Shown: positions 1 to 64,000 of the stretch, piece after piece
Position numbering within the stretch: position 1 is the stretch's first letter
Layout: the number at the start of each line of letters is the position of its first letter
Source: Escherichia phage LF82-41
Direction: 5' to 3' (one strand)
Sequence record: PV660463
DNA: 64,000 nt
The notes under the pieces: generated by a model
Seen by the model: only the letters and a program-made list of their open reading frames with translations
Told to the model about the DNA's origin: nothing
The model's database searches: none
Made by a program: the position numbers and the translations under genes

Positions 1-102
1 ATTAGCATACATACCATAATTTTCTTCCATCATAGCATTCAGGCGTTTGATATGATTAATGTGGGCTTCAATAGCATCAATCTGGAGTTGTTTAAGATTC
101 AT
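1..102 (-). CDS. hypothetical protein, partial (ATG at 100-102, C-terminus beyond window start)
   Basis: Open frame from ATG at 102 to position 1 (34 codons, [14 protein letters not shown]...); TAATG overlap with upstream ORF stop. Confidence 0.35.
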   Translation of the reverse strand, partial: MNLKQLQIDAIEAHINHIKRLNAMMEENYGMYAN

Positions 103-563
103 TAGTAAAGGTCCTCAGAGTAAAGTTCTTTTTCATTACCACCACGTTCAATACGTACTTGTCCAGCGTAAGTTGCAATAATCATTGCTTCTTCACGTGT
201 CCAATAATTACTATATTGGTCAATAAACCCTTGGTCATCATCACAAACTTGTTGAGTAACTAATTGAGGTTTAACTACATCTAAAACTTCTGCCATATCT
301 TTAGAATAATGACGAGCACCTGGAATAATAAGAGTTCGTCCATCTTTTAATTTAAAACGGTTGGCTGCGCAGACAATTCGTCGTTGATACTTTTGGTTTT
401 CATCCCAATACAGAGTCTGCCAACAGATTTCAGGAACTTCGTCTAAAACATTTTGTTCTGTATATTCACCACCGTAAGAAGCTAATTTAGCAGCCAGACT
501 TTCCGGAGTCTCACGCGACAAAGCTTTATCTAACAGAGCTAAACGTTCTTTAAAAGTTTTCAT
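102..563 (-). CDS. hypothetical protein (153 aa)
   Basis: ORF track; compact minus-strand packing; no motif recognised. Confidence 0.55.
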
Positions 564-889
564 TTAAACCATTCCTTAATACGTTGCCAAATAGATTTTT
601 GTGCTTGTTTATTTACACCAATCGAACGAATAACCGGTTGTGACTGCTGGTATTCTTTATAATCTTCTTTATAGATTTCGTAAGCTGCATCAACAAATGA
701 ACTGATCGCAGCCATGTAGTTTTTACGAAGGCCAAATGGCGCGTCATTATTTTCACGAATAACCGTATATTGGCCTGCTTTAATCTTTACAATTGTCCCT
801 AAATAAGCCCCGTGGTACCAAATATCCCATCCTTCCTGAGTAGGTTCTGCACATTTACGAAGTTCGTTAATAATATTCAGCTTATTCAT
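560..889 (-). CDS. hypothetical protein (109 aa), motA-adjacent
   Basis: ORF track; 4-nt overlap with downstream ORF; position equivalent to T4 motA.1/arn region. Confidence 0.55.
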
Positions 890-899
890 TATGTATTCC

Positions 900-1532
900 T
901 CACAGTACGTTAGTTACAAGGGTAATGATTTCTTTGGACACATTAGGGAAGTCAATGTAAGTATATTTACCACCGATCTTAATCTTAACATCATTTTCAA
1001 GAGAAGTAAACAGCTTTGATTCAGTTTCTGACATGTTGTATGCAAAGATTCTAAGAGCGCCATCTCGACGAATTTCGATCTGACGAATGCCTAGAACTCG
1101 TTTAGCGAATCGAACTTCTAAGTTACTACGGTTTTCACCAATTTCTTTAACTTCAACTTTATCTTTAATATTTTCAAAAACAAAGTTTGCTAATTCATGC
1201 ATTTCAGGAGTAACTCCACGTGCTTTTCTGGTGTTACGTTTCTGAAGAAGTTCTGGAGCATTTTCTTGGGCAAAGAGGTCTGCAGCTTTTTGGATAATAT
1301 CCATTGCTTCGCCGGTTGCCACAAGTCCATCACCGGATTTTTCGACTAAACCTTTCTTAATCAATACACCAATGTTAGAGTTAACAACTGATGCGCTGTA
1401 TTCTGCTTCCAGAGCTTCACGGACATTGGCAGCAGTGGTGAAGTTGTTCTTAATGATATAAACCATTATTGCAGCAGTTTTTTCATTCAGAGCGTTTTCA
1501 GAAGCTTTGATGATGTAAGTAACTTTAGACAT
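900..1532 (-). CDS. motA: MotA middle-transcription activator
   Basis: 210 aa; N-terminus MSKVTYIIKAS...NIGVLIKKGLVEKSGDGL matches remembered T4 MotA; followed by gene 52 as in T4. Confidence 0.85.
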   Translation of the reverse strand: MSKVTYIIKASENALNEKTAAIMVYIIKNNFTTAANVREALEAEYSASVVNSNIGVLIKKGLVEKSGDGLVATGEAMDIIQKAADLFAQENAPELLQKRNTRKARGVTPEMHELANFVFENIKDKVEVKEIGENRSNLEVRFAKRVLGIRQIEIRRDGALRIFAYNMSETESKLFTSLENDVKIKIGGKYTYIDFPNVSKEIITLVTNVL

Positions 1533-1566
1533 TTTATTTCTCCAAATTAGTATTTGTTTTGATAGG

Positions 1567-1598
1567 TCTATAATATCATGTTTGAAGCAAAAGTAAAC
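1567..1598 (-). promoter_or_regulatory. early-type sigma70 promoter (GTTTAC-N17-TGaTATTAT), family 1
   Basis: minus-strand GTTTAC at 1593-1598, TATTAT at 1570-1575, conserved AGACCTATC downstream; upstream of motA. Confidence 0.55.
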
Positions 1599-1635
1599 TT
1601 TATTTTGGGCTCTTTTTAAAAAGCCCTGGTAAAAT

Positions 1636-1851
1636 TTACAAACTCATTTCTTTAATAAGGCCAATAAGTTTTGCCTTTTTAGAACGAAGCTTTTCTAAAT
1701 GACGTCCATTTGAACCGCGAACCACTAAAGAATTGATTTCAACTTCTAAGAAATTTAATTCTTCAACAAGTGCTTTACGAGGAGCATTCATACCAGGTTT
1801 AACTTTACCGAAACGAGTAGTTGTGTTTTGGGTTAATTTCATTTTAGACAT
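1636..1851 (-). CDS. hypothetical small protein (71 aa)
   Basis: ORF track; own family-1 promoter upstream. Confidence 0.5.
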   Translation of the reverse strand: MSKMKLTQNTTTRFGKVKPGMNAPRKALVEELNFLEVEINSLVVRGSNGRHLEKLRSKKAKLIGLIKEMSL

Positions 1852-1887
1852 TTTATTTCTCCAATTTGGTTGTTTTGTTTTGATAGG

Positions 1888-1919
1888 TCTATAATATCAC
1901 GTTTGAAGCACATGTAAAC
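1888..1919 (-). promoter_or_regulatory. early-type promoter, family 1
   Basis: GTTTAC (1914-1919) - N17 - TATTAT (1891-1896), AGACCTATC downstream. Confidence 0.5.
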
Positions 1920-1930
1920 TGTTTTGTGAG

Positions 1931-1963
1931 AAAAAAAAAGCACAAAAGGGAGCTTCGGCTCCC
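1931..1963 (-). terminator. rho-independent terminator after gene 52
   Basis: GGGAGC-ttcg-GCTCCC hairpin (1948-1963) followed on minus strand by T-run (plus A-run 1931-1939). Confidence 0.6.
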
Positions 1964-2039
1964 TAATCATGTTTGTCCAACCAATACAGCCAAATCACTA
2001 GTGCAGCTATTGCACCGAGAAATCCTAAGGCTAGGGCAC

Positions 2040-3365
2040 TCAAAGTGCCTCCAAGTCTTTAGTGTACTCTGTCACAACATCAGTAGACTTCCAATACTCA
2101 TTTTCTTCTTTCTTAGCTTTAGCTTCTTCTGCTAGTTTACGTGCTTCGTCGGAAGTGATATGGAAGATGTTAAGACCTACCAGTTTATCGACATGTTCTT
2201 TATACATTTCGATTTGTGCTAGCTCTTCAGTCAAAGCTTTACGAGTCTTGCCCTGAATCACGATTTCACCGTTGATAACTTTTTTGATGAAGTGTGCCTT
2301 AGCAAAAGCAAGTTTAAATGCTTTTTCGGATTCAAGGATTTTGTTGTCAATACGTTTCTGAACGTAAGTCTTACGGACTTCAACAAAATCTTTGATTAAG
2401 TCCACTACGTTATCGTAGACAGCTAATTTACCCTTTTCATTAATCACTGTGATGTTTTGTGAACGACGTTCGATGAGACTAAAATCTTTCATGATTTTTT
2501 CATGACGTAGCTCTTCATCATCAGGAAGCGAGTATTCTTTGCGGAACTTCACCTTAAACCCAAAGCCGTGTTCACCGCAATCATCTTCCCATGAGATTAG
2601 ACCTTTGTCTTCCAACGGGTCAAGAACTTTACTCACATACGTTTCACGGTCGAATTTATATGGGATTTCAGTTATCTGCATTTGAGTACGAGATGTGAAC
2701 TTGTATGTTCCGTGAATCTCATAACGCCCATCAACTTCATGCACTTCACCATGGAATTCCGGGAATTCAACTTTTGGCTTAGTGACATTTTTACCTTGAA
2801 GAGCTTGTAATACAGCCTTTTTTACCGATTTAAAACTATGAGGCAGAATATTTGTTGCGTAACCGGTTGCAATACCAGATACACCATTCAAAAGAACTGT
2901 CGGAATAATAGGAAGATAGAATTTTGGTGGAATATGTTCTTTATCTTCATGAGCTGGAGCATATTCAGTATCTTTATATACGTTATAGAAATTTTTACTT
3001 ACACGAGCAAAAATATAACGAGATGCTGCAGCTTTTTGGACTGTTCTAGAACCAAAGTTGCCTTGACCATCTAACAGTGGATAGTTGTTGTTCCATGTGT
3101 TAGCCATTAATGCACCTGCATCTTGTGCAGAAGATTCACCATGGTGATAACCTAAATCTGCGACACCGCCTGCAATTGACGCAAGTTTATGAAATTTTTC
3201 TTTATTACCACGAGCTAAATCTAACGCACGATGAACCACAAAACGTTGAACCGGCTTAAATCCATCAATCATATTTGGGATTGCACGGTTTTCAACGGTG
3301 TACATCGCATATGCTAAGGCTTCGTTATCAATAATACTTTTTAGATTACGAGAATTCAATTGCAT
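2040..3365 (-). CDS. 52: DNA topoisomerase II medium subunit (GyrA-like)
   Basis: 441 aa; motif IPNMIDGFKPVQRFVVH typical of type IIA topo A-subunit; T4 gp52 size and position. Confidence 0.9.
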   Translation of the reverse strand: MQLNSRNLKSIIDNEALAYAMYTVENRAIPNMIDGFKPVQRFVVHRALDLARGNKEKFHKLASIAGGVADLGYHHGESSAQDAGALMANTWNNNYPLLDGQGNFGSRTVQKAAASRYIFARVSKNFYNVYKDTEYAPAHEDKEHIPPKFYLPIIPTVLLNGVSGIATGYATNILPHSFKSVKKAVLQALQGKNVTKPKVEFPEFHGEVHEVDGRYEIHGTYKFTSRTQMQITEIPYKFDRETYVSKVLDPLEDKGLISWEDDCGEHGFGFKVKFRKEYSLPDDEELRHEKIMKDFSLIERRSQNITVINEKGKLAVYDNVVDLIKDFVEVRKTYVQKRIDNKILESEKAFKLAFAKAHFIKKVINGEIVIQGKTRKALTEELAQIEMYKEHVDKLVGLNIFHITSDEARKLAEEAKAKKEENEYWKSTDVVTEYTKDLEAL

Positions 3366-3369
3366 ATTT

Positions 3370-3510
3370 TCACCATATTAATGAACGAATATCCATTATA
3401 ACATCTGAAATGAAAAGCACTACTTGGATTAGTCCAAACATCACACCGTAGTACAGAACCGTAAGCAACAACAAGAGCCCGAAGGCTCCTGCTAAGATTT
3501 TCTTAATCAT
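3370..3510 (-). CDS. small hydrophobic protein (46 aa)
   Basis: Manual translation MIKKILAGAFGLLLLLTVLYYGVMFGLIQVVLFISDVIMDIRSLIW; ATG overlaps stop of upstream small ORF; below ORF-track size cutoff. Confidence 0.35.
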   Translation of the reverse strand: MIKKILAGAFGLLLLLTVLYYGVMFGLIQVVLFISDVIMDIRSLIW

Positions 3511-3656
3511 TACTCGCCTTTTAACACGTTAATAAGAGCTAAGACCGCTAAGGTGCCTTGTGATACGGCCTGTTGAAATACTGTTGTTTCGCCTGTAACT
3601 AAAGTGTTAACGAATAAAAACGACCAACACAGCAATGCAATAATCCATGATACCAT
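3510..3656 (-). CDS. small membrane protein, possible ac (acriflavine sensitivity) homolog (48 aa)
   Basis: Manual translation MVSWIIALLCWSFLFVNTLVTGETTVFQQAVSQGTLAVLALINVLKGE; size and position between 52 and ndd match T4 ac. Confidence 0.4.
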   Translation of the reverse strand: MVSWIIALLCWSFLFVNTLVTGETTVFQQAVSQGTLAVLALINVLKGE

Positions 3657-3708
3657 TTTAATTACCTCAAAAATAAATTAAAGGCCCAACTTAATAGGCC
3701 CGTATAAA

Positions 3709-4155
3709 TTAGTAACTCTGTAGAATGAATTTGAAATTATCAGCCAGAAGACGGTTCATTTCAGTGAGTGTTTGATATTCTGATGTATGATTGCGAGTGA
3801 ATGCCAGAGCCAATTGTCCTTTACCATAACCGGTGGTCAGGGGTTTCATGTTCTTAGCTGCAACAAAGATTACATCATATTCAATATTGTTAGTACCCAT
3901 GGTACGGGCTAGTTGCGAACGGCCTTGACGAATGTGAGAAAGAATTGCATCCAACCCTTGTTTAGAACGTTGACGTCCTACAAAGAATCGTGCTGCTACT
4001 TGTCGCCAATCAGATGAACCTTTAACAAAGAAGTAAAAACCTTCACGAGAACGAAACTCTTTAGAAACTTCAGAACCGTATTCGCCATTACGAACTACTG
4101 CAACAACTTCACCGCCAACTGCCAGAAGGTCTTTACGAGTTAAATATTTGGACAT
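3709..4155 (-). CDS. ndd: nucleoid disruption protein Ndd
   Basis: 148 aa; C-terminal [39 protein letters not shown] matches remembered T4 Ndd. Confidence 0.8.
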
Positions 4156-4231
4156 GCTAATTTCCTCAATTGATTAATGTTTTTGTAATCCATGAGAGCA
4201 TTATACTCTGCTCTCAAGAGTTTGTACAATT

Positions 4232-4432
4232 TTATTCGGCTATATCAGAACGTTCAAAAAGCTCTTCAACAGTTAAACATTCAGTGTCATCTTCAATAAA
4301 GAATCGAGTCCAACACGTTGGGGCGATACAGTTATGAGTTTGTCCGGCGATAGAAGCTACACGAATAAGCTGCTGGCCGTTATCCAGAACAAATTTTTCA
4401 CCAATTTCAACATCTTTAAAAAGCTTAGCCAT
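4232..4432 (-). CDS. hypothetical protein (66 aa)
   Basis: ORF track. Confidence 0.45.
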   Translation of the reverse strand: MAKLFKDVEIGEKFVLDNGQQLIRVASIAGQTHNCIAPTCWTRFFIEDDTECLTVEELFERSDIAE

Positions 4433-4492
4433 TTTGTGTTCCTCATGTTTCAGTAAGACTACTATACCATAATCCTACCTTGTTGTAAACAA

Positions 4493-4603
4493 TTAAATTA
4501 CATTAAAATATGTTAAAGCCAACCATGTTCCAGTGAACGAACATGCAATGTAAAAAACCGTATCACAAATTGTTCTTAGTACAATAAGAAGTGCATTTTT
4601 CAT
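4493..4603 (-). CDS. micro-ORF, hydrophobic (36 aa)
   Basis: Manual translation MKNALLIVLRTICDTVFYIACSFTGTWLALTYFNVI; ATGA overlap with upstream micro-ORF. Confidence 0.25.
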   Translation of the reverse strand: MKNALLIVLRTICDTVFYIACSFTGTWLALTYFNVI

Positions 4604-4686
4604 AAGTACCTCAACACAATTGAAAATATTATACAAATCATTGGGATACTAAGCAACCATATTCCTATCCACATTTTAGAGCTCAT
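4600..4686 (-). CDS. micro-ORF, hydrophobic (28 aa)
   Basis: Manual translation MSSKMWIGIWLLSIPMICIIFSIVLRYL; ATGA overlap with stop of 4683..4946. Confidence 0.25.
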   Translation of the reverse strand: MSSKMWIGIWLLSIPMICIIFSIVLRYL

Positions 4687-4946
4687 ATCTCAACTTCCGC
4701 GAGTTCCATATATCCTTTGTTGATAACCTCTTTAAGGTCTTTAGAAAGAATAACATTAAAATGGTCGTTCATATGCCCGTTAACCAGACGAGTTATTTCG
4801 GCTTCAGATGACATATAAGGCACGTCCGAGTCCCAATGAGATAGACCTAAATGAGTATAAATCATCCCTTCGTCATCTGCGGTGTTGTACATTGAAACAA
4901 ACTCACCAGTCACTTTATGTTTTGCGTAGAAAAATTTAAATTTCAT
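4683..4946 (-). CDS. hypothetical protein (87 aa)
   Basis: ORF track. Confidence 0.5.
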   Translation of the reverse strand: MKFKFFYAKHKVTGEFVSMYNTADDEGMIYTHLGLSHWDSDVPYMSSEAEITRLVNGHMNDHFNVILSKDLKEVINKGYMELAEVEI

Positions 4947-5014
4947 GATGTTATCCTCTTTTAGATAGGACTACTATATCATAGTCCTACTTAGTTGTAA
5001 ACACTTTTATGAAA

Positions 5015-5572
5015 TTAGAGATGAAGATACCAGCCGTTGTAGTTGCTCTTGCGGACGATTTTCTTTAGGTCTTCATGGTCTCCCACGAACTTTATAGAAT
5101 AAGAGAAGACGTCAGGTGAGGTTTCTTTGACATTCAATATAATAATACAGTCAGCGACTCGATGATTAAGGAAGGGCCCTATGTTGATTCCGTTGCCGCC
5201 TGGATAATCACCACTGTATCCTGTGGTAACAGAAATCCATTTAGAATCCATCTGATGTGTCTTGACTTCTACACGAATTCCACAATATTTGGGATGAGCT
5301 AACACGTCCCATGCATACGTATACGGGTCTTCTACATCTTCAATACCTTTATTAACATATCCGTCTAGCCAATTTGCTACTACATACTCTGCAAAGACTG
5401 CAACCTTACAACGTCGAACTACGTCTTCTTTTATTTGACCTGGATCTTGTTTCAACGAGTACCGAGCAGTATCAGCGATCTTAACCTTCATTTCGCTAGT
5501 CAAAAACTCATTCGACAGGATAAATGTCGGAAGACTCTTCAGCCTCAACAGTCCCAAGTTCGTCTTTACCAT
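5015..5572 (-). CDS. possible endonuclease IV (DenB)-like protein; start set at internal Met with GAGG RBS (185 aa)
   Basis: Position immediately downstream of rIIB as T4 denB; length from Met-22 equals T4 DenB size; no sequence-level confirmation. Confidence 0.4.
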   Translation of the reverse strand: MVKTNLGLLRLKSLPTFILSNEFLTSEMKVKIADTARYSLKQDPGQIKEDVVRRCKVAVFAEYVVANWLDGYVNKGIEDVEDPYTYAWDVLAHPKYCGIRVEVKTHQMDSKWISVTTGYSGDYPGGNGINIGPFLNHRVADCIIILNVKETSPDVFSYSIKFVGDHEDLKKIVRKSNYNGWYLHL

Positions 5573-5795
5573 AGATACCTCTAATGTGTAGTTCGCCAAA
5601 ATAAATGCGGTCACCTTCTTCAAGATATTCTGCATCTACCGGTGGGATTTCAATAACAACTTCGTCACATTCTAACCAGCCGTAGTGTGCATCACCAGGA
5701 TGTTTTACCAATTTAGCACAATAAACTGATTTACACTTATGATGACCACGAAGATTAGCAATTTTGGATTCTGATACGTCAAATGGATGAATCAT
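5508..5795 (-). CDS. hypothetical protein (95 aa)
   Basis: ORF track; AGGGG RBS; overlaps proposed denB-like start. Confidence 0.4.
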   Translation of the reverse strand: MIHPFDVSESKIANLRGHHKCKSVYCAKLVKHPGDAHYGWLECDEVVIEIPPVDAEYLEEGDRIYFGELHIRGIYGKDELGTVEAEESSDIYPVE

Positions 5796-5805
5796 AATTA
5801 CCCCT

Positions 5806-5831
5806 AAAGAAAAAAGGGGACCGAAGTCCCC
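5806..5831 (-). terminator. rho-independent terminator after rIIB
   Basis: GGGGAC-ttcg-GTCCCC hairpin (5816-5831) followed by T-run on minus strand. Confidence 0.5.
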
Positions 5832-5836
5832 AATTA

Positions 5837-6784
5837 TTATTCTGCAAATAATTCAGTAACGTCTGAAATTACTTCATAACGACAAGTACGCATCTTAGCA
5901 TCACCGTAGTCAACCGGGATGGATACAACATCACGTGGATGAACTTTAACCTTAACAACTTTATCTGAGCTTGAACCAAAGTGGCGAATATAAGATTTAG
6001 CACAAACATGGAGACCGCGAGAACAGGTTTGAGTATCATCGTCGTTAACTCGAGTACGAGGCATTGAAACAACTTTACCTGGGGAGTTATCAAATGTACC
6101 ACTATAGCAGTCTAAATAGTCCTTACGAACTACTTTCCATGCATAGAAATACCCATCTTCAGTGATTTCAATATCGTTTGCAACCAAGAAGTCGAATAAA
6201 CGTTGTACAGCTTTTTCGCTTGGGTTTTCTAACAGGTTTTCAAGGAACGGCAGATAGAATTTAAAGTCTTCGCCTTTTTCCATAGAATCAATAATACGAT
6301 TAACCAGGCCAGAACGAATCTCTATACCTTGATAAAATAAACTACCACCTTCAATAACAACATTACCATCAACAAACTTACTAATAGCTTTCTTGATGTT
6401 AATAAGTTCGACAGCTTTACTAAGGTTTCCTGCGACCAGATTAGCTTTAATTTCTTCAAAATTTGCATGACTTGATGGGGTCGCATTGTATGCTACGCGT
6501 CCTTCAATAATTGAAATAAATTTAGATGACGCGTTCCATACGATTTCAGGACGATGTCCGCCGATAATAGGTTCATCATTTTCTGGAACTTCTTCGATTA
6601 CATAAGAGGCATCGTTTGATTCAGGGACAACGCCTTCTGCTTTAAAATTCTTAACAATCTTACGAAGAGTATCTGTTGAAATGTCGAAGTAATCGGCAAT
6701 TTCTTTACGAGTCCATTTGCCTGATTCAACCAGGCCGTAAGCTTCTAACTGTTCTTCTTGGGACAAGCATTTGATATTGTACAT
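5837..6784 (-). CDS. rIIB: rIIB rapid-lysis/membrane-integrity protein
   Basis: 315 aa; directly downstream of rIIA; N-terminal MYNIKCLSQEEQLEAYGLVESGKWTRKEIADYF consistent with rIIB. Confidence 0.8.
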   Translation of the reverse strand: MYNIKCLSQEEQLEAYGLVESGKWTRKEIADYFDISTDTLRKIVKNFKAEGVVPESNDASYVIEEVPENDEPIIGGHRPEIVWNASSKFISIIEGRVAYNATPSSHANFEEIKANLVAGNLSKAVELINIKKAISKFVDGNVVIEGGSLFYQGIEIRSGLVNRIIDSMEKGEDFKFYLPFLENLLENPSEKAVQRLFDFLVANDIEITEDGYFYAWKVVRKDYLDCYSGTFDNSPGKVVSMPRTRVNDDDTQTCSRGLHVCAKSYIRHFGSSSDKVVKVKVHPRDVVSIPVDYGDAKMRTCRYEVISDVTELFAE

Positions 6785-6793
6785 AATGTTTCC

Positions 6794-9007
6794 TTATTTA
6801 GCCGCTTCCACGGCCTTCATGAATTTAACGATTTGAGCGACCTGTTCTTTTGAAAGAGTACCACGTCGTCCCATGTATTCTGACACAATATGATAATTGG
6901 TTTCGAATTCAATAACCATTTTATCATCATTATCGTAAGCATTATCTTTAAGCTTATCGAAAATTTTAGCACACAATTCTAACTTCTTATTCAGGTCTGT
7001 ATTAGTAGCACCTGCGAATCGATTCCATCCCCAGCGATTATTTACTGTGGAGAGTTTTGCAAAGTCTTTACTGATTTCTTTGTTCTTAGAGCTAAAATAC
7101 TTACTAAGGAAGTTAAGCTCTTCATTACGAGTAATATGGTTTAGATAGGGCTGTGCTCTACGACTTGGTGATACATACTCATCATAATCCACTTTATCGA
7201 TTAGCGTAATATAGTCATTAATTGATTTTTCGAACAAGCATTCTACTTCACCAAGTTTACGAACTTTCTTAGCAATCTGTGGACGAACTACAGTGAACTC
7301 TTTAATACCTGACAAATCAGCAATACGAGTCAAGAAATTGGAGTCATAGTTCAACCAACCTTTATCTGCATCAAGACATTCAGCATTAGAACGATTACGA
7401 ACTATAGCATAACCTTGGATTTCATCTGCTTCACTTGCCGGAATAAAGAGGTCTTCTGATACCCAAACATCGTTTTCATTCTTAAAGAATCGATGAGCAC
7501 TTGGCGATTTAGGACGAGGCTCATTAGTTCGTTTCCTGACTTCAATCCATGGCTTAACGATTTGTAAAAGCTCTGAAGTCTTGTACATGTTAATGTTGTC
7601 GCCATCAAAGATAACTTTAAGGCGTTCCAGAAGTTTCATTGCATCTTCGTCTGTAGGGTCAACGAATAGTACGCTTTTACCAAAACCGCGTGGAACTTTA
7701 CCAGTTAATTTAACCTCGTCTTTAGACATTTCAATTGAATTAAGAGCTCGCATTAATGGAACGCGTCCCTTAACGTCGTCAATAACAATTTCAACGTTTT
7801 TAATGTTAATGCCAATCAGACTGTTAATTGAAATGGTTGATGATGAGCTACCACTTTCACGAATACGACGAAGACGAGGGGATTCAACGATATCGTATAC
7901 GACACCAAGATTACACCACTCAGGCCCCATTTTAAAACGTTTGTACAACTCAGAATAAGTTAGTTGTTCTTTAGAGTATTTCAGTGATTCAATATTAGAC
8001 CCAGCCTTTTCCATGTATTTACGAGCGGTATAGCCAAGAGAATCAATTTCACGGAACACATGACGCGGGTATTTACAATCAATCCATTTCTTAGAATCTT
8101 CAGCAAATAATTTTGCATCAATTTCTGCAACACGTTTATGGATATTTGCTACTGTACGTTTATCAAATGACAATGCTTCACGAGACGGGGCTACATCTAG
8201 TTCACCCATAGGGAATTTAATATAAGCTGTAGTGCATCGTGTCATCATCCATGTTTGTTCTTTAATAACACTTCCGATTGGATATACAATACCACCGTAA
8301 ACAGCCATGATATTACCGCGTTCACCCCATGGAGCTTCCTTGGCCAAATATACATCGTCAAATTCAGGAAAGTATTTAATATCTTTAACACCACGAACTT
8401 CTGCAATATCACCTAGAGGACGCATAACATAAGCAATTTCAGATGCGAACTTTTCAAAATCTTCCGGGTTAACCGGTACAACTACTTCTACACCCGTACG
8501 GTCATCAGGACCCATCTTATCTACAAAGGTCGGCTTAATCTGTGGACCTGTGTCATCTTGGTAGATTACGTAACCACGAACTTCACCGTTGTGATAAGAC
8601 GTAAGGTTAAACGTATCGGTATATGCTAATGGAGCTTTAGAGCCGAGTCCGAATCCACCAATGAAATCGTTACTCGATGTTTTAGTTGAAGCAAAATATG
8701 AGTTATAAATTCCTGGCTCTTCGTCATTACCTCGAATGGTGAAATCGCTCATACCAGGACCAAAGTCTCGAACTACAAAGCGCGGGTCTAACCGACCTGG
8801 AGCTTGAACAATAAACTTATCAGTGCAACCGTTAAGAATTTGTCCATCGATACAGTTTGTAATTAATTCACGTACACAAGCCAATTCTTTGTTTGTATAA
8901 AGGTCATTAGACAAAATCTTATAAACTTTGCTATTGCCTTGAATAGTGAATGCTGTGCTCTTACCACCTGAACCAATAATAGTTTCTTTAGCCGTTTCAA
9001 TAATCAT
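6794..9007 (-). CDS. rIIA: rIIA protein
   Basis: 737 aa; N-terminal GHKL-type ATPase-like region; T4 rIIA size and gene order. Confidence 0.85.
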   Translation of the reverse strand: MIIETAKETIIGSGGKSTAFTIQGNSKVYKILSNDLYTNKELACVRELITNCIDGQILNGCTDKFIVQAPGRLDPRFVVRDFGPGMSDFTIRGNDEEPGIYNSYFASTKTSSNDFIGGFGLGSKAPLAYTDTFNLTSYHNGEVRGYVIYQDDTGPQIKPTFVDKMGPDDRTGVEVVVPVNPEDFEKFASEIAYVMRPLGDIAEVRGVKDIKYFPEFDDVYLAKEAPWGERGNIMAVYGGIVYPIGSVIKEQTWMMTRCTTAYIKFPMGELDVAPSREALSFDKRTVANIHKRVAEIDAKLFAEDSKKWIDCKYPRHVFREIDSLGYTARKYMEKAGSNIESLKYSKEQLTYSELYKRFKMGPEWCNLGVVYDIVESPRLRRIRESGSSSSTISINSLIGINIKNVEIVIDDVKGRVPLMRALNSIEMSKDEVKLTGKVPRGFGKSVLFVDPTDEDAMKLLERLKVIFDGDNINMYKTSELLQIVKPWIEVRKRTNEPRPKSPSAHRFFKNENDVWVSEDLFIPASEADEIQGYAIVRNRSNAECLDADKGWLNYDSNFLTRIADLSGIKEFTVVRPQIAKKVRKLGEVECLFEKSINDYITLIDKVDYDEYVSPSRRAQPYLNHITRNEELNFLSKYFSSKNKEISKDFAKLSTVNNRWGWNRFAGATNTDLNKKLELCAKIFDKLKDNAYDNDDKMVIEFETNYHIVSEYMGRRGTLSKEQVAQIVKFMKAVEAAK

Positions 9008-9019
9008 ATTTTTCTCTCA

Positions 9020-9220
9020 TCACAAGTTACGTTTAAAAATTTCTGCTACTTCAAGAAGTTCTTCTTTAGTAGCTGTATCGGTTTGTATTTTATATCGAAT
9101 TTCTTTAAAGCGTTCTTTAAAGGACTCTGCTGACTCGATATCAAAAAATCTTTGGATAAGCCGGAATTCCCGGAGCACTGCTTTATCAAAAAGTTCCAAG
9201 TCCACGTTATATGTTCTCAT
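9020..9220 (-). CDS. hypothetical protein (66 aa), rIIA.1 position
   Basis: ORF track; synteny. Confidence 0.45.
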   Translation of the reverse strand: MRTYNVDLELFDKAVLREFRLIQRFFDIESAESFKERFKEIRYKIQTDTATKEELLEVAEIFKRNL

Positions 9221-9312
9221 AATATTCTCTTCAGTAGATTCCTAGGGCACTATTACTAAAGACCATATAATCTATCATCTTATGTGTAATAGTGCCTCAG
9301 GCTATTCAGGAT

Positions 9313-10413
9313 TTACGCTGTGAAGATTTTATCCCACATCGCAACAACTGCATCTCGGTTATACTTCTTCCATACTGCTTCAGCACGTTTAACTCGAGCT
9401 TCGTATGTGTCAGTGAATTCTAATACAGCTTTTGTGTAAAGCGCAACTACTTCTTTCTTAGGAGTAGAGGAATCAATTTCTACACGCACAGTATCTGGGT
9501 CGTATTCGAATGTCGCGTGCGGATAATCCTTAAAAACTAACTGAATCACAGGGACACCTTTAGAGATGGCTTCAATAGAACTATTCTCTACCGTACCCGT
9601 GTCAGGACACGTATTGATAAGTGCTTTAGCTGTTTTAAGACGTTCCATGATTTCACTGTGTGGAGCATCAATAATAACAGGATACTTAGCCGGCGGTGCC
9701 CATTTACTAGGACAGTATCCTGCACCATTTTCGCCTAGTGCTTTAATCGCTTCAAGAGCAACATCAGTACGACGCATTTTAGTGTCATAACGTTGTGCAC
9801 TAATAATCAGATCAGTCGCCGGAAGAACTTCAGGTTTATCATTCAAACAAATAACCGGATAATCTTCGGCTTCAAACAACGGATTTGCTCGCCAATAATC
9901 ATAATCAATTTTGCCAGTCAGACCTGAAGTCATATAACAATATTTGCGTTCAAATTCACGGAAGGCTTTAGTAGGAGCATAACTCTTACCACCGTTCTTA
10001 TGAATTTGAATAGTCTGGTCCCAAATTTGAACAATGCCACGAGATACCGGTTCAAATGGTGTTGCCATAAAATTCTTATGAACTTTAGAGAGACCTGCGT
10101 CTTTAATTGCCTGAACGGTTAGTTTGGTCGGTTCCATTGTAACAACGAAATCGTACTCATTAATGCCGGCTAGTTCAACAATCTTACGAGCCATAGTATA
10201 ACTCATACCTAGACTGAATTTAGTCAGATGACCAACAGGATGATGATTAACCTTCCAGTCACCAAACGTGTCATTATCAAAGCCGATATAATCAATATCA
10301 GCACCGATGGACACAAGATATTTCAATACATTTAAATGTACTGCTTCAAGACCACCTTGTACACGTTCTGGGTTAAATGGGACTGCGCGAGATGGGATAA
10401 ACATAACTTTCAT
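9313..10413 (-). CDS. GT-B fold glycosyltransferase (GT4-like), candidate DNA sugar transferase
   Basis: 366 aa; N-terminal MKVMFIPSRAVPFNPERVQGG.E resembles GT4 N-terminus; C-terminal TGTVENSSIEAISKGVPVI resembles EX7E donor-binding motif; occupies the T4 gene 60/mobA slot. Confidence 0.55.
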   Translation of the reverse strand: MKVMFIPSRAVPFNPERVQGGLEAVHLNVLKYLVSIGADIDYIGFDNDTFGDWKVNHHPVGHLTKFSLGMSYTMARKIVELAGINEYDFVVTMEPTKLTVQAIKDAGLSKVHKNFMATPFEPVSRGIVQIWDQTIQIHKNGGKSYAPTKAFREFERKYCYMTSGLTGKIDYDYWRANPLFEAEDYPVICLNDKPEVLPATDLIISAQRYDTKMRRTDVALEAIKALGENGAGYCPSKWAPPAKYPVIIDAPHSEIMERLKTAKALINTCPDTGTVENSSIEAISKGVPVIQLVFKDYPHATFEYDPDTVRVEIDSSTPKKEVVALYTKAVLEFTDTYEARVKRAEAVWKKYNRDAVVAMWDKIFTA

Positions 10414-10420
10414 AATTAAG

Positions 10421-10456
10421 CCTTATTAAAATTAAAATGAAGCTCCCGAAGGAGCT
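10421..10456 (-). terminator. rho-independent terminator after gene 39
   Basis: AGCTCC-cgaa-GGAGCT hairpin (10441-10456) followed by T-rich tract on minus strand. Confidence 0.45.
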
Positions 10457-12273
10457 TAGGACATCCATTCTTTACGAAGTTCTGAATCATCACCCATCAG
10501 CATTTCAAAGAGTTCTTTCCAATTTTCAGGAAGTTTAACTACGTCGTACACAGGGTTCTGAATCATTTCACGATACTCTGACTTTTCAAGGGAGCCTAAT
10601 CCCTTGATGTATCGAATACTATGCTTAGGCAGTGTATCTTTAACTTCTTCATACTCAGCTACAGTATAAAACCATTTTTGAGTTTTGCCAATTTGTGCAA
10701 TAATTACAGGTGTTTTAACAAAGCGAATACGTCCTTGTTCAAACAATTCAGGCCAATTACTAAAGAAAGCAAGCAAAGCAGGATAAATACTTCCAAGGCC
10801 GTCATGATCGGCATCGGTCATAATTGCAATATTACGATAGTTCGTATTCTCTGCCTTTTCACCAAGAATAAGACCTGTGATAGCACAGATATCAAAGAGC
10901 TCTTTGTTCTTCATCATATCAGCATATGACATACCCCAGCTATTCATCACCTTACCACGTAATGGGAATCCGCCGTGTAGTTCACGGTCACGAACATCAA
11001 TGAGATAACCAATTGCCGAATCACCTTCTGTTAAGAACAATGTCGTATCTGCATCTTTACCACATTGGTTAGCTTTAATATGTTTATGAACCTTAGCTTT
11101 AGTTGCCTTTTTAGCTGCTTTAGTTTCTGCTGCCTTTTCTGCTGCCAATTTACGAGCTAATGCTGCTTCAACAATAGGCATAATCAAGGCTTCATTTTTA
11201 AGAAGTGCCTGAGCAATTTTCTTAGCATCTAATTGGATATGATTACGAATATCACCATACGTTGACGTTAAACGTTCTTTAGTCTGAGAATCAAAACGCA
11301 TGTTGCTCATGTCTCTAATAAACATCAACATTGTGAGACATTCTTTAACACGAGCTTTAGTGACTTCAATACCCTTATATTTCTTTTTAATACCCGGCAA
11401 AAGATGTTCGCAGATATCGTCCATTACACATTCAACATGATGACCACCATTTTTAGTATGGATGTTATTCACATAAGTTAAATGACGGAAGCCATCTGGT
11501 GATGTTGTGAATGCTATAGAGACTTTATCATTTTCTTGAATGATATTATCTTCACCAAATTGTTTAGCAAATCGTTTAAAATTACCATCAACCTTTTTAC
11601 CATTAAATGTGAACTTGATATCAGGATAAACGACTGCCAATGTTTGAAGTCGGTCTAAAGTAATATCTAAATAAATTTGAGATAAATTATGCTCTTCAAA
11701 TGAAGTGAAATCAGGAGTGAATATTACTTTAGTGCCTTTACCTTTAGATTTCTTAGAAGACCATGATTTGTTTTCCATTCCGTTTGAACAGTTAACAGTG
11801 ATTTCATTTTCGCCATCTGACGTGATGCCTGTAAACAACGTAGAGAAGATATTAGTTAAACTACTCCCGACGCCGTTCATACCACCAGTCTTGCGTTCAG
11901 AGTCATCGCCAAAGTTACCACCGGCCTTTGGAATAGTCCAGGCTGCTACAGGCCCAGGAATTTGTTCACCTGTTTGGTCTGTAACTAAACCTTGAGGAAT
12001 ACCACGTCCGTTATCTTCCACTGAAACTTGATTATTTTTAATTTGCACATCAATTTTATTTGCAAACTTAAATGATGTACGAATAGCTTCATCAACCGAG
12101 TTGTCAATAATCTCATCGATTAATTTAACCAGACCAGGAACATATTCAACTTGTTGATATTTACCAAACAAAAAACGCTCATGGGCTTCTTTGGCCGAAG
12201 AACCAATATACATGCCACTACGTTTCTTAATATGTTCTACATCTGACAGTACCTTAATTTCATTTTTAATCAT
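10456..12273 (-). CDS. 39: DNA topoisomerase II large (ATPase, GyrB-like) subunit, contiguous 39+60 form
   Basis: 605 aa; GyrB-like ATPase N-terminus and TOPRIM-like C-terminal region in one ORF; T4 splits this into 39 and 60. Confidence 0.9.
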   Translation of the reverse strand: MIKNEIKVLSDVEHIKKRSGMYIGSSAKEAHERFLFGKYQQVEYVPGLVKLIDEIIDNSVDEAIRTSFKFANKIDVQIKNNQVSVEDNGRGIPQGLVTDQTGEQIPGPVAAWTIPKAGGNFGDDSERKTGGMNGVGSSLTNIFSTLFTGITSDGENEITVNCSNGMENKSWSSKKSKGKGTKVIFTPDFTSFEEHNLSQIYLDITLDRLQTLAVVYPDIKFTFNGKKVDGNFKRFAKQFGEDNIIQENDKVSIAFTTSPDGFRHLTYVNNIHTKNGGHHVECVMDDICEHLLPGIKKKYKGIEVTKARVKECLTMLMFIRDMSNMRFDSQTKERLTSTYGDIRNHIQLDAKKIAQALLKNEALIMPIVEAALARKLAAEKAAETKAAKKATKAKVHKHIKANQCGKDADTTLFLTEGDSAIGYLIDVRDRELHGGFPLRGKVMNSWGMSYADMMKNKELFDICAITGLILGEKAENTNYRNIAIMTDADHDGLGSIYPALLAFFSNWPELFEQGRIRFVKTPVIIAQIGKTQKWFYTVAEYEEVKDTLPKHSIRYIKGLGSLEKSEYREMIQNPVYDVVKLPENWKELFEMLMGDDSELRKEWMS

Positions 12274-12310
12274 GTTGTCTCCTCGTTATGAAGGTATTCT
12301 ATCATCCGAA

Positions 12311-12338
12311 ATCTAAAGCAAAAAGGGCCGAAGCCCTT
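12311..12338 (-). terminator. rho-independent terminator
   Basis: AAGGGC-cgaa-GCCCTT hairpin followed by T-run on minus strand. Confidence 0.45.
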
Positions 12339-12762
12339 ATTTAAATTTAATTTTCTGAAGTGCATCAATTGCAGCCAGTCGCCCTTGTTCACTTTTAACT
12401 GTAATGACCACATCGCCTGATACGATCACCGAACCATCAACAAATTCTATAGAGCCTTTTTTGAAATCAACAGATGTATCTGGTTCCGGAACTTCTTCAA
12501 AGAATTTAAATTCTGCACCATAAAGCAGAATATCACCTTGCATACTATGAATAGTTCGGCCATAATCGCCTACGGCTTCTACAGCAATCACTGAAACGCC
12601 GTAACCAATCATCTCTTCTACAATAAAATCTTTGGACAATAAAGTAGTATGCAGATTAGTATTAAGACGTTTACCAGTCGTATTAAGAATTCTCAAGAAA
12701 TTATCTTCCTGTCCTTTGATAATACGATATTTCTTACCAACTTCAAAACCTTTAAAAGCCAT
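12337..12762 (-). CDS. hypothetical protein (141 aa)
   Basis: ORF track. Confidence 0.5.
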   Translation of the reverse strand: MAFKGFEVGKKYRIIKGQEDNFLRILNTTGKRLNTNLHTTLLSKDFIVEEMIGYGVSVIAVEAVGDYGRTIHSMQGDILLYGAEFKFFEEVPEPDTSVDFKKGSIEFVDGSVIVSGDVVITVKSEQGRLAAIDALQKIKFK

Positions 12763-12764
12763 AA

Positions 12765-12944
12765 TTAACCCTTCTTAAGTAAGTCGTAAAAACCACCGTT
12801 CACATGTTTAGGAGCAGAAACCCGACGAGTAGACAGACGATGACATTCAGGGCAAACATCGTTTTCTCGTTCAGAAATCCTTTTAATTTTTTCATATTCA
12901 TGTCCACAATCTTCAGATTGACATTTATAGTCGTATAACGGCAT
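12765..12944 (-). CDS. FmdB-like zinc-ribbon protein (59 aa)
   Basis: Manual translation MPLYDYKCQSEDCGHEYEKIKRISERENDVCPECH...; two CxxC pairs; below track cutoff. Confidence 0.45.
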   Translation of the reverse strand: MPLYDYKCQSEDCGHEYEKIKRISERENDVCPECHRLSTRRVSAPKHVNGGFYDLLKKG

Positions 12945-12946
12945 TA

Positions 12947-13375
12947 TTATTCCTTAAAATGTGCTTTCAACATTTGATACAAAGACCATGCCTGGTCGTT
13001 ATTTTCGATAGTAATCGTCATCACAGGAAATTCAGACAATTCGTCAAGTTCGTCAGAATCTTGCTCTTCAGACTCTTGATATGGATTTCCAACTTCATCA
13101 AAAAACTCTGCTTCACTAGTAGAGAGCCAGATAAAGTTTTCATCAAGAATATCACCACCTGTCGCGTATCCAACCATGCCAGTAGATGTCACAATTTTAG
13201 TAGGACGTCCAAGATGGTCAACATCTAATACTTTAAATGGTTCCATGCCAAGACGTCGTGCATAAATCCCATTATCAGTATGGTCTTTAATAAACTCTTC
13301 TTGGGCACGTTTATCTTTAAATTGGTACCATGAGTTAACGCGGAATTTATTAGCCATTAGTAAGTTTCCTTCCAA
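12947..13375 (-). CDS. hypothetical acidic protein (142 aa)
   Basis: ORF track. Confidence 0.5.
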
Positions 13376-13584
13376 TAAGTTGTACCGTTTTCAGTGATTT
13401 CACGGAAGATACCATAGATAGGCATTTCATCACCGAGTTTTTCGTAAACGTAAACCACTTCGGTGTAGCATAAAAATTCGGTCCAGCTTTTCTGTACAAC
13501 AACTAAATCAGGATTAAACAGAACATCTTCAAACTCATCGATGTTTGAATCAGTAGTTACGTTTTTAATGATTTGACGTTTCAT
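13357..13584 (-). CDS. hypothetical protein (about 75 aa; start at internal Met with GAGGAG RBS)
   Basis: Track ORF N-terminus is read-through of promoter element; AGAGGAG RBS precedes Met at 13584. Confidence 0.45.
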
Positions 13585-13610
13585 AATATTCTCCTCTTGT
13601 TTTGATAGGT

Positions 13611-13642
13611 CTATAGTATCATAGACCATAGTTGTTGTACAT
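13611..13642 (-). promoter_or_regulatory. early-type promoter, family 1
   Basis: TGTACA - spacer - TGaTACTAT + AGACCTATC on minus strand. Confidence 0.45.
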
Positions 13643-14166
13643 CATTTTAGCAAAATAAAATCAACTTGTTCTGCCAATGAACGTCTAAACATTAATTGAC
13701 AACTTCCGAGGATGAAATCAGGTGCTTCATAGACCGCGATGTAGTATCCTTTAGCTTTCAAGAGTTCAACATCCACTTGGTCATCAAACCATGCATAAAC
13801 CGCGTCAACACTTTCAAATCCAAAATAGAACCCTTGAGCCCAATCTTCGTTCAATTCAAATGTGTGCTCAATTCTATAGTATCTTAAGATATTTTGTTCA
13901 AGGAGTTTGTCTTCATTTACTGTAGGACGATTAGGGACATTATAGTTGTCGCCGTGATGGTAGAAGTTACCTGAGAGTATTCCATGCTTATCAAGGAACT
14001 CCCATGTTTCTTCAGAGTTGTCGGTGCCCGACCAACCGTATGGCGAACGAGGTTCTTTATTCCAAGAGGTTTCCCAAATTCTGACGGCTTTACCATCTTC
14101 GATAGCAACTCCTGGTAAAGATTCACGTTGAGTGCAAAAACTACGTTCTACGCGGTAAACTAACAT
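13642..14166 (-). CDS. hypothetical protein (174 aa)
   Basis: ORF track. Confidence 0.5.
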   Translation of the reverse strand: MLVYRVERSFCTQRESLPGVAIEDGKAVRIWETSWNKEPRSPYGWSGTDNSEETWEFLDKHGILSGNFYHHGDNYNVPNRPTVNEDKLLEQNILRYYRIEHTFELNEDWAQGFYFGFESVDAVYAWFDDQVDVELLKAKGYYIAVYEAPDFILGSCQLMFRRSLAEQVDFILLK

Positions 14167-14225
14167 ATTATTCTCCTCTGGTTGATATGGTTATAATATC
14201 AAAAACAGAGGAGAAGTAAACAACT

Positions 14226-14645
14226 TTATGCAAAAGATGCTGGACAATATTTTTTGATTTGGAACTCAGGAACTACCATGAACTGTCCAGCGAAAACGAT
14301 GTTATAAAGCTTAACACCATCTTCTACCCAACGGTCGCTAATAAATCCGGCTATTTGCTTAGTTTTCCATGGCGTTCCATCAGTTGCAGCATCAATAGTA
14401 AATTCATGGTCTTTTACAACTAAAACAGACCTGCATAGTTTCCATTTGAACGCTTTTTCTTCTGGTTCAATGAATTGGCTTTTAACGTAACCAATGTTGC
14501 CATCAGCATCACGAACTTTAACTTCATTGCGACCAAAAACAGGATCACTTACATAAAGAACTTCAACCAACTTACCAGCAACTTTAGAGCGAGAAGCATC
14601 CGATACGTGTACGTAATCACCAATAGAGAGATTTACAATATTCAT
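14226..14645 (-). CDS. paralog family protein 1 (139 aa)
   Basis: Shares SASRSK.AG.LVEV and FISD.WVEDG.KLYNIVF blocks with 14655..15110. Confidence 0.55.
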   Translation of the reverse strand: MNIVNLSIGDYVHVSDASRSKVAGKLVEVLYVSDPVFGRNEVKVRDADGNIGYVKSQFIEPEEKAFKWKLCRSVLVVKDHEFTIDAATDGTPWKTKQIAGFISDRWVEDGVKLYNIVFAGQFMVVPEFQIKKYCPASFA

Positions 14646-14654
14646 AATAATTCC

Positions 14655-15110
14655 TTAAGCTTTACGAGGAGACACATAGCGAGTGATTTCAGATTCTTTA
14701 ACAACTCGGAAGTCACCTAAGAATACGATATTGTATAACTTTTCACCATCTTCAACCCATTGGTCACTAATGAAGCCACACATAATATCAGTTTTGTTTG
14801 GATAACCGTATTCATCGATGAAGTCAAATTCTTTATCAGTCTGGAATTCAACACCTTTGCAAAGGGCCCATTTGAACTGTACATTGGGTTCAGTAGAAGC
14901 AAAATGAGCGCTCACATGAGTTTCCAAGAATTTAGGACTTACGTAAGCGTACTGAGTTTCAGTTTTTCCAGAACTAGGAATGATTCGAACTTTAACTTCT
15001 TTAACACGACCAGTACCATTAGTACGAAGTCCTACCACTTCAACTAGACGACCTGCAGCTTTAGAACGAGATGCAGACGATACACGCTTAATTTCACCAA
15101 TAGTAATCAT
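14655..15110 (-). CDS. paralog family protein 2 (about 151 aa, start at internal Met)
   Basis: Paralog of 14226..14645; family-2 promoter overlaps the track ORF N-terminus. Confidence 0.55.
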   Translation of the reverse strand: MITIGEIKRVSSASRSKAAGRLVEVVGLRTNGTGRVKEVKVRIIPSSGKTETQYAYVSPKFLETHVSAHFASTEPNVQFKWALCKGVEFQTDKEFDFIDEYGYPNKTDIMCGFISDQWVEDGEKLYNIVFLGDFRVVKESEITRYVSPRKA

Positions 15111-15138
15111 AATTTCTCTCTCTTTGTTTAAGTTGAAT

Positions 15139-15170
15139 TCATTATACTCCATCCGTCCTTGGATGTACAA
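15139..15170 (-). promoter_or_regulatory. early-type promoter, family 2 (TTGTACA...GGAGTATAAT)
   Basis: minus-strand TATAAT at 15141-15146 with TTGTAC about 18 nt upstream. Confidence 0.5.
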
Positions 15171-15172
15171 CA

Positions 15173-15667
15173 TTAATTAAGGATATTAACCACAGCACTA
15201 CGTGGAACTACACTAAAATCACCTGCATGAACAACGTTCAGAAGTTCAACACCGTCTTCAATCCACTGATCAGTTACCCATCCATTTACTGGACCAGCGA
15301 ATGGTCGTCGAATTGAAACATATTTACACAACAAATCAGTAGGCTCAATAGGCTTAATCAGAGTACCATACATACAAGCGATATCCATATCAATACAGAT
15401 GTCTTTAACAGGTTCTACTTCTTCAATCAACAGTTCAAAGTCGGTGCTTGGAAGGGCGGTAGTAGAAATTGTACCATATGAATTTTTAATTTCTAAGAAT
15501 AACCAAGGGCCTTCAACTTGTTTGATGAAGTTAACAATAGTGAAACTATTACCTTGAGTGGCACCTAAAATTTCACAAAACTTTTCATAAGCTCGCACTG
15601 AAGCACCGTACCAGTTGATTTGTTTTTCATCTTTCAGGATGTAAGTAGCCGTGGTATTGATATTCAT
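15173..15667 (-). CDS. paralog family protein 3 (164 aa)
   Basis: C-terminus GWVTDQWIEDGVELLNVVHAGDFSVV aligns with the other two paralogs. Confidence 0.55.
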   Translation of the reverse strand: MNINTTATYILKDEKQINWYGASVRAYEKFCEILGATQGNSFTIVNFIKQVEGPWLFLEIKNSYGTISTTALPSTDFELLIEEVEPVKDICIDMDIACMYGTLIKPIEPTDLLCKYVSIRRPFAGPVNGWVTDQWIEDGVELLNVVHAGDFSVVPRSAVVNILN

Positions 15668-15693
15668 AATATTTTCCTCTCGTTAAGATAGGT

Positions 15694-15725
15694 TCATTAT
15701 ACTCCAACCATCCTTGGTTGTAAAC
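15694..15725 (-). promoter_or_regulatory. early-type promoter, family 2
   Basis: GTTTAC (15720-15725) - N18 - TATAAT (15696-15701) on minus strand. Confidence 0.5.
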
Positions 15726-15730
15726 TGGTT

Positions 15731-16408
15731 TTATCGCTGTTTTACACTTAACGGGTCAGGATTCTCAGGGACATCTTCAAGGCCAAGCGCATAACGCTGA
15801 GCATATTTTAACATCAAAATATCTTTAGCACAATCGTGAATACTATCATGGGCAACGAATCCTTTTAGCGTACCCATCGGTAATGGACACATACTTAATC
15901 CTCGTGTCAACGAGTAAGCTTCGATTGCCGTACGAATATCACGTTGAGCCCAGAATTTAACAGGTTCTAATTTATCGGTATCAATATCTGGTTCAAGAAC
16001 ACCTTCATCACGATAGAGGTCACGAATCAAATCGACCAAGATAGGGAAGTCAAAGCTCATACCACGGCACCACATCTGTGATTTCCATTGGTCAACTTTA
16101 TTAGCTCGACAATAATCTAAAAAGATTTTAATGCCTTCAAGCGTAGTGACATCGTCTTCAGACGGGGCCAGGTTTTTACGTGCTTCTGCTGATTGTTCTT
16201 TCCACCATTTCATAGTGGATTTAGCGAAAACTCGCTTCCCTTTTTGAGAAGCTAAATTAAATTTAATTCGCTTACCTCGTTGAACAAGTTCTTCAAATGT
16301 TTCAACAACATCAGGGTCCGAATTATATGCAATAACCGCAAGGTCAATAACAGCAGCTTTTGACGTATTGCCGAATGTTTCAAAATCTATAATAACATCA
16401 GTGCTCAT
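15731..16408 (-). CDS. dexA: exonuclease A (DnaQ-like 3'-5' exonuclease)
   Basis: 225 aa; N-terminal IIDFETFG exo I motif; T4 DexA size and position next to dda. Confidence 0.75.
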   Translation of the reverse strand: MSTDVIIDFETFGNTSKAAVIDLAVIAYNSDPDVVETFEELVQRGKRIKFNLASQKGKRVFAKSTMKWWKEQSAEARKNLAPSEDDVTTLEGIKIFLDYCRANKVDQWKSQMWCRGMSFDFPILVDLIRDLYRDEGVLEPDIDTDKLEPVKFWAQRDIRTAIEAYSLTRGLSMCPLPMGTLKGFVAHDSIHDCAKDILMLKYAQRYALGLEDVPENPDPLSVKQR

Positions 16409-16417
16409 AATTTTCTC

Positions 16418-17731
16418 TCAAATAAAATGGACGTCAAAACGACCACGAGTTGTGCCGACATACAATAACTGTTTAGCTAGTTCTGAATCGGCATAATGGA
16501 TACACGGTGTATAAACAAAGGCCGTGTCAACAGACATACCCTGGGCCTTATGGAAGGTTGATACTGGTAGTGCCTTCACCTTAGTGAACATGCGTTTAGC
16601 ATCCCAGAATTCGCTCCATGGAGCTTTACCACCTTTATTCCAGAATTTGTATGTTTCTGCAGTCTTAGCCAAAAACAAATTGAATTTATAAAGCTCTTCT
16701 TCAGAAGAAATAACCTTTATATCTTCGCGGACGTATTCTTCATCATCGCCATATGTTTCTACTGTAAGATTCCAGTATCGTATCATATATTCGCCTGAAA
16801 CACCACGTGCTTTAACAAATGTAGACGTTTCTACGGCATCTCGAATACGAACGAATTGCCCGTTATTGAAAAGCATTTCAGACATATTTTTGCCATCTAG
16901 CTTATACGTCTTGGTAAACGGCTCTTGTAGAACAATGACCTCGTCTTTAATAAATGGCTTTTCTGTTTCGAGAAGTTTTCGGCGAATAATTGAATTTAAC
17001 TTGTCCACCGACTTATTTGTGAATGCCATCATTCGATTTTCGAAAAGGTCTTCAGGAGTTTTAACGACATTAAAATAGTTCATCATATATGATTTAAGGT
17101 CTGTATATCCATGAACACCGTGCCCATCAACTACTTTATCATAAATCCATTTGCCATTACGAATATCAGTCGCAACATCAATAATTGGTGCATTGCTACG
17201 TTTAACTTCTGTAAGGTTGCATTGCACGAAGTCTTTGTGAGTGAAGAAAGGACTTAGATACGCAGTTGATTCGCCTGGGTCTACCGGTCGAATCTGGCAT
17301 CGGTCACCAATTCCAATTACTGTACACCATTTAGGGATACTAGCTAACATTATTTTAAACAGAGAACGGTCACACATTGACGCTTCATCAAATAACAGTA
17401 CACGACACAAGGCTAAGTCGGGAACCTTTTTCTGTTCAAACAATACGTTTTCTTCGTATGTGGTTGGGTTGATTTTAAGAATGCTATGAATGGTTGATGC
17501 TTCTTGACCCGCAAGTTTGCTTAGAACCTTTTTAGCAGCATGTGTAGGGGCTGCTAAAATAATACCTGATTCTCCAGAAGAAATAAGGGCTTCAACGATG
17601 AATCTAGTAAGGGTTGTTTTACCTGTACCGGCAGGTCCATTAATAGTTACATGATGTTTCTTTTCTTTAATAGCTTCCATAACAACGTTGAAGGCGTTTT
17701 TCTGGCCTTCAGTCAAATCATCAAATGTCAT
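16418..17731 (-). CDS. dda: Dda DNA helicase (SF1B)
   Basis: 437 aa; Walker A GPAGTGKTT; T4 Dda size and synteny. Confidence 0.9.
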   Translation of the reverse strand: MTFDDLTEGQKNAFNVVMEAIKEKKHHVTINGPAGTGKTTLTRFIVEALISSGESGIILAAPTHAAKKVLSKLAGQEASTIHSILKINPTTYEENVLFEQKKVPDLALCRVLLFDEASMCDRSLFKIMLASIPKWCTVIGIGDRCQIRPVDPGESTAYLSPFFTHKDFVQCNLTEVKRSNAPIIDVATDIRNGKWIYDKVVDGHGVHGYTDLKSYMMNYFNVVKTPEDLFENRMMAFTNKSVDKLNSIIRRKLLETEKPFIKDEVIVLQEPFTKTYKLDGKNMSEMLFNNGQFVRIRDAVETSTFVKARGVSGEYMIRYWNLTVETYGDDEEYVREDIKVISSEEELYKFNLFLAKTAETYKFWNKGGKAPWSEFWDAKRMFTKVKALPVSTFHKAQGMSVDTAFVYTPCIHYADSELAKQLLYVGTTRGRFDVHFI

Positions 17732-18039
17732 CGTAAAGTCCCTGCAATTGGAATACTAACAATACGGCCTGTGTCCAGGATTCGTTGATACAATCTTTGC
17801 GTCTCCGCATCTAGTTTAACGTGTTTCATTTCAAGCTTATTAAACCAGAACTTACGCGGAGTTTCGACCATTCTTAGAACTCCCATTTTTAAATCTGTTT
17901 TATACTGTGTTTTCAAAGTATCGAAAACTTTATCTGCAATATCCTTTCTAAAAAATACTGCAGGACGATGCTCATCAAGTGGAACCGGGACAGTAAATCC
18001 TTCCATATCTCGATAAACTATTGCATATACATAAACCAT
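17728..18039 (-). CDS. hypothetical protein (103 aa), dda.1 position
   Basis: ORF track; 4-nt overlap with dda. Confidence 0.5.
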   Translation of the reverse strand: MVYVYAIVYRDMEGFTVPVPLDEHRPAVFFRKDIADKVFDTLKTQYKTDLKMGVLRMVETPRKFWFNKLEMKHVKLDAETQRLYQRILDTGRIVSIPIAGTLR

Positions 18040-18041
18040 AA

Positions 18042-18788
18042 TTAACCTTTAATCAGTTGGAATAATGATGCGCTAAGTGGTAAGCCACGTTTCAATTTTA
18101 ATTTACCAATGAAACCAATCTTTTCAAAACGTTGCAGACCTTGGATAACTTTATCATATGTATCGAAAAGCGATTCAGCGTCAGTTAATTTAGTTTTAGT
18201 TTTCCAGTCAGAGCCTTTAAGAAGAACGTTGAGTTTAGTAAGTTCATGGCCTTCTGCTTGATGTGAGCCATTAATGCGTGCTTTCAAAGCAACAATTCTA
18301 AGTTTAGATTCGTTAGATAAAGGTTGATTTTTCATCATGTTCGCCATATGCTTAACACGATTTTCACGTTTTGCTCGGATTTTTAAAATAGTACCATAAA
18401 CCTTTTTAATTTGGGCCCATTTCTTCTCGTCGAGATTAAGTTTCTCTACTTTACGGGCAGAAGGATTAGCGATACGTCTTGCAATGGCGTCACGTTTCTC
18501 AATAAGTTCTTCTAATGTTAAATCAGAACGAGCCGTGTTATATTTTTTCTTAACCGGGATAACATTACCTTTAATGTAGCCTATATCATTATTAAAACGT
18601 TCTAAGGATAATTTCTCACCTTCAACAGAGTTATTAAAAGATTCACCTGAGTAAGCGCAGACCTTTTGATCAAGAATGTTTTTAAGGTAATTAAAGTCTA
18701 AGTTAAAATCCTTAGAGCGTCTCTTCGCAGAAGCTCTGGTGTGGTCAAGTCGACGATTGATTTTGTTAATTTTATTATTTGATAACAT
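18042..18788 (-). CDS. Srd-like protein (position-based); contains degenerate HNH-like segment
   Basis: 248 aa; between dda.1 and modA as T4 srd; segment CAYSG...LSLERFNNDIGYIKGNVIPV. Confidence 0.4.
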   Translation of the reverse strand: MLSNNKINKINRRLDHTRASAKRRSKDFNLDFNYLKNILDQKVCAYSGESFNNSVEGEKLSLERFNNDIGYIKGNVIPVKKKYNTARSDLTLEELIEKRDAIARRIANPSARKVEKLNLDEKKWAQIKKVYGTILKIRAKRENRVKHMANMMKNQPLSNESKLRIVALKARINGSHQAEGHELTKLNVLLKGSDWKTKTKLTDAESLFDTYDKVIQGLQRFEKIGFIGKLKLKRGLPLSASLFQLIKG

Positions 18789-18835
18789 AATATTTTCCTC
18801 TGTCTTACGGACGTTAGGTCATTTAGCTGATAGGT

Positions 18836-18868
18836 CTATAATATCATGCCCTCAGGTAGTGTACACTC
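18836..18868 (-). promoter_or_regulatory. early-type promoter, family 1
   Basis: TGaTATTAT + AGACCTATC element upstream of 18788 start. Confidence 0.45.
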
Positions 18869-18940
18869 TTTTTTCATAAAATGCTTTAATTTTTTATGTG
18901 TTATAATGGTTCTGAGTTCCATCCGGTTATTCCAATTCAG

Positions 18941-19549
18941 TCAGTAACTGACAATAGACAGATTCCAGATTGTATAACGTCCATCCTGAATAATAGAATC
19001 TACACGCAGTGTAGTCCCTATAGGGAGCATAAATTCACATTCGTCAGATATAAGTCTAGCATTAGACCGTCTTGTCGCTTCAGGAAAAGCTCCATTGAAC
19101 TCACAAGATGGCGCAGCCAGAATCATGTTAAGCATATGTTCACGGAAGTTGAAAGCAAATGGTGCATCTTTGATGCAGAACATATTAAATGTTCCGTAAA
19201 AATTATACGAAGCAAAGTTACGTGCTACACCGAACACTGGACTAAAGCTCATTACTCTATCAAATTTAATAATACTACCAATACCTTTATCATCGAGTGC
19301 GGCCATAGTTTTCTTAGAGATTCCACGATACATTGTCTCAGGAACAGAAGACGTCCAATTTCTACGAACGATTGAACTTAACTCCTGTTGAATACAGTCT
19401 GGCTTGTTTTCCATACACTGCCAAAGGATGCTTTGTTCAATGTCGCTGAATTGACTATCAATTTCGTACTGCAATACATCTTGATATTCGGGGTTTTGAG
19501 CACGACGAACCATTTCTTCAATTTCACACTCGTTATACGGCATAAACAT
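18941..19549 (-). CDS. modA: ADP-ribosyltransferase ModA-like
   Basis: 202 aa; paralogous to 19607..20188; T4 modA/modB tandem arrangement after srd. Confidence 0.55.
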   Translation of the reverse strand: MFMPYNECEIEEMVRRAQNPEYQDVLQYEIDSQFSDIEQSILWQCMENKPDCIQQELSSIVRRNWTSSVPETMYRGISKKTMAALDDKGIGSIIKFDRVMSFSPVFGVARNFASYNFYGTFNMFCIKDAPFAFNFREHMLNMILAAPSCEFNGAFPEATRRSNARLISDECEFMLPIGTTLRVDSIIQDGRYTIWNLSIVSY

Positions 19550-19606
19550 TTAGGTTTCTCCTGTGGTTGATAAAGGTATAGTATCATCATCGGAAGAGTT
19601 TGTACA

Positions 19607-20188
19607 CTAAAAATTCAACATTTTTAAATGAATGATTTTGTATAGTCGAGATAAAGGGTCATATTCTAAGTCTTCAATTTCCACAATCTCAAATCTAGAG
19701 ATACCTGAGACCATGTATTCTTGTTCAGATTCAATCATATCTAGGACGTCAACACGCGTTTCTTCCATAACATGCTTAGGATTCTTTCCGGCAAGTACAA
19801 TGTTAACCATGTTTTGGTAGTAATCAAAAATGAATGGAGCATTCCTGAGACTAAGAATAGTGTACGTCTGATATTCCCATCTCCCGGAGAATTGACGAGC
19901 TGTACCGAAATCAGTTGTGAACGATGTTACTCGTCCAGGAGACCATTGGCATCCAACAGAAAGAAGGGAAAGACGTTCTACTTCTTCTGGAGTTACACCA
20001 CGGTAGAGTTCTACTGGTACTGTAGAAGTCATATGCTTACGAACAAGATGGTCTAATTCATAGTGGAAATCCGGGTCTTCCTTAGAATCGGTGCAAGCCC
20101 AGAGAATGTTTTGTTCTTGGCGGGTGAATTTACTATCAATCAGATTTGTTAGGTATTCGCGTTCTTGAAGTTCAGATTGACATGTCAT
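19607..20188 (-). CDS. modB: ADP-ribosyltransferase ModB-like
   Basis: 193 aa; shared blocks ILW.C, TS.VP...YRG with the modA-like ORF. Confidence 0.55.
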   Translation of the reverse strand: MTCQSELQEREYLTNLIDSKFTRQEQNILWACTDSKEDPDFHYELDHLVRKHMTSTVPVELYRGVTPEEVERLSLLSVGCQWSPGRVTSFTTDFGTARQFSGRWEYQTYTILSLRNAPFIFDYYQNMVNIVLAGKNPKHVMEETRVDVLDMIESEQEYMVSGISRFEIVEIEDLEYDPLSRLYKIIHLKMLNF

Positions 20189-20404
20189 GATAGACCTCCA
20201 TTTAAAGATAAGCCTATCATAACACGAGAGGAGGGAATGTAAACTACTTTTTAAGCTTTCCTACTAAAGGACCATCTGGGCCAGGTTGTTCTAACATGAA
20301 TAAGGACGCTTTAAAAAGCAATGTCAACCCTTTCACCATTCGATACCATGTCTCAAAGTCTTTTTCCTTGATTTCTAGTAAGAATTTCTCTTTCAATTTA
20401 TCTT

Positions 20405-20593
20405 TCATTTCCAAGGACTCCATGGTGGAGGGTCGTCATAATAAGAGGCAAGGTCTTTCAGGGCTTCGACAGGTAAACTAAAGCCGTGTCGTTGTATAAT
20501 ACTATCTAGTTCATCAACAAGTTCACTACGATGCACTTTAGGAGCCTCAACTTCAGGCTCGTCAAACATACTCATAAGGTCCATATTATTCAC
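20405..20593 (-). CDS. hypothetical protein (62 aa)
   Basis: ORF track. Confidence 0.4.
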   Translation of the reverse strand: MNNMDLMSMFDEPEVEAPKVHRSELVDELDSIIQRHGFSLPVEALKDLASYYDDPPPWSPWK

Positions 20594-21050
20594 CGAGATA
20601 AAAACTAACAGGTTCAGAGAATGTTTCTAGCGCTACACCTTTTGTCTTAAAAAATTTCCAAATAGCTCGTTGCAAATGGACTAAATCTGCTAATGATGTA
20701 ATAAAGTATTTTTTGGCAAAATACTTATGGTCCCGCTTTTCAAACAGGTCTAAACGCTTTTCAGGATTCACATAAACAGCATTTTCTGTAGATTCGTACC
20801 CTAAATCCTTTATGCCTTCTTCAAGACTAAACGGAGAATTTTTAGAACGAGTAATAGCTCCAACTCGCTCTACACGAATTTTGTAACCTTTAGGAATCTG
20901 CAATTTGCAGAATTCTTCTACGATATATTGCGGATTATTTAGACTTTTGTTAATGAGAATAACTATTTCTAGTGGAGTCTTATCTTCCACTGGTATATGT
21001 TTAAATGACTTGGCTTCAAGCAAATACATTTTAAATAGCATAGCATCCAT
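20586..21050 (-). CDS. hypothetical protein (154 aa)
   Basis: ORF track. Confidence 0.5.
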   Translation of the reverse strand: MDAMLFKMYLLEAKSFKHIPVEDKTPLEIVILINKSLNNPQYIVEEFCKLQIPKGYKIRVERVGAITRSKNSPFSLEEGIKDLGYESTENAVYVNPEKRLDLFEKRDHKYFAKKYFITSLADLVHLQRAIWKFFKTKGVALETFSEPVSFYLGE

Positions 21051-21256
21051 TATAATTTCCTCGATGGTTCACCCATATAAAGTTTTACAATACGTTCGCC
21101 TTCATCTTCGACGAGCTTTTCTTCATGTTTCTGGAATTCTTTAGCCATATTCTCTTCAAGAACATCCAGCCAATCTTCTGGACCGACACCATCGTCCCAG
21201 CTTTTAAACCATTTAACTATCTTGTTCATTCGCAGCTCCCTGAGCTTGAACCACAA
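21050..21256 (-). CDS. hypothetical protein (68 aa)
   Basis: ORF track; abuts upstream ORF. Confidence 0.45.
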   Translation of the reverse strand: MWFKLRELRMNKIVKWFKSWDDGVGPEDWLDVLEENMAKEFQKHEEKLVEDEGERIVKLYMGEPSRKL

Positions 21257-21537
21257 TCAGAATAACTTGACCCGGAATCACCAGACCAAGACGATACGTA
21301 TGAATGATTATAACTTGATGAGTTTGAAGCAGACTTAGGACGAACAACTTCTTCCATCATGCCGTCACCGATATATTCCCAACCTTTTTCGTGTGTATCA
21401 GGAATAGGCATCATACCTTCGCCTGGTTTAACAGCAAAAAACTTCTTCAGCATCGTAAGCATTAATTGTTCCTCGAACAAAACGAACACCACCATCATCC
21501 CAACGGATTTCGGCATTAAATTTGACGTCTTCACCAT
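21226..21537 (-). CDS. hypothetical Ser/Cys-rich protein (start uncertain, probably internal Met)
   Basis: ORF track; C-terminal SGDSGSSYSDCGSSSGSCE. Confidence 0.35.
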   Translation of the reverse strand: MVKTSNLMPKSVGMMVVFVLFEEQLMLTMLKKFFAVKPGEGMMPIPDTHEKGWEYIGDGMMEEVVRPKSASNSSSYNHSYVSSWSGDSGSSYSDCGSSSGSCE

Positions 21538-21655
21538 CCATCATGAATGAGTGTACGACTACATCATCGTAATATCCAAGACCGTATTTCAACGAAACTT
21601 CTTGAGCAATCAAAGCACCTAATGTGTTATTAGGTTTAATCCAACGATTTAACAT
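21428..21655 (-). CDS. hypothetical protein (about 75 aa; start at Met with AGAGGAG RBS)
   Basis: Strong RBS before Met at 21655. Confidence 0.45.
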   Translation of the reverse strand: MLNRWIKPNNTLGALIAQEVSLKYGLGYYDDVVVHSFMMDGEDVKFNAEIRWDDGGVRFVRGTINAYDAEEVFCC

Positions 21656-21722
21656 ATTGTTCTCCTCTTGAGTAAGTAAGAATATCTTAACACAGTTTTT
21701 ATTGGTTGTAAACTGTAGAAAC

Positions 21723-21748
21723 AAAAAAAAGGAATCCCGAAGGATTCC
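21723..21748 (-). terminator. rho-independent terminator after soc
   Basis: GGAATCC-cgaa-GGATTCC hairpin (21731-21748) followed by 8-nt T-run on minus strand. Confidence 0.6.
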
Positions 21749-21757
21749 TTAAATTAT

Positions 21758-21994
21758 TTAACCACTTACTGGTGTAGGGGTAAACATTGCAGCGTTCTTA
21801 GTTTTCCAAGTTGCTGCATCAGAAACGACATCAGAATAAGCTGCCTTTTCTGATGGAAAGATTTGGTAATGGGAATCTGCAATCCGATGTTCGTTTGAAT
21901 AAATCTCAAACGGCACAGAAACTTCCATACCTTTAACTTCTTTGCCTTCACCAGCAGGATGCGTAAAGGTTTTGATGTTTACATAACCACCCAT
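21758..21994 (-). CDS. soc: small outer capsid protein Soc
   Basis: 78 aa; GYVNIKTF...HYQ.FPSEKAAYS matches remembered T4 Soc. Confidence 0.8.
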   Translation of the reverse strand: MGGYVNIKTFTHPAGEGKEVKGMEVSVPFEIYSNEHRIADSHYQIFPSEKAAYSDVVSDAATWKTKNAAMFTPTPVSG

Positions 21995-21996
21995 AA

Positions 21997-22317
21997 TTAA
22001 CTCCTTTGTTGTTTAATTACAGGTGTATTTATAATGAATTTCTTCGGGACAATAAAATATCCGAATTTAGCTAATATAACAACATCACCGTTAATTATTA
22101 CCGGAGAATAATCATCTGGAGTATTAAATTTCCAGTGGAGTCTAGTATTATATCCATCAGAGCCGAATGCTTTATTAGCCGGTCTCCCGGCTTTTTGCCA
22201 TGCATAAAAATCAAGTTTCATTTGCAACCCAATCAACCATATGTAGATGGTCTGATAATTGACTAACATGCTGAAGCTGATTAGACAGGAGCTTACAAAT
22301 AAGCTCACTGTTATCAT
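21997..22317 (-). CDS. hypothetical protein (start uncertain)
   Basis: ORF track; contains soc late promoter in its 3' part. Confidence 0.35.
   Translation of the reverse strand: MITVSLFVSSCLISFSMLVNYQTIYIWLIGLQMKLDFYAWQKAGRPANKAFGSDGYNTRLHWKFNTPDDYSPVIINGDVVILAKFGYFIVPKKFIINTPVIKQQRS
22027..22034 (-). promoter_or_regulatory. late promoter TATAAATA upstream of soc
   Basis: minus-strand TATAAATA about 30 nt upstream of soc ATG. Confidence 0.5.
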
Positions 22318-22383
22318 TTTTAAATAGCTGGTTAATACGTTTCTTGTGGGCTTTCTTAAGCTGGCGTTTATTTAAACGAGCCA

Positions 22384-22905
22384 TTAATAACCTCGGTCTT
22401 GACGTGCGAAGTTTTCAGCATTTTTCAGGTAATACAGTTTAAAGATTTCTTCTGCAGTAAGTCCAAGGCCTTGGAACATATTCAGAACAAAGTGGAGGAT
22501 ATCAATCATCTCAAATTTAATTTCAAGCTGGTCTTCAGGAGACAGTTCATCGATACGACGATTTCGATATTCAGCATGGTGTGCTTTCCATGGCTTCCAT
22601 ACAGAGCTAGCGGCTTTTTCACCGTTGGACATACCACCAAGTGAAGTCAGCAGTTCACGGAATTCATCATCAATATAATCTTTCTGATTACGCAGCCAAT
22701 CAACAACATCACCGGCAGTAGCCAATTCATCAGGATGTTTGTTATGTTCAGGCTTGTCATTTGCCAGACGAACCTGTAAAGATTTCTGCATATCAAGCAT
22801 TACCTGCAGTGGGTCTTTATCTTCGTGAATCAGAGCATTAAAATAAGCTTCTTCTGCTTTATCAACACCAGAAATAAGTTGTGAACATTCGTTAAAGTGT
22901 GCCAT
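22384..22905 (-). CDS. 56: dCTP pyrophosphatase (dCTPase, MazG-like)
   Basis: about 173 aa from Met at 22905; T4 gp56 size and position between soc and 61. Confidence 0.8.
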   Translation of the reverse strand: MAHFNECSQLISGVDKAEEAYFNALIHEDKDPLQVMLDMQKSLQVRLANDKPEHNKHPDELATAGDVVDWLRNQKDYIDDEFRELLTSLGGMSNGEKAASSVWKPWKAHHAEYRNRRIDELSPEDQLEIKFEMIDILHFVLNMFQGLGLTAEEIFKLYYLKNAENFARQDRGY

Positions 22906-22993
22906 TATTTTTCCTTTCAATTCAGTATAAGAGAGTTAATTCTAACATTAATTTTATAAAGCGTAATAAATAATAGGTAACTAAGGAGATATT

Positions 22994-23191
22994 ATGTTTA
23001 AACTTCCATCGTTAATCAACGCTATTAAAGGCAATAAAAAGAAAACTGCTATCGCTGCAATAGTTGTAGGTGGCATTATTTCATGGAACTTCGGGATTGC
23101 ACCATTGTTAGTTGCTAATGGTATTATAGTTCCTTCTGTTCCATTGGATACTGTAGTTGATTTGGCCTTTGCTATTATAGGGCTTGTTTAA
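22994..23191 (+). CDS. small hydrophobic protein on plus strand (65 aa)
   Basis: AAGGAG RBS 5 nt before ATG; hydrophobic IAAIVVGGIISWNFGIAPLLVANGIIV; sits in the 61-56 intergenic gap. Confidence 0.4.
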   Translation: MFKLPSLINAIKGNKKKTAIAAIVVGGIISWNFGIAPLLVANGIIVPSVPLDTVVDLAFAIIGLV

Positions 23192-24210
23192 ATCTTCGAA
23201 TAACGAGATAATCTCATTTTAGCATGCAACCCACTTGAAATATTCTGTTTCATATATTCTAAAATTTCTTGTGGTGTTGCATTTTCTTTCATTACCATAT
23301 CATTCACATCCTTTGATCTCCATGGACTTCGGTCCCAGAACATGACACGTTCGCCTGCATCAACTAATCGCTTCATGCGAGCTATAGTATCCGGATGCCT
23401 AGGTTCATTATCCATTACCCATACCCGACGTTCTTTAAATGGTACCACATCTAAATCTATTGAGCCGCCTGTAATAGCGATTGCATTGGGTATGAATAAA
23501 CTATCAATAGGGCCTTCCATTACCCAGACGTCCCCTTCCTTAACACGTTCAACACCATAAATTTTTGTTGCAGACTCAAACGCTTTAATAGTGATATATT
23601 TCTGAGGAGCATCTTTACGAAGTGCACGTCCTTGGAATGACTCGGCCTTCCCATCTTTATTAAAAATAGGAATCACTAAACGCGGTTCAGGAATCTCTTT
23701 CTTATACGTACCAGGTTGAATCTTGTTGACCAATTTAGGCCATTCTAATGTGAACCATAATCTGTTCCATGATTCTTTAGGAATACACCGAGACTTAACA
23801 TATTTCACAATAGGATGCTCTTCAGGCAGCTTGTCCAGACGAGAACAAGACGGCAAAGAATTTATAGTCTTTTTCTCTGGGGCAGGCTTAGCTTCAGGAA
23901 CCTTTTCAATCTTTGGTTCCATTCTAGCTTTTTCTTTACGAACTTCCATTAGATATTCGCGATAAAGCTCTTCATCATACTCTTTTAAGTATCCGGAAAT
24001 TGTATTATGATATTGACAGTTATAGCAATGCACATTACCTGGAGTACCGCCATAATACCATCCACGAGCTTTCATTGCATCTGTCTGGGAGTCGCCACAA
24101 ACTGGACATCGAAATGTTAATTTAAATGTGCTTGAATTATTGATTTGTCTAAAACGAGGTAGGTGAGAAAACGCACGATAAGCAAATTCATTATCTATCC
24201 ATTCAGCCAT
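23188..24210 (-). CDS. 61: DNA primase
   Basis: 340 aa; N-terminal zinc ribbon CPVCGDS...CYNC; T4 gp61 size and synteny. Confidence 0.9.
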   Translation of the reverse strand: MAEWIDNEFAYRAFSHLPRFRQINNSSTFKLTFRCPVCGDSQTDAMKARGWYYGGTPGNVHCYNCQYHNTISGYLKEYDEELYREYLMEVRKEKARMEPKIEKVPEAKPAPEKKTINSLPSCSRLDKLPEEHPIVKYVKSRCIPKESWNRLWFTLEWPKLVNKIQPGTYKKEIPEPRLVIPIFNKDGKAESFQGRALRKDAPQKYITIKAFESATKIYGVERVKEGDVWVMEGPIDSLFIPNAIAITGGSIDLDVVPFKERRVWVMDNEPRHPDTIARMKRLVDAGERVMFWDRSPWRSKDVNDMVMKENATPQEILEYMKQNISSGLHAKMRLSRYSKI

Positions 24211-24249
24211 AGTATTCTCCAGAGGCCTTAAATTAATAAGGCCATCATA

Positions 24250-24744
24250 TCACAACTTATTAATATTTACTTTAATTCGCTTTCTTTTCTTGGAAGGAAT
24301 TTGTTCTGGACCTTTATTTACGACTGCACCTGTAGTTGTTCCTGATGCAATAGCTTGAGGGCTGCCACCTGAATCACCAGCAACCATATCCTCAAATAAA
24401 GGGAGTTCTTTAAATATTTCTTTCTGCTGTTCTTCCGTAATGTTATAGCGGGATGCTACGGCACTCCAGGCAGACATCATTGAGGCCATTCCATTAAGAC
24501 CTGGAACAGTGCTCATCATTCGCTTCATTGAACGAACTGAAGCATGAAAAGGTGTATAAGCCGCTTTCTCTTCTGGAGTAGAAGGACGTTTAAGAACACT
24601 TCCACGTTCATCGATGATTTTGGCTTCGTATGCTTTCCATTCGGTAAAAGGTTTTTGCATTAGTCGAATAAACTTATATGCATAAACTGAATCTATTGCA
24701 GTGTTAATAATACCCATAGGTACCTCCTGAGTATATTTAATCAA
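24250..24744 (-). CDS. hypothetical protein (164 aa)
   Basis: ORF track. Confidence 0.5.
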   Translation of the reverse strand: MIKYTQEVPMGIINTAIDSVYAYKFIRLMQKPFTEWKAYEAKIIDERGSVLKRPSTPEEKAAYTPFHASVRSMKRMMSTVPGLNGMASMMSAWSAVASRYNITEEQQKEIFKELPLFEDMVAGDSGGSPQAIASGTTTGAVVNKGPEQIPSKKRKRIKVNINKL

Positions 24745-24934
24745 TCACAAAGATCGCTTTATCACCGTTTGCATCTGTGACTTCATATGTAGTGTCTTCA
24801 TAGTGTGGAATATTCCAAATTACACCATCATTAGCTTTTACGCTAATATGGCATTGGTGTTTTGAAACAACTTCATAATCTTCAAAACTTGTAAAAACAC
24901 TAATTTTAGAACCAGTGCAAATTGCAGTAGTCAT
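24737..24934 (-). CDS. hypothetical protein (65 aa)
   Basis: ORF track. Confidence 0.45.
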   Translation of the reverse strand: MTTAICTGSKISVFTSFEDYEVVSKHQCHISVKANDGVIWNIPHYEDTTYEVTDANGDKAIFVID

Positions 24935-24935
24935 T

Positions 24936-25595
24936 TTAACCTCGATTCATAAATGCATTAAATATTTGGTCATCAACAGAAATTTCTAATTCGACTTCAA
25001 TTGTTTCAGCCTTTTCTTCAGGTGGTAATTCGTATCCACACACTACAATTTTTTCATCGATATCAAAATATACAGAAGCAATACGGTTAATGTTACTTTC
25101 AGTTAAGTCTAAATCAACATCAACATCTTTTTGACCTACACTTAAAGGATAACTAATACGGGTTATTTTATTATCTTTAACAAAGAGTCCACCAACATAC
25201 TCTGTACTACGTTTGAAGTTTACACGTTTCCGAATTGAAAGATATGATACATCTTTACCGTGAGCTCGGCTCATAGGACATAATGAATAACTAGAATAAG
25301 AGATATCAAATCCTACGCCTTCAACATGTGCCAGAGTATCATGAGTAAACCAATTATAGTCGTATGCCAAATCCATTAAATTATAATATGTGAACGGAAC
25401 TGGATTAACGTCATACGTTGTACCTTTAAAATCTGCCCAGGCAACGATTTCGTTATCTTTAACAATTACAAAAATTACACCAATATGGTATCCGTTATTA
25501 TTTTCATTCGGCGTTATATTATAACATTGTGCATTAGGAAATTTACCATATTTAAATGGCGCATTTTTGTGCATATAATAAATCATATTATTCAC
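24936..25595 (-). CDS. hypothetical protein (219 aa)
   Basis: ORF track. Confidence 0.5.
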   Translation of the reverse strand: MNNMIYYMHKNAPFKYGKFPNAQCYNITPNENNNGYHIGVIFVIVKDNEIVAWADFKGTTYDVNPVPFTYYNLMDLAYDYNWFTHDTLAHVEGVGFDISYSSYSLCPMSRAHGKDVSYLSIRKRVNFKRSTEYVGGLFVKDNKITRISYPLSVGQKDVDVDLDLTESNINRIASVYFDIDEKIVVCGYELPPEEKAETIEVELEISVDDQIFNAFMNRG

Positions 25596-25881
25596 CTGTG
25601 ATTTCGGTTACGATATCTTTGTTATCGAAATTAGGGTCACAATACAAAACATAGTTGTACTGCATGATACCGCCAGACTTAAGTTGTTCAACAACTTTAT
25701 TAACCATATTAGGACGGTCTCGTTTAGTGATGTTCATGATATCAGAGAAGATTTGTTGTTCAACATCTTCTTGATTTGCAGTCATTGACCACTCACAGAG
25801 GTCTTTATCATAACCTGCTGTAACTGGAGCTGGTGCACATGATACTGCGAGTAAGATTGCTGCCAATGATAACTTTTTCAT
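25588..25881 (-). CDS. secreted protein with signal peptide, possible spackle (Sp)
   Basis: 97 aa; N-terminal MKKLSLAAILLAVSCAPAPVTA; size equals T4 Sp; located between 61 and 41. Confidence 0.45.
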   Translation of the reverse strand: MKKLSLAAILLAVSCAPAPVTAGYDKDLCEWSMTANQEDVEQQIFSDIMNITKRDRPNMVNKVVEQLKSGGIMQYNYVLYCDPNFDNKDIVTEITGE

Positions 25882-25944
25882 TTTAACTCCTTAGTTGATT
25901 TGATAGGACTACTATACTATAGTCCATCTATAATGTAAACAAGT

Positions 25945-26193
25945 TTATTCTTTTTCGCGAATAATAATTACTTGATGAGGCTGCTGAGCAGATTTCTTTT
26001 CGGCAACGATAGACCAAATTAAAGTTCCAATCCAACCAACCATCGTCCAGTTAAAGAGTAAAGATACAAAGAAGATTGCTGTTGTGCTTTTTGTGTCACG
26101 AATAAGTGCGATTACCCAAGGCAACATGTAAATGATGATTGAACCAATACCTGCGATTAAAACTGCTACTGAACTAGCCACGAATAATTCCAT
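25945..26193 (-). CDS. small integral membrane protein (82 aa)
   Basis: Two hydrophobic segments. Confidence 0.5.
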   Translation of the reverse strand: MELFVASSVAVLIAGIGSIIIYMLPWVIALIRDTKSTTAIFFVSLLFNWTMVGWIGTLIWSIVAEKKSAQQPHQVIIIREKE

Positions 26194-26254
26194 GTTAATT
26201 TCCTCTTGATTTGTTATGTTTATAGTATCTTGTTTTAACTTCGGTGTAAACCAA

Positions 26255-26623
26255 TTAATTAAATTTGTTTAAACGTTCAATACACTGGACGTAGTTATTC
26301 GCGATTTGTTTCTGGGTAGGCTCTTTACCAGTTGTTTCAACATAGCGAATAAATGCGATTTCAGTAGCCTGTAGACAATGTTCTTTAACGCGTTGTTCTT
26401 TTGACATAGCTACAGTATCAGAGTCACGATAACGTTGAGCATGAGCATCAGCTTGAATCATTCGATTACCTACAGTAACCGGGTCTTCCACTTCAACTTT
26501 AGGTTGGTTATACTGTTTAACATTCGGGTTATAAATCAATTGGCCAACGTTATTAGGGATAAAGCCATGAGCACCACATCCGGTTAATCCAAATACCATT
26601 GCTAAAGCGATTAATTTTTTCAT
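26255..26623 (-). CDS. lipoprotein (start at Met with lipobox LTGC)
   Basis: MKKLIALAMVFGLTGC signal peptide and lipobox; track N-terminal extension is read-through of promoter element. Confidence 0.55.
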   Translation of the reverse strand: MKKLIALAMVFGLTGCGAHGFIPNNVGQLIYNPNVKQYNQPKVEVEDPVTVGNRMIQADAHAQRYRDSDTVAMSKEQRVKEHCLQATEIAFIRYVETTGKEPTQKQIANNYVQCIERLNKFN

Positions 26624-26649
26624 TTCAATTTCCTCTATAGTTGATAGGT

Positions 26650-26681
26650 CTATAGTATCACTACCATAGACCCCTGTAAAC
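26650..26681 (-). promoter_or_regulatory. early-type promoter, family 1
   Basis: GTTTAC (26676-26681) - N18 - TACTAT + AGACCTATC. Confidence 0.45.
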
Positions 26682-26693
26682 AATTATTTTATT

Positions 26694-26897
26694 TTATTCC
26701 TCGTCTTCATGCTCGTAAGCATGTTCTTCAGATTCACGGTCGCAGTCTAAACAAGTCGCATTATCATATGCATCGAAAACAGCTTCGTCTTCATAGACGC
26801 TACAACCACACACTACACATTCTACTTCTTCCATTTTAGATTTCCTCTTTACGCCAATCGGATTCAAAAACTTTCTTATCATCAACAAATGCTTCAA
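26694..26897 (-). CDS. acidic Cys-rich small protein (67 aa)
   Basis: CVVCGC...CLDC pattern. Confidence 0.45.
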   Translation of the reverse strand: MKHLLMIRKFLNPIGVKRKSKMEEVECVVCGCSVYEDEAVFDAYDNATCLDCDRESEEHAYEHEDEE

Positions 26898-27039
26898 CTA
26901 AAGCTTTATTTACTTCAGCAAATTGAGAAGTGGCCCGTAGGATTTGGTCTTTATCAGACACGTCCATGGTAACTTCTTTGGTAAACATATTCCCATTTTC
27001 AAACCAACCAATAAACAACACTTTAGCCATATTTTTCAT
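26836..27039 (-). CDS. dmd: Dmd-like protein (discriminator of mRNA degradation)
   Basis: VLFIGWFENGNMFTKEVTM...AEVNKALVEAFVDDKKV matches remembered T4 Dmd; GAGGA RBS. Confidence 0.6.
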   Translation of the reverse strand: MKNMAKVLFIGWFENGNMFTKEVTMDVSDKDQILRATSQFAEVNKALVEAFVDDKKVFESDWRKEEI

Positions 27040-27040
27040 T

Positions 27041-27358
27041 TTAGATTTCCTCACAGAAGGCCCATTCAGCGTGATAAACTGTAGCACCTTTAGTATCATT
27101 CATTTGAACTACGTCTACCGGAGAAATTACTCGATAGAGACGTGGTTCACCTCCATAAGAGCGTGCTGCTCGTCCTGCATAAATCTTTGCTAAACCGATA
27201 TCTTCAGTAAAGAATACACGATCCAAGTTTTTCTTACGTCCAGTTTCAGACAGAACTCCTGTTTCTTCAGGAGGACAAAGCATGTTTTCGATGTTAGCTG
27301 AACTACTTGAACCGTGATAAAAAATCTTAAATTCTGCTTTACAATCGATGGTTTTCAT
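27041..27358 (-). CDS. hypothetical protein (105 aa)
   Basis: ORF track; family-1 promoter upstream. Confidence 0.5.
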   Translation of the reverse strand: MKTIDCKAEFKIFYHGSSSSANIENMLCPPEETGVLSETGRKKNLDRVFFTEDIGLAKIYAGRAARSYGGEPRLYRVISPVDVVQMNDTKGATVYHAEWAFCEEI

Positions 27359-27382
27359 TTTGTTCTCCAGTAGTTGATAGGT

Positions 27383-27413
27383 CTATAATAACACAACTAC
27401 TGGAGAAGTAAAC
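27383..27413 (-). promoter_or_regulatory. early-type promoter, family 1, flanked by 12-bp inverted repeat
   Basis: GTTTAC (27408-27413) - N17 - TATTAT (27385-27390); CTCCAGTAGTTG / CAACTACTGGAG arms flank. Confidence 0.45.
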
Positions 27414-27788
27414 TTAAAAACGTAATTTAGATATATCTGCGTTGATTTCGTTTTGGTTTGCGTCGTATGCAATTAAACGAACCGCTTTAGATGGGTCATT
27501 CAATGCATAGAAATGATGGAACATTGCTCGAACGATATCACCATTTACGAGTTCTACCTGGATAGGAGAACCTTTTTCGAGTTGGAAATGTTCATAAGCT
27601 TTGATGGTTCGTAGATAATCAAGTTTTTGATTTCCAGCTCCAACTATTTGTACGATACGTTTGCCCATGTTTTCCATACGAGATACAATAGTTTTAGGAG
27701 CAAGAATAACGTAGGTTGCCAGCGGAGAAACTACTTCAACAGTTGTGTTTTCGGTGATTGCAGTAAAAATTGCTTGAGACATATTCAT
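27414..27788 (-). CDS. hypothetical protein (124 aa)
   Basis: ORF track. Confidence 0.5.
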   Translation of the reverse strand: MNMSQAIFTAITENTTVEVVSPLATYVILAPKTIVSRMENMGKRIVQIVGAGNQKLDYLRTIKAYEHFQLEKGSPIQVELVNGDIVRAMFHHFYALNDPSKAVRLIAYDANQNEINADISKLRF

Positions 27789-27852
27789 AATGTTTTCCTC
27801 TTGGTTGGTGTAAGTTCATCATATCATGCCTAGAGGAAGATGTAAACCCCGA

Positions 27853-27880
27853 AAGGAGACCGAAGTCTCCTTTTTATTAA
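27853..27880. terminator. stem-loop with T-run (orientation ambiguous)
   Basis: AAAGGAGAC-cgaa-GTCTCCTTT then TTTTTATT on plus strand; lies just downstream of gene 41 stop. Confidence 0.4.
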
Positions 27881-29319
27881 AATTTTAACTCATTGGCTAA
27901 GCTATCTAGGTCAGCACGTGTTGCTTTGGCTTTACCTACGCGTTCCGTACGATTCACCTCTGCCTGACGCATCTGAGCACCTGCGTTTTCATTTACTGTG
28001 TTAGGTGTGTTCATGCCTTCTTGCTCAATCTCAATCCATTTCTGGTTGCCTTTACGTACACCCATCAAGAACTTGTTCCACTTATTCTTATCACCGTATC
28101 GTGATTTGATTTGTTTGATAAGTTGTTGTTCAGCTTGTGCAAGTTCTTCAGTTTCAATTACAGCCAACATGAAATCTGCTGTTGCTGGTAAACCTGCTGA
28201 TTCTGCAATATCACTCATGTTCATGTCTGAAGCATCCCATGCTGCACGTCCTACTTGAGCTGCAGTCCATAGAACTGTTTCAGATTCTACTGCTAATGCA
28301 CGAAGTTCTTCTGCGATAGCTTTAACTAATGTGTAGCTATTTTCAGTGTAAACTCTGATACGACAAGACCCACAAATACCTAAGTAATCAACCATGATTA
28401 CAGATGGCACAAAGTTCTTCTTGAGTTTCAATTCATTAAGCAATGCACGAAATGTATTAGCATTAGCTCCACCGGTAGGATACTGTTTAACTACTAAACG
28501 TCCTAATGTTGTTTTTGAACGCCATTTTTCCATCTTGGCTTTATATTCAGCATAAGATACGTTACCATCATCGATATCATCGAGTGATACGTCAAGCATG
28601 TTTGCATCTATACGCTTAGCACAAACTTCTTCAGCCATTTCCATGGAAATATAAAGAACATTATGTCCTGTTTGAAGATAATCTGCAGCAAGTGAACAAA
28701 GGCCTAAAGATTTGCCGACGTTAACACCGGCCATTAAAACATTCAGTGTACCGGTTTCAGCACCACCTTTAGTGATTTTATTCAAAATGTTTAATTTGAA
28801 CGGGACCTTACGTGCTTTATTTAGATAAGAAAGCCAGCGTGCTTCATAGTCTTCCATCCAGTCATGACCAACATAACTATCAAACGAAATTGAAAGTGCT
28901 TGACGCATAATATCAGGAATAGCTCCTACGTCAGGCATTTTCTTGTTACGTTGTTCTGGAGGTAGTTCAGCATTAGACTGAATCTCAATGATTTTGGATG
29001 TAGCATTATACATCGCTTTTTGCTGGACATATTTCTCAGTTTCTTTAACCAACCATTCGTGGTCTTCAGGAGTATCAGCCAATTTTTCAATTAGGTCTGA
29101 AGTTCCTTTATATTCGGCTTCAGTTAAAGAACTGTTATCTAAAGCCACCTTTAATGCGTTGATAGATGGCATTGCATTATATTCGTTAACGTGGCTCTTT
29201 ATAATTTTAAAGACATTTTTTGCCGGTCCACGCTCAAAGTAATCAGAATCCATATAAGGCCAGACCTTAGAAAAATAAGCCTGGTCGTATACGAGATGAG
29301 ACAAAATAATTTCTACCAC
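27877..29319 (-). CDS. 41: replicative DNA helicase (DnaB-like)
   Basis: 480 aa; Walker A GVNVGKS; T4 gp41 size and synteny. Confidence 0.9.
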   Translation of the reverse strand: MVEIILSHLVYDQAYFSKVWPYMDSDYFERGPAKNVFKIIKSHVNEYNAMPSINALKVALDNSSLTEAEYKGTSDLIEKLADTPEDHEWLVKETEKYVQQKAMYNATSKIIEIQSNAELPPEQRNKKMPDVGAIPDIMRQALSISFDSYVGHDWMEDYEARWLSYLNKARKVPFKLNILNKITKGGAETGTLNVLMAGVNVGKSLGLCSLAADYLQTGHNVLYISMEMAEEVCAKRIDANMLDVSLDDIDDGNVSYAEYKAKMEKWRSKTTLGRLVVKQYPTGGANANTFRALLNELKLKKNFVPSVIMVDYLGICGSCRIRVYTENSYTLVKAIAEELRALAVESETVLWTAAQVGRAAWDASDMNMSDIAESAGLPATADFMLAVIETEELAQAEQQLIKQIKSRYGDKNKWNKFLMGVRKGNQKWIEIEQEGMNTPNTVNENAGAQMRQAEVNRTERVGKAKATRADLDSLANELKF

Positions 29320-29328
29320 GATAACTCC

Positions 29329-29670
29329 TTAAAAGAATTTAAATTTTTTCTTGGTTCGTTCATTAAAAGCTTGTTGTACTTGCATTGTAACACATTTTTC
29401 AACATGTGGTGCAAGTTCTGCTTTTCTGTCCTGGTCAAGAACTGCAAAGTCCATTACGATTTTACCATCAACCCAGTCTAGTTTTGTAATATAGACTATA
29501 TGATGGGAACCGTCTTCAAGTGTAATCAGAATCTCTTGAATGACATTTTCCATTGCTGAACGGACAATTTTAAGAGATTCATTAAACACTCGTTCTTTGC
29601 GAATGTCCTCCCCTTCCGAAGAAGGGGATTCATCAACGATTTCTAGATTTAAATCATCGAGATTATTCAT
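29329..29670 (-). CDS. 40: gene 40-like protein (position-based; start at internal Met)
   Basis: about 113 aa between 41 and uvsX. Confidence 0.45.
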   Translation of the reverse strand: MNNLDDLNLEIVDESPSSEGEDIRKERVFNESLKIVRSAMENVIQEILITLEDGSHHIVYITKLDWVDGKIVMDFAVLDQDRKAELAPHVEKCVTMQVQQAFNERTKKKFKFF

Positions 29671-30835
29671 CGAAATCTTCCATTTCGTCAAGGTCGTTTT
29701 CAATATCTGCTGCAGACGGAGCATCAGAAGCTTTAACAGGAACTTTAGTTGTTGCTTTGCAATTAATAAGGTCGTTAACAGCGTCATCAACTTCTTTAAT
29801 AGAAGAGATAGCACCTAGTTTATATTTAGTTTCAATTGCATCTCGGAAAGGTTTGTGTTTAAACAACGGTCCCCAGAATTCTACACAATCAGTAGCTTTA
29901 GCACGCCACGATTTCTCTTCACGAATCATTTCGCCTGTTTCTTCGTCAAGGAATTCACGAGCATACCAACCGGCTTTAGGCTTAACAACAAATCCAATTT
30001 CAGTTGCCATTTCTAACAAGCCACTGAATGGGTCGATACCACCATCAAAATTAACTGTGATTGGGAAAGTAGATTTCTCTTTAACTGTACGAGATTTTTC
30101 TGCTTTCAACGTGAAGTCATAACCGGTCAATTCTGTACCTTCTTTAACCTGACGTTTAGAGATAAAGAATACAGTGTTAGCAGAATAAAGAATACCTGTA
30201 CCACCGCCCATAATCTCTTTAGGATACAATCCGCCAATTTCCATTGCGGTATGGTTAATTGCAACACACGGAATATCTTTAATAGTCAGATACGGGGTCA
30301 CAATACGGAAAAGAGATTTAAGTGCCTTAGCACGAGACATATCACCTACAACTTTCTCGTTCAATGCATCTTCAGTTTCTTTCTTAGATGCAGTATTACC
30401 GATTGAATCGATAAAGATAATAACTTTATCACCGCGTTCAATCGCGTCAAGCTGATTAGTCATATCAACTTTAAGTTGTTCGACTGACTGAATTGGTGTA
30501 TGAACTACACGGTCTAAATCAACACCCATTGAACGAAAATAAGATTCTGAAGCACCAAATTCTGAATCATAGAACAAACAGATTGCATCTTTATATTTCT
30601 TCATATACGCTGCAACCATAGTTAGTCCAAACAACGTTTTAAAGTGTTTAGAAGGAGCAGCAAAAATAGTCAAGCCTGATTGCAATCCTGCATTCAGAGC
30701 ACCACCTAGTGCAATATTCAACATCGGAATACGAGTAGGGACTTCATCACGATTATTAAACAGCTTAGACTTAGTCAAGTCTGCAGTCATTTTAGAAGTA
30801 GAAGCTTTAATCAGACGAGATTTTAAATCAGACAT
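29663..30835 (-). CDS. uvsX: UvsX recombinase (RecA-like)
   Basis: 390 aa; RecA fold features; T4 UvsX size and synteny. Confidence 0.9.
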   Translation of the reverse strand: MSDLKSRLIKASTSKMTADLTKSKLFNNRDEVPTRIPMLNIALGGALNAGLQSGLTIFAAPSKHFKTLFGLTMVAAYMKKYKDAICLFYDSEFGASESYFRSMGVDLDRVVHTPIQSVEQLKVDMTNQLDAIERGDKVIIFIDSIGNTASKKETEDALNEKVVGDMSRAKALKSLFRIVTPYLTIKDIPCVAINHTAMEIGGLYPKEIMGGGTGILYSANTVFFISKRQVKEGTELTGYDFTLKAEKSRTVKEKSTFPITVNFDGGIDPFSGLLEMATEIGFVVKPKAGWYAREFLDEETGEMIREEKSWRAKATDCVEFWGPLFKHKPFRDAIETKYKLGAISSIKEVDDAVNDLINCKATTKVPVKASDAPSAADIENDLDEMEDFDE

Positions 30836-30933
30836 TGTATTTTTCCATAGGCATCATTATATTTTACTCATGTTTAAAAGATAAAACGATTATATACTAA
30901 GGGTTATACAGCATTTAAAACTTTAAATGGCTC

Positions 30934-31482
30934 TTAACGAGCCCATTTAATGATTTCTGTAATCAAATTATTACGTTCGCTTGCATTAAATCCTATAACT
31001 TTGTTAGAACCATCATGATTAAGTAATTGATACGTTTGGATTTTGTTATGAATTGCAAACTCTTCAAAATGTGAAATGACTGTATTAAAACCGAATGAAG
31101 ACAAAGTAATAAGGTCGTCTTCAAAACTTTCAGTCATTTCGTTACGTGTTAAAATAATTGTGAACACATCATGGTTTTGGCAAAGACGAACATAATCCTG
31201 TTCATAAACGTCAAGAACCGAGTCCGCATCTTGTCGAATACGTCCATAAACCCAGTTACTAATATATCCACGGTCTAATAGATAAATCTTAGTAGGGTCT
31301 AAATAATTCAACATCGTTTCGAAACAGCCAACTTCATTTCGAGACTTAACATCGAAACGCCCATCAACTGTTCGTTTAGGGAAATCAATCTTTACATATC
31401 TTTCACTAATTTCCATTATGTCATTAATGAAAGTTGTTTTACCAGCATTATCCGGCCCGTCTACTAAAATAATTTTAGCCAT
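30934..31482 (-). CDS. P-loop kinase-like protein (182 aa)
   Basis: Walker A ILVDGPDNAGKTT at N-terminus; sits in T4 beta-gt slot. Confidence 0.55.
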   Translation of the reverse strand: MAKIILVDGPDNAGKTTFINDIMEISERYVKIDFPKRTVDGRFDVKSRNEVGCFETMLNYLDPTKIYLLDRGYISNWVYGRIRQDADSVLDVYEQDYVRLCQNHDVFTIILTRNEMTESFEDDLITLSSFGFNTVISHFEEFAIHNKIQTYQLLNHDGSNKVIGFNASERNNLITEIIKWAR

Positions 31483-31483
31483 T

Positions 31484-32383
31484 TTATTCCTCGATTACGA
31501 CATCTTCGTATTTAGGTATATTATACGGCGAAGAAATTAAAGCATTAAAGTAGATGAACTCACCAAGACCTGGATGGAATACTTCTTCAGGATTTTCGAA
31601 ATATTGAATCTTCGGACGTCCTTTAAGAATTTGATAGTACTCAGTTTTAGTTGGATTAAAAATTCGAATCAGCGCTTCTTCAGGATACTTATTTCTGTCG
31701 AAACTATTATTTGGATCAGTTATATAAAGCGGTTGACCTAATTGAATTGCGCATTCAACAACTTGTTCAAAACGATAGCATGGGTCACTAATTCGAAATG
31801 GATGAAAAATACCATCTAGATGAATAGGAGCCAAATCACCTACAAGACGCTGCATGACGGAAGGACGTATAACTTTCTGCGTTACGATAATCTTATTACC
31901 ATCTGCACCTGCGTTAACCAGCACTTCTTTTTGACGTTCATTCAACACAGTAGTTTGAAGTGAACGATTAACAGACAACATGTCGGTTTTTAAGAATTCA
32001 TCAATATAAAAACGTGGTTTATTAGGGTCTGCAGTGATATTGAAATTGAATTCTACATCAAAAGCGCCGTCATATCCAGTGATATCTGTGATTAGAAAAT
32101 CACAATCATAATAAGCAATTAATGAATCAACCACAAATTCATTTTCAGACCAAAAATATTTACGAGTATTATACGCGTTATCTTTATACCATAATGGAAC
32201 AAACTTAAATTCTGGGAAAAGACGTTCGCATTCTTTAATATCAGATGCATTACGTGGATATGTAATCACATCACCCGGATTAGCACGGTGCAAATGAAGT
32301 TGGAAGTTGCCATCCTTAAGGATAGCATACTGTCCAGTTTCATAAGACCGCATACTCAAGATAGGTACGCGGAAAATAGCCAT
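31484..32383 (-). CDS. hypothetical protein (299 aa), beta-gt slot
   Basis: ORF track; tight packing with neighbours; no motif recognised. Confidence 0.55.
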   Translation of the reverse strand: MAIFRVPILSMRSYETGQYAILKDGNFQLHLHRANPGDVITYPRNASDIKECERLFPEFKFVPLWYKDNAYNTRKYFWSENEFVVDSLIAYYDCDFLITDITGYDGAFDVEFNFNITADPNKPRFYIDEFLKTDMLSVNRSLQTTVLNERQKEVLVNAGADGNKIIVTQKVIRPSVMQRLVGDLAPIHLDGIFHPFRISDPCYRFEQVVECAIQLGQPLYITDPNNSFDRNKYPEEALIRIFNPTKTEYYQILKGRPKIQYFENPEEVFHPGLGEFIYFNALISSPYNIPKYEDVVIEE

Positions 32384-33099
32384 TAGTCAAGGAATCCTTT
32401 AACATAATCAAAATCACGTTCAAACACATGGGCACTTACCATGGTATGAGTATAATCACCAACTTCTACACCACATTCGTTAGCGATATAATGAAGTAAT
32501 TTTCCTTGGAGATAAAAATCCAACTGCATAACAACAGCACAGTTCTGGGAACGCATATGACAGTGGGTATAAAGCTTACCGTCACGAATATAATAAGTCA
32601 CTGAGTCAGTACATGGATATTCAAGCGTTTCGTCCGAATCAAGCAAAGCCTGATCAGAACTTTCTAAAATTTGGAACACAACTCTTCGAGAGTTAGGCTT
32701 CTCTTTAAGTTCTTTTAGAAGAGCCGGTAATTGGGCCGCAATGCGAGGACCATAGAAAGTGTTGAAGTTCGCCGGCAAAGCATCCGATTTTGGTTTAGAA
32801 ATAAATTTAGCGACATTAGGATATGCCTTAAACGCTTCTTCTGCATCAGTACCACCAGAAATCATAAACTTCCAGAAGTCTTCAGCATATTCATAAGAGA
32901 TGCGGTTAATACGTGGGTCGGTCATTTTGAATGATGATGGAGTGTCAACAACTACTGTCATAGACCCAATTTCATTACAACGTCCAATACGAGAATCAGT
33001 TACGAATTCTGGGTTTTCTAAAATTTCACGATTGACTGCTTTAAATGCGGATTGAAAATCTGCGGCTTTGATATATTTCATTGTGTTATGTTTTCCCAT
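32383..33099 (-). CDS. thymidylate synthase-family pyrimidine hydroxymethylase-like enzyme (divergent gp42-like)
   Basis: 238 aa; NSRRVVFQI and EYPCTDSVTYYIRDGKLYTHCHMRSQNCAVV align with T4 gp42 DSRRGIMIY / FMCTNTVQYLIRDKKINAVVNMRSND. Confidence 0.65.
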   Translation of the reverse strand: MGKHNTMKYIKAADFQSAFKAVNREILENPEFVTDSRIGRCNEIGSMTVVVDTPSSFKMTDPRINRISYEYAEDFWKFMISGGTDAEEAFKAYPNVAKFISKPKSDALPANFNTFYGPRIAAQLPALLKELKEKPNSRRVVFQILESSDQALLDSDETLEYPCTDSVTYYIRDGKLYTHCHMRSQNCAVVMQLDFYLQGKLLHYIANECGVEVGDYTHTMVSAHVFERDFDYVKGFLD

Positions 33100-33141
33100 G
33101 TTTACCTCAATACAATTTATTATATACTCGATTCGTAAAGC

Positions 33142-33381
33142 TTATTTGAATTTCTTGGCAATGTTGGTATACCGTAAAGCTTCAGCATCGATACTTCCAA
33201 GAACACTGTGAAGAAATGCATCAGCGTAGTATTCCAATCGAACAGGTTCTTTAATCATTTTAGCCGCTTTGGTTTCAAACAGGCCCATAAGGGCCTTTTT
33301 AAGAATTTGTTCGCTGCTGTTAATTTTTATAGTCAAAATCTCTTCGTTAAGTTGGTGGTTAAAAGTTTTTCTAGAAATCAT
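33142..33381 (-). CDS. hypothetical protein (79 aa)
   Basis: ORF track. Confidence 0.45.
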   Translation of the reverse strand: MISRKTFNHQLNEEILTIKINSSEQILKKALMGLFETKAAKMIKEPVRLEYYADAFLHSVLGSIDAEALRYTNIAKKFK

Positions 33382-34538
33382 TCTGGGTACCTCAAAGCGT
33401 CATCAGAGTTAGTTATATCAATAATAGATATAGAGTTTTCTGCTAACCCGTTTTTAGATAACTGACGTTTATAATATCTTTCACAATATGTACACGTCGT
33501 CCCACAGATTTCATTAGCACAATCGAAATCTGGATGTCTGAACCACCTTTTTTCTAAAAAGCCATCTAACAAAGAGGTTTCAATATTTACTGTATGTGAA
33601 AACTCAGTTTCATTTTCAAGAGTGAAAATAGTCTCTAAAGGCTTCCACAGTTCTAACAAATTACCTTCAAACTTTTCAGAAGCGTATGCTTCAAGAACTT
33701 TCAAAATGTAGTCTGTGCTACCTGTACGTCCTGAAACTTTGAATTGAGTGATACCAATATCATTATAAAGTTTCAAATCTTGAGGACGAACAAAACGAGT
33801 TCTCAACCAGTTAAATGGGTCTGTATCACGAGCTTTAATACAGTGCTGCATAGGATACCCATTTAAGGATTTAGCATCATCAGCGGTAACATCAGTACTA
33901 TGGAAAATATAGCAAGAGTCACGATAACTACAATGTGTTGTATACCCTTTACCAGCATTAGAACAGAACTCATTTACAAGAACTTCAAATATTATATTGT
34001 TCTTATTGCAAAACTCTGCTGCACGCTTCAGGAAAGAAACTGAACGGTTCTTATGAATTCCGCAACAGACCTTTTTGATGTTATATTGGTCGTGCAAGTA
34101 TTTGATTTGAGTTACAGCATCGACATGTAGAATTGTTGAAACTTCAATCTCAATATCTTTATTGACTTCACGAACAATTTCCATAACAACAGGGTTAGCG
34201 ATAGTAATACGCCATACGCCTATTGACCAAAGATACTGAACATAATCCTGAATAGCTTTCTTCTTCCACTCAACTAGTTCTCTTTTTGAACCAGGATTTA
34301 TCGTGTTGAGTGTATAGTTAAAGCAAATACCTAATTCGTTACAACGTTTAACGTAGTCTTCTAACATCTTTTTGTCAACGTCAGGAAGCCTAAAATCAGG
34401 TCTGGCTGCTACAAAAGCCATTTCTCTTGTAGAGCCATATACTTCGTTTATCAAGCTATTAGGATAAGTTTTATTGAGCTCTACGATTTTATCAAGAAGA
34501 GCTAAATCAAAATTCGTTCCGATTTTAAAAGTATTCAT
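33378..34538 (-). CDS. Cys-rich protein (386 aa), possible Fe-S/U32-like enzyme
   Basis: C-terminal C-x3-C-x3-C-x2-C (CANEICGTTCTYC); internal EFCSNAGKGYTTHCSY loosely resembles U32 signature; tentative. Confidence 0.5.
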   Translation of the reverse strand: MNTFKIGTNFDLALLDKIVELNKTYPNSLINEVYGSTREMAFVAARPDFRLPDVDKKMLEDYVKRCNELGICFNYTLNTINPGSKRELVEWKKKAIQDYVQYLWSIGVWRITIANPVVMEIVREVNKDIEIEVSTILHVDAVTQIKYLHDQYNIKKVCCGIHKNRSVSFLKRAAEFCNKNNIIFEVLVNEFCSNAGKGYTTHCSYRDSCYIFHSTDVTADDAKSLNGYPMQHCIKARDTDPFNWLRTRFVRPQDLKLYNDIGITQFKVSGRTGSTDYILKVLEAYASEKFEGNLLELWKPLETIFTLENETEFSHTVNIETSLLDGFLEKRWFRHPDFDCANEICGTTCTYCERYYKRQLSKNGLAENSISIIDITNSDDALRYPE

Positions 34539-34595
34539 TTTTTTTGCATCTCGCGTTAATTGATGCGATGGTTTTTGCAGGTCTTACTTAAATTA

Positions 34596-34997
34596 TTATA
34601 GATTCGGTTTATATGATTTAAATGTTTCGAATTCGCCTTTATTCATAAGAGCTTTGAATTCGTCAGGACGCATAGCTTTGTCGTCGATAATCCAATCATA
34701 TACTGGTTTATGTGTTAGCAAATTATGGTACTTCAAACCAATGTTTTCCAAGTTCTGAATCAGACTTGGGAGAATGTCAATTGCTATACGTCCAGGACCT
34801 ACTGACTTCATACCGCGAGCAGTGTAAAGCGTTATGGTATGCCCTGCATCATACAGGGCATTAATGGCGGTCACCATTTCGACGTCTGGTTTGAAGTTCA
34901 CGTAATCACGATTGTTATTCCACTCTGTTATACAATCATCGACATCAAAACAAAGATTAAGCATGTTTTCTACACGGTGCATTAGATTCGTTCCCAT
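34596..34997 (-). CDS. HAD-superfamily phosphatase-like protein (133 aa)
   Basis: N-terminal FDVDDCIT resembles HAD motif I. Confidence 0.5.
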   Translation of the reverse strand: MGTNLMHRVENMLNLCFDVDDCITEWNNNRDYVNFKPDVEMVTAINALYDAGHTITLYTARGMKSVGPGRIAIDILPSLIQNLENIGLKYHNLLTHKPVYDWIIDDKAMRPDEFKALMNKGEFETFKSYKPNL

Positions 34998-36667
34998 TGA
35001 TGAGTGATATCGCCACCGATTGGACGATAAGAAACACCAGTTTCTTTATCAGTTAGTACCCATTTACCAGGATTTTTTGTAATCAGAGTAGCCGTTACAG
35101 GTTCTGCTACGTCATAACTAATAGAGCCGTCTTGAAGTACACGGCCCATGTTATGTAATTGCTTAGTCAGAAGTTCCATACCTTTATAATATGCGGCTAC
35201 CGCTTTAAGTGGATTATTCTTGAAATAACCACCTAATGCAATCCAGATAATTGCTACAGCCAAATGATGATACTCGTTAAACGAACTCATCTTTCCATAT
35301 TTGTAAACTAATGGATTGATGTTAATAGTCACATTACAAGTTGTTTCATCAATAGTAAACTGTCCCCAGGTCGGATTAGCATTGAATTCATCATAACCTG
35401 AAACAGCATAAAGCACTTTAGCTTCATCATATAATTTTGGCCCGTAAATCTTGGTTTCACCAAAATATCCACGAGGGTCGATAAACTTGACTTCGCCGTT
35501 ATCAGTAATCATAGTATTACTGAAGTTTGGGTCGCCGTGAATAACAGAGTACTGTCCCTGAGAACGGTTATGATAACGAATAAGATGTTCTAAAGCTTGT
35601 TTCAACATTGGCTTCAGACGTCCAATCTTAGTGTAGTTCACGTGTGTGATTTTACCAAATGAATCAATCAATGGCTGAATGCTTTCACAACGATCAATAA
35701 CTTTCGTATAGAACTCTTTAGTGAAATCACGGCGAACAGTTTCAGGACTTACAAAATAAGTGTCTGTGCTGAATTTCAGTGCATCTAAAATTGCATCAAC
35801 AATTTGTGGACGAGCAAGACTTGATTTGGATTTAATATATTCAAATGCCGGCTTACCTTTAATACGTTCCATTTCAAAATTATTTTCATTTACCGAAACT
35901 AACTGTGGAACTGAATCTGATTTCACTTTCAAATACCACGAAATCTCATCTTTCTGAAGAGCCCGTCCCTGTTCGGTTAATGCGAATTTAGTTACAGTTT
36001 CTTCACCAATTTCAACTGCATTAAAACTACGATTAAGTTCACGAACTTCATGAGCTTTTTCAAGTTTAGGCATATCACCTAAATCAATTATATTCATAAG
36101 CTCTGATTTATTGAATGCGCCGCTGTAAAGGAATTCTACGAAATCACGTCCTTTGCAGTATTCATGAATTTCCTCATCAGTAGAACCCATATAGAATTCC
36201 CAGTCTTTGAACTGATAAATTCCTACAACATTACCACCTGTTGAACCTACGTTAGTGATATTTTCACCGTCGAAATTATATCGACATTCGTCACCCTTAA
36301 CATAGATTGCGTTAACATTCCAAGACCATGAACCAAAATCAGGAATAATATCGCACCAGTTAACAACTACGTTATGGCCGTCTAAATCTTTATGTAATTT
36401 AGCAAGAGCATAAGCAGAACCATACGCTTCATCAACTGTACGAATAGTCACATTGAACCCTTCTTGCTCACAATAAGCTCGAACGGTTTCAGCAAATTTT
36501 GAATGAACTACTACAATAATTTCATCTGCGCCAAGGTCAGAATAAATTGTATACAAATTGCTCAGAATAGTGTCTTGTTTATAGTTAACAAGCACCTTAG
36601 GAATATGGTGAGTAATTGGATATAAACGAGTTGCTAATCCAGCACCAAGAATAACAGCTTTTTTCAT
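34982..36667 (-). CDS. bifunctional sugar-phosphate nucleotidyltransferase / APH-like kinase
   Basis: 561 aa; N-terminal MKKAVILGAGLATRLYP...PKVLV NTP-transferase signature; C-terminal VIHGDPNFSNTMITDNGEVKFIDPRGYFG kinase motif. Confidence 0.65.
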   Translation of the reverse strand: MKKAVILGAGLATRLYPITHHIPKVLVNYKQDTILSNLYTIYSDLGADEIIVVVHSKFAETVRAYCEQEGFNVTIRTVDEAYGSAYALAKLHKDLDGHNVVVNWCDIIPDFGSWSWNVNAIYVKGDECRYNFDGENITNVGSTGGNVVGIYQFKDWEFYMGSTDEEIHEYCKGRDFVEFLYSGAFNKSELMNIIDLGDMPKLEKAHEVRELNRSFNAVEIGEETVTKFALTEQGRALQKDEISWYLKVKSDSVPQLVSVNENNFEMERIKGKPAFEYIKSKSSLARPQIVDAILDALKFSTDTYFVSPETVRRDFTKEFYTKVIDRCESIQPLIDSFGKITHVNYTKIGRLKPMLKQALEHLIRYHNRSQGQYSVIHGDPNFSNTMITDNGEVKFIDPRGYFGETKIYGPKLYDEAKVLYAVSGYDEFNANPTWGQFTIDETTCNVTININPLVYKYGKMSSFNEYHHLAVAIIWIALGGYFKNNPLKAVAAYYKGMELLTKQLHNMGRVLQDGSISYDVAEPVTATLITKNPGKWVLTDKETGVSYRPIGGDITHQWERI

Positions 36668-36708
36668 GTTGAAGTCCTCATCGGTAAGTAGGTGTATTGT
36701 ACACTATT

Positions 36709-36852
36709 CTAGTTAAAGCATTCATACTTTGCCTGTAGACCAATCATAATCCATCCAATTACAAGTGTTGGAATCATTACCGGAGCCGTTAAGCTCCAGT
36801 AGATAGTCATGACAAGCATCAATAGTAAAAGTCCTATTGTTATTGCTTTCAT
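36709..36852 (-). CDS. small membrane protein (47 aa)
   Basis: Manual translation MKAITIGLLLLMLVMTIYWSLTAPVMIPTLVIGWIMIGLQAKYECFN; ATGA overlap with SIS gene stop. Confidence 0.35.
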   Translation of the reverse strand: MKAITIGLLLLMLVMTIYWSLTAPVMIPTLVIGWIMIGLQAKYECFN

Positions 36853-37484
36853 TGCTCGCCTCGTAACATGGCACCTAGTGCACCGCCTGGATGGAACTTA
36901 AGGAAATCATTAGAGGTAAATCCACGTTCAGATGAAAGGTTGATAGCGAACGTATCGATAAGCGCTAACAACAATGTAGTAGACATCGTCGGAGCTAAAG
37001 AGTTCTCGTCAACTTCTACCGCGATACCGGTACAGAACGTATAATCAAAAAGAGCTTCGTATTCTTGTGGAATGTCAGGGTTACAATGTAACAGAATCTG
37101 TTTAACCTGAGGACGAATCATACGAAGATGTTTAGCAACACCTATCATTTCTTCAGTCTTACCGGAACGACTGATGTGAACTAATACATCATTAGGTGCA
37201 ATAAATCCTGCGTCACCATGAGAATAATGCCCAGTGTTCAAATACATGCTAGGAATACCTAGTGAAGCAAATGTCTCAGAAGCTTTAGTTGCAATATTAG
37301 CATTCTTACCAACACCTGTAATAATTACTCGGCTTTCATAATTACTCAGTCCAGGGCGTCGAAGAGTTTCTAGAATAGCATTATAACGAGCAGGGTTTTG
37401 ACTAATTACTTTGGCCATAGCGGCCAAAGAAGAAGCTTGTTTTATGATTGCGTCAATAGCGATAGTAATAGGAGTAGTTTTCAT
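36849..37484 (-). CDS. SIS-domain sugar-phosphate isomerase (arabinose-5-phosphate isomerase-like)
   Basis: 211 aa; SIS features; C-terminal FHPGGALG resembles KdsD/KpsF-type API motif. Confidence 0.6.
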   Translation of the reverse strand: MKTTPITIAIDAIIKQASSLAAMAKVISQNPARYNAILETLRRPGLSNYESRVIITGVGKNANIATKASETFASLGIPSMYLNTGHYSHGDAGFIAPNDVLVHISRSGKTEEMIGVAKHLRMIRPQVKQILLHCNPDIPQEYEALFDYTFCTGIAVEVDENSLAPTMSTTLLLALIDTFAINLSSERGFTSNDFLKFHPGGALGAMLRGEQ

Positions 37485-37524
37485 ATTTCTCTCATTTAAT
37501 TAGTTTACCGTCCATGGCATTATA

Positions 37525-40236
37525 TCAAAAATCAAACATATCGAACAGAGATGCTTTCTTCTCGTAATCGAGTTTCGCTGCTGATGTGAATCCTTCAAGT
37601 GGTTTAATAAATGTCTTCTCAAGGAGAACAGTGTAGTCCATCCAATGAAGTACGTCGTCTTTAATTAAATCTGTGATTTCAGTACCAGAAGGCCATGCGA
37701 TACATTTATCACCGAACGGGTTTCCTTCACGTAAAGGCAGAACATATACTTTTTCACCTTCTACAACTTGTGGAGCATCAATATTACCTTTGATAGCTCG
37801 GTTATATGTCAGAATTCCACGAATATGGAACGGGCATTTGGGACCAGGGAATCCACCTACATCATATTTAGCAATGTTATTCGCAGAAGATACCGACGCG
37901 ATGCTAATATAATTCAATTGACGGAATTCTTTTTCAAACTCTTTAAAATATTCTTGTAATGATTCTTCACCTTCCTGAAGCATACGACGAATACATTCCT
38001 TAAGAGCTTTCTGTACTGCTTTAGGAGTCGAAGATTTCTGAGTCTCTAGACCCATGATTTTGAGTTTAGGCTCAGCGTAACGAGTACCTTCCATATCCCA
38101 CACGTTTAATGCATAACGTTTCTTACCAGTCCAGAATCCGCCAATACCTTTAGAACCAAGCGGAGGACCAGCGATAGCTTCTCGGTCCATGAACATTAAG
38201 TGTTGTTTATTGTTCATGTATTCACACATTTCACGGAAACCTTTATCAATAGCTGGTTCCATACGTTCACGTGCGAACTTATCTAAGAAGTCTACCCAAT
38301 GGTTGGTATCACGGAATTTAGATTCACCAACCTTATCGATAATTTTATCAGCAGATACGTAAATAGAGTCTGTATCACCATAAAGAACGAAAGCTTCACC
38401 TTCTGTACCACAAACTTCATTCAGATATTCATTAACTTTACGTTCAATCCACTGTAAAGCCATTTGACCAAATGTTGTGATTGCAGTAGCATTACGCAAA
38501 TCATAATAACGGAACCAAACGTTACCAAGTGCACCATAAAGCGAGTTGATGAGCAATTTACGGTTAATTTGTGCAGTCATACCTGCAACTTCAGTACGTT
38601 GAGCTCTAAACAACATTTCATTAAGAGATTTAGCAGACAACTTTTTAATCTTTTCTTTAATCTCATCGCTGAAGTCGAAACGATAATCAACATCTAATGG
38701 TTCGTCAACAGAAAGATTAGGATTATGCAATGCCTCTTTAATTATTTCACCATTACGTTGAGCTGCAAGCATGTAACCTTTATGTTCTTTACGTTGATTA
38801 AAGACCTTAGTGATTTCAGTTGGAACTACACCATCACGGTCTTTATAATACATCATGCCGTTAGGAGAGCAACTGTACACATCTGAAGGACGTTCAGCGA
38901 TTGCGTTAATATAATCATGCAGTGGAGCTACTTTAAACGTTCCTGCTATTGTTTCCGGGCTAATATTCACTTGGCGAATAATACTTGGATACAGGGATGT
39001 AAGGTCGAAACTCATTACATATTTGTATCGATTTGGAATAGGTTCCTTAACAAAAGCACCTGGATAAGGTTGAACCGGGTGAGAACGACCTTGTGGAATC
39101 ACCTTGCTCTGCTCTTTAAGGCTATTAAAAATAATAGCATCCCATGTTTTAATTGGGCTAAACACAGATTGAATCTGTATCTTAGCATAATAACCCATGT
39201 CCAAACTCAAGTTGATGAACTGACGCTTAGCATCAATTTGCAATACACGATACACGTCGATAATGTTATAAGAAATATACCGTTGGTGATTGCTTTCACG
39301 AAGCTTAGAAATAGGGCCGTCATATTTCAGTTTACCAACATTCAATTCAAATTCTGAAATGTAATCCAGAGAATACGACGGTTGATTGGTAAAAGAGAAT
39401 TTTTTGTAAAGGTCAATGTAATCAAGAACAGAGATACCGAACATTGTAATGATTTCACGAGAACCATACATGTTTTCGATAACTTTAACACGAGTTTTAC
39501 GATGTGGTGATAAACGTTTCGCAGTAGATTCGCCAAAAATATTCTTGATTCGGTTATACACATATGGAATATCAAATGACTCAACGTTCCATCCAGTCAA
39601 AATGACAGGAGTTTTCTGTTGCCAGAAGTTGAGATATTCCATCAACAATTCTTTTTCGTTATCGAACGGCATATAAATGATTTTATCGATAATTTCAGAT
39701 GGAACTTCATCACCGCCTTGTTCTTGAAGCTTAGCCGCAATTTCGATAGACCATTCTTCTACATTACCATACGGAGAATTCAATAGATCAAATACGTAGA
39801 ACCTGTCGTCAATTGAGTCATAATGGGTGATAGCATCAATCGGATGTTTTGCTTGTGACGGCTCAGGGAACCCATCCGGAGATGTTACTTCGATGTCGAA
39901 GTTAGCCACACGAATTTTTGTATGGTCGTATTTGATTTCATAGTTATAAGTGTCAGACAAATACGCCAATTTGAAATCGTCCATGCCAAGTGCTTCAAGT
40001 CCGATATCTTCCATGCGTTTAATCCATTGGGAGGCATCACGCATATTAGCGAACAACTTACGAGTACACGGTTTACCGTAGATATCGAAATATTTCGTAG
40101 CCTGACTTTCTGGACAATGAGCAAACAGTGATGGTTTATATTCTACTTCACGAGTACGTTCACGGCCATTAGAATCGATGTAACGTTCAAAAATTGAATC
40201 ACCAATCTGTTCAACCGTTAAGTAAAATTCTTTCAT
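37525..40236 (-). CDS. 43: DNA polymerase (family B)
   Basis: 903 aa; exo motifs (FDIE), pol motifs (SLYPS, YGDTDS); T4 gp43 size and synteny. Confidence 0.95.
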   Translation of the reverse strand: MKEFYLTVEQIGDSIFERYIDSNGRERTREVEYKPSLFAHCPESQATKYFDIYGKPCTRKLFANMRDASQWIKRMEDIGLEALGMDDFKLAYLSDTYNYEIKYDHTKIRVANFDIEVTSPDGFPEPSQAKHPIDAITHYDSIDDRFYVFDLLNSPYGNVEEWSIEIAAKLQEQGGDEVPSEIIDKIIYMPFDNEKELLMEYLNFWQQKTPVILTGWNVESFDIPYVYNRIKNIFGESTAKRLSPHRKTRVKVIENMYGSREIITMFGISVLDYIDLYKKFSFTNQPSYSLDYISEFELNVGKLKYDGPISKLRESNHQRYISYNIIDVYRVLQIDAKRQFINLSLDMGYYAKIQIQSVFSPIKTWDAIIFNSLKEQSKVIPQGRSHPVQPYPGAFVKEPIPNRYKYVMSFDLTSLYPSIIRQVNISPETIAGTFKVAPLHDYINAIAERPSDVYSCSPNGMMYYKDRDGVVPTEITKVFNQRKEHKGYMLAAQRNGEIIKEALHNPNLSVDEPLDVDYRFDFSDEIKEKIKKLSAKSLNEMLFRAQRTEVAGMTAQINRKLLINSLYGALGNVWFRYYDLRNATAITTFGQMALQWIERKVNEYLNEVCGTEGEAFVLYGDTDSIYVSADKIIDKVGESKFRDTNHWVDFLDKFARERMEPAIDKGFREMCEYMNNKQHLMFMDREAIAGPPLGSKGIGGFWTGKKRYALNVWDMEGTRYAEPKLKIMGLETQKSSTPKAVQKALKECIRRMLQEGEESLQEYFKEFEKEFRQLNYISIASVSSANNIAKYDVGGFPGPKCPFHIRGILTYNRAIKGNIDAPQVVEGEKVYVLPLREGNPFGDKCIAWPSGTEITDLIKDDVLHWMDYTVLLEKTFIKPLEGFTSAAKLDYEKKASLFDMFDF

Positions 40237-40294
40237 TTAATTTCCTTTAGACGAGTTATTGTCTTTTGTTTGTTGATGAAATTATTATACTCCA

Positions 40295-40314
40295 AATGGG
40301 ACCGAAGTCCCATT
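40295..40314 (-). terminator. stem-loop after regA
   Basis: AATGGGAC-cgaa-GTCCCATT hairpin. Confidence 0.35.
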
Positions 40315-40317
40315 GCT

Positions 40318-40695
40318 TTAATTACCAATTGTATATTTTGCTTTCAAAGTCCAGTCATCTTTCTGTTTAAAAGAGATAACACGGAAGTTATTAGTCAGGC
40401 CAAACAGATCTTCACGAGCAGAGTCTTCAATAACAATTAATCCCCAGTCTTCAAGCAACTGAGCAATCGAATCACGTCGCTGATAGTCTTCACCATCGAT
40501 ATCAACTTGTCGCCCGTCCATACGCAGCATTTCTTTAAAGTGGACGATGTAATATTTACCTTGCTTTTGGAGGATATGACAGGACTGATAAAGAACTTTA
40601 TCCTTGTTATTAGCGATGCCCATACGGGTCAAAGTCTCTTTGACTTTCAGAAAATCTTCAGGGTTCTTCAATTTAATTTCAATCATTTTTACCAT
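40318..40695 (-). CDS. regA: translational repressor RegA
   Basis: [40 protein letters not shown] matches remembered T4 RegA. Confidence 0.85.
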
Positions 40696-41252
40696 TCCAA
40701 TGCTAATTTTTTAAATTGTTTTTGTTCTTTCACGTTTTTGGTAACTTCTTTGAGAAATTCATCAGTGACCATGGCCTTCAGTTCTTTAAGGACTATTGGC
40801 AACTTGTTATTTTTTTCAAGGAGCCGCTTATACTCGGTAGCATCGTTCATGTTGATTGTGTAATGTTTCATCAACAGTTTGATAACTAGTAACTCTGAAG
40901 TGTCTTCTACTAGTTTAGCCCATTTAGAGAATCGACGACCACGCGGAATTGCCGCCATCATATAGTTGAAGTGTGCTTCATCACTTAATTCAGAACCGAC
41001 TAAGTTCATCATGTAAACAGCTGGCATACATTCTGGGAACTGGGATAATGAGTTCTCAACCATAAATTTTGAGTAGTCGACCTGAGCAATTGACATCGAT
41101 TTCTTTTCATTAATAGCATTAATGATTTTAAAGAATTCATTCTCAGGTTTTTCTTTAAACATATCAGCACATTTTTGAATCGCATCAGCGTCATTAGACT
41201 TCCATGCAATTTGGTGCTCGTTAAGCTGGACGTCATCATCAAATAAGTTCAT
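40689..41252 (-). CDS. 62: clamp loader small subunit
   Basis: 187 aa; synteny regA-62-44-45. Confidence 0.8.
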
Positions 41253-41253
41253 A

Positions 41254-42216
41254 TTATTTCCAAGTCAGTTCACAGGTCAGTTGAAGAAGCATATACATAA
41301 CATGTAATTCAATATTACTTGCTAATCCGTGAAACTTATTATTTTCGCCTGCAATTTCATAAAGCGAAATAATACTTTTACCAGGTGCAACTTGGTCATA
41401 ACATTCTGAAACTAATTTATCGATGAACCATGAATAATCTGCGGCATATTTTGGAGCTAATGCACGAAGCTGTTTTATATCTTTGTTCTTCATTGCTTCG
41501 ATAACATCAGAGACTGTGCCACGGTCATTAGTTACGATAGACAAAATACCAGCATCAAGAACACCTTTAGACGAGTACTGGTCTAATTGACCAATTGTAC
41601 GACGAAAGTCCGGGAAGTTCTTTTTAACCAGAGCTGCAACAACTTTCATATCAGCGATTTCGATATTTTCGTTCTTACAGATTTCAACCATACGATGAAT
41701 CATTTTCTTCATCATCGAGATTTTATCTTCTTCGGTTGGACGTCCGAATTCGATAACTCGACAACGGCTACGTAATGGTTCAATAATTCCATCAATATTG
41801 TTAGCAGTGATAATAATAGAGCAGTTACTAGAGAATTCTTCCATGAATGTACGAAGGTGACGTTGTGATTCGGCGAGACCACTACGGTCGAATTCATCAA
41901 TAACAATAACTTTAGGCTTGCCTTCCATTGAGACTGAACGAGCGAATGCAGTTAACGGACCACGCACAAAATCAATCTTACAATCAGAGCCGTTGACGAA
42001 CATCATTTCGGCATTGATATCATTACATAATGCTTTTGCTACGGTTGTTTTACCTGTACCAGGAGAAGGAGAGTGCAAAATAATATGAGGAAGTTTTCCT
42101 TTAGATACTAAAGACTTGAATGTTTCATGGTCATACGCAGGCAGAATACATTCGTCAATGGAAGAAGGACGATATTTCTGTTCTAGAATGTGTTCTTTGG
42201 AATTGATAGTAATCAT
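41254..42216 (-). CDS. 44: clamp loader large subunit (AAA+)
   Basis: 320 aa; Walker [11 protein letters not shown]; synteny. Confidence 0.9.
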
Positions 42217-42291
42217 GTAATTTTCCTCATTATCATTAATCTGGAGGATTTCTCCTCCATAATCGTACTACATTAAACGTAAAGCTTTGAC

Positions 42292-42978
42292 TTAGAAGTC
42301 GTGAGTAGAATCGGCTTCCATTGCAATAACGTAACTTACTTGAGAGCTTTCAAACTTAGCTGCAACTTTATCACCAGCTCCCCACAACATTACTTTATAG
42401 TTACCTGGCTGGATTTTCATATTAGCCATATTGATTACGAAGTTAAAGTTATTAGAACCATCATAATCGGTAAGAGTCAAAGAATACTTAGGACGAGTCA
42501 AGCCAGAATCTTCAACTTTATTGTAACCATTGATAACAATTTTACCATCTTTATTTGTAATAGCAATTGTATCAATCTGGAGACCACGTGAAACTCGAAG
42601 CAATTGTTGAAGGTCTTCAGCTTTAATTTCAGTAATCACAGAAGCCACCGGGAATTGAATTGGCTTATTAGGAAAAACAATGGTGCTCTTGTCGGCAGCA
42701 GGCCAATAAACTGTGGAACGTGTATCTGCAATTTTAATATTGCCATCAGTGTGCATTGAAATTTCAGCATCGTCAGACACTAGACTCAAAATGCTTAAGA
42801 AGCTATTCAAATCATAAAGTGCTACGTCAAAATCAATTTCATCAGAGATATTTGCTTCCGCGTAAGTGGTGCCATTAACTGCACGGGTCATAATAAATTT
42901 ACCTTGACTCAGCAGAATACCGGAGTTAATAGAGGCAAAGTTTTTCAGAATAGCGATAGTATCTTTAGACAGTTTCAT
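42292..42978 (-). CDS. 45: sliding clamp
   Basis: MKLSKDTIAILKNFASINSGILL matches remembered T4 gp45 N-terminus; start at Met-6 of track ORF. Confidence 0.9.
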   Translation of the reverse strand: MKLSKDTIAILKNFASINSGILLSQGKFIMTRAVNGTTYAEANISDEIDFDVALYDLNSFLSILSLVSDDAEISMHTDGNIKIADTRSTVYWPAADKSTIVFPNKPIQFPVASVITEIKAEDLQQLLRVSRGLQIDTIAITNKDGKIVINGYNKVEDSGLTRPKYSLTLTDYDGSNNFNFVINMANMKIQPGNYKVMLWGAGDKVAAKFESSQVSYVIAMEADSTHDF

Positions 42979-43020
42979 TTTATTTCCTTTCAAGACAATT
43001 CAAAGTTTATAACAAATTTA

Positions 43021-43437
43021 TTATGCAGCAACCATCTGCTTTTTAATAGCTTCAGGCAGTGATTCAATATATTCTGGAATTTTAGAAGCAACAATTTCGC
43101 CAGCTGCAATTAGTTGTTCGTCGGCATCAACACAATAGAAATCTTCCAGGCGCTCAGAACCATCTTTATCAAGAACGATTTTTCCACCAGCTTCAATAGA
43201 ATCTTTATAGTGCTTACGCATCAGATGAATCCACATATCAGATACATCATTATCAATAAAACCATAAATCATAAAACGAGTTTCTTGCGGCAAAGATTGA
43301 AGCTTTTTAGCACTTGCGTCATCACAATGCAGGACCCATGCTTTACGAACACGATTATGGTTATGTGGGTTAGCGTCAGTACGGATAGAAGTAACTTTCA
43401 GATCAGCAGCAGTGAAACCTTTAGCAGTAGTAAACAT
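43021..43437 (-). CDS. RpbA-like (position-based) protein (138 aa)
   Basis: Between 45 and 46 as T4 rpbA. Confidence 0.4.
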   Translation of the reverse strand: MFTTAKGFTAADLKVTSIRTDANPHNHNRVRKAWVLHCDDASAKKLQSLPQETRFMIYGFIDNDVSDMWIHLMRKHYKDSIEAGGKIVLDKDGSERLEDFYCVDADEQLIAAGEIVASKIPEYIESLPEAIKKQMVAA

Positions 43438-43449
43438 ATTATTTCTCTC

Positions 43450-43650
43450 TTATTCGTAGAAGTCGGTAACTGTCCATGCGGAATTGCGATTAGACATTAT
43501 TTTATTATACTCATCTTTAAAAGCAGATTTGAGCATTTGTTCAGTAACAATATGTTCTTCACCTGAAAATGTATTGGTCAAAACATATTTTTTAATTTCA
43601 GGGACAACGAGAAGATGTTGTCCGGTTGAATACTCCATGTTGTTCTCCAT
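43450..43650 (-). CDS. hypothetical protein (66 aa)
   Basis: ORF track. Confidence 0.45.
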   Translation of the reverse strand: MENNMEYSTGQHLLVVPEIKKYVLTNTFSGEEHIVTEQMLKSAFKDEYNKIMSNRNSAWTVTDFYE

Positions 43651-43692
43651 TTAATTTGATGTGGTCATTATAACCACATCGTGTTAAAGCGT

Positions 43693-45381
43693 TTATGAAA
43701 CAGTCATTACCGTAAATCGTCCAACTTTGCTCATCTGAAGATGTTGTCCATAAGCTTGTGGGTCATGGTCTCTGTGACTAATTATAAACACGTTTGCATC
43801 GGTTAGAGAGTTAAGAATTGTTGAAATAGCTTTAATACCTTCAGAATCAGTCGCGGAATCCATGACTTCGTCCATAATTAATGTATTGATTCTAACACCA
43901 GAGACCTTTTCAGCAATATCTCGCCATGTAAACAACAATGCGATATCGATACGTGCCTTTTCACCTTGACTAAATGAAGCATAACTAAAATCTTCACGAC
44001 CACGTGATTTTATAGATTCATTGAATTCTTCATCAATAGAAAACACGTAATCGGCTTCCATGATTTTAAGATAATGGTTAATCTGCTTGTTGAACAGAGG
44101 CACATATTTTTTAATGATAGCACCTTTAATACCAGAATCTTTTAACATATCTGTGATAATACCACGATGGTATTTTTCAAGAACGATATCTGATTTTGTT
44201 TTAATGATTTTATCAAGTTCTTTTTGAAGCAAAGCTATCTCATCGGCATGGTCGATAAATTCCGCCGAGGCTTGCTCTATTGCAGCTTTAACTTTCTTAG
44301 CTTTATCAATAGTGGCAATCATTGCTTGTTTCTTGGTACGGATATCGGATGCAAGGTCCTGTTTAGTCTTAACATTAGCTCGATATTCGTCCACTAGGAC
44401 ACTCAGATTATCTCTGTGGCAGGTAAGTTGCTCGAATGAGTGATTACATTCATGAAGCTTATCGGTAATCTTAGAGACAATAGGGTCACCCTGGTGCAAC
44501 TGTGATGCGCAAGTAGGACATGTACCGCCATCATGATACATCTTAATAACTTTGTTATATGAGTCAATTTTAGATTTAATCAAGAATGCCTCTTGTCCGA
44601 TCTTGTTGAATGCCTCAGTAGGGTCTTCGTCAAGAACGATATTAAGTAGACGCTCGTTAGCTTCTTCAATTTCTGCTTTTAATGAACGAGCTTCTTTGGC
44701 TAGGTCGTCATACATATTCTGTAGACGCGCTACATTATCGCCAGATAATTTCTTTTGACGTTCGATATTCTCGTTATAAATCTTAATTTGTTGGATAATA
44801 CCATCTTTCTTGGCATCGAGAACTTGTCCCTGGGAATTAAGTTCTCGAACTTGAGACTTATTGATTTTATCCATTTCAGCTAGTGTTCCAACTTCTAATA
44901 AGTCTTCAACAAGCTTTCTGCGAGCAGGGGTGCTAAGAGCCATGAAAGGGGTATACCCTGCCGTCCCAAGCACAACGATCTGTTTAAAAGACGCGTATGA
45001 CATTCCGATGCTACGTTCAAATTCTTCTTGGAAGTCACGACTGCTGGCAGATTCATCAAGACGAACACCGTCAACGGAGATTTCGAAAATATTGGGCTTT
45101 TGGCCTCGTTTAATGAAGTATTTTTTATCATCGAATTCCATCCAAAGCTCAACTAAGAGCTCTTTCTTGTTCGTGCTATTAATGATTTGTCCTTTCTTAA
45201 CATCACGAAATGGTTTACCGAAAAGTCCGAAAGTAATGGCTTCTAACATCGTAGATTTACCACCACCATTTTTACCAGTGATTAATGTCTTTTGGACTTT
45301 ATCTAATTGGATATCAATAGGATTCCCACCTACCGACATGATGTTTTGATAACGAACACGATTTAATTTAAATGATTTCAT
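43693..45381 (-). CDS. 46: recombination endonuclease subunit (Rad50/SbcC-like ATPase)
   Basis: 562 aa; Walker A GKNGGGKST, coiled coil with CPTC zinc hook, C-terminal signature region. Confidence 0.9.
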   Translation of the reverse strand: MKSFKLNRVRYQNIMSVGGNPIDIQLDKVQKTLITGKNGGGKSTMLEAITFGLFGKPFRDVKKGQIINSTNKKELLVELWMEFDDKKYFIKRGQKPNIFEISVDGVRLDESASSRDFQEEFERSIGMSYASFKQIVVLGTAGYTPFMALSTPARRKLVEDLLEVGTLAEMDKINKSQVRELNSQGQVLDAKKDGIIQQIKIYNENIERQKKLSGDNVARLQNMYDDLAKEARSLKAEIEEANERLLNIVLDEDPTEAFNKIGQEAFLIKSKIDSYNKVIKMYHDGGTCPTCASQLHQGDPIVSKITDKLHECNHSFEQLTCHRDNLSVLVDEYRANVKTKQDLASDIRTKKQAMIATIDKAKKVKAAIEQASAEFIDHADEIALLQKELDKIIKTKSDIVLEKYHRGIITDMLKDSGIKGAIIKKYVPLFNKQINHYLKIMEADYVFSIDEEFNESIKSRGREDFSYASFSQGEKARIDIALLFTWRDIAEKVSGVRINTLIMDEVMDSATDSEGIKAISTILNSLTDANVFIISHRDHDPQAYGQHLQMSKVGRFTVMTVS

Positions 45382-45632
45382 ATGTATTCTCTTCGAATGA
45401 AGTCCTCTACATATTTTAACATGTCATCCCTATCAGCAAAATATTCATCTAGTTCTGCATACATAACAACACCTGGTGCGTACTCACAGGTAACATACAT
45501 TGTTCCAAAGAAACGAGGAGTTGATTCCTCGTAATTCTCAGTCCATTCAACGATACCAATATAACCGTCACCAATACTAAATTCGTGACGATGGATTTCA
45601 TAGTCAGTCTTCGTCATTATACGCATCCTCAA
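45378..45632 (-). CDS. hypothetical protein (84 aa)
   Basis: ORF track; T4 46.1 position. Confidence 0.45.
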   Translation of the reverse strand: MRMRIMTKTDYEIHRHEFSIGDGYIGIVEWTENYEESTPRFFGTMYVTCEYAPGVVMYAELDEYFADRDDMLKYVEDFIRREYI

Positions 45633-45861
45633 TACACGCTTCAGCCATTTTAAGAATAGAGCCAGGAGTATCGTTGTCCATTATATTAAAGCTAAATTCA
45701 ATAGCCCAGTCGGTACAGACATGAACGGCTTTAACTTCATTGCCTTCAACGCGTAATGGCTCAATCCAATACTTGATAGTGTTCTCGAATCCATCATCAT
45801 CTTTAACGTCTATTTCAACTTCAAGCCCAAGCCCAGCATTGTTAAATTCATCTAAAGTCAT
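45604..45861 (-). CDS. hypothetical protein (85 aa)
   Basis: ORF track; T4 46.2 position. Confidence 0.45.
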   Translation of the reverse strand: MTLDEFNNAGLGLEVEIDVKDDDGFENTIKYWIEPLRVEGNEVKAVHVCTDWAIEFSFNIMDNDTPGSILKMAEACIEDAYNDED

Positions 45862-46877
45862 TGTGTTGCCTCAATATAAAGTTCGTTGGAATATTTGACC
45901 AGCGCTTCTCTGTCTTCGTCTGAGATATCTGGAATCGCGTCAATATATTCTTTAATGATATCTTGAAGTGATTTAATCTCGATTTCCTGGTCGTCATCAG
46001 ATTCAACACTGTTATCAACTTTAGAAACCATACGAAGAGAGTGAACTACTTTTTCAAGTTCAGATTCAAACTTAGTCAACTCTGAATCAATTTCTGATAC
46101 TATAACACGTACGGCTAGATTAGTATAATCAGAATAATTGATTTTGCCTTTAAATGGATAAGTGATTCGTCGATGCCATGTCGTTTCATTAGGAATAAAT
46201 TCCATACGTTCAACATCAGTGTCAAATACCCAGAATCCACGTGGGTCGTTCTCGTCACCTGCAGTAAGGGTCCATGGTGTCCCAATATATTTGACGTTAG
46301 CAGCTTCAGAGATTGTGTGGAAGTGGCCGGACCAGACTTGTTTATAGGTCTTTAAGAAATCAGGTTCAAGCCCATGAGACTTCATTCCTTTATAGAAATA
46401 AAAGCCATTCAGTTCCCAGTGCCCAACACAATACGCAGCAGAAGAAGTCTTGATATGCTCTAAGATTTCACCTGTATTTTCTTCACACATCCATGGAACG
46501 ATATCAATCAGACATCCATCAAAATCTACAGTAGTTGGATGTTCGTAAATAGTAAAGTTTTCAAATTGAGTTAACAATTCAGAAACAGTGTTAGGTGTTA
46601 TTGTATTCTTAAACGCCATGTCATGGTTTCCTATCGTGACATGAACGTGAATGCCTGCTTTAGAAATCATATCAACGATTTCACGATTGAATTCCATTGT
46701 ACGATGTGTTATTGCTTTACGGACGTCGAACCAATCACCGTACTGAATCCAAGTTTTAATCCCGTGTTTCTTAGAGTATTCAATTGCTTGACGAATACCA
46801 TCACGTTGAATATCTTGAACCCATGGGTCATCTTGTTTGACTCCGATATGGAAGTCTCCTAAGTGCAAAATTTTCAT
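45858..46877 (-). CDS. 47: recombination endonuclease subunit (Mre11/SbcD-like)
   Basis: 339 aa; N-terminal LHLGDFHIG phosphoesterase motif; synteny. Confidence 0.9.
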   Translation of the reverse strand: MKILHLGDFHIGVKQDDPWVQDIQRDGIRQAIEYSKKHGIKTWIQYGDWFDVRKAITHRTMEFNREIVDMISKAGIHVHVTIGNHDMAFKNTITPNTVSELLTQFENFTIYEHPTTVDFDGCLIDIVPWMCEENTGEILEHIKTSSAAYCVGHWELNGFYFYKGMKSHGLEPDFLKTYKQVWSGHFHTISEAANVKYIGTPWTLTAGDENDPRGFWVFDTDVERMEFIPNETTWHRRITYPFKGKINYSDYTNLAVRVIVSEIDSELTKFESELEKVVHSLRMVSKVDNSVESDDDQEIEIKSLQDIIKEYIDAIPDISDEDREALVKYSNELYIEATQ

Positions 46878-46921
46878 ATTATTTCCTCATTAGTTAATTC
46901 ATTCTATCATCCGTTTATAAA

Positions 46922-46947
46922 GCAAAAAAGGAACTCCGAAGAGTTCC
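46922..46947 (-). terminator. rho-independent terminator
   Basis: GGAACTC-cgaa-GAGTTCC hairpin (46930-46947) followed by T-run on minus strand. Confidence 0.55.
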
Positions 46948-47120
46948 TATCCACATAGTACACCGTACAGAGGCTCATTTGGACTTTTAAATCGAATGGG
47001 CTTGTACGTAATAGTTCCTTCGGCTTTAGCTTTATCATAAGACTCTTTAAAACGTCTCATTCTTTCTGCTTTGCCTTTACGGATTTTATCGAAATTTTCA
47101 GAAGTCGGGATGTTCATCAT
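46947..47120 (-). CDS. small basic protein (57 aa)
   Basis: Manual translation MMNIPTSENFDKIRKGKAERMRRFKESYDKAKAEG...; below track cutoff. Confidence 0.35.
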   Translation of the reverse strand: MMNIPTSENFDKIRKGKAERMRRFKESYDKAKAEGTITYKPIRFKSPNEPLYGVLCG

Positions 47121-47159
47121 GCATAAGCACCTCTCGGAAAATGCCTAAATCGATTTCTC

Positions 47160-47381
47160 TCATCGTTTCCACCATTTCTTAACTTGAAATGAATCAACCC
47201 ACACGAGTTGTTTTGGGTCTGCCTTTACAATAGGCGGACAAATTTCTGTAATAGAACCGTCGTGATATTCCTTTTCAGAAATTTTAACACAAAGAGGACC
47301 ACCCAATTTAACGGTGAACCCTGCGTTCAGCTTCAGACGTTTAAACTTTGTTTGAACTAGCGCCATTAATGATGTCCTCAA
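47160..47381 (-). CDS. hypothetical protein (73 aa)
   Basis: ORF track. Confidence 0.45.
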   Translation of the reverse strand: MRTSLMALVQTKFKRLKLNAGFTVKLGGPLCVKISEKEYHDGSITEICPPIVKADPKQLVWVDSFQVKKWWKR

Positions 47382-47664
47382 TAGCCTGACGAGTAGTAAC
47401 CCACTGGATTTTAATTAACTTGTCATTATATGGTTGTCGTAGAATATCCCGAGATTTCTTAATAGCGTATTCGTAAGCTTCGAAGTTGTTTTGAATTGCT
47501 GCTTCTTGAGCATGAGCATAAAGACGGTTTAGTTCAAAACGATTCTTTTTAAGAATCTTTTCGGATTTTTTACGTGCTTCAGCTTCGTTTTTCTTTTGGA
47601 TTTCTTGTAGCATTTTAGCTACTGCATCTTCTGCTTCTTTATTTTCAATAATCTCGGTAGTCAT
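47341..47664 (-). CDS. hypothetical protein (107 aa)
   Basis: ORF track. Confidence 0.45.
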   Translation of the reverse strand: MTTEIIENKEAEDAVAKMLQEIQKKNEAEARKKSEKILKKNRFELNRLYAHAQEAAIQNNFEAYEYAIKKSRDILRQPYNDKLIKIQWVTTRQAIEDIINGASSNKV

Positions 47665-47665
47665 A

Positions 47666-47881
47666 TTATCTCATTAAATTAAAATAAAAACGTCCGTCCT
47701 CTTCAATACAGAACTCGTACTCAACTGGAGTCCCATTTATCGAAAATGACACGTCATGTGGGTTCAAAGGGTCGATGTCAAAATTAATTTTAAATTCTCG
47801 GCCCAACAGTTTTACCAAATAAGGGATTGCTTCGTCAAAAGGTTCTTCTAAGTAGTTAGAGATATCAATTGTCATCCTCAT
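47666..47881 (-). CDS. hypothetical protein (start trimmed to avoid overlap with gene 55)
   Basis: ORF track; internal Met after gp55 stop. Confidence 0.4.
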
Positions 47882-48440
47882 ATAAAAAATCCAAACTAGG
47901 CGAATCGCTAACAACTTCCTTCTTTTCAGCCCCAGGAGCTTTATAAGCGGATTCTTCATAATGCGTCATTTTATCGTAGATGTCTTGAATAAACGTTTCA
48001 TCTACCAACGCTACCATATCATCGTCATGACTGTCGTAGACGTTATGAACGAAGTAACTATATTTCTTTGCAACTTCCTTACGTTCTTTTTTGATACGTT
48101 GGACAAAAGCATTAAAACAAGCTCGAGTTATGTATGCATGTGGGTTATTGTACTTAGTTTCGTCGAAATTATGAAGTCCCTTAATAGAGGCTTCAATCCC
48201 ATCTGCAATCATCTCCTGCTTCCAAGACTGGGTATATCCTGAAAAGTTGAAACGTTTGGACAGGCCTTCGGCGATAAGCATAATTGCTAAACCGATGGTA
48301 TCATTCTGACGAATAATTTTGTTTGGGTCTTTATTATTTAAGAGCTCCTTTTTCCACTCGATTATAGCAGCGAGAAGCTCTTTATTATTCACATAGTTAT
48401 TTTTAGGTTTTTGTTCAGTCATAAGTACCTCTTGGCTCAA
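47865..48440 (-). CDS. 55: late-transcription sigma factor
   Basis: 191 aa; T4 gp55 size and position. Confidence 0.85.
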
Positions 48441-48494
48441 TTCATAGGTCTATTATATCATAATATTTAGAGACCTATCTTAAAGCACGAGATA

Positions 48495-48764
48495 CTATCG
48501 GAGCAAACAATACGCCTGGAATACTTTTTCCATTAAACGTTTGAACTCATGTATATCGATATAAAGCTCAGTAAGACCGACATTATAAAGAAAATCTAAA
48601 AAGTTCTCATGTGTTTCGTTATAGACGCCTTCGTTTAATTGAGATACATGAGTTTCCCAAAAACCGACACCTTTAACAAATGGAAAATACGTAACTTTCA
48701 TAAAGTTGTCGACGTAAAATTCGCCCAGCTTTTCTTCAGTTATACTGATTCGAGTTAATTTCAT
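48495..48764 (-). CDS. hypothetical protein (89 aa)
   Basis: ORF track. Confidence 0.45.
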   Translation of the reverse strand: MKLTRISITEEKLGEFYVDNFMKVTYFPFVKGVGFWETHVSQLNEGVYNETHENFLDFLYNVGLTELYIDIHEFKRLMEKVFQAYCLLR

Positions 48765-48988
48765 TCTAGTTCCTTTGCTGCAAATAAGGCAGCATCCAAT
48801 GAATCAAATTGGTCAACGAAATCAATATTCAACGCATCGTCAACCGTAGCATATAACCACCATTGTTTGAATTCGTATTCTAGAATAAATCCAGGACCTT
48901 CAATCTGAGGAAGACCTAGACTATTTGTACCAACTTCGTAACCAGCTAGACGCAGGTCATTAATCAAAGTTTCTGTTAATACGCTCAT
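48761..48988 (-). CDS. hypothetical protein (75 aa)
   Basis: ORF track. Confidence 0.45.
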   Translation of the reverse strand: MSVLTETLINDLRLAGYEVGTNSLGLPQIEGPGFILEYEFKQWWLYATVDDALNIDFVDQFDSLDAALFAAKELE

Positions 48989-49356
48989 TTTACCGCCTTA
49001 ACAATTTTAAGGTCAACGAATTTTTTCTTACGTTGATTTTTCATACGACGGATAGTCTTTTCAGAGATTTCATGTTTCTGATAAGCTTTAGATTCAACAC
49101 CAAATGCAGCAACGTCAAATTCAGAAAGAATATATTGTACTAGAATTTCACGAATAGAATTACGTCCAATTTTCTGGTCGTGTTTTTGCATGATTTCATA
49201 AAGACGGAATTCCCACGCGTCAAGAACTTGAGGAGTAACAATACCACCTTTTTCTAGAAGACTAACAACTTTATCGAAAGCGAAAGAGTTCACTACGTTT
49301 TTGATTTTAGTAGACATATTATTTTCCTCTGTTATTTTATTATCCAACGAGAGCAT
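48985..49356 (-). CDS. hypothetical protein (123 aa)
   Basis: ORF track. Confidence 0.45.
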   Translation of the reverse strand: MLSLDNKITEENNMSTKIKNVVNSFAFDKVVSLLEKGGIVTPQVLDAWEFRLYEIMQKHDQKIGRNSIREILVQYILSEFDVAAFGVESKAYQKHEISEKTIRRMKNQRKKKFVDLKIVKAVK

Positions 49357-49383
49357 TATACTCTGCTCTCAAGAGTTTGTGCG

Positions 49384-49623
49384 TTATTTCGTGATAAGAT
49401 AATGTAAATAGTTTGCTTGACGAACACTGATATCAACACCCATATCAAAGATACCTTTATAGAACGGGTATTTGTTTTCAGTAGAATCTAGACTAAAAGC
49501 CTTTCCGCCACAACTAACGGTAATAGCATCAGTTAAAGTGTCATATACAAACTTAATAGTTGAGCCGTTCACTACAACTTCAAGACGTTTTTTCGATGTA
49601 ATAATGTCTAATTCTTGTTCCAT
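49384..49623 (-). CDS. hypothetical protein (79 aa)
   Basis: ORF track. Confidence 0.45.
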   Translation of the reverse strand: MEQELDIITSKKRLEVVVNGSTIKFVYDTLTDAITVSCGGKAFSLDSTENKYPFYKGIFDMGVDISVRQANYLHYLITK

Positions 49624-49678
49624 GATATTCTCCTCAAATTGGTAGGAAGAAGTGTTATCTTCCTACCATCATAAACTA

Positions 49679-49891
49679 TTAACCGAACTTTTTAGCGCCT
49701 TTCCAGCCTTCGTACATAACTGCACAAGTCAATAGTACAGCATGTTGGCATTCTTTGTATTTGTAAATCCAGAACCAGCGTAAGAAGTCTTCATCCTCAA
49801 CGCCGTTGAGTTTCATATTGGCAAAGAATTCGGCACGTTCTTCACGAAGTTGCCATGACACAATATTTTCAGGATTCATTTTGTGTTCCAC
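49679..49891 (-). CDS. hypothetical protein (70 aa)
   Basis: ORF track. Confidence 0.45.
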   Translation of the reverse strand: MEHKMNPENIVSWQLREERAEFFANMKLNGVEDEDFLRWFWIYKYKECQHAVLLTCAVMYEGWKGAKKFG

Positions 49892-50103
49892 GCCCCATTT
49901 TCATCGATGAACTTAATCCAGTCATTTACAGACCATTTAGTTGTATCACCCTTTGGATTAACATTTAAAGTATATAATCCCTGCTTAAAAAGCATTCGTT
50001 TGATATTCATAATTTCCTCAACTGTAACGATAACATTCGTTAGCTTTACGTTTGGCTTCAGTATGAGAAGTATTATAATCATACTCTTCTTTACTGTAAA
50101 CAT
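49876..50103 (-). CDS. hypothetical protein (75 aa)
   Basis: ORF track. Confidence 0.4.
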   Translation of the reverse strand: MFTVKKSMIIILLILKPNVKLTNVIVTVEEIMNIKRMLFKQGLYTLNVNPKGDTTKWSVNDWIKFIDENGAWNTK

Positions 50104-50341
50104 CTTTTTTCAACTTACGAACTTCTTTGCGGAGTTGTCGATTCATTTCATTCTTGACTTCAGAATCAACTCCTTTCATACGTTTCCATTTATCTGAGCG
50201 GAAAATGTTTTCAACCATGTCTTTGTGGCTAACACCGTCAGGAGCTTTACGCTTACCAAAATAGTCATAATCGCGAACTTTCAAATCTTTACGACGATAT
50301 GTTTTACCCATAAGTACCTCAGAGGTTGATTGATACGACAC
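50018..50341 (-). CDS. hypothetical basic protein (107 aa)
   Basis: ORF track. Confidence 0.4.
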   Translation of the reverse strand: MSYQSTSEVLMGKTYRRKDLKVRDYDYFGKRKAPDGVSHKDMVENIFRSDKWKRMKGVDSEVKNEMNRQLRKEVRKLKKDVYSKEEYDYNTSHTEAKRKANECYRYS

Positions 50342-50567
50342 GTTTGATAAAATTCACTTCACTTACTGAAAGGTCTTTAAGACCGATTGATTCTAAACGC
50401 TGAGTAAGCGTCAACATCGGGATATAATCCCAATGAGTTTTATTTGCTTGATAAGTACGGACGCCATTAGCAATTTCAACATGTAAATCGGAAATGATAA
50501 TGAATACCAGTCGCTCGTCATTAACTTTAAGGGTTAGAACAACTTTCTTTGAGTCTAAACTAATCAT
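50319..50567 (-). CDS. hypothetical protein (82 aa)
   Basis: ORF track. Confidence 0.45.
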   Translation of the reverse strand: MISLDSKKVVLTLKVNDERLVFIIISDLHVEIANGVRTYQANKTHWDYIPMLTLTQRLESIGLKDLSVSEVNFIKRVVSINL

Positions 50568-50866
50568 GGTTTAATTTCCTTTGCAATTGAACAGAAGATA
50601 CCACGGTCACAAAGCATTTCACCAATTTCCGGATATTTGATTGAACGGTACCAAACATCCAGGCTTGAAACTCTGGTTATCTGTACTGCATTACCGTTGA
50701 CAGAATAGTACTGGTCAACCTTAATTTCTTTATCTTCAATTGTCATTTTATTTTCCTCTATAGTAGATGGTTTAATCTTAACACAACTATTGAGGATGTA
50801 AACTGTTTTATGAAAATATTTTTGGTTTGAGAGGGGCACAAGGAGATAGTGAAGTGAAGATTCCAA
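50564..50866 (-). CDS. hypothetical protein (start uncertain)
   Basis: ORF track. Confidence 0.4.
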   Translation of the reverse strand: MESSLHYLLVPLSNQKYFHKTVYILNSCVKIKPSTIEENKMTIEDKEIKVDQYYSVNGNAVQITRVSSLDVWYRSIKYPEIGEMLCDRGIFCSIAKEIKP

Positions 50867-50911
50867 TAGATTATATTGGAAATGGGATAAAGAAGACCAG
50901 GCGGCACCTGG

Positions 50912-51235
50912 TCAATCTTCTATGATATCAGAGTCATATCCTAATGAAATCAAGGACTTTTTAAACTCTGCAATATTCTTTTGTTTCTTATCATTTAAAA
51001 ATATGACAGGATAACGAATATTAAGTGAAGTGAATCCTGCACGTTTAGCAAGAGATACGATTAAAGGACGGTCATATTCAATCTTACCATTATTAGTGAG
51101 GACTTTATAAAATGTATAAGGAGCATTGAGCTCCTTTAAAAGTTTTGTAACAGTATAACATCCTGGACAACGTCCAACTTCTTCAGGGATGCCATAAATT
51201 TCAATCTTGTTCTTTAAGTTCGAGTTTTGTTCCAC
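50912..51235 (-). CDS. glutaredoxin/NrdH-like redoxin (CPGC), start codon uncertain (possibly GTG)
   Basis: KIEIYGIPEEVGRCPGCYTVTKLL redoxin motif; no in-frame ATG before the domain that avoids overlap. Confidence 0.5.
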   Translation of the reverse strand: MEQNSNLKNKIEIYGIPEEVGRCPGCYTVTKLLKELNAPYTFYKVLTNNGKIEYDRPLIVSLAKRAGFTSLNIRYPVIFLNDKKQKNIAEFKKSLISLGYDSDIIED

Positions 51236-51518
51236 GAGAAATAATTCCTTGGTAAGCCCAATAAGGAGGATTAACAGAATCCTCACCAGAGTTTTCTTCA
51301 GGAAAATAAACCTGGATAACGAAGCCGGATTCATCAAAGGTAAAATAAACCGTAGGCAGTTCACCTAACAAATCGGCACGAGCGTTGATTTCTTCGAGGT
51401 CTTGTTCACGTCCAGCCCAGAAGCTTGGGTTCAGACTACATTCATAGAAATAATAGTCATTACCGAACATATCAAAACCATTCCAACTCTCTACTACATA
51501 CCGCTCAAAACTAATCAT
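51201..51518 (-). CDS. hypothetical acidic protein (105 aa)
   Basis: ORF track. Confidence 0.45.
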   Translation of the reverse strand: MISFERYVVESWNGFDMFGNDYYFYECSLNPSFWAGREQDLEEINARADLLGELPTVYFTFDESGFVIQVYFPEENSGEDSVNPPYWAYQGIISRGTKLELKEQD

Positions 51519-51520
51519 AA

Positions 51521-51736
51521 TTAAGCCTTTTTATCAAGAACAGAATTCAGTTTATTAGTAATTTTGTCCAAACGTTCATTGAATTCGCTGGAGGATAAAC
51601 CCTTTTCTGGAGAAATTAAACTAATCACGAAAAATACACCAGTAAAAGGAATAAGAAAAATAGCTCCAACTGCCATAAACAAAAAGAACGTTACAGTTGT
51701 AAGAAAATCAGCTAAACCTTTACGAAATTTGTACAT
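51521..51736 (-). CDS. small membrane protein (71 aa)
   Basis: Hydrophobic core FLTTVTFFLFMAVGAIFLIPFTGVFFVISLI. Confidence 0.45.
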   Translation of the reverse strand: MYKFRKGLADFLTTVTFFLFMAVGAIFLIPFTGVFFVISLISPEKGLSSSEFNERLDKITNKLNSVLDKKA

Positions 51737-51846
51737 ATTTACCCTTAATTAACTAAGTATTGATAATCATTAAACTATATTGCGAATAAAATTCTGGACC
51801 AAAACGAAAAATCATATCATTTATAGTATCCATAATGTAATTCAAT

Positions 51847-52317
51847 TTAATCATGTTTCCACACCCCATCGGTATTTGACCAAAGCCGCTGATTATCTGA
51901 TCCTCGCCACAGCTTTTTAGTCGGAAGATTTTTCTCATACTTCCCATCAATAATAACATCAACATATTTAAGCATTTCTAGTTGTTTAATATCTTCAAAC
52001 TTATATCCTGTCCACAACCAAATGCTTTTATTGGGATAAAGATTTTTTACTGTTTGAGCAATGCAATGAATAACAACTCGGTTATCAGGATAGAGAGGGT
52101 CACCTCCGGTTATAGTTAATCCTTCTATATAATCATTATTCAAATATTCAATTAATTGTTCTAGTGTTTCACCAGTGAATGGAATACCATTTCTAGCATT
52201 CCATGTTGATTTATTATAACACCCTTCGCATTTATGCAAACAACCCGTAACGAAAAGAACGACCCTGCATCCCGGGCCATTCACAAAATCGCAAGGATAA
52301 AATCTATCATAATTCAT
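51847..52317 (-). CDS. nrdG: anaerobic ribonucleotide reductase activating protein (radical SAM)
   Basis: 156 aa; CxxxCxxC-like cluster CLHKCEGC; immediately upstream of nrdD. Confidence 0.85.
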   Translation of the reverse strand: MNYDRFYPCDFVNGPGCRVVLFVTGCLHKCEGCYNKSTWNARNGIPFTGETLEQLIEYLNNDYIEGLTITGGDPLYPDNRVVIHCIAQTVKNLYPNKSIWLWTGYKFEDIKQLEMLKYVDVIIDGKYEKNLPTKKLWRGSDNQRLWSNTDGVWKHD

Positions 52318-54131
52318 TGGTGTTTAACCCTATGCATGATTTCTTTATTTTTACCGAGATTAAATCCGCGTTCGTTCGGATTTCCTAAATAACCGCATGT
52401 TCTTCTTATGGTGTTCATCTTTTTAGGATCAGTTTCTCCGCAAACTGAACAAACAAATCCGTTTTCAGTAGGAGTCATTTCATGGGTACTTCCACATGTA
52501 AAACATTTATCCACTGGCATATTAACACCAAAATAATCTAAATGTTGTGCAGCATAATCCCAGACGGCCTCAAGTCCCTTTAAATTGTTTTTCATATCTG
52601 GAAGTTCAACATAAGAAATGTGACCACCTGTCGCAATGAAATGATATGGCGCTTCACGAGAAATCTTTTCAAACGGAGTAATATTTTCTTCTACTGAAAC
52701 GTGGAAACTGTTAGTGTACCAGCCTTTATCGGTAACATCTTTTACACTTCCATATTTTTCTGTATCGAGTTTACAGAAGCGATAACAAAGGTTTTCAGCA
52801 GGAGTAGAATACAAACTAAAAGCAAAACCAGTTCTTTCAGTCCACTGTTTAAGATGAGCATTCATTTTAGTTAAAATTTCTTGTCCAATATCACGACCAA
52901 CAAGAATATTCAATTCATGAATACCGATGTATCCTAAAGACACTGAACTTCTACCGTTTTTAAATAACTCAATTATATCGTCATCAGGTTTAAGACGAAC
53001 CCCGAATGCACCTTCTTGGTAAAGAATAGGAGCAACAGTCGCTTTAACTCCTTTTAAGGAACTAATTCTACATATCAAAGCTTCAAAACATAAATCCATT
53101 CGTTCATTGAATAATTCAACAAATTTCTGTTCATTGAACTGTGTTCCAATATAAGAATCTAATGCGATGCGAGGAAGATTCAGTGTTACAACACCGAGAT
53201 TATTACGTCCATCAAGAATTTCATTACCAGTCGAATCTTTCCATACGCTCAAGAAACTACGGCAGCCCATTGGAGAAACCGGAACTGAAGAACCAGTAAT
53301 AGCTTTATTATTCTTAACCGAAATAATGTCAGGATACATTCTTTTGCTTGCACATTCTAACGCAAGTTGTTTAATATCATAGTTCGGATCATCTTTATAA
53401 AGATTAACACCTTCTTCAACAAACATAACAAGTTTAGGAAAAATAGGAGTTATCCCATCACGACCAAGACCTTTAATGCGGTTTTTAAGAATTGCCTTCT
53501 GAATCATTCGTTCAGTCCAATCGGTTCCCGTACCAAATGTAATTGTTACAAAAGGCGTTTGTCCGTTTGAACTAAAGAGAGTATTTACTTCATATTCATA
53601 AGCTTGGAATGCATCGTATACGTCTTTTTCTGTTTTAGATTGAGCATAATTCAACGCATCAGCTATTTGCCATTTTTCTGCATCCTCAATATGTTTTGCA
53701 TAGGTGCGTTTAACATAAGGAGAAAGTACTTTATCTACATTAGCAAAAGTCGTTCCGCCGTATTGATGTGAAGCAACCTGTGCAGTAATTTGTGCCATAA
53801 TTGCAGTAGCAACACCAATCGATTTAGGCGTTTCAATTTGAGCATTGCCTAATTTAAATCCATTCTCAAGCATCCCCTTTAAATCGACTAAACAGCAATT
53901 AGTAAATGGAAGAGCAGGAGAATAATCAATATCATGCATATGAATGATTCCGCTTTCATGCGCATTCATAATAAAAGACGGGACCATATTTTTGGCAATG
54001 TGCTTAGACACAATACCAGCCATAAGGTCCCGTTGAGTTGGAAAAACACGAGAATCTTTATTAGCATTCTCGTTTAAAAGGTCTTTATTAGTTTTATGAA
54101 TTAATCCTTCAATTTCTTTTTCAATTTTCAT
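52314..54131 (-). CDS. nrdD: anaerobic ribonucleoside-triphosphate reductase
   Basis: 605 aa; C-terminal zinc ribbon CFTCGS...CSVCG and glycyl-radical region RRTCGYLG. Confidence 0.9.
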   Translation of the reverse strand: MKIEKEIEGLIHKTNKDLLNENANKDSRVFPTQRDLMAGIVSKHIAKNMVPSFIMNAHESGIIHMHDIDYSPALPFTNCCLVDLKGMLENGFKLGNAQIETPKSIGVATAIMAQITAQVASHQYGGTTFANVDKVLSPYVKRTYAKHIEDAEKWQIADALNYAQSKTEKDVYDAFQAYEYEVNTLFSSNGQTPFVTITFGTGTDWTERMIQKAILKNRIKGLGRDGITPIFPKLVMFVEEGVNLYKDDPNYDIKQLALECASKRMYPDIISVKNNKAITGSSVPVSPMGCRSFLSVWKDSTGNEILDGRNNLGVVTLNLPRIALDSYIGTQFNEQKFVELFNERMDLCFEALICRISSLKGVKATVAPILYQEGAFGVRLKPDDDIIELFKNGRSSVSLGYIGIHELNILVGRDIGQEILTKMNAHLKQWTERTGFAFSLYSTPAENLCYRFCKLDTEKYGSVKDVTDKGWYTNSFHVSVEENITPFEKISREAPYHFIATGGHISYVELPDMKNNLKGLEAVWDYAAQHLDYFGVNMPVDKCFTCGSTHEMTPTENGFVCSVCGETDPKKMNTIRRTCGYLGNPNERGFNLGKNKEIMHRVKHQ

Positions 54132-54601
54132 TTTAAACTCTTTCTAAGCTGCTTTTTGAATGAAGCTATTAATTGTGTTTTAGTATCAGATTCATTATAT
54201 TCAAATCCTCTTTGAAGCATCTCGGTCATCATTTCCTCTTTACCTAGTCTTGAGAACTCTTTAGTTTTGTCTGGAACAAAATTAGGATGGATATTATTAT
54301 CAGAATAATCTTGTTTCAAATAAGCAAGAAGAGCTTCAAGCCATTCGAGGTAATCAACGTTTTGACCTTTAAGACCAGAACGGTTGAACTTATGCTTCAT
54401 TTGACCTTCTGCTGCATTGCACAGGTTACATAGTAAACCACGAACCTTACCAGCTTTTGGCCCGTTTAATTCATGGTCGTGGTCAAGATGGTTACCTTGA
54501 ACATCAGGGTCTAATTCACGGTGGCAAATAGGACACTTACCGTTCTGTGCATCATAAAATTTTTGTTTTTCTTCTTTGTATAATTTGCCAGATAATAACA
54601 T
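54128..54601 (-). CDS. 49: endonuclease VII (Holliday junction resolvase)
   Basis: 157 aa; near-identical to remembered T4 gp49 (MLL.GKLYKEEKQKFYDAQNGKC...). Confidence 0.95.
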   Translation of the reverse strand: MLLSGKLYKEEKQKFYDAQNGKCPICHRELDPDVQGNHLDHDHELNGPKAGKVRGLLCNLCNAAEGQMKHKFNRSGLKGQNVDYLEWLEALLAYLKQDYSDNNIHPNFVPDKTKEFSRLGKEEMMTEMLQRGFEYNESDTKTQLIASFKKQLRKSLK

Positions 54602-54630
54602 AATAAACCCTTACCTTAAATAGATAAGGG

Positions 54631-54638
54631 TATTTATA
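54631..54638 (-). promoter_or_regulatory. late promoter TATAAATA upstream of gene 49
   Basis: minus-strand TATAAATA about 30 nt upstream of gene 49 ATG. Confidence 0.5.
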
Positions 54639-54640
54639 AT

Positions 54641-54820
54641 TTAGTAAACGTTATAAAAGCCTCGATGGAAACGCTTATACTGACGAATCATTCTTTTAGT
54701 AGGACGAGTTTCTGAAATAATTGAAGTCCTCATATTTGGATTGTTTGGGGCCCCAATCATAATAAATTTCCAAGATTTTTGCCCATTTTTTCTTTCACCA
54801 TAAAATAGTTCAGTTTTCAT
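54641..54820 (-). CDS. small basic protein, paralog A (59 aa)
   Basis: Manual translation MKTELFYGERKNGQKSWKFIMIGAPNNPNMRTSIISETRPTKRMIRQYKRFHRGFYNVY; paralog of 55245..55442. Confidence 0.4.
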   Translation of the reverse strand: MKTELFYGERKNGQKSWKFIMIGAPNNPNMRTSIISETRPTKRMIRQYKRFHRGFYNVY

Positions 54821-54829
54821 AATAAACCT

Positions 54830-55243
54830 TTAACTTAAACGTCTTTCTAAGTATTCAATGTATTCCGCTGCGGCTTGCATCAGATTACCTTCATAACCGT
54901 CATTATTTTCTTGACCAGCTAATTTAGCTAAAGCATAAGAAATACGTTCACCTTCGAATTCGCCAAGTCCACCATCACAAACTACTTGGTCAATTTCTTC
55001 GAGTTCATCTATTGAATGGGATTCCCAGAAGCACCAAAGAGAAGTATCACGGTCATAGATGCAAAGTTTCTCACCTGTGTTCAACATCACTTCGATAATG
55101 CCATGGTCGCCATAACCATCTTCGGTAGTAGTACCAATTACCTTGAGGATTGTTCCTTTCTTTAATTCAGGAAACTTGACTTGTAGTTCTTCGTCTTCTT
55201 TAACAATCTTGAACCATTTACCGCGAGTTTCAGAAATATTCAT
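54830..55243 (-). CDS. hypothetical acidic protein (about 137 aa from internal Met)
   Basis: ORF track; T4 pin position but no sequence confirmation. Confidence 0.4.
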   Translation of the reverse strand: MNISETRGKWFKIVKEDEELQVKFPELKKGTILKVIGTTTEDGYGDHGIIEVMLNTGEKLCIYDRDTSLWCFWESHSIDELEEIDQVVCDGGLGEFEGERISYALAKLAGQENNDGYEGNLMQAAAEYIEYLERRLS

Positions 55244-55244
55244 A

Positions 55245-55442
55245 TCAATATTCTCTATAAAAGTTACGATGAGAACGTTTAGCTTTGCGAAGCTGACGTT
55301 TAGTAGGACGAACTGTAAATGGTTGTCCAGAGAAAAAATTCGGATCGGTTTTAATAAGCAAATACCAATCATGCTTGCCATTTTTTAATAAACGGTACAA
55401 TAATTTAACTTGCATAATAATCTCTTCCCATTTCCATATCAA
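55245..55442 (-). CDS. small basic protein, paralog B
   Basis: KNGKHDW...RPTKRQLRKAKRSHRNFY aligns with paralog A. Confidence 0.4.
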   Translation of the reverse strand: MIWKWEEIIMQVKLLYRLLKNGKHDWYLLIKTDPNFFSGQPFTVRPTKRQLRKAKRSHRNFYREY

Positions 55443-55543
55443 TTAATTCATTTATTGAAGGTTCATCATAACATGGTTCTTCGTCGTTGTAAACCGTTTC
55501 GACGTCTGGCTCGACAGTCTCCCATCGAGCAGAATACCACAGT

Positions 55544-55900
55544 TTAACCCCGGAGTTTATTGAGCTCTTCATAATCAATCCAGGATTCTAGCCCTGACGG
55601 CAGGTCACATTCAATGTTCCACAGAAGCTCTTCAATGGCTTGCAGGCGATTATATTCTTCAACAGTAATAGTAACCATTGGTGCAACCGGTTCTGCCTTT
55701 TTAACAATCATATCGTTCATCAGGATGTAAAGGTCATCACGAACGACAGTGTCGTTCCATCCCCATGATTTGGCTTCGTAAGCTAATGTTGAAGGTAGCA
55801 CATTTAAAACTTCAATAATAGTTGGAGCATCAGGACCAAGTTCATTGGCACAAACTTCGTATACATCCTGGAAATCTTTAAGATTTAATGAATATGTCAT
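55544..55900 (-). CDS. hypothetical protein (118 aa)
   Basis: ORF track. Confidence 0.45.
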   Translation of the reverse strand: MTYSLNLKDFQDVYEVCANELGPDAPTIIEVLNVLPSTLAYEAKSWGWNDTVVRDDLYILMNDMIVKKAEPVAPMVTITVEEYNRLQAIEELLWNIECDLPSGLESWIDYEELNKLRG

Positions 55901-55918
55901 TTAAAATTTTCTCGCAGG

Positions 55919-56215
55919 TTATTGTTCTACCCATGAACAAGAGACTTCAAAATCAGGACCACCGTATTCCCAGTGATATTCACCAACAGGAATCCAGTCA
56001 CCGTGCTCGTTTTCTTCATAGTCCTCAGGCTCAAGGCCAACGAATCGCCATTGGACACCAATGATTCGATTACCCATCATTACTCGAAATTCGCCCCATG
56101 GATTATCGATAGCATACTGAATATCGTTCTTGGCACGAGAGCACATTTCTTGATATAATAAAGCTTCTAATTCACCCTGGTCATAAGGGCCAGGGAAAGT
56201 TAAATCAATACTCAT
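55919..56215 (-). CDS. hypothetical protein (98 aa)
   Basis: ORF track. Confidence 0.45.
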   Translation of the reverse strand: MSIDLTFPGPYDQGELEALLYQEMCSRAKNDIQYAIDNPWGEFRVMMGNRIIGVQWRFVGLEPEDYEENEHGDWIPVGEYHWEYGGPDFEVSCSWVEQ

Positions 56216-56475
56216 TTAAAATATTCTCGTAGTTGGTCAAATCCACCAATGTGACTTCCGTCAGGAGCAAACACTTGAGGCATAGTCAATCCAACTTGTG
56301 ATTCACGTCCAAGCTTAACCAGAAGCTCAGCAATTTTCTCATCGTCGAACACACCTTTTTCCGGCATAACATTAATGAATTCGAATGGCTGTTTCTTAAC
56401 AGTCAGCAATCGTTTCGCATTATCACAATAAATGCATTTATGAATAGTAGAGTCATACCCGTACACTTTAAACAT
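56212..56475 (-). CDS. nrdC: thioredoxin/glutaredoxin NrdC
   Basis: MFKVYGYDS.IHKC.YCDNAKRLLTVKKQPFEFIN.MPEKG matches remembered T4 NrdC. Confidence 0.9.
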   Translation of the reverse strand: MFKVYGYDSTIHKCIYCDNAKRLLTVKKQPFEFINVMPEKGVFDDEKIAELLVKLGRESQVGLTMPQVFAPDGSHIGGFDQLREYFK

Positions 56476-56881
56476 TATTTTTCCTTTCATCGATTAAATA
56501 TGCAATGCCAAATACAATACATGTAATAAAACCTGTGATACAGATAGAAACCAACAACACTGTACCAAAGAACCAAATCAAGTTATCTTTAGTAGTTTGT
56601 TTGATATCCATCTCACGAATTTCTATAGCTATCGTATCACCTTTATTCAGAAGCGTATAAAACGATGGCGATACACGTCTGTCAAAAACTCGTCCTTGCT
56701 CATCTTTATAGACTGCAATAAATTCTAATTTAGAATATTTTCCTGTAGATTGGCCTGAGATTAATTCCACTACCTCCACAGGAATTACTTTAGTTTCCAT
56801 GTAAGTATTCTGGCTGTTCCAAATGAATGGAATAATAGCAAAAACTAAAGCTGTGATAAAACAACGAAGGCTATATCTCAT
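56468..56881 (-). CDS. membrane protein (137 aa)
   Basis: N- and C-terminal hydrophobic segments. Confidence 0.45.
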   Translation of the reverse strand: MRYSLRCFITALVFAIIPFIWNSQNTYMETKVIPVEVVELISGQSTGKYSKLEFIAVYKDEQGRVFDRRVSPSFYTLLNKGDTIAIEIREMDIKQTTKDNLIWFFGTVLLVSICITGFITCIVFGIAYLIDERKNNV

Positions 56882-57186
56882 TATAATGTTCTCTCAAAAT
56901 TGTGGAAGCATTTACGGCATTTCAATTTCAAGTTATCAGTGGTCCAGTTAACCAGTTGGACTTGGATAGTTCCACATTCCGGACATGGGTGTTTTGCTGC
57001 CGATTTGGCAGCATTTTCACGTCGTTCAACCATTTTCATGATTTCGTTCCATGCCGGAGGAACGAACTCTTCTTCATCGTAGATATTATCTCGCTGAACA
57101 AATTCAATCTTTGAACTATCATCAATAAACTTAACTAAGCCATGATTAGTGCTCATATCAATATCCTCTAGAAGACGTAGTTTCAT
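56881..57186 (-). CDS. zinc-ribbon protein (101 aa)
   Basis: CPECG...CRKC. Confidence 0.45.
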   Translation of the reverse strand: MKLRLLEDIDMSTNHGLVKFIDDSSKIEFVQRDNIYDEEEFVPPAWNEIMKMVERRENAAKSAAKHPCPECGTIQVQLVNWTTDNLKLKCRKCFHNFERTL

Positions 57187-58136
57187 TATAAAACCTCAAT
57201 GGCATTTCGTAAACCGTCCGCTTTCGCATTCAGAGCTTTTAACGATTTAGTTTGTTCTGCAATCTGGGCTTCGACTTCTTTCAGACGAGATTTGAGGTAC
57301 TCGCGTTCTTCAGCCATGATATCAACCTTTTCTGCTTTAGGTTCTTTAATAGTCTTAAGTTTATACTCGTTAGGGTTCTTCAGCTTAATTCGGGTGCGAG
57401 AACTGTATAACATTGAACCGTTATCTTCGGATTCGTCGAACGTTTCAACAACATCCATAGTCTCTAACAATGTAATAAGTTTATAAGACAATGAACGAAC
57501 GGTTTTGTTATGCTTATTAATTTCTTCAGCTTTCATGGTACCGAGATTACGTGAGTAGTAATAAGGAACCTGGATATCAATTGATAATGATGCGTTACCA
57601 TTACCAGTCGGTTTGAATACTGCAGTAACCCAATCTTTAACATGAACTTTATTTGTACGACCATCACCGCCCGTGAATAATTTACGAGAATGTTTAAAAA
57701 GCATATTCACTTGGTTATTGAATTCACAAGCAAATTTATCAGCAAATTTAGTTTCAGGAATGGTAGATAACCAATCAGCCAAATGAGTCTTTTTAACATC
57801 ATTAACAATAGTGAATTCAACCAAATCAGTTTTAGATGTCACAGATTTAATAAAGCTAGGCTTCATAAAGTTTTTAATGTTATCGCGAGCTACAGTAGAA
57901 GATAATAAACGAGAACGTTTGAACCATTGAAGCAGTGTCCCTAATGAATGAGAATACGCATTCTGAGTATCTTTACAAATATGATTTTCTTGGCCTGTGT
58001 ATGTACCAAAATCGCGAAGAATACCACTTACTACATCTCGGTGTGGAACATCAAATCCTAGTGCACCAACAGCGCGCTGGGCATGAACGTTAGCGATAAG
58101 ACCGGCAAAGTATTCAATGTAATGTGAACGTGTCAT
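57186..58136 (-). CDS. hypothetical protein with C-terminal coiled coil (316 aa)
   Basis: ORF track; own family-2 promoter; heptad-like C-terminus. Confidence 0.55.
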   Translation of the reverse strand: MTRSHYIEYFAGLIANVHAQRAVGALGFDVPHRDVVSGILRDFGTYTGQENHICKDTQNAYSHSLGTLLQWFKRSRLLSSTVARDNIKNFMKPSFIKSVTSKTDLVEFTIVNDVKKTHLADWLSTIPETKFADKFACEFNNQVNMLFKHSRKLFTGGDGRTNKVHVKDWVTAVFKPTGNGNASLSIDIQVPYYYSRNLGTMKAEEINKHNKTVRSLSYKLITLLETMDVVETFDESEDNGSMLYSSRTRIKLKNPNEYKLKTIKEPKAEKVDIMAEEREYLKSRLKEVEAQIAEQTKSLKALNAKADGLRNAIEVL

Positions 58137-58162
58137 AATATTTTCCTCTCGTTAAGATAGAT

Positions 58163-58194
58163 TCATTATACTCCAACCATCCTTGGTTGTAAAC
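58163..58194 (-). promoter_or_regulatory. early-type promoter, family 2
   Basis: GTTTAC (58189-58194) - N18 - TATAAT (58165-58170). Confidence 0.5.
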
Positions 58195-58198
58195 TGAT

Positions 58199-59158
58199 TT
58201 ATGATTTTAATGCATTCATTGCGTTAAAAAGTTTAGAGTACTGCAACTGGAGATTCGTTACAACACTTTGAGCATCACGAAGCTTAGCTTGTGCTTTGTC
58301 AAGTTCAACGGACAGTTGGTCTACAGTAGCCTTGATTTGATTGTAATGGTAATCTTCGACCGGAAGAAGGTCATTAGAAACATTTAGTTTTACTGCAGAC
58401 AGTTTGCACACATTTGGCAAACCTTTAAACATTGATTTTCCCGAAGTAGAATATGAACCTAGAACTTCAGCATTACCAATCGGGGTTGCAGTAATTGACG
58501 CTTCAAATGTTGCATTTTCCTTTTTAAGATTTTGATAGTATTCAGAGTCTTTGTGCCACCACGGCGCAGGAACCTTTTTACCAATAGATACACGAGCCTG
58601 GATAGCGATATGGCCCTTATTCTTGATAGGGTAGATAATATTAAGCTCACGAGAATAAATTGCTTTAATCTGGTGGATATTATCACCTAAAACTTCCAAC
58701 GCTTGGTGGAATACACGAGCAACGTTATCATTCTTAGGTTTATACGTAAGAGTGAACTCGTTCTCACTGATAACCATGATTTCTAACTTATCGTAAGTAT
58801 ATTTCAAATGTTTCATGTTAATTGCTTGAGGACGAATACGAGAAGCAATGGCCATCAGATTGTTAAGGTTATTCCGGAACTGCTTAGCGAAATATTGACC
58901 TTCACCGCCAATACAAAAATTACGAAGTTTCTGTTTGGCCAATAAACGGCTGAACTCACCATTTTTAATGAACTCTTTAACGGGTGTGTTAGTAACGCAT
59001 TCAAATTGGGTAAACATACGAGAAGTAATCCCATAATATGAACAGATTTCCTCAATCTCTTCAGGAGTCTTTACAGGCATACGGATAGGATTAGGTCCTG
59101 GAGTGTATGCGTTCGAGGTAAATTCTTTGATAAGTTCTCTACGTGTAATAAAAGCCAT
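58199..59158 (-). CDS. hypothetical protein with C-terminal coiled coil (319 aa)
   Basis: ORF track; own family-2 promoter. Confidence 0.55.
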   Translation of the reverse strand: MAFITRRELIKEFTSNAYTPGPNPIRMPVKTPEEIEEICSYYGITSRMFTQFECVTNTPVKEFIKNGEFSRLLAKQKLRNFCIGGEGQYFAKQFRNNLNNLMAIASRIRPQAINMKHLKYTYDKLEIMVISENEFTLTYKPKNDNVARVFHQALEVLGDNIHQIKAIYSRELNIIYPIKNKGHIAIQARVSIGKKVPAPWWHKDSEYYQNLKKENATFEASITATPIGNAEVLGSYSTSGKSMFKGLPNVCKLSAVKLNVSNDLLPVEDYHYNQIKATVDQLSVELDKAQAKLRDAQSVVTNLQLQYSKLFNAMNALKS

Positions 59159-59182
59159 TTTATATTCCTCATGTTGAAAAAT

Positions 59183-59215
59183 TTATTATACTCCAACCAT
59201 CCTTGGTTGTACATC
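59183..59215 (-). promoter_or_regulatory. early-type promoter, family 2
   Basis: TTGTACA...GGAGTATAAT on minus strand. Confidence 0.5.
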
Positions 59216-60209
59216 ATTCCTTAAGAAGTTTTACTACTTGAATAAGATTAGCTCGTTCTGTTTTATTTTTACCGTTTAAGCCTGCTAATCGTGAGATTTC
59301 ATCGTCAGTCTGTTGAATAGTTACATTAAGTTCGTTAATCAAAGCTTCAAAGTATTTGATTTGCTCAGCATGTTTTGATTCAAATTTCTGAACAGGAATA
59401 ACATCTTGGTTCAGTTCATCAATAAGGTCTTTAAGAGCATCTTCTTGGTTGATATCATATTCAACTTCTTTTATTTCTTCAAAGAGCTCGTCTTTATATC
59501 TAACGTCTTTTAGTCCTGGAGCTGGTCCTGAAATCTCTTCTTTAAGAGTACAAACATACCCAATACGGTATCCAATGCAGTCTCGCTTGATATCAACTTC
59601 GTCGATAAATCCACAATGTTTAAGACCAGAGCCGATTATGTCAAAATATCCTTGACGTCGTCCTTCAAACGTTACACGAACTACTAAGACAGTTTTACCA
59701 CCAACCTTTTGAAGCTCACATTTATAAAAGTCTGTTGAACCTGAATAACGTGGATGAGTTTTAAAGTTCATCTGACGATCTAGGCCCATTTGTAAACGTG
59801 CTGTTACGGCCATAAAACGTGTTTGGTTCTCGTTAAGATGAGCAACAATCCATTTCAAAGGCATTTTACACTGTTCACGACCGAACAAATCAGTACGTCC
59901 TAGATTACGCAGGATGTTGTTAGAGTTAATCATCGACAGAACGTTAAGTTTATTCAGCGCGCTGAAGATTCCGTCAGCCATTGATTTCCCATAACCTTTA
60001 CACGCTTTAATAAGTGCTCGCGGCAGATTAGTATAGATTTCAGACGGCATATGAAAATCAAATTTACTAGTCAGTAATTGATGAACTTGGATAGCAATTT
60101 GCTCATAATTAAGTGCTCTGCGATCGTTATGGTCTTTAAACCACACTTTAATCTGTGAAGCACATAAACCGTTAATTTCATGTTTTACCGCATCAGATGT
60201 AATGCTCAT
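59214..60209 (-). CDS. hypothetical protein with C-terminal coiled coil (331 aa)
   Basis: ORF track. Confidence 0.55.
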   Translation of the reverse strand: MSITSDAVKHEINGLCASQIKVWFKDHNDRRALNYEQIAIQVHQLLTSKFDFHMPSEIYTNLPRALIKACKGYGKSMADGIFSALNKLNVLSMINSNNILRNLGRTDLFGREQCKMPLKWIVAHLNENQTRFMAVTARLQMGLDRQMNFKTHPRYSGSTDFYKCELQKVGGKTVLVVRVTFEGRRQGYFDIIGSGLKHCGFIDEVDIKRDCIGYRIGYVCTLKEEISGPAPGLKDVRYKDELFEEIKEVEYDINQEDALKDLIDELNQDVIPVQKFESKHAEQIKYFEALINELNVTIQQTDDEISRLAGLNGKNKTERANLIQVVKLLKE

Positions 60210-60271
60210 AACTATTTCCTCAGATTGAATTGGAACTCAAAACCATTATAACCCGTCCTTGGGTAAAGCGT

Positions 60272-60799
60272 TTATGCGTGAACCGTCTTTAAACGTTCTT
60301 CAAATTTCCGAAGAGTACTAATACGTTCTGCTTTCTGTTTTGTATAGTTTGCAATACGTTCTGAAGTGAGAGCGTATCGTTCGTTTACTGTTTCTTTCAT
60401 GAAGTCAGGGATTTCACGAGAAGCTTTAATTTCATCAAACTTATCGAGTACTGCCTGGTCTTCAGCGATTAAATTTTCATACATCTCGATATCTTTCTTG
60501 ATAAACTCGATATCTTCCTGAGTTACTTTGGATAAACGAGATGCTTTATCCTTTTTGTACTGCTCGTTAGTTTCACGAGACCAGAATAATGTACGTTTTT
60601 TGTTAGTGTTTTTGTAGACTTCCACAATTCCAACTGAATCGATGATAACAATCCAATTCCAGCGAGATTTGAAAATCTGACCTCCATCCACAGTAATCTC
60701 GTTACCATAAGCAACGTCATTAAAGAACTTGCTCTGTGCTTCAGATTTAAATTTACCGTCGTTATAATTTACCAGGTTGAAAATATCTTTAGCGTTCAT
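60272..60799 (-). CDS. hypothetical protein with C-terminal coiled coil (175 aa)
   Basis: ORF track; family-1 promoter upstream. Confidence 0.5.
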   Translation of the reverse strand: MNAKDIFNLVNYNDGKFKSEAQSKFFNDVAYGNEITVDGGQIFKSRWNWIVIIDSVGIVEVYKNTNKKRTLFWSRETNEQYKKDKASRLSKVTQEDIEFIKKDIEMYENLIAEDQAVLDKFDEIKASREIPDFMKETVNERYALTSERIANYTKQKAERISTLRKFEERLKTVHA

Positions 60800-60824
60800 G
60801 TTTTACCTCCAGTAGTTGATAGGT

Positions 60825-60855
60825 CTATAATAACATAACCATAGACCTTGTAAAC
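60825..60855 (-). promoter_or_regulatory. early-type promoter, family 1
   Basis: GTTTAC (60850-60855) - N17 - TATTAT (60827-60832) + AGACCTATC. Confidence 0.45.
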
Positions 60856-60857
60856 AA

Positions 60858-61145
60858 CTAAAAGAAACTTTTTTCGGTATTTTTTCCACTGAACCAAACA
60901 GACTTCGGGATTTTTTGTAATTTTTCAGATTTAAGTTTCTCTTCATGTTCTTTCTTATATACACTCTTGTCGTACTGGAGCATCTCTATGGCATTCTTTT
61001 GCAAATGATCTAAGGTAATTAAGGCTTTAGTTTTTCCTTTCAAGGAAGAGTCCTGGCGAACCTCCTCGCTATATTGCATTGTAGAACTAACCATACGATG
61101 TGCATAGAGTTCGACTGCGGCTTTAATTTTTTGCATAAAATCCAT
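60858..61145 (-). CDS. hypothetical protein (95 aa)
   Basis: ORF track. Confidence 0.4.
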   Translation of the reverse strand: MDFMQKIKAAVELYAHRMVSSTMQYSEEVRQDSSLKGKTKALITLDHLQKNAIEMLQYDKSVYKKEHEEKLKSEKLQKIPKSVWFSGKNTEKSFF

Positions 61146-61283
61146 AACATATCCTCTTTGATTTGTACATCATTATTTTTAAATATTTCTATGCCCTCAG
61201 TAGGTTCCTGGTGTCCTTCTTTGAGGTAAGCCATATGATTATTCATCTTTATGGCTTTTGTTACCTCAGAACTTCCTATAAGC

Positions 61284-62285
61284 TTATTTCAGTAAAGTAA
61301 CTTCCGAGATTTCTTCCCAACCATCTTTATCAGTTGAAATAAAATCTGCTACATAAAGAGCCGTACGTAATGATACATTGCGAAGACGAGATACGTTAGC
61401 CTTCATCCAGGACAATGCTTTGTACGTTTCAGCATCAGTCAAGCCACGTTTCTGCATCATGTCAGTAGATAATATTACATCTTCAACTCGAACCATAATC
61501 TCTTCATTAGAGTGTACTCCAAGGTCGAGATACACTGAACGAGATACTAAAGCTTGAAGGTGCGGAGCAAGTTTCGAACCGCGTTCTAACTCTTTATCAA
61601 TATCAACGTTTGTAATGAAAACGATAGTACCTTCAAACTCAAATTCTTTATCGATACCCTTATCATCAAGATAAGATGACGCAGTGCTCCAACAAACTTT
61701 GCGTTTATCGCCGGTATCTAATGCGGCTTTAAGAAGGTTCAGGATGTCCATATCTGAGAATACGTCAACGTCATCGATTAAGAGAACGCTGTCTGCATCA
61801 CGGTTGAGCCAAAGTTGTTCGTAAAGGCCAATACCAGAGATTTTACCATTAATGCTTTTGTATTTGATGAAACCATTATCATTAGCATTACTAAGTGCTT
61901 TATCCAGAGAATACGTCTTACCAATACCAGCTGCACCTGAAATAATGAGTGAACGAATTTTGCCATCGATAATGCCATTCGTCATCATGTTCATTACTTT
62001 AAAGCGTTTGTTGATACGAGTTTTCATATCTTCAGTGCTTTCAACAACTGCAACTGGTGATGTCTCAACTCCTTCCATTACGATGTCTGATTTGAAGACC
62101 CATACTCCACGTTCAGAACCATCAATCATAACGAAAATTTTACCGTCACCTAAGTGGGAACATTCAGGATTAAGCTTTGCCGGGAACCATGTCTTTGTGG
62201 CAACATAAGAACCAGAGATTTCGTTATTACGATAAATACCTTTTTTGATTTGAACGTTGAACATTTTATTCTCCAATTTACTCAT
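61284..62285 (-). CDS. P-loop ATPase (333 aa)
   Basis: Walker A ISGAAGIGKTYS and Walker B-like VLLIDDVDV. Confidence 0.55.
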   Translation of the reverse strand: MSKLENKMFNVQIKKGIYRNNEISGSYVATKTWFPAKLNPECSHLGDGKIFVMIDGSERGVWVFKSDIVMEGVETSPVAVVESTEDMKTRINKRFKVMNMMTNGIIDGKIRSLIISGAAGIGKTYSLDKALSNANDNGFIKYKSINGKISGIGLYEQLWLNRDADSVLLIDDVDVFSDMDILNLLKAALDTGDKRKVCWSTASSYLDDKGIDKEFEFEGTIVFITNVDIDKELERGSKLAPHLQALVSRSVYLDLGVHSNEEIMVRVEDVILSTDMMQKRGLTDAETYKALSWMKANVSRLRNVSLRTALYVADFISTDKDGWEEISEVTLLK

Positions 62286-62300
62286 TTCGTTTCGATAGGT

Positions 62301-62330
62301 CTATAGTATCATATCCTAAAAGCATGTACA
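62301..62330 (-). promoter_or_regulatory. early-type promoter, family 1
   Basis: TGTACA - N16 - TACTAT + AGACCTATC. Confidence 0.4.
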
Positions 62331-62340
62331 CTACTTTTTA

Positions 62341-62377
62341 AAAATATTTTAACCCCCTAAAGGGACCCGAAGGTCCC
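62341..62377 (-). terminator. rho-independent terminator
   Basis: GGGACC-cgaa-GGTCCC hairpin then T-rich tract on minus strand. Confidence 0.5.
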
Positions 62378-62382
62378 CACAT

Positions 62383-62649
62383 TTACTTATCGCACTTAGC
62401 AACATAATTAGGCATATCACAGAATACGGAGCGTGTAACTACTCGACCCTTTGACCATGCTTCAGTTGCTTGTCCTGCCGTGCTATTAATATAGCTTGAT
62501 TTAATGTTCTCAATACCCTGAGAATGTGATGCATTTACCGAACCATTTGAAGGCCCGGAAGACTGGCTACCACCAGCTCCTGCACCCGTGGTAGCACCAA
62601 CAGAGAACGCCATCATTACTGCGAATAAACCAATTACTAATTTTTTCAT
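62383..62649 (-). CDS. small secreted protein with signal peptide (88 aa)
   Basis: MKKLVIGLFAVMMAFSVGA signal peptide; Gly/Ser-rich linker; two Cys. Confidence 0.5.
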   Translation of the reverse strand: MKKLVIGLFAVMMAFSVGATTGAGAGGSQSSGPSNGSVNASHSQGIENIKSSYINSTAGQATEAWSKGRVVTRSVFCDMPNYVAKCDK

Positions 62650-62680
62650 ATTTACCTCAAGTGAATGGTTATTTATCTAT

Positions 62681-63670
62681 TTATTTATAGTAAGAATTAT
62701 GATTTTCGAGATAGACTTGCTCAAGGAAATCATCCCAGAAACTCATATCTACTTTTTGTTGCATACCGTTCTTAGCGGCTTGTTCTGATGCTTGTTCAAC
62801 TTGGTCAACGATATCTTCTAGGAATTCTTGTACAGTTTTAAATGTATGTTTACCAAGCTTGACATCGAGAATAAATGGAGCATCCTGAAGCGGGTAAACC
62901 AGGTCGCCAGTTTTGTAAATTTCCAATAATTGAAGTCCACCACGACATGCATGACTCAATGCTTTCCAGTCAATACCTTCGTTAGCTTCTGCCTTACGAG
63001 CACGTTCACCATAGTTCTCTTCCAGTTTAACCAGGATGGCATTGAACTCTTTATTGGTTAACGTATCTTGGAATTTACGGTCCAACAGATTATAGAATGT
63101 TTGCTTACCTGTTTTCTCGTTTTCGGTTTCAACCCATGAAGCAAATTCACCTACAGGCAGAACATTCTTCATATGTGATAAACGAATTACTGCACCATTA
63201 TCAAAGTATTGTCCCCATTCATTAGAACGTTTAAGGGCTTGACGAAGAACAGCCAGTCGAGAACCCTTGACACCGTATTTAGAAGCTTGCTTACGGACAT
63301 ACCCTAAATAAGATTTCATGTTAGTGGTATAGAAACGAGACCTATTATCTTGAATATATTTCCATACATCAGGCAAATCAGATTTAACTACTAGACTTTG
63401 TGGAGTGTGAAGCATATCTAATGCGACGGTTTCACCATCCGCAGCTAGTTTAAAGAAATATTTGAGACTATACAACTCATGGTCTACGTCGTCTTTTGTG
63501 TTCTTAGAAGATGTGTTATTCGTGTTCTTGCTCATGTGTTCTTTAACGTTACCGGTCAAGATATCACGAGCATGAGGGACATAAATTTCTTTAAAATCGA
63601 CGTCAGATTCAGGAGTAGACGTTCCATAAAGGTGGCTACCAAAGTAGCTTTTCATAATTGTTTTCATCAT
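62681..63670 (-). CDS. Pol-beta-type nucleotidyltransferase-like protein (329 aa)
   Basis: N-terminal GSHLYGTSTPESDVDF fits the GS...DxD minimal NTase motif. Confidence 0.5.
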   Translation of the reverse strand: MMKTIMKSYFGSHLYGTSTPESDVDFKEIYVPHARDILTGNVKEHMSKNTNNTSSKNTKDDVDHELYSLKYFFKLAADGETVALDMLHTPQSLVVKSDLPDVWKYIQDNRSRFYTTNMKSYLGYVRKQASKYGVKGSRLAVLRQALKRSNEWGQYFDNGAVIRLSHMKNVLPVGEFASWVETENEKTGKQTFYNLLDRKFQDTLTNKEFNAILVKLEENYGERARKAEANEGIDWKALSHACRGGLQLLEIYKTGDLVYPLQDAPFILDVKLGKHTFKTVQEFLEDIVDQVEQASEQAAKNGMQQKVDMSFWDDFLEQVYLENHNSYYK

Positions 63671-64000
63671 TTAGCCTTATATTCAAGAGTAGGACAGACT
63701 TTTTCTTTACGAGCTTTAAGGTATTCACCTATTAATGATTTCTTACGTTCAATAGGCTCAAGTCCATTTTTAATTCGTTCTTGGTTTTGCGCAATGAGCT
63801 CAATTTCTTTATAATATTTTCTGTCGTTATATTTGTCTAACAACCAAGACGGACCAATTACCAACCCGGTAGCAATAAAAGCCATGACTGCTACAATTAA
63901 AATGCCTACACCAATTGAGGCTGGAACTAATGTCCATAGACTGCTAAAAACAAAGAATTTAGTTAAAATTTCGTGGCCAAAGATTGTGACTGCTGCTAAA
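63667..64000 (-). CDS. membrane protein, partial (N-terminus beyond window end)
   Basis: Frame stays open from 63885 to window end; hydrophobic N-terminal region. Confidence 0.4.
   Translation of the reverse strand, partial: LAAVTIFGHEILTKFFVFSSLWTLVPASIGVGILIVAVMAFIATGLVIGPSWLLDKYNDRKYYKEIELIAQNQERIKNGLEPIERKKSLIGEYLKARKEKVCPTLEYKAK

Follow-up and report, generated by a model that had tools for sequence, protein, structure and literature searches.

Genes at the locus

The DNA analysed here (the window, to which all positions refer) is a 64,000-nt stretch from Escherichia phage LF82-41 (record PV660463), a Mosigvirus (RB69-like T-even phage). Megablast of 32383-37600 retrieved 155 phage records at 95–99% identity, all of them from T-even phages of the Mosigvirus type that infect E. 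coli and Shigella. A reading frame of 211 codons occupies 36849..37484 on the minus strand, with its ATG at 37484 and a TGA at 36851-36849. The initial annotation had placed a 211-aa SIS protein here, and both the frame and Pfam bear this out: a single SIS domain (PF01380) spans residues 51-181 of the protein with E = 9.6e-10, and neither a CBS domain nor any other domain besides SIS was found in it by Pfam, nor an HTH. It had also set the gene next to a DNA polymerase gene, and a 903-aa polymerase ORF (37525..40236) does lie immediately upstream on the same strand, separated from the SIS gene by 40 bp. The same annotation had the protein ending with FHPGGALG; the motif does occur, at residues 197-204, but seven further residues (AMLRGEQ) come after it. 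Judged by sequence comparison this is no chance reading frame, since the protein is identical at 206 of 211 positions (98%) to RB69 ORF055c (gp55, NP_861745.1), matches phrog_5670 (‘arabinose 5-phosphate isomerase’, PHROGs v4) over its full length with E = 2.6e-116, and has homologues in 269 phage records. ORF055c occupies the same place in RB69, between gene 43 and the UDP-arabinose genes; the protein studied here departs from it in just five conservative substitutions, and comparing the two sequences revealed no functional difference. Gp83 of Acinetobacter phage DLP3 is, with RB69 gp55, among the closest known counterparts.

Downstream of the SIS gene a tightly packed cluster follows in the same orientation, the spacing between genes running from -16 to 57 nt, with ATGA overlaps. 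The features discussed here are:

37525..40236, minus strand: gene 43 DNA polymerase, 903 aa, family B; so named in all related records and a landmark outside the sugar pathway
36849..37484, minus strand: putative D-arabinose-5-phosphate isomerase, SIS-only, 211 aa; orthologue of RB69 ORF055c/gp55
36709..36852, minus strand: 47-aa hydrophobic small ORF, orthologue of Bas47 bas47_0152 (phrog_3610, E = 6.8e-27)
34982..36667, minus strand: 561-aa bifunctional enzyme, RB69 gp52:53, analogue of HY126 AfhE (Pfam and NCBIfam)
34596..34997, minus strand: 133-aa HAD-type phosphatase, RB69 gp51, AfhF analogue (TIGR01689 capsule biosynthesis phosphatase, 2e-13; phrog_1238)
33378..34538, minus strand: peptidase-U32-family protein, 386 aa, RB69 gp50 (Pfam Peptidase_U32, 7.3e-11; weak UbiU; phrog_5757)
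33142..33381, minus strand: 79-aa ORF, RB69 ORF049c homologue (phrog_8601, 2.9e-48)
32383..33099, minus strand: thymidylate-synthase-family enzyme, 238 aa, RB69 gp48 (Pfam Thymidylat_synt, 2.4e-15)
31484..32383, minus strand: putative DNA arabinosyltransferase 1, 299 aa, RB69 gp46:47 (phrog_3891, 1.1e-155)
30934..31482, minus strand: thymidylate-kinase-like nucleotide kinase, 182 aa, RB69 gp45 (phrog_761, 1.7e-45; Bas47 annotation)
9313..10413, minus strand: putative DNA arabinosyltransferase 2, 366 aa, RB69 ORF003c homologue, 99% identical (361/366)

The 47-aa ORF (translation MKAITIGLLLLMLVMTIYWSLTAPVMIPTLVIGWIMIGLQAKYECFN) is a CDS in the annotation of phage AlbertHofmann; its first 4 nt (ATGA) are shared with the end of the SIS gene, so that start and stop codons overlap. 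The 561-aa enzyme has an N-terminal NTP_transferase domain (Pfam, residues 3-99) and weak kinase-family matches at 308-409; it is also matched by NCBIfam nucleotidyltransferase models and is 98.8% identical to RB69 ORF052c+053c. Its gene overlaps that of the HAD phosphatase by 16 nt. The name ‘phosphoheptose isomerase’, seen at the locus in RefSeq too, is the PHROGs label (phrog_1238) of this 133-aa phosphatase. Table 1 of PMC13326640 lists RB69 gp50 as a ‘sugar or heterocycle reductase’ and gp48 as a dCMP to 5-hydroxy-dCMP synthase, the latter marked as experimentally confirmed. The 299-aa ORF, at the position equivalent to RB69 ORF046c+047c, is intact as a single ORF here and gave no match in Pfam; the DNA arabinosyltransferase role is taken for gp46:47 from PMC13326640 and for ORF003c/gp3 from PMC6024577 and PMC13326640. 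The thymidylate-kinase-like gene is followed by uvsX, and the 366-aa ORF sits between rIIA and the topoisomerase gene. With an AfhE-like enzyme, a HAD phosphatase, a TS-like enzyme, a gp46:47-like ORF and a gp3 homologue (99%) all present, the neighbours of the SIS gene make up the arabinosyl-5-hydroxycytosine DNA-modification module that has been published (RB69 gp45-55 plus gp3; HY126 Afh).

A scan of 32300-37700 yielded 15 promoter-like sites, where 20 +/- 5.6 would be expected. The minus strand of this region has a single terminator-like site (37262..37249), which falls within the SIS gene and in none of the intergenic gaps, and the number of such sites is as expected by chance. The arrangement is compatible with co-transcription downstream of gene 43.

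Affiliation and active site of the SIS protein

To place the protein within the SIS superfamily we compared it with KdsD, GutQ and GmhA of E. coli K-12, as the initial annotation had proposed. In BLASTP, KdsD matched at E = 1e-32 (35% identity over 192 aa) and GutQ at 6e-24, and GmhA gave no significant match (E = 6.7). The top NCBIfam models were likewise those of arabinose-5-phosphate isomerases (APIs), namely KpsF/GutQ (8.9e-32), KdsD (3.9e-30) and GutQ (2.6e-22); the next families are RpiR-type regulators at 1e-6 or worse (HexR 2.9e-6, AlsR 8e-5), a gap of about 15 orders of magnitude, and no GmhA model was among the NCBIfam matches. Every NCBIfam score stays below its full-length cut-off (for TIGR00393, 110.7 bits against a curated 203.7), because the CBS half is absent and only the SIS half of the models is covered. 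A sequence search of the PDB returned four chains only: 3etn from B. fragilis (9.6e-25), 5uqi, which is c3406 of E. coli CFT073 (1.8e-22), 2xhz, the SIS domain of KdsD (2e-18), and 3fxa from Listeria (9.1e-13).

The predicted structure gave a similar ranking. An AlphaFold2 model of the monomer, built on a 31-sequence alignment, reached a pLDDT of 95.1 and a pTM of 0.90, and its best Foldseek match was 2xhz (TM 0.91 on the target, rmsd 1.9 Å), followed by 3etn and then 5uqi, whose entry title describes c3406 in complex with A5P. Ranks 1-6 are all APIs and 3fxa comes later (7e-12), after which the E-values drop by ~5 orders of magnitude to the effector domains of RpiR, MurR and NanR; the first GmhA stands at rank 40 (TM about 0.59, rmsd 5.6 Å). 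Both by sequence and by modelled fold, the SIS protein is thus closer to characterised APIs than to other SIS families (GmhA, GlmS, RpiR, MurQ, PHI).

We take the active site of KdsD, as defined by mutagenesis and structural work, to consist of K59, H88, E111, E152 and H193. These residues align with K60, H89, E112, E157 and H198 of the phage protein in both pairwise and multiple alignments. A set of 22 sequences has only 26 invariant columns, and all five residues are among them; the set comprises 17 proteins of the phage clade, the least similar at 38% identity, two Bacteroidota KpsF proteins, KdsD, GutQ and P0118, a SIS-only homologue that is more divergent and lies outside a phage context. 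The five are again among 29 invariant columns in the 31-sequence set; this conservation is independent of the list of residues that we assumed for KdsD. In APIs the C-terminal His is expected to complete the active site of a neighbouring subunit within a homotetramer. The invariant columns include H198, P199, G201, L203 and G204 of the H-P-x-G-x-L-G motif. Private to the phage clade are several substitutions near the catalytic His (H86, H103, R106, H133, C134 and D159), position 86 being His in the phage clade and Glu in KdsD and GutQ. As far as alignment and model can tell, the protein has intact active-site residues, a SIS fold and an API affiliation. The KdsD/KpsF-type motif and the API-like affiliation asserted in the initial annotation are therefore supported by BLASTP, NCBIfam, the active-site columns and the fold ranking alike, and GmhA, which it had weighed as the contrary outcome, was the better match in none of BLASTP, NCBIfam and Foldseek.

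The domain architecture is not that of KdsD and GutQ, however. The phage protein shares their SIS domain at 35% identity, with all five active-site residues conserved, but it lacks their C-terminal pair of CBS domains (~120 aa) and stops just past HPGGALG. In this it resembles c3406 (5uqi) and the B. fragilis enzyme (3etn), which are also SIS-only proteins of about 200 aa without CBS domains, share the C-terminal H-P-G-G-x-L-G motif, and are both, we assume, active APIs. It is therefore a member of the API lineage outside the two-part KpsF/GutQ architecture, and belongs with the SIS-only APIs. The resemblance has limits: identity to these two proteins is only about 28-30% in the structural alignment, and the phage clade differs from them in an extra ~8-residue segment before the core and in having His86 in place of Glu. 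Moreover, c3406 and the B. fragilis API are cellular enzymes for capsule or Kdo synthesis, whereas the phage enzyme is predicted to serve DNA modification.

The API reading is supported but not new. As early as 2003 the RB69 record described ORF055c as ‘similar to bacterial polysialic acid capsular expression protein GutQ’; ‘arabinose 5-phosphate isomerase’ is the name now given to the gene in many records of GenBank and RefSeq, and a BASEL-collection record has ‘putative phosphosugar isomerase involved in UDP-arabinose biosynthesis’. Besides GenBank annotation and phrog_5670, the reading stands in at least two papers (PMC6024577, PMC13326640), the first of which put forward ORF055c and ORF53_52c as genes of UDP-arabinose synthesis (Thomas et al. 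2018).

Linkage, fusions and distribution

The association of the SIS gene with the nucleotidyltransferase gene recurs on two other contigs. On a 310-kb jumbo-phage contig, a SIS gene (45% identical) is followed by a small ORF and then by a 552-aa NTP-transferase/APH protein, and a 163-kb T4-like contig has a SIS gene with that of a 510-aa NTP-transferase protein directly after it, the two lying between gp2 and ribonucleotide reductase, which is another genome position than in LF82-41. Since the two genes stay linked at different genome positions, the pair moves as a unit. We considered the small ORF as a conserved third partner and rejected it: in the jumbo phage it encodes a soluble, Cys-rich product of 92 aa, which bears no relationship to the hydrophobic 47-aa peptide of LF82-41.

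With the 561-aa enzyme as query, an exhaustive HMMER search yielded 1,406 relatives; of the best 150 family representatives, 18 possess an additional SIS domain. The 18 fused SIS domains match both the phage SIS protein and KdsD/GutQ, with a single, marginal match to GmhA among them; the five catalytic residues are kept in 17, and in one the C-terminal His region is unaligned. Pfam architectures among the relatives comprise SIS+NT/kinase, HAD+NT/kinase and HAD+SIS+NT+kinase (890-1011 aa), and the sources of fusions include the fungus Hyaloraphidium curvatum (KAI9028707.1), a transcriptome of the slime mould Ceratiomyxa fruticulosa and large metagenomic contigs (P0142). A single Butyrivibrio fusion had been noted in 2018, and those found here extend that observation. 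The HAD+SIS+NT+kinase proteins hold in one polypeptide the activities that the phage encodes as three adjacent genes; unlike the phage proteins they are cellular, partly eukaryotic and uncharacterised, and their SIS domain is ~30% identical to the phage protein. The fusions tie isomerase, kinase, phosphatase and nucleotidyltransferase into one pathway.

The SIS gene is nevertheless an optional part of the module. By tblastn the SIS protein occurs in 269 phage records and the 561-aa enzyme in 371, about 100 records having the latter and lacking the former. An example is Dhakavirus IME281, where the order is polymerase, imm, 166-aa protein, AfhE-like enzyme, HAD, kinase, TS-like enzyme, GT and uvsX; this otherwise similar locus contains no SIS gene and no U32 gene. 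The 166-aa protein was considered as a divergent SIS protein and rejected, as it is not SIS. Since ~100 phage records carry the 561-aa enzyme without SIS, the pathway does not depend on a phage isomerase. Gram-negative hosts themselves produce A5P, for Kdo. Given this supply, and given that the module occurs without SIS in some phages, the phage isomerase is probably a booster of flux and supply, adding to the A5P from host KdsD and GutQ, and not an essential step. Taking about 6.2e4 cytosines per genome, and assuming that each bears 1-2 arabinoses and that the burst size is 100-200, we put the demand roughly at 0.6-2.5e7 arabinose units per infected cell, which is several-fold above the host's own demand for Kdo per generation. 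A recent capture of the gene from the host was considered and rejected: none of 5,426 complete E. coli genomes gave a megablast match to the SIS gene, and even the closest cellular proteins share only about 37% identity with its product.

Proposed pathway and alternative readings

Chemical work on RB69 DNA has shown that it carries arabinose (Thomas et al. 2018, PMC6024577), and the modified base has since been revised to 5-hydroxycytosine, the TS-like enzyme making 5-hydroxy-dCMP (2026 NAR paper, PMC13326640). The latter paper proposes that Ru5P is converted to Araf5P by gp55, to Araf1,5P2 by the kinase domain of gp52:53, to Araf1P by gp51 and finally to UDP-Araf by the nucleotidyltransferase domain of gp52:53; in its Table 1, gp55 is a structural prediction and stands outside the proteins marked as experimentally confirmed. 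It also cites He et al. 2026 for the reported conversion of A5P to UDP-arabinose in vitro by AfhE and AfhF of HY126. In LF82-41, the SIS protein would divert D-ribulose-5-phosphate from the host pentose-phosphate pathway to D-arabinose-5-phosphate during infection. The kinase part of the 561-aa enzyme would then phosphorylate C1 to give Ara-1,5-P2, the HAD phosphatase would take off the 5-phosphate to give Ara-1-P, and the nucleotidyltransferase domain of the 561-aa enzyme would turn this into UDP-arabinofuranose. Two phage glycosyltransferases would put the arabinose onto 5-hydroxycytosine in phage DNA, where the arabinosylated base would block host nucleases, so that the phage may escape bacterial restriction. 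The isomerase reaction itself is what sequence and model together suggest for the SIS protein, and orthology to RB69 at about 98% suggests, by analogy, that LF82-41 virion DNA carries arabinosylated 5-hydroxycytosine. Overall we consider it very likely that the ORF encodes a single-domain D-arabinose-5-phosphate isomerase, orthologous to RB69 gp55, that feeds arabinosylation of the phage DNA. The initial annotation had left the purpose of the arabinose-5-phosphate unsaid; it would lie in supplying UDP-arabinose to DNA arabinosylation and not in the making of Kdo or capsule.

An isomerase of the API lineage could instead act on another sugar phosphate, for example in a glucose-6-P/fructose-6-P conversion, and feed a different step or phage need. 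The SIS-only Listeria protein 3fxa, which we take to be a glucose-6-phosphate isomerase and not an API, is a detectable homologue both by sequence (9.1e-13) and by fold (Foldseek 7e-12); since it acts on another sugar phosphate, family resemblance does not guarantee the API substrate. The private substitutions of the phage clade near the catalytic His (H86, H103, R106, H133, C134 and D159) could point the same way. We nonetheless regard this as improbable, because the SIS protein is much closer to the APIs 3etn (9.6e-25) and 5uqi (1.8e-22) than to 3fxa and retains all five API catalytic residues. Furthermore, arabinose is the product of the pathway in RB69 DNA (PMC6024577), and the downstream enzyme of HY126 is reported to use A5P, in the account given by PMC13326640.

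The protein could also be a non-catalytic sensor or regulator that binds a sugar phosphate, resembling the effector domains of RpiR, MurR and NanR without a DNA-binding domain. SIS domains of these regulators do occur among the fold matches, and HexR (2.9e-6) and AlsR (8e-5) give weak NCBIfam matches, but all of them trail the API matches by some 5 orders of magnitude or more, with rmsd above 4 Å. The lack of an HTH domain, the strict conservation of all five catalytic residues (K, H, E, E, H) throughout the phage clade, as for an enzyme, and the fusion to biosynthetic enzymes, which argues for catalysis, make a regulator very improbable. A GmhA-type sedoheptulose-7-phosphate isomerase is effectively refuted by BLASTP (E = 6.7), by NCBIfam (no GmhA model) and by the fold ranking (rmsd 5.6 Å against 1.9 Å for KdsD), the shared SIS fold (rank 40) being all that GmhA and the phage protein have in common, with different active-site residues in GmhA and no HPGGALG motif, and the ‘phosphoheptose isomerase’ of some RefSeq records at the locus belonging to the neighbouring 133-aa HAD phosphatase (phrog_1238), not to the SIS gene.

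Beyond the reading of the SIS protein as an API for DNA arabinosylation, we advance a bolder and rather doubtful extension. The loss of the CBS domains, the clade-specific substitutions by the catalytic histidine and the repeated SIS/kinase-pyrophosphorylase/phosphatase fusions could mean that the isomerase is no mere duplicate of host KdsD but is deregulated (e.g. insensitive to feedback by CMP-Kdo) and works in a physical complex that channels Ru5P to UDP-arabinofuranose, and that the four-activity cassette is an undescribed cellular route of D-arabinose activation. If this were true, some bacteria, fungi and amoebae would possess an undescribed route to activated D-arabinose.

As an isomerase that feeds DNA arabinosylation, the SIS protein would be the entry point at which the module taps the host pentose-phosphate pathway, and its gene would mark LF82-41 as a phage that arabinosylates its DNA. 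Whether its DNA is arabinosylated governs how sensitive a phage is to restriction enzymes, CRISPR-Cas and type IV systems, so that the trait matters for phage therapy and phage engineering.

Residues private to the phage SIS clade

The 211-aa SIS protein (36849-37484, minus strand), a putative D-arabinose-5-phosphate isomerase (API), was compared with its cellular counterparts. Near-invariant residues at H86, H103, R106, H133, C134 and D159 are private to the phage SIS clade: cellular APIs differ from it at 86, 103, 106, 133-134 and 159. The position of H86, three residues before the catalytic His89, is occupied by Glu in the E. coli APIs KdsD and GutQ, and by Asp or Glu in most SIS domains fused to an AfhE-like enzyme.

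Genes around the SIS gene

The following features lie in the same region:
33378-34538, minus strand: peptidase-U32-family protein, 386 aa (RB69 gp50)
34596-34997, minus strand: HAD-type phosphatase, 133 aa (NCBIfam TIGR01689, capsule biosynthesis phosphatase, 2e-13)
36709-36852, minus strand: strongly hydrophobic 47-aa ORF, MKAITIGLLLLMLVMTIYWSLTAPVMIPTLVIGWIMIGLQAKYECFN (phrog_3610 match)

The PHROGs family matched by the HAD phosphatase, phrog_1238, bears the label 'phosphoheptose isomerase'. RefSeq puts that label on the equivalent gene of Dhakavirus IME281, and several Mosigvirus records likewise have it at this locus. No SIS domain is present in the 133-aa protein. The label appears to be a misannotation that has been propagated. 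It is a possible trap for tests at this locus that set an API against the phosphoheptose isomerase GmhA.

Flanked by the SIS gene and the gene for the 561-aa enzyme (nucleotidyltransferase plus kinase), the 47-aa ORF has a start codon that overlaps the stop codon of the SIS gene in an ATGA. Its equivalent is named 'putative transmembrane protein' in one record, and the RB69 record has a shorter ORF, ORF054c, at the matching site. A jumbo-phage contig also has a small ORF in this place, but the two are unrelated. Each of the two genes that the original RB69 GenBank record shows as split, ORF052c/053c and ORF046c/047c, is a single intact ORF here, of 561 aa (34982-36667, minus strand) and 299 aa (31484-32383, minus strand) respectively. 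This agrees with published work that attributes the splits in RB69 to sequencing errors. Finally, the U32-family protein weakly matches UbiU, an O2-independent hydroxylase, and the published pathway (PMC13326640) allots its steps without gp50.

Modules without the SIS gene and four-domain fusions

The comparison locus was:
NC_055740.1, 140238-153908: Enterobacteria phage vB_EcoM_IME281 module

A homologue of the 561-aa enzyme (43% identical) occurs with HAD, thymidylate-synthase-like and glycosyltransferase genes in phages of several genera, IME281 included, at the same site between gene 43 and uvsX. The SIS isomerase is missing from the IME281 module and from those of about 100 further phage records, among them Dhakavirus, Klebsiella T-even phages and some members infecting or named for Vibrio and Synechococcus. 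The otherwise similar IME281 module lacks both the SIS and the U32-family genes. Presumably, such phages use host KdsD and GutQ, or else activate another sugar.

Among the relatives of the 561-aa enzyme (HMMER; top 150 representatives examined, 1,406 relatives in all), P0140, P0142, P0164, P0170 and others are HAD+SIS+nucleotidyltransferase+kinase fusions of 890-1011 aa, from the fungus Hyaloraphidium curvatum, the slime mould Ceratiomyxa fruticulosa and metagenomic contigs (largest 409 kb). We know of no description of a pathway from ribulose-5-phosphate to NDP-arabinose in these organisms. One such polypeptide would unite every proposed step of that route.

Follow-up and report, generated by a model that had tools for sequence, protein, structure and literature searches.

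The closest described counterparts of the genes analysed here are nrdC.3 through nrdC.6 of phage T4, which the literature describes as non-essential and deletable; in the rows of the HIDEN-SEQ comparison available to us, T4 nrdC.3-.6 appear as n.s., with adjusted values of 1.0. For one of these genes a role in counter-defence has been published. T4 nrdC.5, expressed alone from a plasmid, makes Dsr1-carrying cells infectable again (Srikant et al. 2022, PMC9391042); what the Dsr1 sensor recognises is a late protein, the major capsid protein (PMC12803255). Neighbouring genes inhibit other defences: Gp49.2 acts against OLD, and NrdC.1 acts against Septu. The regulatory elements of the region also have a described counterpart, the PeSL (Arbiol et al. 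2010, PMC2839356; Comeau et al. 2014, PMC4122927), in which the spacer of an early promoter contains a stem-loop. T-even hyperplastic accessory genes, PeSL cassettes and one anti-Dsr1 protein of the NrdC.5 family had thus been described before.

How does the nrdC region of Escherichia phage LF82-41 compare with these systems? The DNA that we analysed (sequence record PV660463, 64,000 nt; hereafter the window) comes from a Mosigvirus, an RB69-like T-even phage. Three consecutive ORFs of about 320 residues, to which an earlier note on this DNA had drawn attention, lie exactly where that note placed them. All three are on the minus strand, start with ATG, follow a GAGG-type Shine-Dalgarno sequence, and encode the orthologues of NrdC.3 (57186-58136; 316 aa, 36.0 kDa, pI 9.3, soluble), NrdC.5 (58199-59158; 319 aa, 36.4 kDa) and NrdC.6 (59214-60209; 331 aa, 38.0 kDa). 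This is the T-even nrdC.3/nrdC.5/nrdC.6 array of the hyperplastic nrdC-mobD region in its Mosigvirus form, and its genes are non-essential prereplicative accessory genes, each of which forms an independent regulatory cassette. The window's NrdC.3 is a full-length member of phrog_1435 (residues 1-316, E 5e-101), the single PHROG that holds both T4 NrdC.3 and T4 NrdC.4, and blastp aligns it with T4 NrdC.3 at 56% identity over 317 aa, again along the full length. Its RB69 orthologue carries the nrdC.3 annotation, and PF26897 is the precomputed Pfam family on all of its homologues. T4 also carries nrdC.4, a gene that LF82-41 lacks. Likewise, the window's NrdC.6 is a full-length member of phrog_2257 (E 9.3e-127), the family of T4 NrdC.6, and PF26899 is the precomputed Pfam family on its homologues. 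It is 97.6% identical to RB69 nrdC.6 and about 33% identical to T4-type NrdC.6; blastp with T4 NrdC.6 itself gives 29% identity over 270 aa (E 8e-19), and relative to the T4 protein it contains an extra acidic insertion of ~40 residues (aa ~221-262).

NrdC.5 connects the locus to Dsr1. The window's protein matches PF23882 (DUF7235), for which the gathering score is 30 bits, with 405 bits (E 3.2e-121) over profile positions 1-307 of 307, and T4 NrdC.5 (Y05A_BPT4) matches the same family with 420.6 bits (E 5.3e-126); phrog_2351 is matched by both. The two proteins are of similar size, end in the same type of heptad helix (...KL.NA.NAL) and are encoded by prereplicative, non-essential genes in the same slot between nrdC.6 and nrdC.4/.3, a gene order on which 25 loci from three genera agree. 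Because nrdC.5 belongs to the family of the T4 anti-Dsr1 protein, the locus is of a real and largely already described counter-defence kind. The two NrdC.5 proteins are nonetheless far apart. Blastp finds 25.6% identity over 308 aa (E 5e-11), the alignment is poor across the N-terminal ~60 residues, and tblastn at E<=1e-5 leaves the two unlinked. Moreover, a profile of the window's NrdC.5 subfamily, searched against 1.84 billion representative proteins, retrieved its own subfamily only and no T4-type members. Since this profile reaches no further than its own subfamily and the identity to T4 is 26%, conservation of function is not assured, and we regard the window's NrdC.5 as a candidate anti-Dsr1 protein. 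The two genes also differ in their setting: the window's nrdC.5 has an early PeSL of its own and identical flanking repeats, whereas T4 nrdC.5 follows nrdC.6 with no intervening promoter element.

The earlier note held that each of the three genes has its own early promoter, and this is the case for nrdC.3 and nrdC.5. The PeSL driving nrdC.3 (58165-58193, minus strand) reads TTTACA-N17-TATAAT with AACC-AAGGAT-GGTT in its spacer; that driving nrdC.5 (59185-59213, minus strand) reads TGTACA-N17-TATAAT and shares with it an identical 26-nt core, ACAACCAAGGATGGTTGGAGTATAAT. In a sigma70 scan the two promoters have 11 of 12 and 10 of 12 consensus positions, respectively, and both are of the PeSL type, a sigma70-like promoter with ~17-nt spacing, which in the T4/PST group is TTTACW-N17-TAYWAT. 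The 26-mer is present in the window in three exact copies and one copy with three mismatches, against none expected from shuffles. In 11 hand-picked variants, the 4-bp stem flanking AAGGAY, although short, is paired in 95.5% of cells, compared with 66% in shuffles. These 11 hand-picked sequences also contain 12 double-sided stem changes where 3.5 are expected, a number that 0 of 500 shuffles reach, and slid stem registers pair in only 14-52%. With 4-5 bp around a CC-AAGGAY-GG core, the stem is short beside the G/C-tract stems of the RB49/phi1 PeSLs, and the promoter and terminator activities of the element are putative.

The early assignment does not extend to nrdC.6. The stem-loop element upstream of this gene (60245-60270, minus strand) has an ACCC-AAGGAC-GGGT stem and is related to the PeSLs by its CC-AAGGAC-GG core and its TATAAT. 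The sigma70 scan did not call it and its spacing is not that of a PeSL; since its TTTAC stands only 12-13 nt from the -10 hexamer, it cannot count as a canonical early promoter for sigma70. The arrangement CGCTTTA-N13-TATAAT resembles a MotA-box middle promoter. The Mot-box-like spacing, unlike that of a PeSL, would fit a MotA-type middle promoter resembling the PmSL (described in PMC4122927) better than an early one, and the same arrangement is conserved ahead of nrdC.6 in Dhaka-like phages.

The nrdC.5 gene lies in a discrete cassette (58165-59210, minus strand) bounded by direct repeats of 26 nt that are identical and stand 1,020 bp apart, and this cassette is polymorphic. In phage F2, nrdC.5 is missing and the crossover falls within the PeSL repeat, and a junction without nrdC.5, located precisely at the repeat, is found in 21 of 155 related (Mosigvirus-type) records, or about 14%. 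Gene content varies more widely as well: Dhaka-like phages lack nrdC.3, ACG-C40 retains nrdC.6 only, and T4 has four such genes. Comparison across T4-like genomes, which the earlier note had suggested, has thus uncovered the presence/absence variation that its description of the region as hyperplastic implied. The locus resembles in these respects the mobile PeSL and PmSL cassettes of T4-type phages, which likewise occupy hyperplastic regions, ahead of genes without known function, and likewise differ by insertion or deletion between close relatives, with the crossover inside the repeat. Identity between the window and T4 amounts to 26% in NrdC.5 and 29% in NrdC.6, compared with 83% in NrdC.8 and 92% in NrdC; the low values suggest the fast divergence typical of arms-race genes.

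A heptad-periodic helix ends all three proteins, in agreement with the coiled-coil-like tails that had been described from the sequence. We used a home-made heptad score, which is not a calibrated coiled-coil predictor, and by this score the best window of each protein is its C-terminus: residues 268-314 in NrdC.3 (helix coding region for aa 268-316, 57189-57335), 267-319 in NrdC.5 (58202-58360) and 278-309 in NrdC.6 (C-terminal coding region 59217-59378; all on the minus strand). The three scores were reached by 0 of 200 shuffles. Among the 76 ORFs of at least 100 aa in the window, NrdC.3 has the top-ranking heptad tail, NrdC.5 the second and NrdC.8 the third. If a coiled-coil tail is defined by at least four uninterrupted heptads, hydrophobic a/d positions and a predicted helix, then NrdC.3 (12 of 14 a/d positions hydrophobic) and NrdC.5 (14 of 15) possess one; in NrdC.6 the count is 10 of 15, and the heptad helix is followed by a Gly-rich break and a short terminal helix ending ...LIQVVKLLKE. 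AlphaFold2 predicts a single long helix at residues 275-315 of NrdC.3 and 268-318 of NrdC.5 (pLDDT 63-84). As a whole the models are of poor quality, with mean pLDDT of 41 and 57, and searches for similar folds returned nothing reliable; because structure prediction is poor, the mechanism proposed below is one that we infer only. The tail is among the best-conserved parts of the protein within each of the three families. For example, residues 276-316 of NrdC.3 are mostly invariant across family members down to about 58% overall identity, and 18 positions within residues 285-317 of NrdC.5 are invariant even in comparison with T4 NrdC.5. In the T4 and RB69 reference strains, the tail is frameshifted in one member each.

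Are the three families related to one another? The earlier note proposed a modular family with differing N-terminal domains. At the level of BLAST the N-terminal domains do differ: pairwise BLAST among NrdC.3, NrdC.5 and NrdC.6 gave no significant match, shallow profile comparisons among the families were non-significant, and HMMs built from the tails of each family did not detect the tails of the others. Deeper profiles, in contrast, show a weak collinear similarity. The NrdC.3/4 and NrdC.5 profiles align with a score of 33.4 over 132 collinear columns, compared with at most 20.7 in 60 column shuffles, and this pair is the best in hhalign (P 9e-4, with a probability of only 23%). The NrdC.5 and NrdC.6 profiles score 24.2, where the null reaches 20.3 at most (0 of 60 shuffles), and the NrdC.3/4 and NrdC.6 profiles score 18.9, a value that is matched by 1 of 60 shuffles and is indistinguishable from the null. 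The registers of the three pairwise alignments agree transitively at 23 of 24 positions, a mid-protein block lies in one consistent register across all three families, and the C-terminal helix is end-aligned. Two motifs, both noticed after seeing the data, are an N-terminal TRxEYI common to NrdC.3, NrdC.4 and NrdC.5 and a terminal [KR]LxxAhxxLK pattern common to all four families. The mid-protein block, the TRxEYI motif and the end-aligned helix point to whole-length paralogy and away from different N-terminal domains on a common tail. On these alignments NrdC.3, NrdC.5 and NrdC.6 are most likely, if weakly so, very diverged paralogues within a T-even-specific family that includes T4 NrdC.4.

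The comparisons that returned nothing would be expected if the three genes were unrelated ORFans with amphipathic ends that serve host take-over (transcription, nucleoid or metabolism), only the T4-type NrdC.5 being an anti-defence protein. The great distance between the window's NrdC.5 and that of T4 fits this reading, and so does the heptad tail of NrdC.8, a well-conserved neighbour, which means that such tails are not unique to nrdC.3/.5/.6. We nevertheless consider it rather unlikely: the Pfam and PHROG models join T4-type and RB69-type NrdC.5 along their full length, the deeper profiles are collinear, mutually consistent and above their shuffled nulls, motifs are shared at both termini, and the genes are non-essential on a laboratory host and have proven anti-defence genes as neighbours in the same island. 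Adjacent genes of similar size, whose products end in heptad helices with a similar terminal pattern, might also encode the parts of one hetero-oligomeric coiled-coil machine held together by those helices. The free variation in gene content, the frameshifted tails in both reference strains and the sufficiency of plasmid-borne T4 nrdC.5 alone against Dsr1 make this very improbable.

A further reading follows the labels on many GenBank records, 'thioredoxin' or 'Thioredoxin, phage-associated', and the proximity of the genes to nrdC, nrdD and nrdG, and would make these proteins thioredoxin-like or housekeeping proteins of nucleotide metabolism. We give it hardly any credence, as the real glutaredoxin NrdC is a separate 92-aa ORF at 56212-56490, the genes can be deleted, and they are confined to enterobacterial T-even phages. 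None of NrdC.3, NrdC.5 and NrdC.6 matches a thioredoxin or glutaredoxin entry among Pfam, NCBIfam or PDB sequences; with no domain match behind it, the label is unsupported and looks like a carry-over from the gene name.

We propose that nrdC.3, nrdC.5 and nrdC.6 are diverged T-even accessory cassettes that encode counter-defence proteins and are exchanged through PeSLs, an explanation towards which, taken as a whole, we lean on balance. The three products are soluble proteins of ~36-38 kDa, in which an alpha/beta body leads, through a linker that varies and is probably disordered, to an amphipathic heptad helix at the C-terminus. Their synthesis precedes that of the late proteins to which host sensors respond, and they would act stoichiometrically, binding and blocking host immune proteins, and the target of the NrdC.5 family would be the SIR2-TPR NADase Dsr1. 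Which target is bound would depend on the body, and the conserved helix at the C-terminus, where a shared function is likeliest to reside, may provide oligomerisation or common docking. The suggestion that the array encodes anti-defence effectors is supported in part, by the T4 member of the NrdC.5 family, by the neighbouring genes and by non-essentiality in T4, with NrdC.3, NrdC.6 and the window's NrdC.5 standing as candidates. The mode of action proposed here, in which an early, non-enzymatic phage protein of small to medium size neutralises a SIR2 NADase, has a parallel in DSAD1, the SPbeta protein directed against DSR2, and in other single-protein sensor blockers. This is an analogy only: DSAD1 has no sequence or structural relationship to the NrdC.5 family, whose binding to a target is proposed.

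It is possible, though doubtful, that NrdC.3, NrdC.4, NrdC.5 and NrdC.6 constitute one rapidly diversifying sensor-blocker family (body, flexible linker, coiled-coil helix), in which each paralogue or genus-specific allele is directed at a different sensor, a Dsr1-like SIR2-TPR protein is the first known target, and the genes travel as an exchangeable PeSL-borne array. If the paralogy and the anti-defence roles are real, then T-even phages hold a small multigene family of immune antagonists, which would help to explain differences in host range among therapeutic T4-like phages. Being probable relatives of NrdC.5 that share its architecture, NrdC.3, NrdC.4 and NrdC.6 deserve priority in the search for new anti-defence activities. 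The NrdC.5 allele of the RB69 type is very diverged and lies on a cleanly excisable, PeSL-bounded cassette that is missing from an appreciable minority of related phages, and it thus offers a natural test case for the swapping of counter-defence genes. Recombination between repeated PeSLs would allow phages to gain, lose and swap genes of the nrdC.3/.5/.6 type. Finally, we note that further PeSL copies in the window, at 15.1 kb and 15.7 kb, precede small paralogous ORFs.

What kind of genes are the three ORFs of about 320 codons that lie side by side on the minus strand? Each begins with ATG at exactly the coordinates that an earlier note had assigned to it: 57186-58136 (316 aa), 58199-59158 (319 aa) and 59214-60209 (331 aa), annotated in phage RB69 as nrdC.3, nrdC.5 and nrdC.6, respectively. 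Every gene in this part of the window is on the minus strand, with nrdD, gene 49 (endonuclease VII), pin, nrdC (glutaredoxin), nrdC.7 and nrdC.2 on one flank and nrdC.8, nrdC.9, nrdC.10 (AAA-type) and nrdC.11 (nucleotidyltransferase) on the other. Across its 3.4 kb the region matches many genomes of Mosigvirus, the RB69-like T-even phages, at 96-99% identity (98.6% in phage OLB35, for example). Over its full length the 319-aa protein belongs to the Pfam family DUF7235 (E 3e-121); this family, like phrog_2351, takes in the window NrdC.5, T4 NrdC.5 and the VR5 homologue. The 316-aa protein falls in phrog_1435, which also holds T4 NrdC.4, and has 56% identity to T4 NrdC.3; the 331-aa protein groups with T4 NrdC.6 in phrog_2257. 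Homologues of NrdC.2 to NrdC.8 are widely mislabelled "thioredoxin" in GenBank (database hits H3-H9, H28, H34 and others); we rejected this identity, which found no support in Pfam, PDB sequence or NCBIfam searches, and the label is apparently a carry-over from the gene name.

Database homology searches place all three families in enterobacterial T-even phages only. A search of 5.8 billion proteins for homologues returned close T-even relatives only, a deep HMM search of 1.84 billion representatives with the NrdC.5 profile recovered only its own subfamily, PDB sequence searches with the three proteins gave no match, and NCBIfam and PADLOC yielded only sub-threshold coiled-coil noise. NrdC.5 is 26% identical to its T4 counterpart (308 aa, E 5e-11) and NrdC.6 29%, as against 92% for the neighbouring NrdC, 83% for NrdC.8 and ~77-78% for NrdC.10 and NrdC.11. 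Divergence so far above that of the neighbours fits arms-race genes.

How are the genes expressed? The intergenic region 5' of nrdC.3 carries TTTACA-N17-TATAAT and the one 5' of nrdC.5 TGTACA-N17-TATAAT, and the two elements have in common an identical 26-mer, ACAACCAAGGATGGTTGGAGTATAAT, which occurs in the window in three exact copies and in one with three mismatches (none in 100 shuffles). The element upstream of nrdC.6 carries the same CC-AAGGAY-GG core and TATAAT; it was missed by the sigma70 scan because its TTTAC lies only 12-13 nt from the -10 sequence. It reads CGCTTTA-N13-TATAAT, which we take to resemble a MotA-box middle promoter. Given this spacing and MotA-like character, the predicted promoters are early-type for nrdC.3 and nrdC.5 and probably middle-type for nrdC.6, so that the early promoter claimed for each gene survives in two cases of three. 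Both kinds of cassette are known: the consensus of the promoter-early stem-loop (PeSL) in the T4/PST group is TTTACW-N17-TAYWAT, and PmSL variants with middle promoters were described by Comeau et al. (PMC4122927).

The stem-loop is a small palindrome around AAGGAY in the -35/-10 spacer, found 5' of nrdC.3, nrdC.4, nrdC.5 and nrdC.6 in the window, T4 and Dhaka-like phages, and its flanks covary (AACC/GGTT, ATCC/GGAT, AGCC/GGCT, ACCC/GGGT, TACC/GGTA, CCAC/GTGG). Among 11 hand-picked variants of the short stem, 95.5% of cells are paired versus 66% in shuffles, double-sided changes number 12 where 3.5 are expected (0/500 shuffles), and pairing collapses in all slid registers. In the early PeSLs (58165-58175 and 59185-59195) GGAG, the target motif of the RegB endoribonuclease, stands directly after the stem and before TATAAT, and a transcript reading through from the gene upstream would therefore hold the stem-loop together with GGAG. 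One GenBank record labels the PeSL a "possible binding site of StbAB".

The cassettes bracket a clean polymorphism. Two identical 26-nt direct repeats, 1,020 bp apart, enclose nrdC.5. In phage F2, nrdC.3 directly follows nrdC.6 and nrdC.5 is missing; the left flank of this junction matches the nrdC.6/nrdC.5 junction of the window and the right flank the nrdC.5/nrdC.3 junction, which places the crossover inside the 26-nt repeat. This nrdC.5-less junction occurs in 21 of the 155 matching records. Gene content differs more broadly among T4-like phages, and the hyperplastic region proposed in the earlier note is supported. Tequatroviruses carry.3,.4,.5 and.6, Mosigviruses.3,.5 and.6, and Dhaka/Gapriver-like phages.4,.5 and.6 with.3 absent. 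Of nrdC.6, Pinarejo has kept only a C-terminal remnant. In ACG-C40 just a scar is left (4305-4713 of its locus), at which nrdC.5 breaks off near codon 67 and continues, out of frame, from near codon 245 of nrdC.3; the deletion has taken nrdC.4 entirely and the greater part of the other two genes. At E<=1e-5, tblastn found 745 records for NrdC.8, 741 for NrdC.6, 653 for NrdC.3 and 554 for NrdC.4; NrdC.5 gave 548 with the T4-type and 137 with the Mosig-type query. One could imagine that the three proteins form a hetero-oligomeric complex, but the free variation in gene content among phages makes this unlikely. Damaged members of nrdC.4, nrdC.5 and nrdC.6 are a feature of the reference laboratory strains T4, RB69 and T2. 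T4 NrdC.6 (NC_000866, locus L004, 5567-6394; 275 aa) has an aberrant C-terminus relative to the 295-aa form of other Tequatroviruses (the HIDEN-SEQ annotation gives T4 nrdC.6 as an 891-nt gene), RB69 NrdC.5 (locus L002, 6052-6954; 300 aa) has a frameshift close to the C-terminal end relative to the 319 aa of the window, and in T2 both nrdC.4 and nrdC.6 are split.

Are the three families related? Pairwise BLAST among the proteins found nothing significant, and to that extent their N-terminal domains differ, as the earlier note had it; profile-profile comparison with shallow alignments (Neff about 1.5) was likewise non-significant. A search for related loci with the NrdC.5 alignment reached only 2 loci, and NrdC.8 was then used as the anchor, giving profiles from 25 loci in three genera, each family being represented by 20-26 unique sequences. 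With these, NrdC.3/4 and NrdC.5 align over 132 collinear columns with a score of 33.4 (P 9e-4, hhalign probability only 23%), against a maximum of 20.7 in 60 column shuffles and 21.6 for the reversed profile. NrdC.5 and NrdC.6 score 24.2 (null maximum 20.3), and NrdC.3/4 versus NrdC.6, at 18.9, is indistinguishable from the null (1/60); control comparisons with NrdC.8 gave E 0.08-0.2. Around a block that ends in ...[LI][KR]N[FL], the three alignments are mutually consistent for 23 of 24 positions. Two motifs recognised after seeing the data are an N-terminal TRxEYI common to NrdC.3, NrdC.4 and NrdC.5 and a [KR]LxxAhxxLK that terminates all four families. Tail-only HMMs of each family did not detect the tails of the others, and we therefore downgraded a "shared tail module" to a short post hoc motif with common heptad character. 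We judge common ancestry to be probable for.3,.4 and.5 and possible for.6, and the pattern to suggest whole-length divergence rather than a common tail joined to different N-terminal domains. A linker motif, LxDLIDELN, also occurs in both Dhaka-type NrdC.4 and Mosig-type NrdC.6, which could reflect mosaicism or common descent; as (A/T)L(E/K)DLIDELN it lies at the same relative position just before the C-terminal helix in the NrdC.4-like proteins of loci L014 and L021 (aa ~262-292) and in the window NrdC.6 (aa 258-268).

The coiled-coil-like tails are present in all three proteins, weaker and interrupted in NrdC.6. By a home-made score the best heptad window is the C-terminus in each (0/200 shuffles as high), NrdC.3 and NrdC.5 ranking first and second among the 76 window ORFs of 100 aa or more. 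Hydrophobic residues occupy 12/14 a/d positions in NrdC.3, 14/15 in NrdC.5 and 10/15 in NrdC.6, whose tail is interrupted by a Gly-rich break before it closes with a short helix. AlphaFold2 models from shallow alignments (mean pLDDT 41 for NrdC.5 and 57 for NrdC.3) predict a single long helix at 268-318 of NrdC.5 and 275-315 of NrdC.3, among their few moderately confident parts, and the heptad helix is among the best conserved segments inside each family. No membrane-like segment was detected in any of the three. Foldseek against BFVD returned orthologues and, for NrdC.3 alone, extra weak matches (E 1e-4 to 9e-3, TM<=0.24) to ~350-aa proteins of Erwinia phage Cronus, Serratia phages PS2 and CBH8 and one other entry. 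The top Foldseek PDB matches of the NrdC.3 model (m62804611619d) were all H-NOX heme-sensor domains with loosely similar helix/strand order (E 3e-3 to 3e-2, TM<=0.25, rmsd 17-19 A), a likeness that we rejected because model quality is too low. NrdC.8 (175 aa; 60272-60799, minus strand), unlike its neighbours highly conserved with T4, has a heptad-like helix at its end as well and comes third for tail periodicity; its down-regulation in DRT1-expressing cells has been reported (PMC13275509).

What might these proteins do? Cells with the SIR2 defence protein Dsr1 of ECOR17 resist infection by a T4 deletion mutant, and T4 nrdC.5, expressed alone, restores infection (Srikant et al., PMC9391042); the TPR sensor of Dsr1 reportedly recognizes major capsid proteins (PMC12803255). 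Adjoining genes are counter-defence genes as well, the adjacent products Gp49.2 and NrdC.1 inhibiting OLD (PMC13096335) and Septu (HIDEN-SEQ preprint), respectively. T4 nrdC.3-.6 are classed as non-essential, and nrdC.1-6 are deletable (PMC9825161). The locus belongs to known kinds, the NrdC.5-family counter-defence gene and the PeSL cassettes, and the suggestion of host-interaction or anti-defence effectors is supported in part, shorn of its modular N-terminal domains. What the sequence analysis itself establishes is the identity of the genes, the anatomy of the cassettes and the indel. We propose that the three products are soluble, non-enzymatic prereplicative proteins made ahead of the late proteins to which host sensors respond, and that each may bind and block a host immune protein. 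For the NrdC.5 family this target would be Dsr1, the published activity being that of T4. The variable body could confer specificity, the conserved helix could serve oligomerisation or a shared docking function, and PeSL recombination would allow genes to be gained, lost and exchanged. The possible NrdC.3/4/5/6 superfamily and the nrdC.5 cassette polymorphism are modest new leads.

Finally, we note two further groups of small ORFs. ORFs of 59 and 65 aa (54641-54820 and 55245-55442, minus strand) flank the pin-like gene, one per side, and their similar basic C-terminal tails, ...RPTKRMIRQYKRFHRGFYNVY and ...RPTKRQLRKAKRSHRNFYREY, suggest another small paralogous pair within the hyperplastic region. 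At 15668-15724 (minus strand) an exact 26-nt PeSL copy leads into a 5' leader and a Shine-Dalgarno sequence nearly identical to those of nrdC.3, with one mismatch over about 57 nt, and a variant copy (15141-15166, minus strand) bears the compensatory stem change ATCC/GGAT. These copies stand before several small paralogous ORFs in an array (14226-14645, 14655-15173 and 15173-15667) with the common C-terminal motif ...SD(Q/R)W(V/I)EDG.(K/E)L(Y/L)N(I/V)V..G(D/Q)F.VV...

Follow-up and report, generated by a model that had tools for sequence, protein, structure and literature searches.

T-even bacteriophages represent the classic model of RNA repair, in which Pnk and Rnl1 act against PrrC. A family of Pol-beta-type nucleotidyltransferases was named RlaP by Burroughs and Aravind after its association with RNA ligases, as their work is cited in two later papers (PMC12776372, PMC7824862), and the distribution of RlaP among jumbo phages is reported to mirror that of RNA ligases (PMC7824862). 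In a December 2025 preprint by Carruthers, Fatma and Huang, the Pseudomonas enzymes PfRlaP and PaRlaP were shown to transfer one or two NMPs (dNMPs being accepted as well) onto RNA 3'-OH ends, with a preference for Mn2+ and with neither DNA nor protein serving as acceptor (PMC12776372). Single-stranded 3'-OH RNAs and all four NTPs were accepted with little NTP selectivity, labelling of total E. coli RNA marked species of rRNA and tRNA size, and in a nicked tRNA mimic the 5' half was the favoured substrate (PMC12776372). Aminoacylation of a tRNA lacking one anticodon-loop nucleotide was partly rescued by RlaP treatment before ligation, and the 3'-OH product is accepted by 5'-phosphate ligases of the T-even kind (PMC12776372). 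The authors proposed RlaP as an antidote to "smart" nucleotide-excising ribotoxins such as RloC, with the caveat that non-selective NMP addition would give mostly wrong products; three strictly conserved aspartic acids were described as a trait of the family (PMC12776372).

Phage T4 encodes a member of this family, NrdC.11, which was assigned to cluster 5 of the SSN with its function given as unknown, whereas the characterised enzymes belong to cluster 1a (PMC12776372). A COG3541 nucleotidyltransferase match of nrdC.11 orthologues had already been noted in 2006 (PMC1524935), and nrdC.11 belongs to a segment whose deletion T4 tolerates (PMC9825161). In the genome of one viable T4 mutant, all but the last 39 codons of the gene are missing, and viability without most of nrdC.11 fits an accessory role. 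Our literature search for functional studies of NrdC.11 or any phage RlaP yielded mentions in genome comparisons only.

An nrdC.11 orthologue in a Mosigvirus genome

The window analysed here (64,000 nucleotides of Escherichia phage LF82-41, record PV660463) comes from an RB69-like T-even phage of the genus Mosigvirus and shares 98% identity with E. coli O157 typing phage 3. Its open reading frame of interest spans exactly the interval for which the initial annotation, without giving a strand, had proposed a Pol-beta-type nucleotidyltransferase, and was found to be located on the minus strand (Table 1). The deduced protein begins with MMKTIMKSYFGSHLYGTSTPESDVDFKEIYV. With ten residues between S12 and D23, the GS...DVDF motif reported for this protein is indeed present, but its spacing is x10 rather than x9.

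Table 1. Features of the nrdC.11 orthologue and its immediate surroundings (window coordinates)
Feature	Coordinates	Strand	Basis
Complete CDS, ATG to stop (329 aa + stop); T4 nrdC.11 orthologue, RlaP-family (PF10127) Pol-beta-type nucleotidyltransferase	62681..63670	minus	ORF list
G11-S12-x10-D23-V-D25-F26; hG[GS]...DxD signature with the first two catalytic carboxylates	63593..63640	minus	Sequence and alignments
D61-V-D63 on strand 62-68; D63 the putative third catalytic carboxylate	63482..63490	minus	Alignments, AlphaFold2 beta-strand
Residues 1-145; nucleotidyltransferase alpha/beta core and first helices	63236..63670	minus	Sole part matched by Pfam RlaP; AlphaFold2 strands
Residues 146-218; helix and beta-meander insert	63017..63235	minus	AlphaFold2 model, alignments; lacking in short canonical RlaPs
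Residues 219-329; C-terminal all-helical domain	62684..63016	minus	92% identical to T4
D234-W-K-A-L-S-H240-A-C-R243; best-conserved motif of the helical domain	62942..62971	minus	Conservation in relatives
ATGATG; two candidate start codons	63665..63670	minus	Overlap with the TGA that ends the upstream membrane-protein gene (ORF 63667..63885)
Terminator-like hairpin behind the small ORF downstream of nrdC.11	62351..62367	minus	Consensus match only

Among window ORFs of at least 60 aa, the loose pattern G[GS]-x9-13-D-x-[DE] occurred eight times, while the strict pattern GS-x10-DhDh occurred only in the nrdC.11 orthologue. The bare GS...DxD motif is weak evidence for a nucleotidyltransferase, and it is the profile matches that make the assignment safe. 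The PF10127 (RlaP) profile, described in Pfam as "RNA repair pathway DNA polymerase beta family", matched with 49.0 bits against a gathering cutoff of 23 (E = 8.4e-13), the alignment being restricted to residues 4-138 of the protein and positions 20-145 of the 249 profile positions. PHROG 388, "nucleotidyltransferase", matched over the full length (E = 4.1e-126), and precomputed assignments to PF10127 were found for all 120 close relatives listed. The proposed Pol-beta-type nucleotidyltransferase identity is thus borne out.

A protein with 100% identity is already present in NCBI (bas47_0200), and the nrdC.11 gene of E. coli O157 typing phage 3 is labelled "nucleotidyltransferase" in RefSeq. 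The initial annotation had named no T4 counterpart; however, T4 NrdC.11 (AAB26971, record U76612) is 78-80% identical with 100% coverage (tblastn and pairwise alignment), and its gene has the same map position upstream of nrdC.10 on the same early-gene strand. The protein is accordingly the Mosigvirus orthologue of T4 NrdC.11 and a 'long' member of the RlaP family, and the gene is already known as nrdC.11, a PF10127 member named as RlaP-family in the 2025 preprint. Identity to the T4 protein reaches 89% in the N-terminal core and 92% in the C-terminal domain, whereas residues 146-218 are just 38% identical and contain two 4-residue indels. In many GenBank records nrdC.11 is mislabelled "thioredoxin", an error that has spread from the gene name.

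The immediate flanks of the two genes differ. In T4, the upstream neighbour is the homing-endonuclease gene mobD, whereas a gene for a 157-aa membrane protein occupies this position in the present genome, and T4 lacks the 88-aa signal-peptide ORF found here between nrdC.11 and nrdC.10. The overlap of ATGATG with the upstream TGA suggests translational coupling with the membrane-protein gene. Due to the two tandem ATGs, versions of 329 and 328 aa are found in databases. Promoter consensus matches showed no excess over shuffled sequence (2 observed vs 5.2 expected), an Rfam scan of the whole window returned no match to RNA families, and a repeat search found nothing of note.

Domain layout and active site conservation

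To describe conservation and fold, an alignment of 145 sequences was used, consisting of the query and 144 full-length representatives with 34-52% identity. The AlphaFold2 model derived from this alignment (pLDDT 94.5, pTM 0.86) predicts an alpha/beta core with strands at residues 3-10, 24-31, 45-49 and 62-68, followed by an insert of a helix and a beta-meander at about residues 146-205 (strands 177-184, 188-195 and 198-201), and an all-helical C-terminal domain with a final long helix at residues 309-328. The 329-aa protein is a self-contained enzyme of two domains, the C-terminal one helical, and not the minimal nucleotidyltransferase fold that had been suggested. Short RlaPs (about 250 aa) lack the beta-rich insert, owing to which the NrdC.11 subtype is ~75-85 residues longer.

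Sequence searches of the PDB, using either the single sequence or the 145-sequence profile, gave no meaningful match. In fold, too, every solved structure was distant, the best identified by Foldseek (E about 5e-3, TM 0.25-0.36) being those of kanamycin nucleotidyltransferase, the uncharacterised nucleotidyltransferase-like 3c18 and HalB, and strong matches among predicted viral structures were again phage "nucleotidyltransferases".

Among the 145 relatives, G11, Y132 and R243 are invariant, and S12, Y15, G16, S22, D23, D25, N57, D61, D63, D85, Y124, Q128, R223, D234, K236, H240, P260, K271 and G273 are at least 95% conserved. Within this set, S12, D23 and D25 reach 99%, D63 at least 98%, and D234, K236 and H240 98-99%. 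A broader alignment was composed of distant phage and plasmid homologues and canonical short RlaPs, the latter scoring 68-236 bits on PF10127. Its invariant columns are G11, S12, G16, S22, D23, D25, D63, G123 and D234, and D23, D25 and D63 remain invariant in the canonical RlaPs at only 19-28% identity. A profile comparison with one canonical RlaP (hhalign) was weak (probability 24%, E = 8e-4) and limited to the N-terminal 87 columns; in it, the GS...DxD...D positions line up, with D63 opposite an Asp of the canonical RlaP. The catalytic carboxylate triad, on which the initial annotation had made its assignment hinge, is therefore present as D23 and D25 together with D63, the latter being the putative third carboxylate or metal ligand. 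The D234-WKAxSHAxR243 motif is presumably part of the NTP/RNA cleft.

Genomic context of nrdC.11 in phages and cellular relatives

By tblastn, a homologue was detected in 1519 phage records, with coverage reaching 80% or more in 1448; the hosts of these phages include Escherichia, Klebsiella, Aeromonas, Acinetobacter, Vibrio, Stenotrophomonas and Caulobacter. When 1.84 billion representatives of 50%-identity clusters were searched exhaustively, 3287 relatives were retrieved at E <= 1e-3, the number falling to 757 at E <= 1e-30. The gene does lie at the far end of the nrdC cluster, in agreement with the nrdC-distal location given initially, yet it is not a sporadic accessory gene of a variable region: nrdC.11 is a widely conserved T4-like gene of which only the immediate flanks vary.

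Downstream of nrdC.11 are the nrdC.10 orthologue (61284-62285; 77% identical to T4) and, further on, endonuclease VII and nrdD. HEPN and HD domains, which the initial annotation had considered as possible partners, were found in none of the nine neighbouring proteins scanned; these comprise a weak AAA match (nrdC.10), DUF7203, DUF7235, a y05I-like protein and others with no match. Two neighbours were assessed as functional partners and rejected. Pairing with nrdC.10 is confined to T-even relatives, being absent from distant phages and from 80 cellular loci, and a terminator and a promoter are annotated between nrdC.11 and nrdC.10 in T4. The upstream membrane protein is unrelated to T4 MobD.1, and T4 carries mobD at that position.

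No RNA ligase or Pnk gene was found adjoining nrdC.11 in the neighbourhood of this phage or in T4, nor was an adjacent ligase found in three distant phages (of Ochrobactrum, Vibrio and Caulobacter). Rnl1, polynucleotide kinase and a second RNA ligase are encoded by the 98%-identical phage NC_041863, about 80 kb away. Since Pfam covers the protein only in part and the enzymes studied biochemically belong to another cluster, linkage to RNA repair was assessed specifically for the 'long' subtype.

The gene of the best plasmid homologue, from Asticcacaulis (37.6% identity, E = 1e-45), directly follows Hen1 and Pnkp and precedes a canonical RlaP. WP_338736464 and WP_338736463 of Asticcacaulis pASDW145_1 exemplify a bacterial pair of long and short RlaPs. 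A Deferribacter homologue follows RtcB at a distance of 4 kb. The DWKAxSHAxR motif was further used to search prokaryotic genomes, one for each species; 156 cellular relatives were retrieved, and 80 loci (33-52% identity) were retained. A canonical short RlaP was located directly downstream in 23 of these 80 loci, and Pnkp/Hen1, RtcB, T4-type Pnk or Rnl1 within 8 kb in 15; taken together, a downstream short RlaP and/or a repair gene was present in 32 of the 80, many contigs being short. The most frequent Pfam matches among 106 immediate same-strand neighbours were RlaP (16), HD_4 (5), AAA_33 (4), PNKP_ligase, Metallophos, HD and Beta_elim_lyase, the last of these not a repair gene (3 each), and RtcA and Ro60/TROVE (2 each). 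One 4-kb contig encodes, on a single strand, the nucleotidyltransferase, an NT5C-like protein, Pnk (kinase and HAD phosphatase) and a ligase of the T4 Rnl1 type, with a 143-aa ORF between the latter two. The 'long' subtype is thus linked to RNA repair genes in its cellular relatives, and the phage gene is not so linked by adjacency.

Candidate role and comparison with known nucleotidyltransferases

The most likely role of the phage protein is the restoration of nucleotides on nuclease-damaged tRNA before ligation, a reading which we regard as probable, with the RNA activity, the tRNA substrate and the contribution to counter-defence all putative. An NTP and two divalent metal ions, which are Mn2+ in the Pseudomonas enzymes, would be bound by D23, D25 and D63 together with the G11-S12 loop, and the helical C-terminal domain and the variable insert (residues 146-218) would form a cleft for the RNA 3' end, to whose 3'-OH one or two nucleotides would be added in a template-independent manner. 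During infection, a host anticodon nuclease of the RloC type would cut a tRNA and also remove a nucleotide, after which the phage polynucleotide kinase/phosphatase would heal the ends, with Pnk taking off the cyclic phosphate. The NrdC.11 enzyme would then restore the lost nucleotide, a 'gap-filling' step auxiliary to T-even RNA repair, and Rnl1 or Rnl2 would seal the break, so that repair would be possible even after base removal by the host nuclease. The counter-defence or RNA-modification role that the initial annotation had envisaged is plausible.

Three other activities were weighed against nucleotide restoration. An anti-defence or signalling nucleotidyltransferase that does not act on RNA ends, through either a HalB-like oligonucleotide signal or MntA-, DrrA- or KNTase-like nucleotidylylation of proteins or small molecules, was the idea of the initial annotation and is considered unlikely: structural similarity to such enzymes does not go beyond the superfamily (Foldseek E about 5e-3, TM 0.25-0.36), PADLOC gave no match, MntA scored far below its cutoff, and the membrane-protein neighbour is not conserved. 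Furthermore, protein and DNA were not labelled by characterised family members (PMC12776372), and cellular relatives adjoin RNA repair genes rather than defence effectors.

Repair or maturation of tRNA CCA ends, whereby phage or host tRNAs with a trimmed or incomplete CCA would have this tail rebuilt, appears decidedly unlikely. RlaPs belong to the same superfamily as CCA-adding enzymes, HD-domain proteins (companions of bacterial CCA enzymes) are immediate neighbours in 5-8 cellular loci, and in total E. coli RNA, species of full-length tRNA size are labelled by RlaP, which adds only 1-2 nucleotides (PMC12776372). However, when the two tRNA halves are annealed, the 3' end of the 5' half is a better PfRlaP substrate than the acceptor-end fragment, and the enzyme displays little NTP selectivity (PMC12776372). 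Pfam and NCBIfam searches of the phage protein gave no match to CCA-adding families. T4 tRNA precursors without an encoded CCA need the host cca enzyme, which counts against an efficient phage CCA activity.

General RNA tailing, in which short 3' tails on host or phage transcripts would alter their stability and serve host takeover or mRNA turnover, is very doubtful, as addition ends after 1-2 nucleotides and nicked-tRNA mimics are favoured (PMC12776372) and the genes associated in genomes encode healing and sealing enzymes rather than RNases or degradosome factors. In favour of tailing, single-stranded 3'-OH RNAs and each of the four NTPs serve as RlaP substrates, species of rRNA and tRNA size are labelled in total RNA (PMC12776372), and the T4 gene is located in an early-gene block with annotated early promoters upstream.

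Within the restoration reading, the hypervariable insert and the frequent pairing of long and short RlaPs in bacteria suggest, speculatively, a specialised recognition role. The long NrdC.11-type RlaP might be functionally distinct, its insert being a recognition module for particular damaged tRNAs or ends that co-evolves with host anticodon nucleases, and in bacteria it might work with the downstream short RlaP, for instance if RNA and nucleotide were each selected by a different enzyme of the pair. We consider this elaboration rather improbable; if true, a division of labour between long and short RlaPs would explain how the correct base is restored by an apparently unselective nucleotide adder. 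The nucleotide-restoring step itself, if true for the phage, would extend T-even repair to RloC-like nucleases that remove a base. At present the gene represents a routine annotation, and its residual value is that of an experimental lead.

CD-NTases (cGAS-like, CBASS), a family to which the initial annotation had pointed, were rejected, as no PADLOC defence family, CD-NTases included, matched at E <= 1 and no such Pfam family was found. Kanamycin nucleotidyltransferase, likewise considered initially, is an aminoglycoside modifier to which no family-level sequence match was found in Pfam; ANT(4') and 3c18 resemble the phage protein in fold only, with 8-10% identity and a TM of about 0.3. HalB of the Hailong system (PDB 9dbh/9dbj) differs in its length of 217 aa and is 15% identical; it makes tyrosine-primed oligo-dA with the channel partner HalA, and neither a HalA-like partner among the nine neighbours nor a sequence-level relation to HalB (PADLOC) was detected. 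MNT-HEPN systems share the GS...DxD motif, to which sub-threshold NTP_transf_2 and MntA matches are confined (residues 9-26; NF047752 MntA, 13.1 bits vs a cutoff of 60 in NCBIfam). The phage protein is, however, three times larger (329 aa vs about 100-150 aa), has no Rx4-6H motif in its helical domain and has no HEPN protein among its nine neighbours, and a minimal nucleotidyltransferase of this type was therefore rejected.

The Pseudomonas RlaPs differ in belonging to another SSN cluster (1a vs 5), and the Pfam model matches only the N-terminal half of the phage protein. According to its published description, the PfRlaP crystal structure consists of a nucleotidyltransferase domain and a helical C-domain, with a terminal helix packing back on the nucleotidyltransferase domain; for comparison, the AlphaFold2 model predicts a nucleotidyltransferase core and a helical C-domain that ends in a long helix. 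The NrdC.11 orthologue and the RlaP family have in common an above-cutoff Pfam match, the GS...DxD...D triad, a predicted two-domain plan and relatives in RNA repair operons.

Gene neighbourhood of the phage nucleotidyltransferase

The gene immediately upstream of the nucleotidyltransferase (NTase) gene encodes a protein of 157 aa with two hydrophobic segments, which belongs to PHROG 944 ('membrane protein') and for which a Pfam scan returned no match. The TGA stop codon of this upstream gene and the start of the NTase gene (ATGATG) overlap. In T4, the same position is occupied by the homing-endonuclease gene mobD rather than by a membrane-protein gene, and the 157-aa protein is unrelated to T4 MobD.1.

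On the downstream side, an ORF of 88 aa, whose deduced product carries a signal-peptide-like N-terminal segment and a Gly/Ser-rich region, separates the NTase gene from the nrdC.10 orthologue and is followed by a terminator-like hairpin. In T4, by contrast, the sole elements located between nrdC.11 and nrdC.10 are an early promoter and one terminator. The nrdC.10 orthologue yielded only weak, sub-threshold AAA/P-loop matches, with a Walker A sequence of GAAGIGKT, and co-occurrence of nrdC.10 with the NTase was not found outside T-even phages.

Part of the corresponding T4 region has been lost in the mutant clone T4_7t1 (OL964745.1), in which mobD is absent and nrdC.11 is reduced to its last 39 codons, this remnant being joined to the mobD.1 reading frame. 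Despite deletion of mobD and most of nrdC.11, this reduced-genome phage is still viable.

In many GenBank and UniRef records, including those of phages moha, mobillu, AV109, ESh15 and JK36, the NTase gene (62681-63670) is labelled 'thioredoxin'. This label appears to be an error propagated from the gene name nrdC.11; the true thioredoxin gene, nrdC, is a separate gene located ~6 kb away.

Features associated with nrdC.11 and its relatives
Feature	Location	Strand	Remark
Upstream membrane-protein gene	63667 to past 64000 (full gene: L001, 9368-9841)	minus	extends out of the window
88-aa ORF	62383-62649	minus	PHROG 2243
Terminator-like hairpin	62351-62367		
nrdC.10 orthologue	61284-62285	minus	77% to T4; PHROG 1250
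Variable segment of the NTase	63017-63235		residues 146-218
Region of the mobD and nrdC.11 deletion, T4_7t1	L003, 2773-3120		
NTase and RNA-repair cassette	L016, 62-3803	one strand	4-kb contig binned as Bathyarchaeota
HD-domain neighbour (example)	L022, 7561-7989		

Neighbours of the cellular relatives

Among the 80 bacterial or MAG loci encoding an NrdC.11-like (long) RlaP, 23 were shown to carry a short, canonical RlaP gene directly downstream on the same strand (among others L017, L020, L025, L029, L037, L048, L062, L067, L071, L076 and L089). The long and short RlaPs represent a recurrent two-NTase gene pair, in some cases located within Hen1-Pnkp operons.

The compact cassette of L016, a contig which is possibly viral, begins with an NrdC.11-like NTase, an NT5C-like nucleotidase and a T4-type polynucleotide kinase/phosphatase; these are followed by an ORF of 143 aa and, last, by an RNA ligase of the T4 Rnl1 type. 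Furthermore, HD_4 or HD-domain proteins adjoin the NrdC.11-like gene in 5-8 cellular loci, and Ro60/TROVE and RtcA are each found as neighbours in two. A Ro60-like gene was also observed ~5 kb from the NTase gene of an Ochrobactrum phage.

Variable middle segment of the protein

Alignment with T4 NrdC.11 revealed that residues 146-218 are hypervariable (38% identity, with two 4-residue indels), compared with 89% identity across the N-terminal 145 residues and 92% across the C-terminal 111 residues. This segment of the phage NTase corresponds to a helix and β-meander insert, from which the short RlaPs differ in that they lack it.
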